A DNA stretch of 37,301 bases. It comes from an uncultured Candidatus Bathyarchaeia archaeon (GTDB lineage: Archaea > Thermoproteota > Bathyarchaeia > Bathyarchaeales > DTEX01). The notes under the pieces are model-generated. The model was not told the DNA's origin and did not search any database. It saw nothing but the letters and a program-made list of their open reading frames with translations. This document shows, piece after piece, positions 1 through 37,301 of the stretch. Position 1 is the stretch's first letter. Each line of letters starts with the position of its first letter. A program made the position numbers and the translations under genes. Location of the stretch: the NCBI GenBank assembly GCA_964411115.1, contig CAYPJR010000003.1:1-37301 (forward strand), given 5' to 3'.

Positions 1-264
1 TTGTTTTTACCTTGTATTTTTATCATGAACTAATCTTTATTTAATCAATTTTTTTAAGAATTTCCCTTAGAACTCAACCTTGGCATATCGCTGTTTTATC
101 GGAAAAGAGGGGAATAAAGCCGGTAATAATCTGAGAACATAATGGGATAGCATCCATATTATGAATGGATTTTTCAGTTTTTCCTTAGCTTTTTCCTCTC
201 CAATAATGATTGTCCCTGAACCCCTAATCTTTTAGATTTAATCCTAACGGTATGCTTCAATCTT

Positions 265-1086
265 TTAAAATCCTGTTTCTTTTCTGATAATTATTTTCTC
301 GCCGACATCAGCGCCTAACAGTTTTAGGGCGCTGCCCTGATTAACCGAAATCTCTAGAAAGCCACCGCTTCCAATTATGGCGAGTAACTCATTTTTTGGA
401 AGGCGCCCGTAAGCCTCACAAAGCCTTAGCCTGAAATTTCTATTCCGTACTTTAACAAGCAATATGTCTCCCTCTGAAATCCCCGCAGAGGCAAGGTTGC
501 TTTGCGCTATGTTGGTAATGAGATTTCCGAAATCATCGATGTAGACCACTTCGCCTTCAATAAGCCCCTCATAAACCCTGGCTTCAGAGAAACTTGGAAT
601 GATGGGGTCAAATATTTCTGGGCCGAAATCCGATATTGGAACGCCTTTAGCTAAGTATGCTGCCGCTGGGCTGAATATGTCGCGTCCATGAAATGTCCTC
701 GATACTTTGCTAAGTATATACTTTGGATTAGAGATAACATGAATATGCTTAATTCCATCCATTTTAGATGAGGGTATTAAGAGCCCATTATCCGGTCCAA
801 CATAGAAGCCTCTTTCAGTCTCAATTATTATCGGCCGCCTCTCAGTGCCAACCCCGGGGTCAACAACAGCTAAGTGAATCGTTCCCTTTGGGAAGAAGCG
901 GGAGGCTCGAAGAAGAATGTAGGAGCCCATTTTAACATCAAATTTTCTAACATTATGGCTTATGTCAACTATGCATGCTTCCGGGCATATTGAAAGTATA
1001 ACCGCCTTCATTTCAGAAACGTAAGAATCCACTAAACCGAAGTCTGAAAGCAACGTGATTATCCGGTGTCTCCGCACAGGAATCAC
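265..1086 (-). CDS. SAM hydroxide adenosyltransferase / SAM hydrolase (DUF62, halogenase-related)
   Basis: Motifs ITLLSDFG, VVDPGVGTERR, GPDNG, TFHGRD, YIDDFGN, EISVNQG. The Asp-Arg-His residues typical of DUF62 hydrolases are present. Confidence 0.92.
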   Translation of the reverse strand: MIPVRRHRIITLLSDFGLVDSYVSEMKAVILSICPEACIVDISHNVRKFDVKMGSYILLRASRFFPKGTIHLAVVDPGVGTERRPIIIETERGFYVGPDNGLLIPSSKMDGIKHIHVISNPKYILSKVSRTFHGRDIFSPAAAYLAKGVPISDFGPEIFDPIIPSFSEARVYEGLIEGEVVYIDDFGNLITNIAQSNLASAGISEGDILLVKVRNRNFRLRLCEAYGRLPKNELLAIIGSGGFLEISVNQGSALKLLGADVGEKIIIRKETGF

Positions 1087-1129
1087 CTAAAATAAATCTG
1101 TAGGTTGTTAGAACTATCTTAAATGGTTG

Positions 1130-2308
1130 TCACCACATATCCATAACGATTCTACGCGCGTCATCCTCAGATATGGGCCTTGAGTTTTTCTCTATTAGAC
1201 GTGTAAACGTAAGAACTTTACTGGCAATTTTCGCAAGGTCGTTTTCTGAAACCCCTATCTCCCTTAACCTTTTAGGCGCGTTCAATTCATCTAGGAGCCT
1301 CATGATCCTATTAAAAATGAATATTTCCAGATCATCCGGGCTACTTATCTTTTCCCTATAGTTGACATCTATTTTTTCAGCTATTTGTGGAAGCTTGTGT
1401 CGTATTGCTGGAGCATTAAATTTGAAGGCGTAGGGTAGGGAAAGCCCGCATGAGAGTCCATGTGGAACCCCCAATTTTACGGAGAAGGAGTAAGCGAGAG
1501 CATGTCCCAAGCAGACCCATGAATTTATAAAAGCCATACCGGCCATTAAAGCGCCTAAGCTCATACTGAATCTGCTTTCCTCATCGCCGCTTACGTAAGC
1601 CCTAGGCAGATACTTGAATATGATTCCGATCGATTGAAGGGCCAGTGCGTCAGTTATTGGATTGGCGTTAACCGCCATTAAAGCCTCAAATGCATGGCTT
1701 AAAGCATCCAAACCCGTTGAGGCTGTTACTCTAGGAGGCATAGAATAGGTTAGCCTAGGGTCGATTATAGATACGTCGCTAAACAAGTATGGGCTTATTA
1801 TAGCCGATTTGGCTTCTTCATCCAGCAATGTTATTACGGCCACATGGGTAACCTCCGACCCTGTTCCGGCAGTTGTTGGCATAAGAATCTTCGGCAGCCC
1901 AGGTTTCTCCACAAGGTTCACGCCGAGATACTGCCTCATAGATTTCTTGTTTGTCGCCGCTATAGATGCCACTTTAGCCATGTCTAGGACGCTGCCCCCG
2001 CCAACCCCAACTATTAAATCGTATCCTCCCCCTCTAGCTTTTTCGGCAACTTTCTCGGCGACTTCCAGACTTGGCTCCGATCTGATGTCGCTAAAAAAGT
2101 CTATGCTTAAGCCTTCGCTAAGAAGATTTTCCTCCACATTTTTCATTAGATCGCTAGATCTCAAGTTATCATCGGTGATTAGTAAAGCTCTATTCCCCCC
2201 TAAAGCTTTAGCCTCCAAACCAACCGTGCTTGAGGAACCCGTACCGAAAATGATCTTTTTAGGTAGCTGAAAGCTGTAGATTTTTCCCATAAATACGCTT
2301 AAATTCAT
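1130..2308 (-). CDS. iron-containing alcohol dehydrogenase family protein
   Basis: GGGSVLD, PTTAGTGSEVT, LDALSHA, GHALAY and PHG motifs. Confidence 0.92.
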   Translation of the reverse strand: MNLSVFMGKIYSFQLPKKIIFGTGSSSTVGLEAKALGGNRALLITDDNLRSSDLMKNVEENLLSEGLSIDFFSDIRSEPSLEVAEKVAEKARGGGYDLIVGVGGGSVLDMAKVASIAATNKKSMRQYLGVNLVEKPGLPKILMPTTAGTGSEVTHVAVITLLDEEAKSAIISPYLFSDVSIIDPRLTYSMPPRVTASTGLDALSHAFEALMAVNANPITDALALQSIGIIFKYLPRAYVSGDEESRFSMSLGALMAGMAFINSWVCLGHALAYSFSVKLGVPHGLSCGLSLPYAFKFNAPAIRHKLPQIAEKIDVNYREKISSPDDLEIFIFNRIMRLLDELNAPKRLREIGVSENDLAKIASKVLTFTRLIEKNSRPISEDDARRIVMDMW

Positions 2309-2381
2309 AAGTTTTCACCCAACAATCATATTTGTAACCTTTAAAATAAAAATGATTTCGCATGTTTTTGGCATAGCCGCG

Positions 2382-4064
2382 CTATGGAGGCAATTTTTCC
2401 TCCCCATCAATTTTAATATCTAAAACTACGGTTTCTCCCTTTCTAACATTCCTCAATCCATCTTCAAGAGCCGGCTTAAATTGCTGCGGCTTATCTACGC
2501 TGATACCTACGCATCCAAATGCTTCAGCTATGTCCGCAAAACTTGGGTTCTTTAAGCTAACAGAGATTAGCCTTCCGCCATAAATGCTTTCTTGATGATG
2601 CTTTATTGTTCCTAATGCGCCATCATTAAATATGCATATTAGCACAGGAGTTCCCTCCTGAACTGCTGTTGAGAGCTCATGCATGCTCATGTAAAAGCCG
2701 CCGTCACCACATATAGCCACGACGCGTCTATCCTCCCCGCTAATTGCAAGTCTGCAGGCTATAGCTGCCGGTAATGCGTATCCCATCGGGCCGAAGCATC
2801 CTGATTGTATCCATGTATATGGCTCATAGATTTCTAAGAATGTTGAAGCCCAAAGCTTATTGTTTCCAGCATCCAAGGTGAAAACGGTTTTTCTATCGCA
2901 TGATCTGCGAATTTCAGCGCAAACTCTCTGAGGCTTCAAAGGAGATTCCTCAGAAAATGTTTTTCTATACCACTCGGATCTCCGCCAATCCTCCTTTGCA
3001 GTCTCTATGAATTTAAGCCATTCTTTTCGCAGATTCTTCCCAAGATCTTGAAGGCTTTTCGCCCTTTCAACAATCTCTGCTAAAATCTTTCCCGCATCGC
3101 CGACAATGCCCACTTCAACCGGGTAGTTTCTGCCAATAACCATCGGATCCACATCGATATGGATCAATAGCGCATTAGGATTTACATTAGTCCACCACCT
3201 AGTGCTTAAGGCTGCAAACCTGCATCCAACAGCCAATATGAGATCAGCCTCGGCAAGGATCCTATCGTTGAAGTACGGCGCGTGAGCACCGATTCTGCCA
3301 ACCGATAGCGGATGATCCTCGGGAAATGATCCTCTGCCGTTAAAGGTTGTGGCCACCGGAATCTCTAAATATTCAGCTAAATCCCTAAGCTCGCTATGCG
3401 CCCTGCTGGAATAATGTACGCCTCCGCCGGCTATTATGATTGGTTTTGAAGCTTTAACTATAAGGTTTAGGGCTAAATCTATAGCCTTTGGGTCGCCGCA
3501 TGATTTAGGCGGAGAGAGAACCTGAAGCGTTTCCTTTGAAAGCGCTTCATCGTCGTATTCTACAGTCTGAATTTGAATATCATGGGGCAGATCGATATGT
3601 GCAGGTCCAGGTCTGCCCCATGTGGCAGCTTTAAAAGCCTCCTTTAAAGTTTCAACTGTTTTCTCCGGCTTTATTAGACGTGTTGACCATTTTGTTATTG
3701 GCGTGAACAGGGCTACATGGTCAAGCTCTTGGAAAGCGCCCCTTCCTAAATAATCTATAGGTTGCTGTCCAGTAAAAATAATGATCGGGCTGCTGTCAGT
3801 CCACGCAGTCGCCACGCCAGTTAATAGGTTCGTAGCTCCCGGACCTCCTGTTCCATCGCATATTCCAGGTTTACCTGTGAACTTTGCGTAGGCGTCCGCC
3901 ATATAGGATGCTGATTGCTCATGTCTAACAAGTATATGCCTAATAGATGAAGAGTAAAGGCTGTCATATAATGGACATGTTTGGGAGCCCGGTATGCCGA
4001 AAACAAGTTTCACATTTATCTTCTCCAGAAATTTAATTATTAAATCGGACACTTTCAAATTCAT
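2382..4064 (-). CDS. thiamine-diphosphate-dependent enzyme, acetolactate synthase large subunit-like
   Basis: FGIPG, RHEQ (catalytic Glu), GPGATN, AFQE, GPMGYALP and GDGG..ND ThDP motif. Start is either ATG 4064 or upstream at 4082. Confidence 0.88.
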   Translation of the reverse strand: MNLKVSDLIIKFLEKINVKLVFGIPGSQTCPLYDSLYSSSIRHILVRHEQSASYMADAYAKFTGKPGICDGTGGPGATNLLTGVATAWTDSSPIIIFTGQQPIDYLGRGAFQELDHVALFTPITKWSTRLIKPEKTVETLKEAFKAATWGRPGPAHIDLPHDIQIQTVEYDDEALSKETLQVLSPPKSCGDPKAIDLALNLIVKASKPIIIAGGGVHYSSRAHSELRDLAEYLEIPVATTFNGRGSFPEDHPLSVGRIGAHAPYFNDRILAEADLILAVGCRFAALSTRWWTNVNPNALLIHIDVDPMVIGRNYPVEVGIVGDAGKILAEIVERAKSLQDLGKNLRKEWLKFIETAKEDWRRSEWYRKTFSEESPLKPQRVCAEIRRSCDRKTVFTLDAGNNKLWASTFLEIYEPYTWIQSGCFGPMGYALPAAIACRLAISGEDRRVVAICGDGGFYMSMHELSTAVQEGTPVLICIFNDGALGTIKHHQESIYGGRLISVSLKNPSFADIAEAFGCVGISVDKPQQFKPALEDGLRNVRKGETVVLDIKIDGEEKLPP

Positions 4065-4192
4065 GATCTCCCGAACCACCAATGAATAATTTTTTGGATC
4101 AAATCAAAAATTTATTGTTCATCATTAGGAAAAGTTAAAATCCATCGGTTAACCTTCTAATACTAGGCATCGAAAATAGGGCAACCAGTGTT

Positions 4193-4564
4193 ATGGAAAG
4201 CGAAAAATACAGAAAGTTCCTCGAGATAGAGTCGAAGAAAGCCCCCTTAGAGAAGAAGCAATCCGATATGAGGGAGCGCTTCTGGATCTCTTGGGGGGAG
4301 AGCGTGGATAGAGCTCCGATTGAGAAGGGGACATCTGACATAATTGACTCGTTATATTTTGGCAATGACCCTTCGAGGACCGTTGTGATTGACCGTAAAG
4401 TTGCAAAGATCCTTCAGGAGCGCCTAAGAGGGTTGGAGGAGGAGAACATGAGGCTTCATAAACGCGTAAGGCTGATGAGGCTAATAATGTATGCTCTTAT
4501 ATTGATAATTTTTCTCATGGCTATAGCCATCGTTCAAGCCGAACCTTTAATGATGCCCCTATAG
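4193..4564 (+). CDS. small coiled-coil protein with C-terminal transmembrane anchor
   Basis: 123-aa ORF with heptad-like LQERLRGLEEENMRL followed by a ~20-residue hydrophobic helix. It ends 10 bp before the MoxR gene, whose RBS overlaps its stop. Confidence 0.7.
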   Translation: MESEKYRKFLEIESKKAPLEKKQSDMRERFWISWGESVDRAPIEKGTSDIIDSLYFGNDPSRTVVIDRKVAKILQERLRGLEEENMRLHKRVRLMRLIMYALILIIFLMAIAIVQAEPLMMPL

Positions 4565-4574
4565 GGGGATTAAT

Positions 4575-5804
4575 ATGCTGCAAAATAAGGTAATGGATTT
4601 AGAGAAGGAAATAATGGCTCGTTTCGTTGGGAACGAAGAAGCCATCAGAATGATAGTGCTAAATCAGCTGCATCCACGTTCAGCAACGCTTATACGTGCA
4701 CCACGCGGCGTTGGCAAATCAACGCTTATGCTTCTGTTACTTAAGGGCATAGCGGGCGACGATTTCGTTGTCATATCCGGAGCCTCCGAGGTTAAGAGAG
4801 GCGAGGTTGTCGGCAGACTGCATATTCCATCTCTTGAGAAAGAGGGTGTTGAACGGGTCTTATGGGCTGCATTCACTAGGAGCAGAGGGAAAGGTATTGA
4901 TGAACTTAACAGGCTGAACCCCTACACGACAGCTAACATACATCATTTAATGCAGTTCGGTGAAGTTTGGGCTTATGGACAGCAATCGAAGGTTGAGGAT
5001 TACATATTAATCGCAAATGAAAACCCATCAGACGCAACGTCATTTGTTCATCCGCCGCCATTCTATGACAGATTCGATATATGCGTCTTCCTCAGAACAT
5101 TAACTTTAAGCGAAAAATTTCAACTCCAAGAATTATTAGATAGATATGAAGGGAACCTTATTGAATCTATGCCGCAGGTGCTCTCATTCGAGGATCTTCA
5201 GGAGGTTAGAAGAGAGGTTGCGGAGGTAGAGCTGGATCCAGACTTAATCGGATACATCAATCTGCTAGTTAGAGATTTTCAATCATGCATACGTGGAAAA
5301 GAAAGCTCGGAGGTTAAACCGCCAACACTATGTGAGGGATGCCACTTTATACGCGACGTATGCGGGATGATAAAGGAGCCGGTGAGCGAGAGAGCCACAG
5401 TAGTGTTAACGCACCTAGCTAAGGCGGTAAAATGGCTCTATGGAAAATGCAGCATAGATGACATCTTCCAAATGGCCCTATGGATTTTTCCGCATAGACT
5501 AAACCTGATCAGAATGAGGAATATCCTAAGCGATATACAGGAACTGCTTGAAAGGGAAAGGGTCAAGATGGAAGATAGACGGTTGAGAAGGCAATGGACG
5601 TTGCTAAATGAACTCATAAAGGGCTTTAATCCATCAATATATAGGCTTGCGAGGGACGCAGCCGTTGAAGATGTAACATTCGCTGAGGAACTGATTAAAA
5701 TGGAGGAAAAATGGATCGGCGAGGGACTTATGAAGCGCGGAGAAGACATATCGACGCAGATGGGTTGGCGGCTGCAAGGATACAACTACTGGAGATCAAG
5801 GTAA
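4575..5804 (+). CDS. MoxR-like AAA+ ATPase with 4-Cys insertion
   Basis: Walker A APRGVGKST, Walker B IDELNR, sensor ANENP, Arg-finger FYDRF, SER sensor-II region, C-x14-C-x2-C-x6-C. Confidence 0.85.
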   Translation: MLQNKVMDLEKEIMARFVGNEEAIRMIVLNQLHPRSATLIRAPRGVGKSTLMLLLLKGIAGDDFVVISGASEVKRGEVVGRLHIPSLEKEGVERVLWAAFTRSRGKGIDELNRLNPYTTANIHHLMQFGEVWAYGQQSKVEDYILIANENPSDATSFVHPPPFYDRFDICVFLRTLTLSEKFQLQELLDRYEGNLIESMPQVLSFEDLQEVRREVAEVELDPDLIGYINLLVRDFQSCIRGKESSEVKPPTLCEGCHFIRDVCGMIKEPVSERATVVLTHLAKAVKWLYGKCSIDDIFQMALWIFPHRLNLIRMRNILSDIQELLERERVKMEDRRLRRQWTLLNELIKGFNPSIYRLARDAAVEDVTFAEELIKMEEKWIGEGLMKRGEDISTQMGWRLQGYNYWRSR

Positions 5805-7592
5805 ATGTCAGTTCAAATGGAGGAGATAATTAAAACTTTTAATCAAGCATGGATGGAGCTGCATTGTCCACCGGTTACACTTAAGATTGAAGATGAAAAA
5901 CATGGAAGAGGCTTCGAAAATCATGCGGCTTTCTCCGCCGTAAACGGTGAAGTTCGACTCGGGTCAAAGGTTATACCTAGGGGCTGCGATCCACAGAAGT
6001 ATCTGCTATGGTTTTTCCGTCATGAGCTTGCTCATGTGCATCATTGCCCCTACGATCTTAGAACCGCCTACAGTCTAGAGAAAGCGGCTCATGATATCTT
6101 GGGAGACTGGGATCTTGCTTACTTAGCAACACATTTATTTGCGGATCTGCAGGTTAACATAAATTATCTTCCAAGGAGATTCGGCGAAATCCCATATTTT
6201 ATGCAGGTTCTAAAGGGCAGGCGCCTATCGCTTTTGGAGCAGCTGCTTCAAGAAGTATATTTTCTCATAAATCCGATTTCTAAGTCAAGTGACAGAACGC
6301 TTGAGAACATCGCAAAGGAGATTCTTGCAGTTATGCTGCTTGATAAGCCGTGGCATTCAAAGGTTCAAATATTGGCAATAATTCTCAACAAGATGAGGAC
6401 GTTTTACCCTAATCTCCTATCCGATAGAAGGGTTGAGAAGCATATCCGGAGAAGCGTTCTCAGGGTGAGGGAGGATTTTCTTCCGGACTCGCTGAAAATG
6501 TTTGAGGAAATTTTCGGAAGGATCTCCGACGCTTCAGATGCGAAGGAATTTTTTAAACAGTGGATTGAACCCCGATTGCCGCTGGAAGAGAAGGAAAAAA
6601 TGAGGAGGGCTATTGAAGAGAAGGCGAGGATACTGAAGAGAAAGGCCGAAGAGGGCAGGGAAAAATCTGAGCAAACTGAGGGAAGAAAGGCGCATGATGG
6701 AGAAGAGGGTAAAGGCGGTAAAGGTTTTCCTGAAAAACCTCTTCATGAGGGTTTAGAGGAGCCGCTTTTACCAACATCGCTCTCAAAACCTTACGAGAAA
6801 ATTGATTCCCGCATCTTTAATGAGGCTTTCTGGAAAAGATACTGGTATAGGTCTAGGGCTGAAAGGATAATTATGCATTACTTGTCGGAAAACCCCTCTA
6901 AGAAACCTGTTTGGGCGGTTGTTAAATATCCCGATGACTGGTATATTGAGGATGAAATCGAGGACTTAGATATAGACGTGAGCCTCGACGAAGGTCCATT
7001 AATACCGGAAGTTACAACGTTAAAATGGGTTGAGGAGCCAACCTTCCGAGGCCAGTCCTTAGTCACCGGATTTGTTCCATCGGAAATCACAATTTTGGAT
7101 GCAAGCCTCAGCATGTCAAAGATACATGATGATGCAGCCGTAGCCGCTTTTATAGCATATCTTAGTGCGCGTAAAGCCGGAGGGGAAACCTCGGCAATAA
7201 CATTCTCAACGAAGTATTTCTCAGCAGATTGGGATTCACCGGACGACCTTAAGGAAATAGCCCTTTCAATGAGCTTTAATGAATACACCGTTTTTCCAGC
7301 ATATGAAGTTAGTAGGCTGATTTCCAGCAAACCCGGAAGCTGCTTCATTATAGTGATAACCGATGGAGGATGGCAAAACATTGATGAGGCCATACCTATA
7401 TTGGAGAGAATCGCCGATTTCGGACATAAAATAGCTATATTCCTCCTTCCTGGAGGGGAATATCCGGAAAAAATTAATATCCTGAGGAGAAATCCATACT
7501 TAAGAATTTACAATATTGATAATCCCGAGACTGATCTTCAAGGCCTGGTTCTTTCAGAAACAATTAAAACGTACAGAACTTTTCTACCATAG
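5805..7592 (+). CDS. HExxH metallopeptidase-like domain fused to C-terminal vWA (MIDAS) domain
   Basis: RHELAH followed by ADLQVN, a charged low-complexity linker, then LDASLSM (DxSxS), AITFS and VITDG. Abuts the MoxR stop (TAAATG). Confidence 0.8.
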   Translation: MSVQMEEIIKTFNQAWMELHCPPVTLKIEDEKHGRGFENHAAFSAVNGEVRLGSKVIPRGCDPQKYLLWFFRHELAHVHHCPYDLRTAYSLEKAAHDILGDWDLAYLATHLFADLQVNINYLPRRFGEIPYFMQVLKGRRLSLLEQLLQEVYFLINPISKSSDRTLENIAKEILAVMLLDKPWHSKVQILAIILNKMRTFYPNLLSDRRVEKHIRRSVLRVREDFLPDSLKMFEEIFGRISDASDAKEFFKQWIEPRLPLEEKEKMRRAIEEKARILKRKAEEGREKSEQTEGRKAHDGEEGKGGKGFPEKPLHEGLEEPLLPTSLSKPYEKIDSRIFNEAFWKRYWYRSRAERIIMHYLSENPSKKPVWAVVKYPDDWYIEDEIEDLDIDVSLDEGPLIPEVTTLKWVEEPTFRGQSLVTGFVPSEITILDASLSMSKIHDDAAVAAFIAYLSARKAGGETSAITFSTKYFSADWDSPDDLKEIALSMSFNEYTVFPAYEVSRLISSKPGSCFIIVITDGGWQNIDEAIPILERIADFGHKIAIFLLPGGEYPEKINILRRNPYLRIYNIDNPETDLQGLVLSETIKTYRTFLP

Positions 7593-7663
7593 ATTCTGAG
7601 CGATTTTCCAGCCGTTAACTTATTTATTCTGCCTTATGCAGATAAGAAATAGGGTAATAACAT

Positions 7664-8656
7664 TTGAGGACGCTTAAAGATCTCGGCGAGAGAAAAGCTA
7701 TAGAGATTATTCTGGAGCTTTTAGATTCAATGCCAAATATGCCAATCCCTTTCGGAGATGACGTTTCAGCAATTCAAATTGACGAGAAACTGATTATTGT
7801 AAAGGTGGATATGCTTGTTGGCAAAACCGATGTGCCTCCGGGCATGAGCTTGAGGCAGGCGGCTAGGAAAGCCATAGTTATGAATATAAGCGATTTCGCA
7901 GCTAAAGGCGCAAAACCCGTCGCTGCTTTAGTCTCCCTTGGTTTACCAAGCGATTTCACCGAGGAAGAGGTTAGGCAGATAGGTTTAGGGCTGAATGATG
8001 GCGCTAGGGAATATGAAATTTACGTGATAGGCGGAGACACGAATGAATCCTCAGACCTAATTATAGACTGCGCTCTCATAGGGTTCTGCAAAAAGGGGAG
8101 CCTCATGAGGCGCAGCGGAGCTAGGCCAGGTGACATAGTTGCGGTGACAGGATATTTTGGGAGGACATCTTCCGGACTTAAGATTCTACTGAATGGTTTA
8201 TCCCCACCTGAGGAGTTAAGGCAGCCCCTGGTGGAGTCGGTTCTCATGCCTAAGGCTCGGCTCAGGGAGGGTTTGGCTTTGGCGGAGATTGGCGCCGTAA
8301 CTTCCTCGATAGATTCTAGCGATGGGTTAGCGTGGAGCCTTCATGAGCTCTCGAAGGCGAGCCGCGTCGGCTTCATGATCGAGAATGTTCCAGTGGCGCC
8401 GGAGGTTCAAGTCTTCGCTGAGAAGTATGCTTTGGATCCGGTAGATCTAAGCCTTTACGGTGGAGAAGAATATGAGCTTGTTGTAACTGTTAAGCCGGAG
8501 CTTTGGGATAGGGCAAGGGAGGTTTTAAGCGGATTCAAAACGCCGCTAATAAGAATAGGCAAGGTTATTGAGGAGGAGGAAATTAAAGTTAGGATTAATG
8601 GGGAGACAAAGGTTGTTGAGGGTAGGGGTTGGGAGCATTTTAGGAGCGTGGCTTAA
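7664..8656 (+). CDS. thiL: thiamine-monophosphate kinase
   Basis: GE..I, FGDD, NISDFAAKGA, GGDT, RSGARPGD, DSSDGL, GGEEYEL, GWEHF. Confidence 0.95.
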   Translation: MRTLKDLGERKAIEIILELLDSMPNMPIPFGDDVSAIQIDEKLIIVKVDMLVGKTDVPPGMSLRQAARKAIVMNISDFAAKGAKPVAALVSLGLPSDFTEEEVRQIGLGLNDGAREYEIYVIGGDTNESSDLIIDCALIGFCKKGSLMRRSGARPGDIVAVTGYFGRTSSGLKILLNGLSPPEELRQPLVESVLMPKARLREGLALAEIGAVTSSIDSSDGLAWSLHELSKASRVGFMIENVPVAPEVQVFAEKYALDPVDLSLYGGEEYELVVTVKPELWDRAREVLSGFKTPLIRIGKVIEEEEIKVRINGETKVVEGRGWEHFRSVA

Positions 8657-8678
8657 AAATGTTAAAATGGGTTGCCCG

Positions 8679-9155
8679 CTAAACTTTGTATGCAGATATT
8701 TTCCTGTCCGATTTAGCCGCCTTTTGAAGCCTTATTTGGAGAACCCCTTTGACGTATGATTTCTCCTTCAATTTCGCCTCCTTCGGTATCTGCAGCCTCT
8801 GTATAAGTTTTCCATCACCCTTTATCTCGAGGTTTTCTCCGGAAACCTTCACTTCAACATCATTAAACCGTCCCGGCATCCTTACTAAAATAGTTATGCC
8901 CTCCTCGTCCTCAAATAGGTCGTAAAACAATTCATGTCCGCTTGGCGGATGAGGCTTCTTACTCTCCTTAAAGATTTTGTTTATTTCTATTAGCCAGTAA
9001 ATTAGAACTGCAACTACGATTGCCCCAACGATTATGCCTTGCACTCCACCCTTCAATTTGAAGAGCAATATTACTAGCGAAGCCAGCGCTGAAGCGCTTA
9101 GCAATAGAAGTATGCTCCTGAAAAGATCGTTAGTTTCTTTTTCATTCCGCCTCAT
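8679..9155 (-). CDS. membrane-anchored Hsp20/alpha-crystallin-like protein
   Basis: Two N-terminal TM helices, then YDLFEDEEGITILVRMPG...YVKGVLQIRL, resembling the alpha-crystallin core. Confidence 0.7.
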   Translation of the reverse strand: MRRNEKETNDLFRSILLLLSASALASLVILLFKLKGGVQGIIVGAIVVAVLIYWLIEINKIFKESKKPHPPSGHELFYDLFEDEEGITILVRMPGRFNDVEVKVSGENLEIKGDGKLIQRLQIPKEAKLKEKSYVKGVLQIRLQKAAKSDRKISAYKV

Positions 9156-9181
9156 TAAGCGGCACTTCCCATTATTTTCAA

Positions 9182-12004
9182 TTAAAGCTCGATGGTTATA
9201 TAGTGAAGCTCAATTACTCCTTCAATTGATACCATAATCCCAATATTCATTTTTCCATCAGCCCTCCACATAAATATTCTTGAAGCCTGATATTCCCCGC
9301 ATTTCTCCAGAAACTCCATAATTAAATTTTGAACTTTAACCCAATCCGCCTCAGAAGTAAACTTGACGCTGCCCTCAATGAATGATACATGTGGGTTGAG
9401 ACTTTCAGGCTTTAAAACCTTGAACCCTGCCTCCTCAATGATTCTAACCAGCCTAGCGATCCTCTCCTCTTCGCTTAATCCCGGCGTTGGAGGAAACTCG
9501 ACGCCTGCGATCCTAATCAAGAATCCTCTAAAGCTATCCTCAACTGTGGAACCTAAGCCGACATAGTATTCGCCGGTGAAGTCTGCACCTATAGTTGCAA
9601 TCGTCCCGATCTCAGTGACAACCCCGCCTCCCGGCGCTGTATAAACAGGTATGAAGAAGACATCGTATCCGCCGATTCTATAAAAGATCTGGTTTCCAAT
9701 ACGCGGGTTTCTTAGGAGGGTCTTCAGCGTTGCGAAGCTCGGGTTCCTTTCTAAAGCCTCATTTATCGCGGATGGTCCGAGTAGCTTTTTCTCCGCTCCC
9801 AGCGGCACTTTATAGAAGATCATTTCGCCAGTGTAGGGATAATCGTTTCTAACAATGATGTAGCCGGCGAGGTTTTCCCCTAATGCTCCCCGCAACTCTA
9901 GGGATAATAGTCCCACAAACTCGGGCTTCTCAAATCCATGCGGCTGAGCGATAATATAGTACGTGTCTATGCCATCAGGCACCTTATAAAATTCCTTGGC
10001 AGCAATAAATGCGGATGGCTCTGTTACGTGAAATATGTTGTACATAGAAACCCTCCACTCAAAGAGTTCCTCAGGGTATCTCAGCTGCGTCTTCAGCCAC
10101 TCCGGAACCTCCGTAGATATATATTCAGCGTAGACCGTTTTGAAAAGTTGGCTGAAGAAGTCGCTTCCAGTGATTATTAAATGTATATCTCCATGGTAAA
10201 CATTTATTAAAGCGTATCCAACAAGCCTCCCAAAGGGGTTCCCATCACTCCAGGGCACATTTTCAGCGTTCAGAAAAACCATGAGGGGCATTGCCCAGAA
10301 TGTTTGTTCACCATCGGTTACAGGCCATATGTCTATTCGCTGCCCTCTAATCTCATATTTAAAGTAGGGAAAAAGCAGCTTCATACGTTCATGAATGTCC
10401 CTGTATCTAATGATATGCATTGTTGTTGTGGGATAAGAGAACATAAAGTTAGGTTCAAAAATCCAGCTTAATGGCGGCGGAACATCTATCCCGCCTCTGC
10501 CATCATAAAAGTAGCCTCCAATTTCATCGCTAGAGGTTCTCTCAGCCGGATAAGCGATCCAAGTTTCCTGGAAAAGCCCGCCTTCACCATAATAGATTCT
10601 TCTTTGAGGAAAGAATTTAGTAGCTTCCACTATCCTTCCATTATGAGCGTCAAGCATGAGAAAACCATTAGGCACATGCGTGTACACGAAATGTAACGCG
10701 TACCATCTGTCTTCAGGCCGAACCGTCTGAGGCGCAATCAAGTCCATTGAGGCGCTCCAGTAAAGGGTGTCATTGAAGCGCAAAATATCTGCGTCGGAGA
10801 AGTTTATGTACGGTATTAAACCTATCTCCGGCCTAAGCTTGTCGAACGAAGCCTGCTGATCCCAGAGGCGCACCCTCTCCAGGAGTCCCCTATTCTGTAT
10901 AATGAAAGCATCGATCTGATCGGGAGAAATAGATGTTGAACCAAATTCATACGGGATCTCCCTGATATTTTCAAGGTCGGCGAGATGCTGATTCACAGAG
11001 ATCAGCTGAGCAATATATGGGCCGAGCATATCTAGCTTTCTAACGTCTGCAATGCTATTATTAAGTAAAATTGCTGATGCCATAACCAGGCTGATCGCGG
11101 CTAAAACTGCTAAGCGGAGATAAATCTCTCGGCGGCTGAAATGAACCTCAGGTTTTCTCCAATCCGCTATTGCGAAGGCGATAAAAGCGGCGCTGATGGA
11201 GAGAAATCCCAAAATCAGGTATTTAGTATTATAATCTATGAAAGATGCAAAGAACATGGTGAACATATACCATAGGGTGAAGACCGCTACTAGCATCTGC
11301 ATGGTCGGTATGAACCTTCTTAAACTGGGCGTCTCTAGATTCCATAGATACGCAGCAACGAAGGGCACAATTATCCGAATAATATGTGTTAATGCTACCA
11401 GAAGCGCAAGGCGCAGCCATAAAGATCTAAGTAAAGGCGGAATTAACAATGTTAAAACTGGTATTAAAGGGGAAACCTTTAATTCAGCGTAGGATAAATC
11501 GATCGGCGGCGTTATAAAGGGGAGGCTGAAGATTTGAGGAAGCATCTCAACGCCTGAGCTCCAGCCGCGCATGATTGCATCTATGGCCATGCCGAACATG
11601 ATGTTAATGAAAAAGACCGATCCGATGAGGGATTTAGTGATTTGCCAAACGAAAAATTTTACGGGGGACATTTTAAAGCTTTCAAAGTCAATCCATACCG
11701 GAGAAATTCTCTCCATGTCTCCCCCTGAACGGATAAATTTAACTGTTAAATTGATGAGGTACCAGATTATGGATCTCCTATTTTTGAAGTCTAACCTAAA
11801 AAAGGTGAAGGATGCAAGCGTGATCCCGCCTAATAAGCCGAAATATATAGGTTTTAAGAATAAATCTCCGAATTCTTGAACGTTAAGCCAGAAAACCACG
11901 ATTTCACGGCTGAGAAAAAGAATTAGGACAACAATGATGATTGCTAGGGTCAAAAGCGCCCAGCGGATTTGACGCGTTCCGGAGCCTCTCTCAACACCAC
12001 TCAT
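9182..12004 (-). CDS. UPF0182 family membrane protein
   Basis: Multi-TM N-terminal third, RLWD, HFVYTH..GF, RIYYGE, RYPEELF, YYII and LLGP motifs. Start may be 12019. Confidence 0.85.
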   Translation of the reverse strand: MSGVERGSGTRQIRWALLTLAIIIVVLILFLSREIVVFWLNVQEFGDLFLKPIYFGLLGGITLASFTFFRLDFKNRRSIIWYLINLTVKFIRSGGDMERISPVWIDFESFKMSPVKFFVWQITKSLIGSVFFINIMFGMAIDAIMRGWSSGVEMLPQIFSLPFITPPIDLSYAELKVSPLIPVLTLLIPPLLRSLWLRLALLVALTHIIRIIVPFVAAYLWNLETPSLRRFIPTMQMLVAVFTLWYMFTMFFASFIDYNTKYLILGFLSISAAFIAFAIADWRKPEVHFSRREIYLRLAVLAAISLVMASAILLNNSIADVRKLDMLGPYIAQLISVNQHLADLENIREIPYEFGSTSISPDQIDAFIIQNRGLLERVRLWDQQASFDKLRPEIGLIPYINFSDADILRFNDTLYWSASMDLIAPQTVRPEDRWYALHFVYTHVPNGFLMLDAHNGRIVEATKFFPQRRIYYGEGGLFQETWIAYPAERTSSDEIGGYFYDGRGGIDVPPPLSWIFEPNFMFSYPTTTMHIIRYRDIHERMKLLFPYFKYEIRGQRIDIWPVTDGEQTFWAMPLMVFLNAENVPWSDGNPFGRLVGYALINVYHGDIHLIITGSDFFSQLFKTVYAEYISTEVPEWLKTQLRYPEELFEWRVSMYNIFHVTEPSAFIAAKEFYKVPDGIDTYYIIAQPHGFEKPEFVGLLSLELRGALGENLAGYIIVRNDYPYTGEMIFYKVPLGAEKKLLGPSAINEALERNPSFATLKTLLRNPRIGNQIFYRIGGYDVFFIPVYTAPGGGVVTEIGTIATIGADFTGEYYVGLGSTVEDSFRGFLIRIAGVEFPPTPGLSEEERIARLVRIIEEAGFKVLKPESLNPHVSFIEGSVKFTSEADWVKVQNLIMEFLEKCGEYQASRIFMWRADGKMNIGIMVSIEGVIELHYITIEL

Positions 12005-12253
12005 GGTCAAACAATCCATGCGTTAAACTTTTAAAAGAGCCCGAATGCTCTAATCCATAATGGTCTTCATCTCAACTTAAACATTTCTACATTTTCCATT
12101 GCCTGGAGTAAAACGCAGCGCGCTGGCTCCGTAAGGTTTATTTTAACCCGGGCAATATAATAATTTCTTGGAGGAAAGCAGACCTGGAAATGTTAGCACT
12201 TAGGTACGTAGCAGCCGCTAATGTTTCCACTCTACCCCTTGGGGGTAGAGCCT

Positions 12254-12835
12254 ATGCGGAGGACACGAATAGCATTCATAGCTATCTTAAGCACTATGAG
12301 TTCTCTAGGGATGGGTCTGCTTGGCTCGATATATCCCATATTTGTTCTTAACCGTTTCTCCGCATCTCTGCTAGATGTGGGAATGCTGGTAACAATTTTC
12401 GGGCTTGTCTCAGCGTTCTTTAAGGCTCCGGCCGGTAAACTTGTCGATATGTATGGGAAGGAAAGGGTCTTCTTCGTCGGGGTTATATTGAGCGCCGCAG
12501 GCACCTTCGCCTATTTATTGGCTTTTGACATCATACATCTCTATCTCATAGAGTTCTTTTTTGGAATATCCTATGCGCTTCAAGGACCTTCACGCCTAGC
12601 ATTAATTATGGAGATAAGCGAGCAGGGTAAGAAGGGCTTAACGCTTGGAATTTTTGAATCCGCATATGATATCGCCGGGTCAATAGCCGCCCTAATCGCC
12701 GCGTTGATAGTGAGCTACTTAGGTTTTGAACCGTTATTCTTTTTATGTTCAGGATGTTATATGGCGACAGGAATTTTAATTTTAAAACTTGGCAAATTTA
12801 ATATTAGCAAGCCTCTTTCTTATTCACGGCAATAA
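12254..12835 (+). CDS. half-size (6-TM) MFS-fold transporter protein
   Basis: MFS motif A GKLVDMYGKE and six hydrophobic segments. ATG 12254 follows a GGGGG RBS-like tract. Confidence 0.75.
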   Translation: MRRTRIAFIAILSTMSSLGMGLLGSIYPIFVLNRFSASLLDVGMLVTIFGLVSAFFKAPAGKLVDMYGKERVFFVGVILSAAGTFAYLLAFDIIHLYLIEFFFGISYALQGPSRLALIMEISEQGKKGLTLGIFESAYDIAGSIAALIAALIVSYLGFEPLFFLCSGCYMATGILILKLGKFNISKPLSYSRQ

Positions 12836-12938
12836 TTTCTAAGCGTCGCGCCGATAAATATTTAGATATCGCCATCATTTAAATTCTCCAAAAATCATTA
12901 AAATAATAAATATTTAATTATTATTTGATGGTGATGTT

Positions 12939-13316
12939 ATGTCCAAAACAGATGAGGAAATATTGCAGGTTTTGAAGGAAATTAAGACGCTGCTGGAACC
13001 TAAACCATCTCCTCCACCGCCGCCACCGCCAAAAGGACTTTGGAGGGAATTCTTAGACTTCATATCGAAATATAAGGTTCTAGGCATGGCTGTAGCTTTC
13101 ATCCTTGGCTTATATTTAGGTGCTCTCGTTAAAGCCCTTGTTGATGATTTAATCATGCCGATAATAACATTGATCCTTCCAAATGTGGAGTGGGAGGTTC
13201 TAACGGTCGGTCCCTTCCGCATAGGACACTTTATAGGCGCTTTAATAACGTTCATCCTAGTAGCCTTTGTGGTTTTCCTAATAGTGAAAGCAACAAAAAG
13301 ATTGGGTATAGAGTGA
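12939..13316 (+). CDS. mscL: large-conductance mechanosensitive channel MscL family, atypical domain order
   Basis: EFLDF..Y.VLGMAVAFILG, LVDDLIMPII, GHFIGALITFILVAFVVFLIVK. GGTGA RBS upstream and a T-rich tract downstream. Confidence 0.9.
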   Translation: MSKTDEEILQVLKEIKTLLEPKPSPPPPPPPKGLWREFLDFISKYKVLGMAVAFILGLYLGALVKALVDDLIMPIITLILPNVEWEVLTVGPFRIGHFIGALITFILVAFVVFLIVKATKRLGIE

Positions 13317-13464
13317 TCCTTAAACTTGAAGACGCAAAATTGATTAGAAGATAATTTCTCTCCCTTTTCTTTTTTATTAGTTAAATTTGCTAGTCTCGTC
13401 TACCATTTAAGGCGGAGGATTTTAACCTTTAATAATTTCTTATTCTATAGGTTTTTAGGGAACG

Positions 13465-14088
13465 ATGCCGATGAATCAAGATGTTGTGTACTGGTTAGGC
13501 AGTTCGCTTTATTTAAATATCACTAACAGATGCTCTAATAATTGTTACTTCTGTTTTAGGCATTATTTAAGAGGTATAGCTGGTTTTTATTTGAAACTTA
13601 AGGAGGAACCTCACCCCAAGCTGATAATTGAGCAGTTAGAAAGATATATGCCTATGAGAAAATGGGAGGAAGTTGTATTTTGCGGCTTCGGCGAGCCAAC
13701 GATGAGGCTTGACTGCATACTTGAAGTTACAAGATGGATTAAAAGATATCATCCCGATATGAGGGTTAGATTGGACACTAACGGGCATGGTTATCTGCTT
13801 AACCCCGAAAGAAAAGTGGTGGAAGAGATTAGGGAAGCGGGGGTAGACGCTGTAACTGTAAGCCTAAATGGTCATGATGAGGAAACATATCAGCATGTTT
13901 GCAAACCATCCTTTAAGGATGCCTATAAAAGCGTATTATTTTTCATTGCGGAGGCGAAGAGGGCAAATTTAGAAATTGAGGTAACTGCCGTAAGAATACC
14001 CGAAATTGACATTTCAAGAATTCAGAATTTAGCGTTGCAGCTAGGCGTTAACTTTAGGGCTAGGGATTACATACCATGCTTCTATTGA
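13465..14088 (+). CDS. TatD-associated radical SAM family protein
   Basis: LYLNITNRCSNNCYFC (CxxxCxxC), EVVFCGFGEPT, RLDTNGHG, VSLN. Confidence 0.88.
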   Translation: MPMNQDVVYWLGSSLYLNITNRCSNNCYFCFRHYLRGIAGFYLKLKEEPHPKLIIEQLERYMPMRKWEEVVFCGFGEPTMRLDCILEVTRWIKRYHPDMRVRLDTNGHGYLLNPERKVVEEIREAGVDAVTVSLNGHDEETYQHVCKPSFKDAYKSVLFFIAEAKRANLEIEVTAVRIPEIDISRIQNLALQLGVNFRARDYIPCFY

Positions 14089-14111
14089 ACCTTAAATAAT
14101 CTTCTTCTCAT

Positions 14112-14807
14112 CTAATGTTTAAGGCTTTTTAACACTTCAAATATTTCCGCTAAACTATTTATTTCATACATTGCTTTAGCGTCAGGGGATTCAGGCTCCT
14201 CAGCGCGATGATCCCCTCTTCTAAGTCTAACGCTGATTAAGCCAAGCCTATTTGCGTAGGGCATCGTCCTATTAATTCGGCTGCTTACATAGATCGTTTC
14301 TTCCGGCTTAGCATTTAACTCCTTTAGGCATTTTTCAAACGGTCTGCTAGTTAATTCTATTGCTCCGCACTCCTCCGATATTACTACTGAATGGAACAAG
14401 TGATGCACACCTAACTGTATAAGTTTCTGCCACTCCTTAACAGCAATACCGTCTGAGACAACGCCCAGCTTATATTTTTGATCACGAAGTTTAATCAAAG
14501 TTGGGATAGTATCCGAGAACGGTTTTAAGTATGCCTGGCTTGTTTCACGATATGCGACAACCCCGGCGGCTATAACTCTTGGGTTCCATTTTAAACCTAG
14601 ATGTTCAAGGAGCTTGTCGAAATGCCTATTATAATGTGGACCATACTTGCTTACGACCTCCTCAAGCCTTCTATATCCAGTTTCTAAATCCGTCGGGAGC
14701 CCAGTTTCAATCATAGCCCTTATGGCGTTAAGTCTTGCCATCCTCATTTGAAGGGACGAATCATACAGCGTATCTTCAATATCGAATATTACCGCCTTAA
14801 TTCTCAT
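14112..14807 (-). CDS. HAD-superfamily hydrolase homologue (TIGR02253-like), catalytic motifs degenerate
   Basis: IKAVIFDIEDTLYD and AAGVVAY match the family. Motif III Lys and motif IV GD..D are replaced. Confidence 0.8.
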   Translation of the reverse strand: MRIKAVIFDIEDTLYDSSLQMRMARLNAIRAMIETGLPTDLETGYRRLEEVVSKYGPHYNRHFDKLLEHLGLKWNPRVIAAGVVAYRETSQAYLKPFSDTIPTLIKLRDQKYKLGVVSDGIAVKEWQKLIQLGVHHLFHSVVISEECGAIELTSRPFEKCLKELNAKPEETIYVSSRINRTMPYANRLGLISVRLRRGDHRAEEPESPDAKAMYEINSLAEIFEVLKSLKH

Positions 14808-14808
14808 A

Positions 14809-15921
14809 TCATTTCACCACCTTAACGAGTTTTTCAGGATTATCTGGATTTAAACCTCTAAAAACAGACACATAATACGTAAATAGCTGGATGGGGACAA
14901 TGAATAGAATTGGAGAGAAAATTTTAGAGAAACCTGCGGGTATAGAGATGAACCCGTCTGAGGCCTCCATTAATGGTCTGGAACCTTCAGTTTCTTCCAA
15001 AATCGATATAACGTTGGCGCCAAACCCTTTAAACCGCTTAGATAAATCAGCATACTCTTCAACCTCATCCGATGGGGAAATAAGAATCATTAATGTTTTC
15101 TCATCAACCAGCCTTATTGGTCCGTGAAGAAACTCTCGCGCAGCAAAACCCTCAGCGAAAACCATGCATGTTTCCTTAAGCTTTAATGCTGCCTCCAAAG
15201 CGGTGGCATAATTTGGCCCGCTGCCCAAAATAAACATTGGGTTTTTGTCCTTATATTTCTCAGCAGCCTCACGGATATTTTCCCTGGAGGACTTAAATAT
15301 TTTTTCAATGGCTTGAGGCACATTATAAAGCTCCCTCTTAACATTGTCAATTTTTGATTTTTGCTCTCTAAGCGCAGCTATCTCGAGGGAGAGCATGAAG
15401 ATAGCCATCAACTGCGTAACATACGTTTTTGTTGCCGGAACAGCTATTTCCCTGCCTGACTTAGGAGAAATAACGTAGTTTGCTAGGCTTGCTAATGTGC
15501 TTTCAGACGTGTTTGTTACTGCAAGCAGATCTATGCCTCTTTTCAAAGCGGCTTTAGCGGCGTTAACTACATCAGTGCTTTCGCCGGATTGGGATATAGC
15601 CATTAAAAGGGCTTTTCTTGTGACGACAGCCGGGATCCAGCGCTGAAATTCCGAGGCAGGTATTGTGCTTACTATCAAGTCTGTTAGGCTTGAAAGGGCG
15701 TATTGGCTTGCTAGTCCAGCATGATAGCTGGTTCCGCTGCCCGTTATGTACACTATGTCATATTTTTTAGCCTCAATTTCAAAGGCGACTTTCTTTATGT
15801 TCCCCTCTTCCTCAGAGATTGTCTTTCTAAGCGCGGATGGTTCCTCCAGAATCTCCCTTACCATATGATGGCAGTATTCTATGGTCGCCAGCTTTGTTTC
15901 ACCGGATGATTTGAGAATCAA
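14809..15921 (-). CDS. double-SIS sugar-phosphate isomerase/deaminase (GlmS isomerase-domain-like, no glutaminase domain)
   Basis: [51 protein letters not shown]. The true start may be CTG 15891. Confidence 0.88.
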
Positions 15922-16484
15922 CCATAATAAATCAGTTTCTCTTTCTCAAGTTTCTTCTGCAGGTTTTCCACAGCCTTATAGACATCTTCCTCCTTCTTGG
16001 CGCCTGTACAGACAAGTTTCCCGCTTGCAAAGAGAAGTATAACAACCTTCGGATAATCCATCCTATAAATTAATCCTGGAAACTGCTCCGGCTCATACAT
16101 TGTTTTACCCAGAGTGTATGCAGACTTCTCTAAGTCAATTATTCCGCCTAGATTAGCTGAGGCAACTATATTCTGTATTTTAAGCTCAGGCTTGCCAACT
16201 ATCACTATGCCGCTTCTCTTTAGCTCCTTAATAACCCTCATAACAGCTCTACGCGCTTCCTTCTCGGATTTCGCTCCGGTGCAAACCATCTTACCAGAAT
16301 TAAAGATTAAAGTTGCGGTTTTAGGTCTCTTAAGCCTGAAAACAAGCCCTGGAAACTGCTCCGGACGATATTCCACATTTGGGTAACCCTTCACCACAGC
16401 GTTTAAGTCTATTTTCTGATTTAACGTTGCAGATGCAACAACATTCTCTATTTTAACCTTTACTTGGCTTTGCGGTTGAGACAT
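15918..16484 (-). CDS. tbp: TATA-box-binding protein
   Basis: Two repeats of IENVVAS..YxPEQFPGL..R..LIF.SGK.VCTGAK. ATG 16484 follows a GGAGG RBS. Confidence 0.98.
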
Positions 16485-16570
16485 TTCGTATAAGCCTCCA
16501 TCAACCACGTAAATATAAGCATAATATACCTTAAAAATATTTATAAAGGCACATTTATATCTTTAATGGT

Positions 16571-17185
16571 TTAACTTGAGATCTTAAGCTTTTTCACATC
16601 ACCCTTATTTTTCTCATTTCTCCTCTTTAAAAAGTCCAGATTCTCAAATATTATAAACGCTATGAGAAGAACAATTATTATTGAAAGCCCAATCTCATTG
16701 CCTAAATAAATCTTAATGTATCCTAAATATGGTATCACGAAGATTACCTTTCCGATCAGATCCTTTTCAGAGATAATCCAGCTGTCCGGATATAGGTTGT
16801 TGTCCCCTTTCGTTCTAAAATACCAGAGGCCGCCTCTTTCATATTTTTCTATGGCGCGGTGGACAACAAATTCGCTGGGACTATAGGGATGTCTGAAAAC
16901 TATTATGTCGCCATTTTTCGGGTCAGCGTTTACGCTTAAACCGCTCAGCCCGCCCTGAACAATAAGCAGATCGCCTACTTTCAACGTTGGATACATACTG
17001 TTGGATATCGGTGTTTGTAGCGGATAGGGGGTTCTTAAGACTAGTATAAGAACCCTTTGGAAAGCGAATGTTCCCAACACTAATATGAAAAGCATAAAGA
17101 TTGATCTAAGCAATCCATTATTCCATAAATCCTTAAGTTTTCCCATTAACGTGCTGTCAACGCCTTCTTTATTTCCCAATTTCAA
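16571..17185 (-). CDS. signal peptidase I, archaeal/ER (Sec11) type
   Basis: SNSMYPTL..GDL, GDIIVF, VVHR, TKGDNN, IPYLG, with flanking TM helices. Confidence 0.92.
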   Translation of the reverse strand: MKLGNKEGVDSTLMGKLKDLWNNGLLRSIFMLFILVLGTFAFQRVLILVLRTPYPLQTPISNSMYPTLKVGDLLIVQGGLSGLSVNADPKNGDIIVFRHPYSPSEFVVHRAIEKYERGGLWYFRTKGDNNLYPDSWIISEKDLIGKVIFVIPYLGYIKIYLGNEIGLSIIIVLLIAFIIFENLDFLKRRNEKNKGDVKKLKISS

Positions 17186-17258
17186 GCGCTCCGTAACATG
17201 TTATTAACAGCATCCAAGGATATATCAATTTTCCTTACATGAGAATTGCTGCGGTCAA

Positions 17259-18035
17259 CTATTCAATTATGGTTTTTCTTGCAAAAGTTATGTAGCCAGT
17301 ATGCCCAGTCATCAAGGTTTCCGGTCTAGTTTTACCCTTTTCAGCGCGGATTTTTCTAACGAGGCATTCAAATGTTTCTATATTTACAAAATTGTTTGCC
17401 TTAAGCTCCTCAACGGTTTTCACAGACTGATCAATCGTTGGGCTGAACGATATGAACGCTCCGCTTCCCTTTAAGGCTTTATAGGCGTGGGGCACAATAA
17501 GCCATGGTGTAGCCATGTCCAAAACGACTGCGTCAACATCCGTCTCATCTATCCCTTGGGTTATATCCCTATTCTTTAACTCAACGTAGTCTAGAACGCC
17601 GGCTCTTTCTAAATTCTTACGTGCAATATCTAAAAGTTCACCCCTGATCTCATAACTGTAAACTCTGCCTGAGGGCTTCACATAGCTTGCTAAAGCAATT
17701 GTTAATGCGCCTGTTCCCGTTCCAGCTTCAACAACTCTGCTTCCAGGCATTATATTGCCGAAGAGTATTATGAGCGCGATATCTTTTGGGTATATTATCT
17801 GAGTCCCCCTGGACGTTTTGAAGATGTGGTCTCTTATGCTTGGCTTAAACGCGATAAACTCTGTTCCCATGCTGCTCTTCAAATGGGCGCCGAACCTCTT
17901 ACCTATAAGATCGCCGACATTTATGAAGCCCTTATGGGTATGAAGAACCTTCCCGCTCTCAACCCTAACCATGTAGCTTCTCTTATCATCCAGGTAGAGA
18001 AGAACGTGGTCGCCCTCTCTAATTTCCTCAACCAA
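17259..18035 (-). CDS. trmI: tRNA (adenine-N1)-methyltransferase
   Basis: THKG, R.TQIIYPKD, EAGTGTG, YEIR, LDMATPW, FSPT, TRP...M.GHTGY. Confidence 0.93.
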   Translation of the reverse strand: MVEEIREGDHVLLYLDDKRSYMVRVESGKVLHTHKGFINVGDLIGKRFGAHLKSSMGTEFIAFKPSIRDHIFKTSRGTQIIYPKDIALIILFGNIMPGSRVVEAGTGTGALTIALASYVKPSGRVYSYEIRGELLDIARKNLERAGVLDYVELKNRDITQGIDETDVDAVVLDMATPWLIVPHAYKALKGSGAFISFSPTIDQSVKTVEELKANNFVNIETFECLVRKIRAEKGKTRPETLMTGHTGYITFARKTIIE

Positions 18036-18128
18036 TCCGGATCACTTTCCGAAAACGCCAAATCGCGCTATATATTCATAATGTAGCTGGTCACGTATAT
18101 CTTTCTCGCATATTAATGCGCCACTTTC

Positions 18129-18968
18129 TCATTTCATCTCTACAAGGTTCTGAAGCCCAACTTTCCTAACACGTACAATCCCCTGCTTCTCAAGCCTCCT
18201 TATAAGCCGCCACATGCTGGTCCTAGGTATATCCGGGAACCTTTCTCTCAACTCCGACTCAAGAACCCTTCCACCTCTCTCCTTAAGAAAGCGGAGAACC
18301 TCAACCTCCTCGCTTCTTAAATCCCTAATCCTGCTTCTCCGCCTAACCAGCAGAAGCATTGAAGCCGCTATTATGGATATTATTGCTGCCGCAAGCACAT
18401 AGTAATATGCTGAAGATCCCGCTGCTGAAGGAGGCTGCGAAGGCGGTGGAGAAGATGGGGGAGGCTGCGCTGGCAGTTCGTAGCTTATCTCCCAATCTCC
18501 GGGATAAAGATCGAGCCTTATCAGATCCCCCTCAACTGTTATGGCTGATGGAACCGCGCTTAGGTATATTATTGTTGCATTTTCAGGGAGCACAACTGAT
18601 AAGTCGAATGGGGCGCTGAGAGTGATTGTCCAAAGCCCAGCCTCCTTCGATGTTAAGTCATCAGCGTAATATTCAAGCGTAACTTTGGTTGCGCCCAAAC
18701 TGTATATAATCGCGTTGTTACCCTCAACCTCATAATCGAGCGGATCTCCAGCCTCATCAAGAACTAAAAGATCGCTACTTCGGGAAGATAAAAGTGGAAT
18801 AGTGATTAAAGCCTCCGTCTCATTCACTAACGCTACAATCTTAACATGGACAACCCCATCCCTATAAATGGTTAAAGTAGCCTCTTGAATAAAAAAGGCA
18901 TCGCCATACATAGATTGCGAAGCCAGAATGAGAAACACCATTAAAGCAACAGAGATACAGGACGACAT
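18129..18968 (-). CDS. membrane-tethered winged-helix protein (signal peptide, extracellular beta domain, Pro/Ser linker, TM, wHTH; COG2512-like)
   Basis: Hydrophobic N-terminus, QPPPSSPPPSQPPS linker, TM followed by RRRSR, then C-terminal EEVEVLRFLKERGGRVLESEL..IPRTSMWRLIRRLEKQGIV. Confidence 0.75.
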   Translation of the reverse strand: MSSCISVALMVFLILASQSMYGDAFFIQEATLTIYRDGVVHVKIVALVNETEALITIPLLSSRSSDLLVLDEAGDPLDYEVEGNNAIIYSLGATKVTLEYYADDLTSKEAGLWTITLSAPFDLSVVLPENATIIYLSAVPSAITVEGDLIRLDLYPGDWEISYELPAQPPPSSPPPSQPPSAAGSSAYYYVLAAAIISIIAASMLLLVRRRSRIRDLRSEEVEVLRFLKERGGRVLESELRERFPDIPRTSMWRLIRRLEKQGIVRVRKVGLQNLVEMK

Positions 18969-19123
18969 ATTTTTCCCAAACACATTATTGAGGAGATCAG
19001 ATTTAAAAATTATGAATTTATAAATTAAATTTAAGCGTAAGTTCAGGAAACCATGGACAAACAAATATATTTCCCCAATTTAACACAATAATACTTCGAT
19101 AATGAAAAGCGAAAATATTAAGA

Positions 19124-19196
19124 GCCCCGGTGGCTTAGCGGTTAGAGCAGCGGCCTTGTAAGCCGCGGGTCGCGGGTTCAAATCCCGCCCGGGGCT
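19124..19196 (+). tRNA. tRNA-Thr (anticodon UGU), intronless, CCA not encoded
   Basis: Acceptor GCCCCGG/CCGGGGC, anticodon arm GCGGC-CT-TGT-AA-GCCGC, T arm GCGGGTTCAAATCCCGC. Confidence 0.97.
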
Positions 19197-19353
19197 TCAA
19201 TTTTCAGGGCTTAAGTCGCTTCTTATTTTTCATGAATATGAAGCTAATGATGAAACCCGATTCTCCTGAGGATTTATGAAATAAGCGAAATAACTTCATT
19301 AGCGCAAAGAAATTTTATATGTTTCATTGAAAGTCTTCTTTCAGATGGTTATT

Positions 19354-20622
19354 CTACCAGATGCTTCTTTTTTGTGTGATCCATTCTAAATATGCTTTTA
19401 GACGGATCATTGAGTAATATGGCCTATATATGAGAGTCATTATTGGAACTAAGTATATGTTTCTTAGAAGCCTTTTTCTCGGCGAAAGAGCTTCAGCCGC
19501 TAATACCATAATCAATTCTATTATCAGATAAATAGTGACGCTTAGGAGCATAATGTATAGCAGGGCTTGTTGCATGTAAATAAATATGTAGATGAACCAG
19601 CCTAGGCGTATGAATAAGAGAAGTATATCCATAATGACCATGTCATAAACGGCTAAGATTAACATCGGATCAAATCTCCTACTGAAAAATATGTTTCGAT
19701 GCTTCCATAGGCTTTCTATCTGACCTCTAGACCATCTGGTCCTTTGCCTTCTCCAGTCACGCCAAGTTTCAGGCGTAAATGTCCATGAAACAGCTTTATC
19801 GGCAAATGCAAGCCTTTTACCTAGCTTCCTAACCTTCAATGTTATGTCGAAGTCCTCGGTTATGGTGTCGCTATCATATTGGCCAAGCGAGACAACATGC
19901 TCCTTCCAGAAGGATCCGAAAGCGCCTGAAATTATGAGCAAAGTATTTATTAGCGCGTTGAAGCGTCTTCCAAGTTCAAGCGAGACTAGATACTCATAAG
20001 CTTGCAGTTTAACCAGCAAATTGTTTGCTCCATGCTCACCCCGCAGAACCATAACATTTCCTGAGACGGCGCTGACTCTTGGATCGCTTAGGGGCTTAAC
20101 TATCTCCTTTAAAGCGTCTCTCTCAATTAAAGTATCTGCGTCAACGGTCACTATTATGTCCCCGGTGGCGAAAAGTAGGCCGAAATTTAACGCTCCAGCT
20201 TTTGATCCGCTTGCAACATCCCGGCGGAAGAGCTTAATTAAACCTTTCTTAGCGTATGAATATGCTAGCTCATATGTTCTATCGCTTGATCCATCATCGA
20301 CAACTATTACTTCTTTATTATCATAATCAGCCTCTAAAGCCGCCTCTATCGCTCTAACAATGATCTTCTCCTCGTTATGAGCCGGTATTATCAGCGAAAT
20401 CTTAGGTGAAAAGTCTCGAGTAACATGGCATCCCGGCTTGATCCTACGGTACAATGAGTGGAGTAAGAGGATTAGGCATTTGCCAATTGAACGCGTAAAA
20501 TCGAAAATTATTAGGGGCCAAAAAATCATAAAGAAATCAGCGAGAGTTAAGCTGTGAAGCCAAGTGTTAAAGCCATCAATAAAAGGGTTTAGGATGGAGA
20601 GGAAATCCGCCGGGGAGAGCAT
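19354..20622 (-). CDS. processive GT2 glycosyltransferase (PgaC/IcaA/cellulose-synthase-like)
   Basis: PAHNEE, VDDGSSD, KAGALN, DAD, SGA, TED, QRTRW, plus N- and C-terminal TM helices. Confidence 0.9.
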   Translation of the reverse strand: MLSPADFLSILNPFIDGFNTWLHSLTLADFFMIFWPLIIFDFTRSIGKCLILLLHSLYRRIKPGCHVTRDFSPKISLIIPAHNEEKIIVRAIEAALEADYDNKEVIVVDDGSSDRTYELAYSYAKKGLIKLFRRDVASGSKAGALNFGLLFATGDIIVTVDADTLIERDALKEIVKPLSDPRVSAVSGNVMVLRGEHGANNLLVKLQAYEYLVSLELGRRFNALINTLLIISGAFGSFWKEHVVSLGQYDSDTITEDFDITLKVRKLGKRLAFADKAVSWTFTPETWRDWRRQRTRWSRGQIESLWKHRNIFFSRRFDPMLILAVYDMVIMDILLLFIRLGWFIYIFIYMQQALLYIMLLSVTIYLIIELIMVLAAEALSPRKRLLRNIYLVPIMTLIYRPYYSMIRLKAYLEWITQKRSIW

Positions 20623-20714
20623 TGGGAATTGCGCCTCAAATATAAATAATGGCTGAAGAGCGCTGCGCTAATGTTGGAATACTACTATTGACCACCCTTA
20701 TACGATTATTTTTC

Positions 20715-21785
20715 TCAAAAAATGACGTTAGAGGCATTCTCAAAATTCCCTTTAAAGTTAACAGCGCTCGGCCTACCGATTTTGAATACTAATGATAGGC
20801 GATCGTATCCTTTACGCGTTAACCTATATTGGAAAATCGTTTTAAGGCTTGCCTCATCAATTTCAAAGCTTTTTCCACAGCTTAAACACTTAAAGTTGAA
20901 TGTTGGCAGACTGAATAAATGCCCACTTGAACATTTAAATAGTATTCCAACTTTTCTGTAGTCAACGCCCATCTGTCTGACTTTTTTACCGCATTTGGGG
21001 CATGTAAGCGCTCCCTCATCCTTCTCGAAGTTAAATTTGAAGTCTACCCCTCCACAGTTCATATGCTCCATGGCTTCGCCCTTAATCAGATTACCGCTTC
21101 CACACTGAGGGCATTGGAGTAGAAGATTCGGTTTTAATGAGCCGCAGTATGGACATGCCAATGCTGAATATAATGGTTTGGCCTCAGCGAAACCTGCCTT
21201 AACCAGCTCGTCCAGTGCCGAGAGCAACTCTTCAAAATGAAGATGATGACTCTGCTCCGATAAATATTCTATTTCATCAGCGCTCAGCGCCTCATGCGCT
21301 GAGAAAAGCTCAGCTATATTTAGGGCAGCTTCAACATTGATATTTTTTGGGAGGCTGATTTCTAACGCCGTCTCTTCTATAGCCTTTATTAGCCTGTCAA
21401 AGTCAGCTTCGTCTTTAATTATATAGTCTTTTGCGCCGCGCTTCATGGCTTCAACGGCGACCCGCTCATCGCCTTTTCCAGTAATTAGTATAACTGGCGT
21501 TTTAATATTTAGTTTCTTCAGCCTTTCAAGAAACTCAAGTCCAGACATCCCTGGAAGTTTATAGTCTAAAATTATAAGGTCGAAGCTATCTTCATTCACT
21601 TTTCTTAGCCCATCGAATCCATCGCTTGCAGTTACTAATTCAAAGTTTATTTTGCTCTTCTTCTCTAATAAACGCTTAAAGATCACCCGATCATCTTCAG
21701 CATCCTCAACGTATAATATTCTAATTTTATTCAATATTTTATTGAAATATGAATCATCTATTAAAGGCTCGTTTGGATCCTCCAT
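20715..21785 (-). CDS. response regulator: REC domain plus Cys-rich TackOD1-type output domain
   Basis: ILYVED, LDYKLPGMSG, ITG, GA.DYIIK, then CPYC, CPQC, EHMNC, CPKC, CSSGH and CLSC motifs. Confidence 0.85.
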   Translation of the reverse strand: MEDPNEPLIDDSYFNKILNKIRILYVEDAEDDRVIFKRLLEKKSKINFELVTASDGFDGLRKVNEDSFDLIILDYKLPGMSGLEFLERLKKLNIKTPVILITGKGDERVAVEAMKRGAKDYIIKDEADFDRLIKAIEETALEISLPKNINVEAALNIAELFSAHEALSADEIEYLSEQSHHLHFEELLSALDELVKAGFAEAKPLYSALACPYCGSLKPNLLLQCPQCGSGNLIKGEAMEHMNCGGVDFKFNFEKDEGALTCPKCGKKVRQMGVDYRKVGILFKCSSGHLFSLPTFNFKCLSCGKSFEIDEASLKTIFQYRLTRKGYDRLSLVFKIGRPSAVNFKGNFENASNVIF

Positions 21786-21810
21786 ATTAACACCTCCTTA
21801 AATCTTGCTC

Positions 21811-22254
21811 TCATTTAGTGGGGATCTCCGATGTTTCCAGCCAGTAACGCCTTATTTCCTCCATAACTTTTATAAACTCATCAAATTTCACGGGTTTCAC
21901 AACGTAACTATTGCAGCCCAACCTGTATGCTAATTCAATATCCTCATTTCTTTCCGATGATGTGAAAACAATGACTGGTAGGACCCTTAACTTCTCGTCT
22001 TTTTTCAGCTCCTTTAAAACTTCAAAGCCATTAACCCTCGGCATCTTCAGATCCAGCAGAATTAGAGAGGGTAGCGCGGCATCTCTATATTCACCCTCTC
22101 TTCTAAGAAATTTTAGGGCTTCTTCGCCATTATTGACAATTATTAATCTGCTTATGATTTTCGCTTTATTCATCGCTCTCCTAGTTATTAAGATATCGTC
22201 AGCGTCATCCTCAACCAGTAATATTGTGAAATGTGACGAATCATCTTTAACCAG
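21811..22254 (-). CDS. stand-alone response regulator receiver (Rcp1-like), probable CTG start
   Basis: The frame extends upstream of the listed ATG (22173) through the essential FTILLVEDD strand to CTG 22254. Motifs PSLILLDLKMP, FTSS and NSYVVKP. Confidence 0.88.
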   Translation of the reverse strand: MVKDDSSHFTILLVEDDADDILITRRAMNKAKIISRLIIVNNGEEALKFLRREGEYRDAALPSLILLDLKMPRVNGFEVLKELKKDEKLRVLPVIVFTSSERNEDIELAYRLGCNSYVVKPVKFDEFIKVMEEIRRYWLETSEIPTK

Positions 22255-23782
22255 AATCTTTCACCCCAAACTTTTTCGGTATGGTGAAATAGAATACGCT
22301 TCCCTTGCCGAAAACGCTCTCAACCCATATTCTTCCACCCCAGTTCTCAACGATCTTTTTGCATATTGCTAAACCAGCGCCGGTTCCCTCATACTCATCG
22401 CTTGAATGTAACCTTTCAAATAAATTAAAGAGTTTATTGAGATGTTCCTCCCTAATTCCAATGCCATTATCGCTAACTTTGAAAAGATACTCATCCGTTT
22501 TCTCTTCACATGAAACTTCAACCATTGGGGCTTCGGACTTATTAAACTTTAAACCATTATCTATCAAGTTTATGAATAACTGTTTTATCCAAACCCTCTG
22601 TATGTGAAGCACTGGCAGCCTATTAACGATTACCTTGCCATTTTTTCCATCAATGATGGGCTTAAAATCTTGAATAATCTCCTCTAAAAGATCATTTAAG
22701 TCAACTTTTTCGATCTCCATAAATTTGCGGCCGACACGTGAAAGAAGAAGTAAATCTTCAATGAATTCATTCATACGCGCTGCGGCAGCATCAATCCTTT
22801 TTAAATATTCTAGTCCCTCCCCATCTAGCTTCTCACCGTAATCTTCAAGAAGGAATGATATGAAGGATCTTATGGCGCGCAAGGGAGCTTTCAAGTCATG
22901 GGAAACAGCGTACGTGTAATTTTCCAGCTCCCTATTTGATCGCTTAAGTTCCTCTTGAACTCTTTGCAGCTCCTCTATGTGTCTCTTTAACTCAATGTTT
23001 GCATGTTCAAGTTTTCTTTCCATAAGTTTTAGGTCGGTGATATCTCTTGAAATTCCGACTAGACCTATTATTTTTCCATTTTCATCTTTTATTGGGATCT
23101 TTGTGGCGCTAACCCAGCGGGTTATCCCATCCCTGCTCCTAACTTCCTCAACTTTACCTATAAGCGCTTCCCCACTCCTCATTATCCTCTGCTCATCTTC
23201 ATAGGCTTCACGCGCAAAGTTCTCATCGTAAAAGTCAAAATCCGTCTTGCCAACAGCTTCTTCGGGATCATTTAAACCGAGTCTAATGGCTTTAGGCCTA
23301 TTAATCTTAATGAAGCGTGAATTCAAATCTTTAAAATATATTGCATCCGGTATATTGTCCATCAACATATTAAACATTTGCTGATCACGTTTCAGCGTAT
23401 CCAGAATCCTTTTTCTTTCAGAAATATCCCTTATAGATAAAATGGCGTCAGCGTTTCTCCCCGTTAAATCCCTTATGAAGTTTACAGAGATTTCCGCGGG
23501 GATTTCACGTTTATCTTCTGCTACAAAATTAACTTCAATATTTGTTAGTTTACATCCGCTATTCAAAACATCCACGATCTTTGTTTGATCATTTTTAGCA
23601 ATAAAGTCAAGTATTGATCTGTTTAAAACGCCATCTTTCGATTTACATCTACAAAACTCTAAAAATGCCTTATTGCAATCGGTAATTATGCTGTTAGAAT
23701 TAATAATTAAGGTTGCCTCAGGATGCAGGTCGAAAATCAAATTTTTCTTTTTCATCTTGGCGGATGATTGAAGATCTTCCAT
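22247..23782 (-). CDS. cytoplasmic PAS-PAS sensor histidine kinase
   Basis: Two PAS/PAC units ending RDISE and RDITD, H-box VSHDLKAPL, N-box NLIDNGLKF, DNGIG, LFERLH, GTGAGLAI, GKGSVF. No TM segment. Start is 23782 (ATG) or 23824. Confidence 0.93.
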   Translation of the reverse strand: MEDLQSSAKMKKKNLIFDLHPEATLIINSNSIITDCNKAFLEFCRCKSKDGVLNRSILDFIAKNDQTKIVDVLNSGCKLTNIEVNFVAEDKREIPAEISVNFIRDLTGRNADAILSIRDISERKRILDTLKRDQQMFNMLMDNIPDAIYFKDLNSRFIKINRPKAIRLGLNDPEEAVGKTDFDFYDENFAREAYEDEQRIMRSGEALIGKVEEVRSRDGITRWVSATKIPIKDENGKIIGLVGISRDITDLKLMERKLEHANIELKRHIEELQRVQEELKRSNRELENYTYAVSHDLKAPLRAIRSFISFLLEDYGEKLDGEGLEYLKRIDAAAARMNEFIEDLLLLSRVGRKFMEIEKVDLNDLLEEIIQDFKPIIDGKNGKVIVNRLPVLHIQRVWIKQLFINLIDNGLKFNKSEAPMVEVSCEEKTDEYLFKVSDNGIGIREEHLNKLFNLFERLHSSDEYEGTGAGLAICKKIVENWGGRIWVESVFGKGSVFYFTIPKKFGVKDSG

Positions 23783-24106
23783 GATTTTGAAGGAAATCGA
23801 TTGAGTGTCTGAGGGCCAGCCCAATAACCTCTCAACCTCAGGCTGAAATAATTTCTAAAAAATAACTCTGGCAAAAGCCAGATAAGAATGTTAAGAATGA
23901 AAAATATGTATTGAAAATATGGAGGAGAAAACCTCAGCGGTTTAATAGCCATTATATTCCGCCCTTTTGCTACAGCTTTAATTTCTCCCTTCATCCTTTT
24001 GAGCATCTTTTCAATTGAGGATTATTGCTGATCTTCAATAGAAATGATTTTTAATATGATGCATTATAATATATCAGCCTTATGAAGGTTCCCAGAGCTG
24101 ATCCAG

Positions 24107-25276
24107 ATGGTTAAGGTGGCCATCTCTAAGGGTGAAGATATTAAGGCTAGGACTAAAAAGTCTCTTGAGGAGATAGGCGGAATTAATAAAGTGGTTGGTA
24201 AAGGAGATAAAGTCTTCATAAAGCCGAACATTGTTGATGGCGCTCCATTCATAACAGGTGAAGTTGTACAGATTGAAACCATTGAGGTTTTAGTTAAAGA
24301 ATCATTCGGCGCCGGAGCCTCAGAAGTGCTTATTGGGGAAACCCCAACATATAGGAAACATACTGAAACAATCAAGAGATACATGAGGCTTGCAAAGGAT
24401 ACTGGGGCGAAATTCTTAGAGTTAAACAATTATCCCTATGTGGAGGTAAACGTTGAGAATCCTCGCTTTTTTAATAAAGTTAGATTGTCCAGTTTCCTTC
24501 TGGAATCTGACGTATTCATTAATGTTCCTACCCTAAAAACCCACTTATCATGCGGCGTCACTTTAGCCATAAAAAACATGTACGGTTTAATTCCGCCGGA
24601 AGACAGAATGTTCTATCACTCCATAAATAGGGTTGAAGAAGCAATCGTCGATCTATATAAGGCTAGAAGAGCAGATTTAATCGTTATTGATGGAACATAT
24701 ACAACGTTACATTTAGGTCCTAGGCCGCTAGAAGATTTCAAAGAAACTTTTAGGCTTAACTTAACAATCGCCGGTTTTGATCCAGTTGCGGTAGAAACAG
24801 TTTCAGCGAAAATACTCGGCGTGGATCCATCATCTCTAAGATATCTCAAGTGGGCTGAGGAGGATGGTTTAGGAACTATGGACCTAAATCAAATCGAAAT
24901 AGTCGGCGTGCCTTTTGAAGAAGCTTACTTCGGAAAAGCCGTGGACATTGTGAAATACGTTAATGAGAGAATGGAGAATTCCAAAATAATAAATTTCGGC
25001 GCATGCACCGGTTGCCTGCAGATTTCAACGAGCGTTTGGCGCATGTCGAGAATTCTTCAATCCGCAGCTAAAGATAAGAGAATTATTTGCGTGATAGGTC
25101 CAAAAATAAAAACCGATGAGCTAAAGAAAAGTTTAGGGGGAGATGAAGTAATTATTCTGTGCGGATACTGCGCGGCTCCAACCTTTTATAATGGGCTTGA
25201 GGGCCACTTTATTCCGGGATGTCCACCTCAACCTGAAGATTTGCAACGTAAGATTAGGGAGGTGCTGAAACTTTAG
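24107..25276 (+). CDS. DUF362 domain Fe-S protein with C-terminal Cys-rich domain
   Basis: VFIKPN, INVPTLKTH, TLAIKNMYG, IDG, DPVA, plus C-terminal ACTGC, CGYC and PGCPP. Confidence 0.82.
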   Translation: MVKVAISKGEDIKARTKKSLEEIGGINKVVGKGDKVFIKPNIVDGAPFITGEVVQIETIEVLVKESFGAGASEVLIGETPTYRKHTETIKRYMRLAKDTGAKFLELNNYPYVEVNVENPRFFNKVRLSSFLLESDVFINVPTLKTHLSCGVTLAIKNMYGLIPPEDRMFYHSINRVEEAIVDLYKARRADLIVIDGTYTTLHLGPRPLEDFKETFRLNLTIAGFDPVAVETVSAKILGVDPSSLRYLKWAEEDGLGTMDLNQIEIVGVPFEEAYFGKAVDIVKYVNERMENSKIINFGACTGCLQISTSVWRMSRILQSAAKDKRIICVIGPKIKTDELKKSLGGDEVIILCGYCAAPTFYNGLEGHFIPGCPPQPEDLQRKIREVLKL

Positions 25277-25295
25277 TAAACATGGGAGGGATTAT

Positions 25296-26378
25296 ATGGA
25301 AAATATTTTCGTCTATATTGGAACCTATACCTCTGAAGGGGGTGAAGGAATATATATTTGCCGCATGGACCCGGAATCTGGAAGACTTGAAAGAATAGGG
25401 AAAGCAGCGAACGTGATAAATCCATCCTTTCTCACAGTGGATTCTAAACAACGCAATCTCTATGCCGTTAATGAGATTTCATTTTTCGCTGGAGAAAAAT
25501 CCGGCTCTGTAAGCGCCTTCTCAATAGATGAAAAAAGCGGCGAATTAACCCTACTAAATAGCAAATCTTCTAAAGGCGCCGGTCCATGCCATCTCTCCAT
25601 TGATAAAAAAGATCGCTATGTTCTCGTAGCAAATTATGTTGGCGGAAGCGTGTGCGTATTACCAGTAAATGATGATGGAAGTCTTGGGGAACCCGTAGAT
25701 TTCGTGCAACATAAAGGTTCAAGCGTAAATCCCAAGAGGCAGGAGGGACCCCACGCTCACTCAGTTACTGTAGGACCCAGCAACAAACACGTGTATGTTG
25801 CAGATCTAGGTTTAGACAAAGTGATGATATACGATTTCGACTCAAGCCGAGGGAAACTAACGCCTAACAATAATCAACCCTACGTTAAAACTAAACCCGG
25901 CGCTGGACCGCGCCACTTCACCTTTCACCCTAATGGTAAAATGGCATACCTCATAAATGAGCTTGACTCAACAATAGTTGCATATGTCTGCGACGATCAT
26001 GAAGGTTCACTTAAGGAGATACAAACAGTGCCTACATTACCGGATGACTTTAGGGGTATAAACTATGCGGCGGATATACATGTGACGCCTTCCGGAAAGT
26101 TCCTTTACGGTTCAAATCGGGGTCATGATAGCCTCGTAATTTATCAATTGGACGAAAGAACCGGTATGTTGAAATATATAGGGCATCAGCATACTTTAGG
26201 CAGGGTTCCACGTAATTTCACCATAGATTCTCTCGGAAGATTTCTGCTTGTAGCCAATCAGCGAAGCAACAATGTAGTGTCGTTACAAATAAACCCCGAA
26301 ACAGGATTGCTTGAGCCAACTGGACATGAAATACATGTGCCCTCGCCAGTATGCGTCAAAATAGTTCACTTCTCTTAA
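25296..26378 (+). CDS. pgl: lactonase, 7-bladed beta-propeller (6-phosphogluconolactonase Pgl/YkgB family)
   Basis: YIGTYT, NPSF, PCH, ANY, RQEGPHAH, DLGLD, GAGPRH, NEL, SNRGHDS, PRNF, ANQ. Confidence 0.9.
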   Translation: MENIFVYIGTYTSEGGEGIYICRMDPESGRLERIGKAANVINPSFLTVDSKQRNLYAVNEISFFAGEKSGSVSAFSIDEKSGELTLLNSKSSKGAGPCHLSIDKKDRYVLVANYVGGSVCVLPVNDDGSLGEPVDFVQHKGSSVNPKRQEGPHAHSVTVGPSNKHVYVADLGLDKVMIYDFDSSRGKLTPNNNQPYVKTKPGAGPRHFTFHPNGKMAYLINELDSTIVAYVCDDHEGSLKEIQTVPTLPDDFRGINYAADIHVTPSGKFLYGSNRGHDSLVIYQLDERTGMLKYIGHQHTLGRVPRNFTIDSLGRFLLVANQRSNNVVSLQINPETGLLEPTGHEIHVPSPVCVKIVHFS

Positions 26379-26496
26379 ACTTCATTTTTCATTTTGAAAA
26401 TTAATGTTTACTATATTAGCGCGCTTAAACGCTTGCTCATTAAAGACTTTTAAACTAAAAGTTTTACAGAGAAATGTAAAAAGAAGGTGGTTAGAT

Positions 26497-27612
26497 TTGA
26501 AAATAACTAAAATTGAGATGATGCATGTGAAACCTAGATGGTTATTCCTTAAGATGTATACTGATGAGGGACTGGTGGGCTATGGGGAGCCAACCCTCGA
26601 GGGCAGATCTAAAACTGTTGAGATGGCTGTGAAAGAGATGGAAAGATACCTTATAGGTGAGGATCCGTTAAAGATTGAACATCACTGGCAAGCCATGTAT
26701 AGAGGGACATTTTATCGCGGCGGCCCTGTCCTTACGAGCGCTATAAGCGGCATTGAACAAGCCATGTGGGATATTTTAGGTAAAAAATTAAAGGTGCCCA
26801 TTTATCAACTTTTAGGCGGAGCATGCCGAGAGAGGATCAGGATTTACGCGCATGTTGGTGGGCGTACTCCGGAAGAATGCGCTAAAGCAGCTTTAAGTAG
26901 GATGGAAGAAGGCTTCACCGCTTTAAAAACGGGATTATTTGAGGCTGTTAGGACCGTTGATTCCTTAAGCATAGTGAAGAAGGCTGTTGAAAAGTTTAAG
27001 GCAATTAGGGACGCTGTAGGAGACGATGTTGATATAGCCGTAGATTGCCATGGCAGATTAAGTCCAGCTATGGCTGTCCGAATGGCGAAGGCTCTGGAAC
27101 CCTACTATCCAATGTTTCTTGAGGAGCCATGCTTGCCTGAAAATGTTGATGTAATGGCTGCTGTCGCCCGCTCAACATCGATCCCGATAGCCACGGGAGA
27201 AAGATTATTCACTAAATGGGGATTCCGTGAGGTTCTCGAGAAACAAGCAGCATCAATTCTCCAGCCGGATGTATCGCACGCAGGCGGGATAATGGAATGT
27301 AAAAAGATAGCCGCTATGGCTGAAACTTATTATGCAGCAGTTGCGCCTCATTGCCCACTTGGTCCAATAGCCTTGGCAGCATGCATTCAGCTAGATGCTT
27401 GCACACCAAACTTTCTAATACAGGAGCAGGTGACCCTTGGCGAAGGATACCTCAAGAAACCCTTCGCCCTAAAAAATGGATATATAGATGTTCCGAAGGA
27501 GCCGGGACTTGGAATAGAGATAGATGAGGATCTTATAAGGGAGAAAATCTATAATGGCGAATGGGAAACCCCGCGCCTATATCACGAAGATGGTTCAGTG
27601 GCAGATTGGTGA
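26497..27612 (+). CDS. dgoD: galactonate dehydratase (mandelate racemase/enolase superfamily)
   Basis: MKITKIE..V.PRWLF, TFYRGGP..TSAISG, DCHGR, EEP, TGER, QPD, APHCPLGP, DGSVADW. TTG 26497 follows an AGGTGG RBS. Confidence 0.9.
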   Translation: MKITKIEMMHVKPRWLFLKMYTDEGLVGYGEPTLEGRSKTVEMAVKEMERYLIGEDPLKIEHHWQAMYRGTFYRGGPVLTSAISGIEQAMWDILGKKLKVPIYQLLGGACRERIRIYAHVGGRTPEECAKAALSRMEEGFTALKTGLFEAVRTVDSLSIVKKAVEKFKAIRDAVGDDVDIAVDCHGRLSPAMAVRMAKALEPYYPMFLEEPCLPENVDVMAAVARSTSIPIATGERLFTKWGFREVLEKQAASILQPDVSHAGGIMECKKIAAMAETYYAAVAPHCPLGPIALAACIQLDACTPNFLIQEQVTLGEGYLKKPFALKNGYIDVPKEPGLGIEIDEDLIREKIYNGEWETPRLYHEDGSVADW

Positions 27613-27725
27613 AATGTCCATTCAGCTACGGATTCAACGGGTCATTAACCCATCTTACCGTTAAGGCTAACATGAAATATGTCACAAAGATTAATTTTGG
27701 GAAATACCGTAAATAGATGCCACCT

Positions 27726-30707
27726 TCAGCGGCGGGAGGATCCTAGATGTTTTTGCTGGGCAGTATATTCAAGAACTAATCGTCGAATGAAGGAGGCTGT
27801 TTGATGGATTTCATACTTCTCTTTCGACAGGTTTCCCCTAACTTTGCTTTTAGAAATGAGAATTAAATCGCACATGTGTTTTTCGTCTCTTCTCTCCGCA
27901 AATATTAAATCGTTGTCTGTGGCAACTCTTAACTCTCCCTGAGCATGTGTAAACCTTATTCGCCATACTTCTCTCCTAGAAGAAATCATCGGTTCATCCA
28001 GCCTCTTCCATTCCGCTGATTCAACTTCAACTTTCTCAGATACACCCTCAGAATAGCTGCGAAATCTATCAAGCAGAAAAGTGAAAAGCTGCCTAGCGTT
28101 CTCATAAGGAATCTTCAGCGGAAGCGTTAAAACCCACGGGTCTTCCGGCGTTCTAGGTTCCCTCTCAATTTTCCATCTCTTCATCGTGGAAGGTGTAACT
28201 ATTGTTGACGCTTTACTGGCTGGTAGAGATGAGGCGAGAGCCGCTATTCCGATGGAGAGGCATAGGACCAATATTGCCCATCCAGCTTCAACTTTAATTT
28301 TAACACCTAATGACGCGCCGAGCATGCTCATAATCCGGTAGCTGCACAAGCCAAGAAGATAGCCTACGCTTCCTGAAGCTACGCCTATCGTGACAGCTTC
28401 TGCGATGAAGATTAATGTTATATGCACAGGGTTTAATCCAATAGTTGATAGTATTAGAACCTCCCGTTTTCTTTCGTAGACTGAAGATAAGAAAACCATG
28501 CCGATATTTAAAACCACAAGGGCTAAGGTGACGGGCATTAATGCGAAACCGCTGAATACTGAATACTGCCCAACATATATTTTAATTATCCCTCCACCTG
28601 CGCAAACGTAAGCCTCTATATTCGGCCAGTTTAAAACTGCTAAACGAGCCATCTCTTCAGGGCTTGACGCCTTAAATGATATCCTTGAAATAATCGTTTG
28701 ACTAAGGGTGCACGCAGCCTCCCAATGCATTATAACCACCTTGCCTCCGGAGCAGGAATCAACCATAGCTCCAGATCCAGCTGGGATTAAACGTGAAGGA
28801 ACAAAACTCTTCCCGTCGAATTCCCTTACATTTTCAATGCGCGTGCCATCAAAAATGCCTTTAATAATAAAAGTCCGACCTAGAAGAGTTACAGTCTCAT
28901 TCAATCCTGTTTTAAGGGCTTCTGAAGCCTCACTACTTATCAGTATCCCACTTAAATCCATGTCGTCAAGCATATCCCCCTTAAGCAAAATTTCGTCTAT
29001 CTCGGTGACATAGGCTTCCTGGCTTGGGAGAATCCCAATAAGCCCCTGGATGGTGAAGTTTAATTTTAGAAGCGGGTTTATCAATGTGCCGATAGGGTTT
29101 AGTTGAGGGATATTTTCAACCTTCGGCGCTATGGTGGCTACTTCGGATCTTTCCCTCAGCCATTGAATTATGTTGCCATCGATCGAATTGTAAGGGTTAA
29201 GTTCGTTTCCGCTTGGGCTACGTAGCAAAACCCCATCCGTGGATGGGATCCGCTTAGCATACACTGGAGAAGTCGCCAACCCTCTTTCGAGGGAGAACGA
29301 TGTTAATGTTATGAAGGAAAAAATTGATATCGCTAGGGATAGCGATGCGAGAGCAGATCGTAGTTTTCTCCTCCTCAAATTTCTAGCCGAGATTGAGAAG
29401 GCTGCCGCTAAGGCGTCAACTAGACATAACCCCTGATCAGACTTGGCGCTTCTGAAAAGTAAAGGTAAAGAAAATATGAGGAAATATAGCGCTGAGAATG
29501 AAATTGCAAATAAAAGCGCTGTTGGGAGAGCGCTTAAAAATGAGGAGTGCAACCAGTCATGAAAAGTTTTTTGAAATATGCTATAGCCAGGGTGAAAAAT
29601 GTATAATGCGGAGAAAAGTAGGACATATGCTAGTAAGCTCACAATTATCCGGCGCTTAGTTTCATCGAGAAAGATTTGGGAAAGCAATATTGCTGTAAAA
29701 GCCAAAAATGGGGTTATAAAGAAGACTGCAAATAAAGAGTTTCTCCGCATATCCAGCAATGCTTCTTTTACATCCGTTATAATTAGATGCGCCTCTCTAA
29801 GAGAGGCGAAAACAGCATCGTAATCGCCGCGGCTTAAAGCCTCATGTCCCATCTCAATTAACTTCTCAGTTAACGCCACCCTATTCTCTTCATAAGAGAC
29901 GTAGAAGCCGAACGCCCTATTCTCCTCAATAATCTTTTTAACCTCAGCGAGCCGCTGGTAAATGCCACCCTGAGTAGCTTCATATTCCAAATATAAGTCC
30001 CGCGCATTTAGAAGAATTAATTCGCCCTGTTTGGCGTTAGAAAACCTTTCGCCATCAATCGTAAAGATCTTTTCAGAGCCATCATAAAAATACATGTGCA
30101 CCTCAATCTCCGTGGGTAAACCGAGGGGAAGAATTACTGAGGTATAGTAGTACTGGATGCTGATATTTAGAATTCTATTCGCTAGGTAAGCCGGACCGTA
30201 ATGAACGATGGATCCGCTTTCTTCATGAGATCCAATAACCCTAAATAGGATGGCTCTAACCATTTCCATAGATTCAAAAGCGCGGAAATCTCTATCGATT
30301 CTTCCCTCAATCCTTATGGAGAAGCCTCTTGTAAGCATGAATGTAACATTTCTTTCCTCCTCAATTGTCAATCTTATCTGAGATGGCACGTAATCAAAGC
30401 CTGGGGTGCCGGCATCATCCCAATAGGCTATTATTGTGTAGAAACCCTTAGGCAAGCCTTCAACGCTGTAAAAGCCCATTTCATCGGCTTCCACCGTTAA
30501 AGGCGTCCTCTCAACGCTCCAAAAAATCACCTTCGCGTAAGGTATCGGCTGCTGAGTTAAATTATCTACTACTTTGCCAAAAATCCTAATGTTATCTTGG
30601 CCGCTAACTTTAACGGGTGAAATGCTTGTTAATGCCATGAGAAGCAGGAGAGAGAAAAATGGAATTTTCATCCTGGAAAAAAGATTTTTTAAGACCATTC
30701 GGCCCAC
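27726..30707 (-). CDS. large FtsX/MacB-like permease with N-terminal signal peptide and carboxypeptidase-regulatory-like beta domain
   Basis: IFGKVVD..TQQPIPYAKV, RNLRRRKLRS.L, SVYERKREV.ILS.IGLNP..I..IF.AEA, multiple TM clusters. Confidence 0.8.
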   Translation of the reverse strand: MGRMVLKNLFSRMKIPFFSLLLLMALTSISPVKVSGQDNIRIFGKVVDNLTQQPIPYAKVIFWSVERTPLTVEADEMGFYSVEGLPKGFYTIIAYWDDAGTPGFDYVPSQIRLTIEEERNVTFMLTRGFSIRIEGRIDRDFRAFESMEMVRAILFRVIGSHEESGSIVHYGPAYLANRILNISIQYYYTSVILPLGLPTEIEVHMYFYDGSEKIFTIDGERFSNAKQGELILLNARDLYLEYEATQGGIYQRLAEVKKIIEENRAFGFYVSYEENRVALTEKLIEMGHEALSRGDYDAVFASLREAHLIITDVKEALLDMRRNSLFAVFFITPFLAFTAILLSQIFLDETKRRIIVSLLAYVLLFSALYIFHPGYSIFQKTFHDWLHSSFLSALPTALLFAISFSALYFLIFSLPLLFRSAKSDQGLCLVDALAAAFSISARNLRRRKLRSALASLSLAISIFSFITLTSFSLERGLATSPVYAKRIPSTDGVLLRSPSGNELNPYNSIDGNIIQWLRERSEVATIAPKVENIPQLNPIGTLINPLLKLNFTIQGLIGILPSQEAYVTEIDEILLKGDMLDDMDLSGILISSEASEALKTGLNETVTLLGRTFIIKGIFDGTRIENVREFDGKSFVPSRLIPAGSGAMVDSCSGGKVVIMHWEAACTLSQTIISRISFKASSPEEMARLAVLNWPNIEAYVCAGGGIIKIYVGQYSVFSGFALMPVTLALVVLNIGMVFLSSVYERKREVLILSTIGLNPVHITLIFIAEAVTIGVASGSVGYLLGLCSYRIMSMLGASLGVKIKVEAGWAILVLCLSIGIAALASSLPASKASTIVTPSTMKRWKIEREPRTPEDPWVLTLPLKIPYENARQLFTFLLDRFRSYSEGVSEKVEVESAEWKRLDEPMISSRREVWRIRFTHAQGELRVATDNDLIFAERRDEKHMCDLILISKSKVRGNLSKEKYEIHQTASFIRRLVLEYTAQQKHLGSSRR

Positions 30708-31504
30708 CCGATCCTCCCGTTGAACTTCCTCATCGAATAGATAAATTGAATTGGAGTTTTAAACAAGTAGGGGTTCCAATTTAGGTACTCTAATATTTCG
30801 CTATTCTCCGTAAAGGTTGCATTAACGTGGGCTCCCTCCCGATCATACCGCTGAAAGGTAACTGTTGTTGAATTTCCAACCAGATAAAGGGCAATTAACC
30901 TCTGATCGTTTAGGTAGCATAAGCATTCTTCTAATGAGCTGGTTTTTTGAGAACCGCTCACCCTAATCATTACTGATATCTCAGTTATCGTTTCCCCTCT
31001 TATCGTTTCAAAACGTAAATAGGTTTTATTCATGAAAGCGTTTATCGTTTGATGCGCATAGACATTCACATACAGATGCGGGAACCCATAATCCTCAGCG
31101 ATCATATTTAGTAAGCTACTGTTGCTCATGAAAGCCAGCGTATATCTGCTCCAACCTGATTTTTTCGGCCCAGCTTTGAAATCATTTATTGGAACAGTTA
31201 TGTACATGAAAAAGTATTTTTCCCCCCTCCCATCAAACAGGAGTTTTCCAGAACCAACGTATAAATCCACTTGTCTCTCTACGCCATTGGAAAATTCCGC
31301 TATTCTTTCTGGAATATTGATCAAGTTTAATGGAAAAGTGATCACGAAAACATTTTCCTCCTCAATCTCTATGTTCTTCCAGTAAAAATCAAGTTTAGGC
31401 TCCCTCATATTCATCATAAAAGCAGCGGCGGCAAAAATCACTATTAAAGTCATAATTAAAGCGATGGTCTTCTTAAATGTAATTTTGATCGAACCTAAAG
31501 GCAT
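30689..31504 (-). CDS. hypothetical membrane-anchored beta-rich protein
   Basis: 271-aa ORF with N-terminal signal/anchor, overlapping the permease start by 19 bp. Confidence 0.65.
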   Translation of the reverse strand: MPLGSIKITFKKTIALIMTLIVIFAAAAFMMNMREPKLDFYWKNIEIEEENVFVITFPLNLINIPERIAEFSNGVERQVDLYVGSGKLLFDGRGEKYFFMYITVPINDFKAGPKKSGWSRYTLAFMSNSSLLNMIAEDYGFPHLYVNVYAHQTINAFMNKTYLRFETIRGETITEISVMIRVSGSQKTSSLEECLCYLNDQRLIALYLVGNSTTVTFQRYDREGAHVNATFTENSEILEYLNWNPYLFKTPIQFIYSMRKFNGRIGWAEWS

Positions 31505-31819
31505 AATGGATGCCAGCTTCTTTGATCATTTTTGATCAGACTTAAATATTTAAGAGTTTTTCAAAAACCTTAATAGCGTCAACGAACACTGAGAAAACCG
31601 ACTGATGAACAAGTCATAGCAGATTGCTAGATTAAAAAGAACATGCCACATTAGCGGCTTCTCGCTTGACGGGCGAAAATGAAAAACCCTCTATGGATCA
31701 GCTTGATCTAAACATGTAATAGCCCTGTTTTAGCGAAGTCTAATTCATGTAGGCGGCAGAATTACCGGTTTAATTTCTGCCTATAAAGAAAAGTTTTATC
31801 TATGCACTAAAAAAGTAAA

Positions 31820-32872
31820 ATGAGGAAAATTATGAGAGCTGTAAGGCTTCACGGCGTAAAAGATCTGCGCTTAGAAGAGGTTGAGGAGCCGGGGATTGGC
31901 GAGGACGAGGTTCTCGTAAGAGTTAGGGCTGCAACTATCTGCGCTACTGACGTTCGAATTTATACGTATGGCGATCCCCGCGTTAAATTGCCGCGAATTT
32001 TGGGCCATGAATTCGCCGGGGATATTGAAAAAGTTGGCGCAAACCTGAGGGGCCATTTTAAAATCGGCGTGAGGGTGACTGTCAACCCAAACATGTATTG
32101 TGGAAGATGCATATACTGCATTAGTGGTAGGCATGAGCTCTGCGCTTCACGATACGCCCTCGGAATTGATGCTGATGGGGCATTGGCGGAATACATTAGA
32201 ATACCCTCCGAAGCCTTTAGAACAGGCGCTATATGCGAGATTCCGGACAGCCTCTCATATGAGGAGGCAGCGCTCATCGAGCCCCTCTCAGCATGTTTTC
32301 ATGGGCAAAGCATCGCCCAAATAGGAATTGGCGATATAGTGGCGGTTATAGGGGCCGGGCCAATAGGGCTAATGCATGTTATTTTAGCGAAGGCATTAGG
32401 CGCTTCCAAAGTCATCGTAAGCGAGGTGGAAGAAGAAAGGTTAAGGGAGGCTGTAAACTTCGGAGCAGACCACGTAATTAATCCGCTGAAAGAGGATCTC
32501 TCTTCAAAGGTTAATAAAATCACATGTGAGCATGGGGCGGACGTAGTAATAGTTGCTGTAGGATCGCCAATAGCACAGCAGCAAGCCCTATCAATAGCTG
32601 CAAGAGGCGGTAAAATAATTCTCTTCGCCGGGCTTCCAGCCGGCAAAGAAACAGTTCCATTAAACACAAACTTAATACATTATAAAGAAATTTCAGTCTT
32701 CGGCTCTTCTTCCCAATCAATTTATGACTTTCATAAAACATTAAATCTCGTCAAATGCGGCATGCTCAATGTAAAACGTTTCATAACGAGCCGCCTCCCG
32801 CTGGAGGAGACGCCTAAAGCGTTCGAGATGGTTTCTTCAAGGCGCGGATTAAAAGTTTGCATCAACCCATAA
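31820..32872 (+). CDS. zinc-dependent medium-chain dehydrogenase (L-iditol/sorbitol dehydrogenase-like)
   Basis: ICATD, GHEFAG, CGRCIYC..G...LC, IEPLS, GAGPIG, N.IHYKEI. Confidence 0.92.
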   Translation: MRKIMRAVRLHGVKDLRLEEVEEPGIGEDEVLVRVRAATICATDVRIYTYGDPRVKLPRILGHEFAGDIEKVGANLRGHFKIGVRVTVNPNMYCGRCIYCISGRHELCASRYALGIDADGALAEYIRIPSEAFRTGAICEIPDSLSYEEAALIEPLSACFHGQSIAQIGIGDIVAVIGAGPIGLMHVILAKALGASKVIVSEVEEERLREAVNFGADHVINPLKEDLSSKVNKITCEHGADVVIVAVGSPIAQQQALSIAARGGKIILFAGLPAGKETVPLNTNLIHYKEISVFGSSSQSIYDFHKTLNLVKCGMLNVKRFITSRLPLEETPKAFEMVSSRRGLKVCINP

Positions 32873-32878
32873 TTTTCC

Positions 32879-33130
32879 TCAGAGATTTTGATCTGTAAAG
32901 CAGTATTCCCTCTTTTTAGATGATCTTACAAGTCCCCCTCTCCATATGAGCTAATAGTTGATGCCCATAACATATGCCGAAATCTGGTAATTTCATCTCA
33001 AGAATTTTAAGATTGGCTTTAGGGGGAAATCTTCTTCATAAATGCTTAATGGTTTTCCTGAAAGTATCAATCCTTATAATATTTAACCGTTGGATTCCTG
33101 TTCCCATATTGCACGCTGTATTCGTTCAGA
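32879..33130 (-). pseudogene. guaA: decayed fragment of GMP synthase glutamine amidotransferase domain
   Basis: Manual translation over three frames gives GLILSGKPLSIYEED / PKANLKILEMKLPDFGICYGHQLLAHM / GLVRSSKKREY. Frameshifts fall at C5 and G5 runs, with an upstream in-frame stop. The 5' limit is approximate. Confidence 0.8.
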
Positions 33131-33182
33131 AAATTTCTAGGGGCAGAATATTTCCCATCTATTTATCGAAGGTCGGTTTGCC

Positions 33183-34142
33183 CTATTCGGGCGGTCTTTC
33201 CTCAGGCGGGATCAAAGCATTAAGGACGGGTTCAACCCATTTATCATTATTTACGTCATAAACGATGAAGTCGCTGTCGAACTGCCAGTAAGCCCAGCTC
33301 CACCCCATCTTTTCAGCCAGCCGCGCTACAAAGTTCAGGTAGCGGACGCGTGAAGCCATATCTGCCTTGTCGTATACTCCAAATTCCCCAAGAAACAGGG
33401 GGCGTTCATTCCTTTCAGACCAAGCCTGCGCCTTCTCAAAATCTTTAACGATCGCCTGCTTCTCTTCATCTGTGCCTCTCCATTCAACGCCAACCTTATC
33501 TCCCCTTCCCGCCCAGATTGCGCCTTGATGGGTGAAATCCATAGGGCGATAGTAGTGAACAGTAACAATGATGTTCCGATCATCTTCCGGCAGTTCAAGA
33601 TAATCCAGAAAGTCAATATCGTTCCAGTTTCCAGGTCCAATGATAACTGTTCTCTCCGGGTTTGTTTCGCGGATAACGGATAACGCTTCATGATGAAACT
33701 TATTCCAAAGATCAGGCGTCAGTTTCCCATGAGGTTCATTAAGTATTTCAAAAATAACATTATCCGAGCTGTTCCTATAACGTTCCGCCATTTGTTTCCA
33801 TGCCGAGAGAAACCTATCTTTGTTGCCCAACGGATCTTTACCCATGGCTATAAACTCATGGAAATCAAGTACAACCATAAGGTTGTTGCTGAGAGCTTCT
33901 CCAATCGCCCAGTCCAGGACTTTAAGCCATCCTTCCCTTAGCCTATTTTCCTCATCGATCCCATCGTCTCGAAAAGGATGCAATTGGATACGTACACTGT
34001 TAAATCCAGCCTGCTTAATTAAAGCGAAATGCTTATCCTTCATCCTTGCTCTAGAGGGCAACCTCCAAACCGGATCGTACCCCAGAATATTTACACCTCT
34101 GCCGAGACACCGATTCTGCTCAAAAACATATGTTTCTCTCAT
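33183..34142 (-). CDS. glycoside hydrolase family 5 (endoglucanase/mannanase, Thermotoga Cel5A-like), no signal peptide
   Basis: RGVN, GFNSVRI, LDFH, FEILNEP (acid/base Glu), VHYY, FTHQGA, LGEFG (nucleophile Glu), WAYW. Confidence 0.93.
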   Translation of the reverse strand: MRETYVFEQNRCLGRGVNILGYDPVWRLPSRARMKDKHFALIKQAGFNSVRIQLHPFRDDGIDEENRLREGWLKVLDWAIGEALSNNLMVVLDFHEFIAMGKDPLGNKDRFLSAWKQMAERYRNSSDNVIFEILNEPHGKLTPDLWNKFHHEALSVIRETNPERTVIIGPGNWNDIDFLDYLELPEDDRNIIVTVHYYRPMDFTHQGAIWAGRGDKVGVEWRGTDEEKQAIVKDFEKAQAWSERNERPLFLGEFGVYDKADMASRVRYLNFVARLAEKMGWSWAYWQFDSDFIVYDVNNDKWVEPVLNALIPPEERPPE

Positions 34143-34180
34143 GATATTTCGCCCATACGTAGGTTTATAGGATCTTCCAG

Positions 34181-34306
34181 TTAAAGCTTTTCAACATTAA
34201 ACGGTTCAAGGAAACTGGGGACATACTCATTCAGCAGACGCCTCTGATCGAGGACGGCGACGAAAGTCCAATTCTTATGAACATCCAAACCAATATAGAC
34301 GCTCAT
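34181..34306 (-). mobile_element. IS110-family transposase N-terminal remnant
   Basis: Manual translation MSVYIGLDVHKNWTFVAVLDQRRLLNEYVPSFLEPFNVEKL* followed by LE. YIGLDVHK..VAVLD is the IS110 DEDD N-terminal signature. Confidence 0.72.
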
Positions 34307-34468
34307 AATATGGCATAAGCACCGCAAACTTAAAACCCTTCTAATGCCATTCGCACGCCATCCATTATGATGCTGCGCGTAGCTAGTTGAGGCACCCTTT
34401 TAGTTTCTTCATGCGGCTTTAAGGGGGAACACTGCGGAGGAAAGCCTGAAAAATACCTATAGGGGGTA

Positions 34469-34502
34469 TCAATTTTAGCCTGAAAATTCAAGCTAAAATT
34501 GA
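34469..34502. repeat. 34-bp near-perfect inverted repeat
   Basis: TCAATTTTAGC-C-TGAA-AA-TTCA-A-GCTAAAATTGA. Confidence 0.8.
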
Positions 34503-34561
34503 ACATCATTCCTTTGACGCTTAAGAAGCCTTAAAAATTCATCATTCGCCCCTTCATTTTT

Positions 34562-34720
34562 ATGGTGGTGAAATTTTTGGCGTCCCGTCTGAAAAGGCTT
34601 GAAAAGGGGGAGTGGGAGGAGAAGATTTGGAAAGCTGATCGGGAATTTCAGGAATGGCGAAAAAAGCAGGCTCCAGCATTAGCCGCTTTAAACTCATGTA
34701 TACAGTTAAGGGAGGGATAG
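34562..34720 (+). CDS. small hypothetical protein (52 aa, below ORF-track cutoff)
   Basis: MVVKFLASRLKRLEKGEWEEKIWKADREFQEWRKKQ...; GGTGGTGA RBS suggests an internal TTG start. First of three tightly packed ORFs. Confidence 0.45.
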   Translation: MVVKFLASRLKRLEKGEWEEKIWKADREFQEWRKKQAPALAALNSCIQLREG

Positions 34721-34724
34721 AGAA

Positions 34725-34910
34725 GTGAGGGAGAGAACAATCACTGTTATTTTTGTTTGGAGCGGCAGGCAGGTGAAGGTTCCAGCCCGCATGTACAGCG
34801 ACCTTAAACATTTAAACGCCCGCCTCCTTAAGGCCGGCTCCAGCAAGCCTGGCCGGCGAGGAGGAAAAGAGCCAAAATGGAGAATGATGAGGCGGTTCAA
34901 ATCACGATAA
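34725..34910 (+). CDS. small basic hypothetical protein
   Basis: GTG start preceded by GGAGG, 4 bp after the previous stop. Confidence 0.45.
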   Translation: MRERTITVIFVWSGRQVKVPARMYSDLKHLNARLLKAGSSKPGRRGGKEPKWRMMRRFKSR

Positions 34911-35104
34911 GCGTTCCTAAATCCTTGGTTCGCCTTATAGAGGACCATCTGCAGCCTTACGGATTCGGCGGCTACCCTAGTGTTAAGGAGTATGTTGAAG
35001 CCTGTGTGAAGCTGCAGGTTCAAGCGGACCTGGATAACTTGTATAGCGACCAAGAAGAAGTCCTAAAGCGATACGGAATAAGTAAAGAGCAGATAGATCC
35101 ATAA
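34877..35104 (+). CDS. ribbon-helix-helix (CopG-like) protein
   Basis: VQITISVPKSLVRLIE......GGYPSVKEYVEACV RHH pattern, GAGGAGG RBS and a pyrimidine tract after the stop. Confidence 0.7.
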   Translation: MENDEAVQITISVPKSLVRLIEDHLQPYGFGGYPSVKEYVEACVKLQVQADLDNLYSDQEEVLKRYGISKEQIDP

Positions 35105-35196
35105 AAACCCCTAAAACCCCCTTCTTTTTCTGTTTCTGGATCTATCGCATTAATTTTTTGTATGAAAAGCGGTTTCTAGTTTTGCTTCTCTTACCT

Positions 35197-35231
35197 AGTG
35201 TGCGTACATTAGTTTGGGAGTGTGCGCACAT
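35197..35231 (+). promoter_or_regulatory. tandem 13-bp palindromic operator-like repeats
   Basis: AGTGTGCGTACAT (35197-35209) and AGTGTGCGCACAT (35219-35231), 22-bp period. The second overlaps ATG 35230. Confidence 0.55.
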
Positions 35232-35538
35232 GGGTAGGTTAAAGCGCCGGGTCTCAATAAACCTAACGCCTGAAGTTCTTGAAAAAGCCCGGAAACTAGG
35301 CTTAAACATTTCCAGGATATGTGAAGAAGCCCTAAAACAAGAAATAGAGCGGATTTTAGGTTTAAAAGGCAGAAATGGGGGAAACCTAGGGGGCGAAGCC
35401 CCTGGAGTGGTAGCCCGGGAGAGATTCGAACTCTCGTCAGCGGGTCCAGAGCCCGCCATGCTTGACCGCTACACCACCGGGCTTCATCCGGCGCCGCTAA
35501 CCCCCCTTTTCTGGGGCAGAGTGTTCCCTCGGGGTTAG
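35230..35538 (+). CDS. CcdA-like RHH domain ORF reading antisense through tRNA-Gln; probable integrase N-terminal fragment of an integrated element
   Basis: KRRVSINLTPEVLEKARKLGLNISRICEEALKQEI is a CcdA-family pattern. There is no stop before the tRNA; VARERFELSS.. is the tRNA antisense translation. Confidence 0.65.
   Translation: MGRLKRRVSINLTPEVLEKARKLGLNISRICEEALKQEIERILGLKGRNGGNLGGEAPGVVARERFELSSAGPEPAMLDRYTTGLHPAPLTPLFWGRVFPRG
35408..35483 (-). tRNA. tRNA-Gln (anticodon CUG), intronless, CCA encoded
   Basis: AGCCCGG..GCGGG-CT-CTG-GA-CCCGC..GAGAGTTCGAATCTCTC-CCGGGCT-A-CCA, with the archaeal A1-U72 pair. Confidence 0.97.
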
Positions 35539-35613
35539 ATTATTGTGGTAAGGGGTTTATTTCCTTTTTGTTCTAAATATGCTTCTTCAGGGCTTGGTGC
35601 TTTTAGCGTCCGC

Positions 35614-37301: not shown

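Follow-up and report, generated by a model that had tools for sequence, protein, structure and literature searches.

A predicted helix and proline-rich spacer ahead of S1 in archaeal MscL proteins

Among channels gated by membrane tension, MscL is the textbook case. Bacterial MscL (E. coli, M. tuberculosis; structure 2oar) is built on an S1-TM1-loop-TM2 core, to which each subunit adds one short amphipathic cytoplasmic helix, S3, whose core is L..IR.LL and which has an acidic cap and a tether rich in Pro/Ala (PMC2217331, in its accessible parts). The same parts of this source (Anishkin et al. 2003) give the S3 consensus as LLxEIRDLLK and set it beside xLQDVRELLR from COMP, an extracellular protein of eukaryotes that is unrelated to MscL and has a far longer, five-stranded coiled coil. 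Both are treated as cores of five-fold coiled coils with a ring of D/E-R salt bridges, the hydrophobic residues of the COMP motif facing inward. A belt of E124, R126 and D127 keeps bacterial S3 assembled, according to the available portion of PMC5722894. What the cytoplasmic bundle does is still argued. The proposals in the portions available are that it stays assembled throughout gating, that it acts as a sieve and that it stabilises the pentamer (PMC5722894, PMC2217331), with a role as gating modulator also under discussion (PMC5722894, PMC6167328). At the other end of the subunit, the accessible text of PMC4917966 describes S1 as essential for force transmission and reports that an N-terminal tag alters S1 dynamics.

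Loss of the C-terminal domain is already known in archaea from MaMscL of Methanosarcina acetivorans (4y7k/4y7j), which begins at S1 (its own residues running from GLFSEF, after the tag) and likewise carries no C-terminal domain (PMC6167328). The archaeal protein described here shares this absence with MaMscL, but has 32 additional N-terminal residues. Its S1-TM1-loop-TM2 core is the same as that of bacterial MscL, from which it differs in lacking the RKKEE-type cluster and everything beyond TM2. It also differs in that its helix is N-terminal and joined to S1, whereas the bacterial helix is joined to TM2, and in that the tether comes after the helix, not before it. The first-pass annotation of this DNA was not aware of a description of such an arrangement. 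In agreement with this, searches of full texts, confined to main articles and largely to journals open without subscription, turned up no account of archaeal MscLs with an N-terminal helix or a Pro spacer; the single 'proline-rich' match concerned TRP channels.

The gene and its product

The window analysed here is a stretch of 37,301 nucleotides from an uncultured Candidatus Bathyarchaeia archaeon. Its MscL gene occupies positions 12939..13316 of the forward strand, on which all features of the gene given below also lie, and runs from an ATG through 125 codons to a stop, encoding 125 aa. The Shine-Dalgarno-like word GGTGAT (12930..12935), which presumably pairs with the 3' end of the 16S rRNA, lies 3 nt 5' of the ATG, and the DNA further 5' is AT-rich (TATA-like). 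A 113-aa ORF with a Gly run on the opposite strand (12914..13255) was considered as a gene and rejected, the Gly run being the shadow of the Pro codons; overlapping frames in 52 related loci are likewise only shadows of the MscL gene. The protein is the single MscL match in a 1.53-Mb, 99%-complete genome.

The S1-TM1-loop-TM2 core is MscL. PF01741 matches with an E-value of 9.5e-19 and 68.4 bits, above the family cut-off of 27.4, with residues 34-120 aligned on profile positions 1-96 of 123; positions 97-123, the region of the C-terminal helix, have no counterpart in the protein. All eight NCBIfam equivalog models listed (TIGR00220 and PRK models) fall below cut-off, the two top scores reaching 57.3 and 55.2 bits where 159 and 71 are required, and the database name 'MscL family protein' is consistent with this. 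The nearest solved relative is the MaMscL fusion 4y7k/4y7j (E 1.8e-19, residues 31-118), followed by the MscL structures of S. aureus, E. coli and M. tuberculosis. An AlphaFold2 model of the monomer, made with 24 relatives as input (mean pLDDT 81), predicts helices at residues 2-19, 34-44 (S1), 46-79 (TM1) and 95-121 (TM2), with coil at 20-33 and a hairpin loop between the membrane helices. In Foldseek the model finds 4y7k as its top hit (probability 1.00, E 5.8e-5) and 2oar at probability 0.98; TM-scores are about 0.4, the level expected for one subunit. Order of elements and fold are thus those of MscL.

From its N-terminus, MSKTDEEILQVLKEIKTLLEPKPSPPPPPPPKG, the protein proceeds to LWREFLDF, and can be read as MSKTDEEILQVLKEIKTLLE, then PKPSPPPPPPPK, then G-LWREFLDF. 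The first of these segments comprises an acidic cap and the predicted amphipathic helix (residues 2-20; 12942..12998), the second is the Pro-rich, predictedly non-helical spacer (residues 21-32; 12999..13034). They are followed by the interfacial helix S1 (residues 34-44; 13038..13070), with which the Pfam match begins, the pore-lining TM1 (residues 46-79; 13074..13175), which aligns to MaMscL, an outer loop with a short beta hairpin (residues 80-94; 13176..13220) and TM2 (residues 95-121; 13221..13301). Since the modelled TM2 extends to residue 121, the protein ends four residues beyond it, in VKATKRLGIE; the tail LGIE and the stop (13302..13316) leave no C-terminal helix, and a search of the ORF, the Pfam alignment and the model for an S3 helix of the LLxEIRDLLK type found none in the protein. 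Both structural observations from which the first-pass annotation started therefore hold, namely that this MscL stops directly after TM2 and that a separate segment with a Pro linker stands ahead of S1.

The helix is about 16-18 residues long in the model, where its pLDDT is about 72 and that of the spacer about 56. It carries a hydrophobic seam of I8, V11, L12, I15, L18 and L19, which fall on heptad positions a, d, e, a, d and e respectively, and its hydrophobic moment is 0.49, its mean hydrophobicity 0.02 and its charge -3. An a/d/e seam with an L..[IV]R[DE]LL core is the pattern of COMP and S3 helices, and is recognisable here as L12-K-E-I-K-T-L-L19, the window's copy having K16 in place of R. 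The archaeal consensus LkkIRelL resembles the COMP sequence in the same way, a comparison made with the published motif (PMC2217331, accessible parts).

Parsing of 78 related rows (one of which gives a length of 0, and which may include two loci at contig ends) gives spacers of 7-13 residues, with 12 (31 rows), 9 (25) and 11 (12) the most frequent and a Pro content of 61%. PPP occurs in 50 of 78 loci and PPPPP or longer in 16, and 28 are without PPP. Certain Asgard variants (P0188 from Lokiarchaeota; P0191 from the Asgard group) have an E/K-rich stretch instead of the Pro run, which AlphaFold2 predicts to be a continuation of the helix (residues 6-33).

Distribution and constraint among archaea

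At E <= 0.001 the protein has 3551 homologues, the best 120 of which are 69-100% identical to it, most of them with 97-100% query coverage. Across 24 relatives (69-100% identity), the residues L12, I15, L18, L19, P21, K22, P29, P30, K32 and G33 are invariant, as are E37, F38, D40 and F41 in S1. A search among all proteins yielded 2875 representatives at E <= 0.001, and in the best 150 of these the module was seen down to about 37-45% identity. In a set of 23 diverse members (37-82% identity) only I15, A53 and P74 are invariant across the whole protein, and conservation reaches 90% or more at L9, E11 and L12. Lack of conservation in the helix had been named in the first-pass annotation as grounds for abandoning its reading; with I15 invariant in all 23, the helix is conserved.

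Relatives are encoded at no fewer than 556 places in species-representative genomes, and the best 80 of these loci are all archaeal. Most belong to Bathyarchaeota, Bathyarchaeia or Bathyarchaeales (41), followed by lineages with Nitrososphaer- names (10) and Asgard archaea (9; six Prometh-, two Thor- and one Odinarchaeota). The rest come from Thermoproteota (3), Crenarchaeota (1), Brockarchaeota, Methanomethylic-, Hadarchae- and Thermoplasmata (2 each), Nezhaarchaeota, Wolframiiraptor, Thermococci and Woesearchaeota (1 each) and four further archaea. With two loci at contig ends left aside, inspection of the printed rows by eye finds the module in 77 of the 78 complete ones; an automatic pattern recognised it in 75 of the 80, L052 and L059 being added by eye. 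The sole complete locus without it, L048, is also without a start codon. A survey of archaeal architectures, which the first-pass annotation had proposed, thus comes out in favour of the module. The sequence L..I[RK].[LIVM][LIVMF] is found in 74 of 78 loci, as L..IR.LL in 56 and as L..IK.LL in 16. At the other end, 68 of the 80 loci terminate 93 residues past the G of S1, the commonest tail among those with this standard core being WGIE (41 loci), and in all carriers the C-terminus lies 3-4 residues past TM2.

In all 78 complete loci the stretch between spacer and S1 is free of start codons, and in the window's gene there is no ATG, GTG or TTG between helix and S1; a translation start downstream of the helix, the other circumstance in which the first-pass annotation would have given way, is therefore not what the loci indicate. 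From a codon set of 69 loci, pN was calculated for the window and 67 loci, 68 sequences in all, restricted to those with a pattern-anchored helix, a choice that somewhat favours conservation: the values are 0.25 (helix), 0.24 (S1), 0.30 (loop) and 0.16 (each TM helix). A pN/pS of 0.26 was obtained, with pS saturated. Given the conserved residues, the absent internal starts and a pN close to that of S1, we conclude that the module is in all probability translated, and that it is under purifying selection, with a constraint about as strong as that on S1, in many archaeal phyla. Judged on the sequences, the arrangement with an N-terminal helix is common to hundreds of archaeal species. MaMscL, the bare channel that forms the usual picture of archaeal MscL, is unrepresentative of most of the archaeal lineages sampled here.

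Within the organism's own class, 100 of 201 genomes contain a match, as do 69 of 121 genomes of good quality, and nearly all of these matches begin at query residue 1-6. One family of the same class consists of MscLs of 117 aa, with just MDKMEKSSEKKKG ahead of S1. As these proteins and MaMscL are without either helix, the helix appears to be dispensable for the channel as such.

Other MscLs carry further add-ons, with C-terminal CxxC...CxxC zinc ribbons in P0171, P0199, P0249, P0251, P0252 and P0260 and an N-terminal C2H2 finger in P0178. All share one plan, a small cytoplasmic module on a bare MscL core. In P0127 and P0143, two DUF1508 domains stand N-terminal of the helix; the P0143 cluster has 10 members, each of 360 aa.

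Likeness to the bacterial helix and origin of the module

From 385 proteins we picked, by pattern, 179 carriers of the N-terminal module and 136 MscLs with a C-extension of at least 20 residues and a short N-end; the patterns demand an amphipathic helix, so similarity between the two sets is favoured from the outset. The consensus strings, MSKDEEILEELKEIRALLEPKPAPPPPPPPK and KKKEEAAPAAPPEPSAEEKLLAEIRDLLKKQAA, have the core L.EIR.LL in common. Aligned by hhalign with a full-length bacterial profile, the N-module profile gave one match, on S3 (P 0.0083, probability 4.8%). With the helix alone P was 0.0094 and the score 14.5, against 8.4 +/- 1.8 for 200 column shuffles, one of which reached it, and 7.3 for the reversed helix. 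In the opposite direction, 90 bacterial helices compared with 132 full-length archaeal proteins again gave a single match, L~EIRDlL on LkkIRelL, corresponding to residues 12-19 of the window's protein; its score is 18.4 (P 6.5e-4, probability 27.6%), and 4 of 200 shuffles attain it. Because 131 of 200 shuffles also find their best match in the C-terminal region, the location of a match means little by itself. The motif L..IR.LL, defined only after both consensus strings had been viewed, occurs in 78 of the 179 N-modules and in 74 of the 136 C-extensions, but nowhere in the ORFs of this genome (453,028 residues).

Ordinary HMM methods are blind to this likeness. None of 15 isolated N-modules matched PF01741 at E <= 10, and an HMM of the N-terminal helix scored bacterial MscLs at a median of -1.1 bits, compared with -3.6 for shuffled or reversed tails, a value of -1.1 bits being reached also by 12% of 1617 background ORFs. 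A search of the ESM Atlas with residues 1-33 gave no usable match. The resemblance between N-terminal helix and bundle helix claimed in the first-pass annotation is nevertheless upheld by hhalign, which picks these two segments in both directions, over eight columns; we take it to be probably real at roughly the 1-in-100 level, over those eight columns only. As a test of homology for a moved segment, the hhalign comparisons amount to P values of 6.5e-4 to 9e-3 over 8-16 columns, with probabilities of 5-28%.

How did the module come to lie ahead of S1? The first-pass annotation saw a circular permutation of MscL. That claim stands in part, in that an S3-like helix is found N-terminally and the C-terminal one is absent. 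The order of elements is against it: permutation of the bacterial sequence TM2-linker-helix should give linker-helix-S1, whereas the order observed is helix-linker-S1, a mirror image and not a cyclic shift, so that a spacer, at the least, must have been newly acquired. Nor do the intermediates of a permutation appear, as 0 of 179 carriers among the 385 proteins have both helices (C-extension of at least 15 residues), and no longer proteins sharing residues 1-44 were found, which is weak evidence. The unrelated COMP has the same motif, which makes convergence a live explanation, and a motif able to converge favours a shared mode of assembly over shared descent.

A tree of 110 cores (94 columns; bootstrap not fully settled) places 19 carriers in one clade with support of 100/95. 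This clade also contains four short rows, two of them apparently truncated: P0243 lies on a contig of 509 bases and P0151 has a cluster mate of 130 aa. The remaining carriers are placed near helix-less archaeal forms. Bacterial forms with a C-terminal helix are in a separate, well-supported group, with helix-less forms between, though deep nodes are weakly placed. Constraining all 23 carriers to one clade, a group named after inspection of the tree, is not rejected by the AU test (lnL difference 5.3, p 0.416), and a single origin is therefore possible. Most likely the module arose once in archaea, by convergence on a pentamerisation motif or by relocation of S3, as far as the trees and motifs suggest.

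Under relocation proper, a bacterial-type S3 would have been moved by permutation or another rearrangement, its Pro spacer would have evolved afterwards, and the two helices would be homologous. The reciprocal hhalign matches fall solely on the two segments (with 1 and 4 of 200 shuffles doing as well), an acidic cap, with [DE]E ahead of the helix, and a tether rich in Pro/Ala are common to the two, and the L..IR.LL motif, frequent in both sets, is missing from the genomic background. Against this, just eight columns align, the motif was defined post hoc from the two consensus sequences, and duplication followed by permutation predicts spacer-helix-S1 and not the helix-spacer-S1 that is seen. 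No carrier retains a C-extension of 15 residues or more, clades with N-terminal and with bacterial C-terminal helices are apart in the tree with helix-less forms between them, and the COMP motif, in the accessible parts of PMC2217331, indicates that such a motif can arise independently. We therefore regard true relocation as unlikely.

Proposed working of the module and alternatives

On balance, though by no wide measure of confidence, we favour the reading that this is a functional archaeal MscL, an emergency valve opened by tension, which carries its cytoplasmic oligomerisation helix N-terminally and not C-terminally. The shortness of the helix, the modest pLDDT of helix and spacer, K16 in place of R in the window's copy, the blindness of ordinary HMM methods to the likeness and the existence of MscLs without either helix count against it. 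The five N-terminal helices would form a parallel coiled coil of the COMP/S3 type on the five-fold axis under the pore, with stiff polyproline-II struts suspending it from the S1 helices at their outer ends. A strut of 9-12 residues would measure about 28-37 A (an estimate at 3.1 A per residue) and would be long enough to bridge the distance between the axis and these outer ends. The archaeal helix, if bundled, would run towards the membrane, whereas bacterial S3 runs away from it. The N-termini of the bundle would accordingly be directed away from the membrane, which would leave room for the DUF1508 fusions of P0127 and P0143. By analogy with what has been proposed for bacterial S3, the bundle may contribute to cohesion of the pentamer and act as a pre-filter. 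It would in addition be tied to S1, and because S1 is essential for force transmission, it may tune the gating threshold.

Other functions can be imagined for the same segment. The module might be a docking arm, its helix or polyproline (or both) binding a cytoplasmic protein, such as a regulator, scaffold or cytoskeletal element, and so tethering or gating the channel through S1. Polyproline tracts are classical ligand motifs, and additional N-terminal domains are evidently tolerated, as in the DUF1508 proteins and the C2H2 finger protein. There is moreover a computational study whose title points to MscL being opened by a pull on its N-terminus (PMC5578686). On the other side, no neighbour gene is conserved across the 80 loci, the next real family, radical-SAM-like, occurring in 11. 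The Pro tract is moreover exchanged for E/K-rich sequence in some Asgard forms, and the pattern of the helix is the one known for five-fold self-assembly (PMC2217331, accessible parts), so that docking seems to us a doubtful explanation. Its amphipathic character, with a hydrophobic moment of 0.49, could also suit the helix to lie on the membrane surface as a lipid-interface sensor, like an extra S1; a mean hydrophobicity of only 0.02, a net charge of -3 and a conserved acidic face make this decidedly improbable, as does a stiff spacer of 9-12 residues that keeps the helix off S1, and we rejected it on the hydrophobicity, charge and acidic face.

In two further readings the helix would be incidental or not made at all. 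Polyproline stalls ribosomes, and the Pro codons themselves could be what matters, an early stall making MscL synthesis dependent on aIF5A with the helix incidental; PPP in 50 of 78 loci and PPPPP or longer in 16 would fit. Yet 28 of the 78 loci have no PPP, the Asgard forms mentioned above lack the Pro run, and conservation is higher in the helix than in the spacer, all of which renders this highly improbable. Finally, the start codon could be misannotated and the helix never made. The last in-frame start candidates are the TTG codons 9 and 12, within the helix, and the database gene call P0007, at 117 aa, has a length compatible with a start at TTG codon 9. Between spacer and S1, however, neither this gene nor the 78 complete loci offer a start, an SD-like word precedes the ATG at 12939, and amino-acid residues are conserved across phyla, with the low pN/pS noted above; an artefact of this kind is scarcely credible, and we rejected it.

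If the favoured reading of an N-terminal oligomerisation helix holds, these proteins constitute a natural experiment on whether a cytoplasmic bundle acts alike when tied to the opposite end of the subunit, on whether the length and stiffness of a strut set the threshold, and on whether the LLxEIRDLL-type motif is a portable signature of pentamerisation. A more far-reaching version, which we offer as speculation and think rather unlikely, is that the pentamerisation helix changed from a C-terminal to an N-terminal position at the root of a large archaeal radiation comprising TACK, Asgard and several euryarchaeal lineages, and that the bundle, coupled to the force-transmitting S1 directly through rigid polyproline struts, forms with them a mechanical element that sets the threshold or limits expansion of the pore. 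If true, it would represent a solution to tension sensing distinct from that of the bacterial channel, perhaps suited to archaeal ether-lipid membranes.

Across the 80 loci no gene neighbouring MscL is conserved and no partner gene was recognised. Genes near it code for a half-size MFS protein, a radical-SAM protein, a HAD hydrolase and a UPF0182 membrane protein. Near-identical DNA occurs mainly in hot-spring metagenome runs from several studies, and no RNA run is among those listed.

Spacer and C-terminal tail of the N-helix forms

In the module under study, an N-terminal amphipathic helix (N-helix) and a Pro-rich spacer precede S1 of MscL, and there is no C-terminal S3 helix. Across the related archaeal loci L002-L081, the lengths of the spacer between helix and S1 peak at 9 residues (25 of 78 rows) and at 12 residues (31 of 78). 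These peaks lie three residues apart, the length of a single polyproline-II turn, though it may be that simple relatedness lies behind the clustering. At the other end of the protein, the last four residues of the N-helix forms in this set follow a conserved pattern, [W/I/L]G[IV]E, which reads WGIE in 41 loci; the helix-less MscL forms have Lys-rich ends, such as KKVTKK. That a tail tryptophan might lie beside a polyproline strut and make contact there is pure speculation.

Forms without the module and divergent representatives

Bare and N-helix forms occur side by side within the class Bathyarchaeia, because one family of that class (L082, L084 and L085, from genomes G058, G146 and G179) carries 117-residue MscLs without either helix, the N-terminal end being short and Lys-rich (MDKMEKSSEKKKG). 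Among L002-L081, the sole complete locus without the module is L048. There, S1 is preceded by an open frame of unrelated sequence with no start codon close by, which may mean that the gene is broken or that the assembly was joined at this point. Among the MscL-family representatives from the homologue searches, P0197 (270 aa) runs from N-helix and spacer through S1 to the start of TM1 and then continues into unrelated, partly repetitive sequence (WSWSWSWS), as if a frameshift had occurred or the contig were chimeric. A bacterial subgroup (P0217, P0228, P0237 and relatives) has the C-terminal helix motif NAEQNA[RK][IM]IELLE[QK]I rather than LLxEIRDLL, as in the published consensus of the bacterial S3 bundle helix (LLxEIRDLLK), and forms a separate clade (99*).

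Other domains joined to MscL

In natural fusions, two DUF1508 (YegP-like) domains lead through a linker into the N-helix, after which come the Pro spacer and MscL. The carriers are P0127 (287 aa), P0143 (360 aa) and the partial P0133 (196 aa); P0143 represents a cluster of 10 members, every one of 360 residues. Elsewhere a zinc-ribbon-like C-terminal tail, CxxC...CxxC, replaces the S3 helix (P0171, P0199, P0249, P0251, P0252 and P0260; also P0246), and the representatives so tailed give weak Pfam matches to zinc-ribbon families. P0178 (130 aa) carries a C2H2-type zinc finger N-terminal of S1 (zf-C2H2_jaz, E 1.9e-5).

Genes beside MscL

Directly upstream of the MscL gene (12939-13316, + strand) lies a 204-residue ORF (12221-12835, + strand). 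Of the 347 positions in the MFS_1 profile it matches only 2-172, the first half; the ORF may be a major-facilitator gene of half size or a truncated one. The minus strand at 9182-12019 encodes a 945-residue UPF0182 membrane protein (PF03699, E 6.8e-32), a member of an uncharacterised family.
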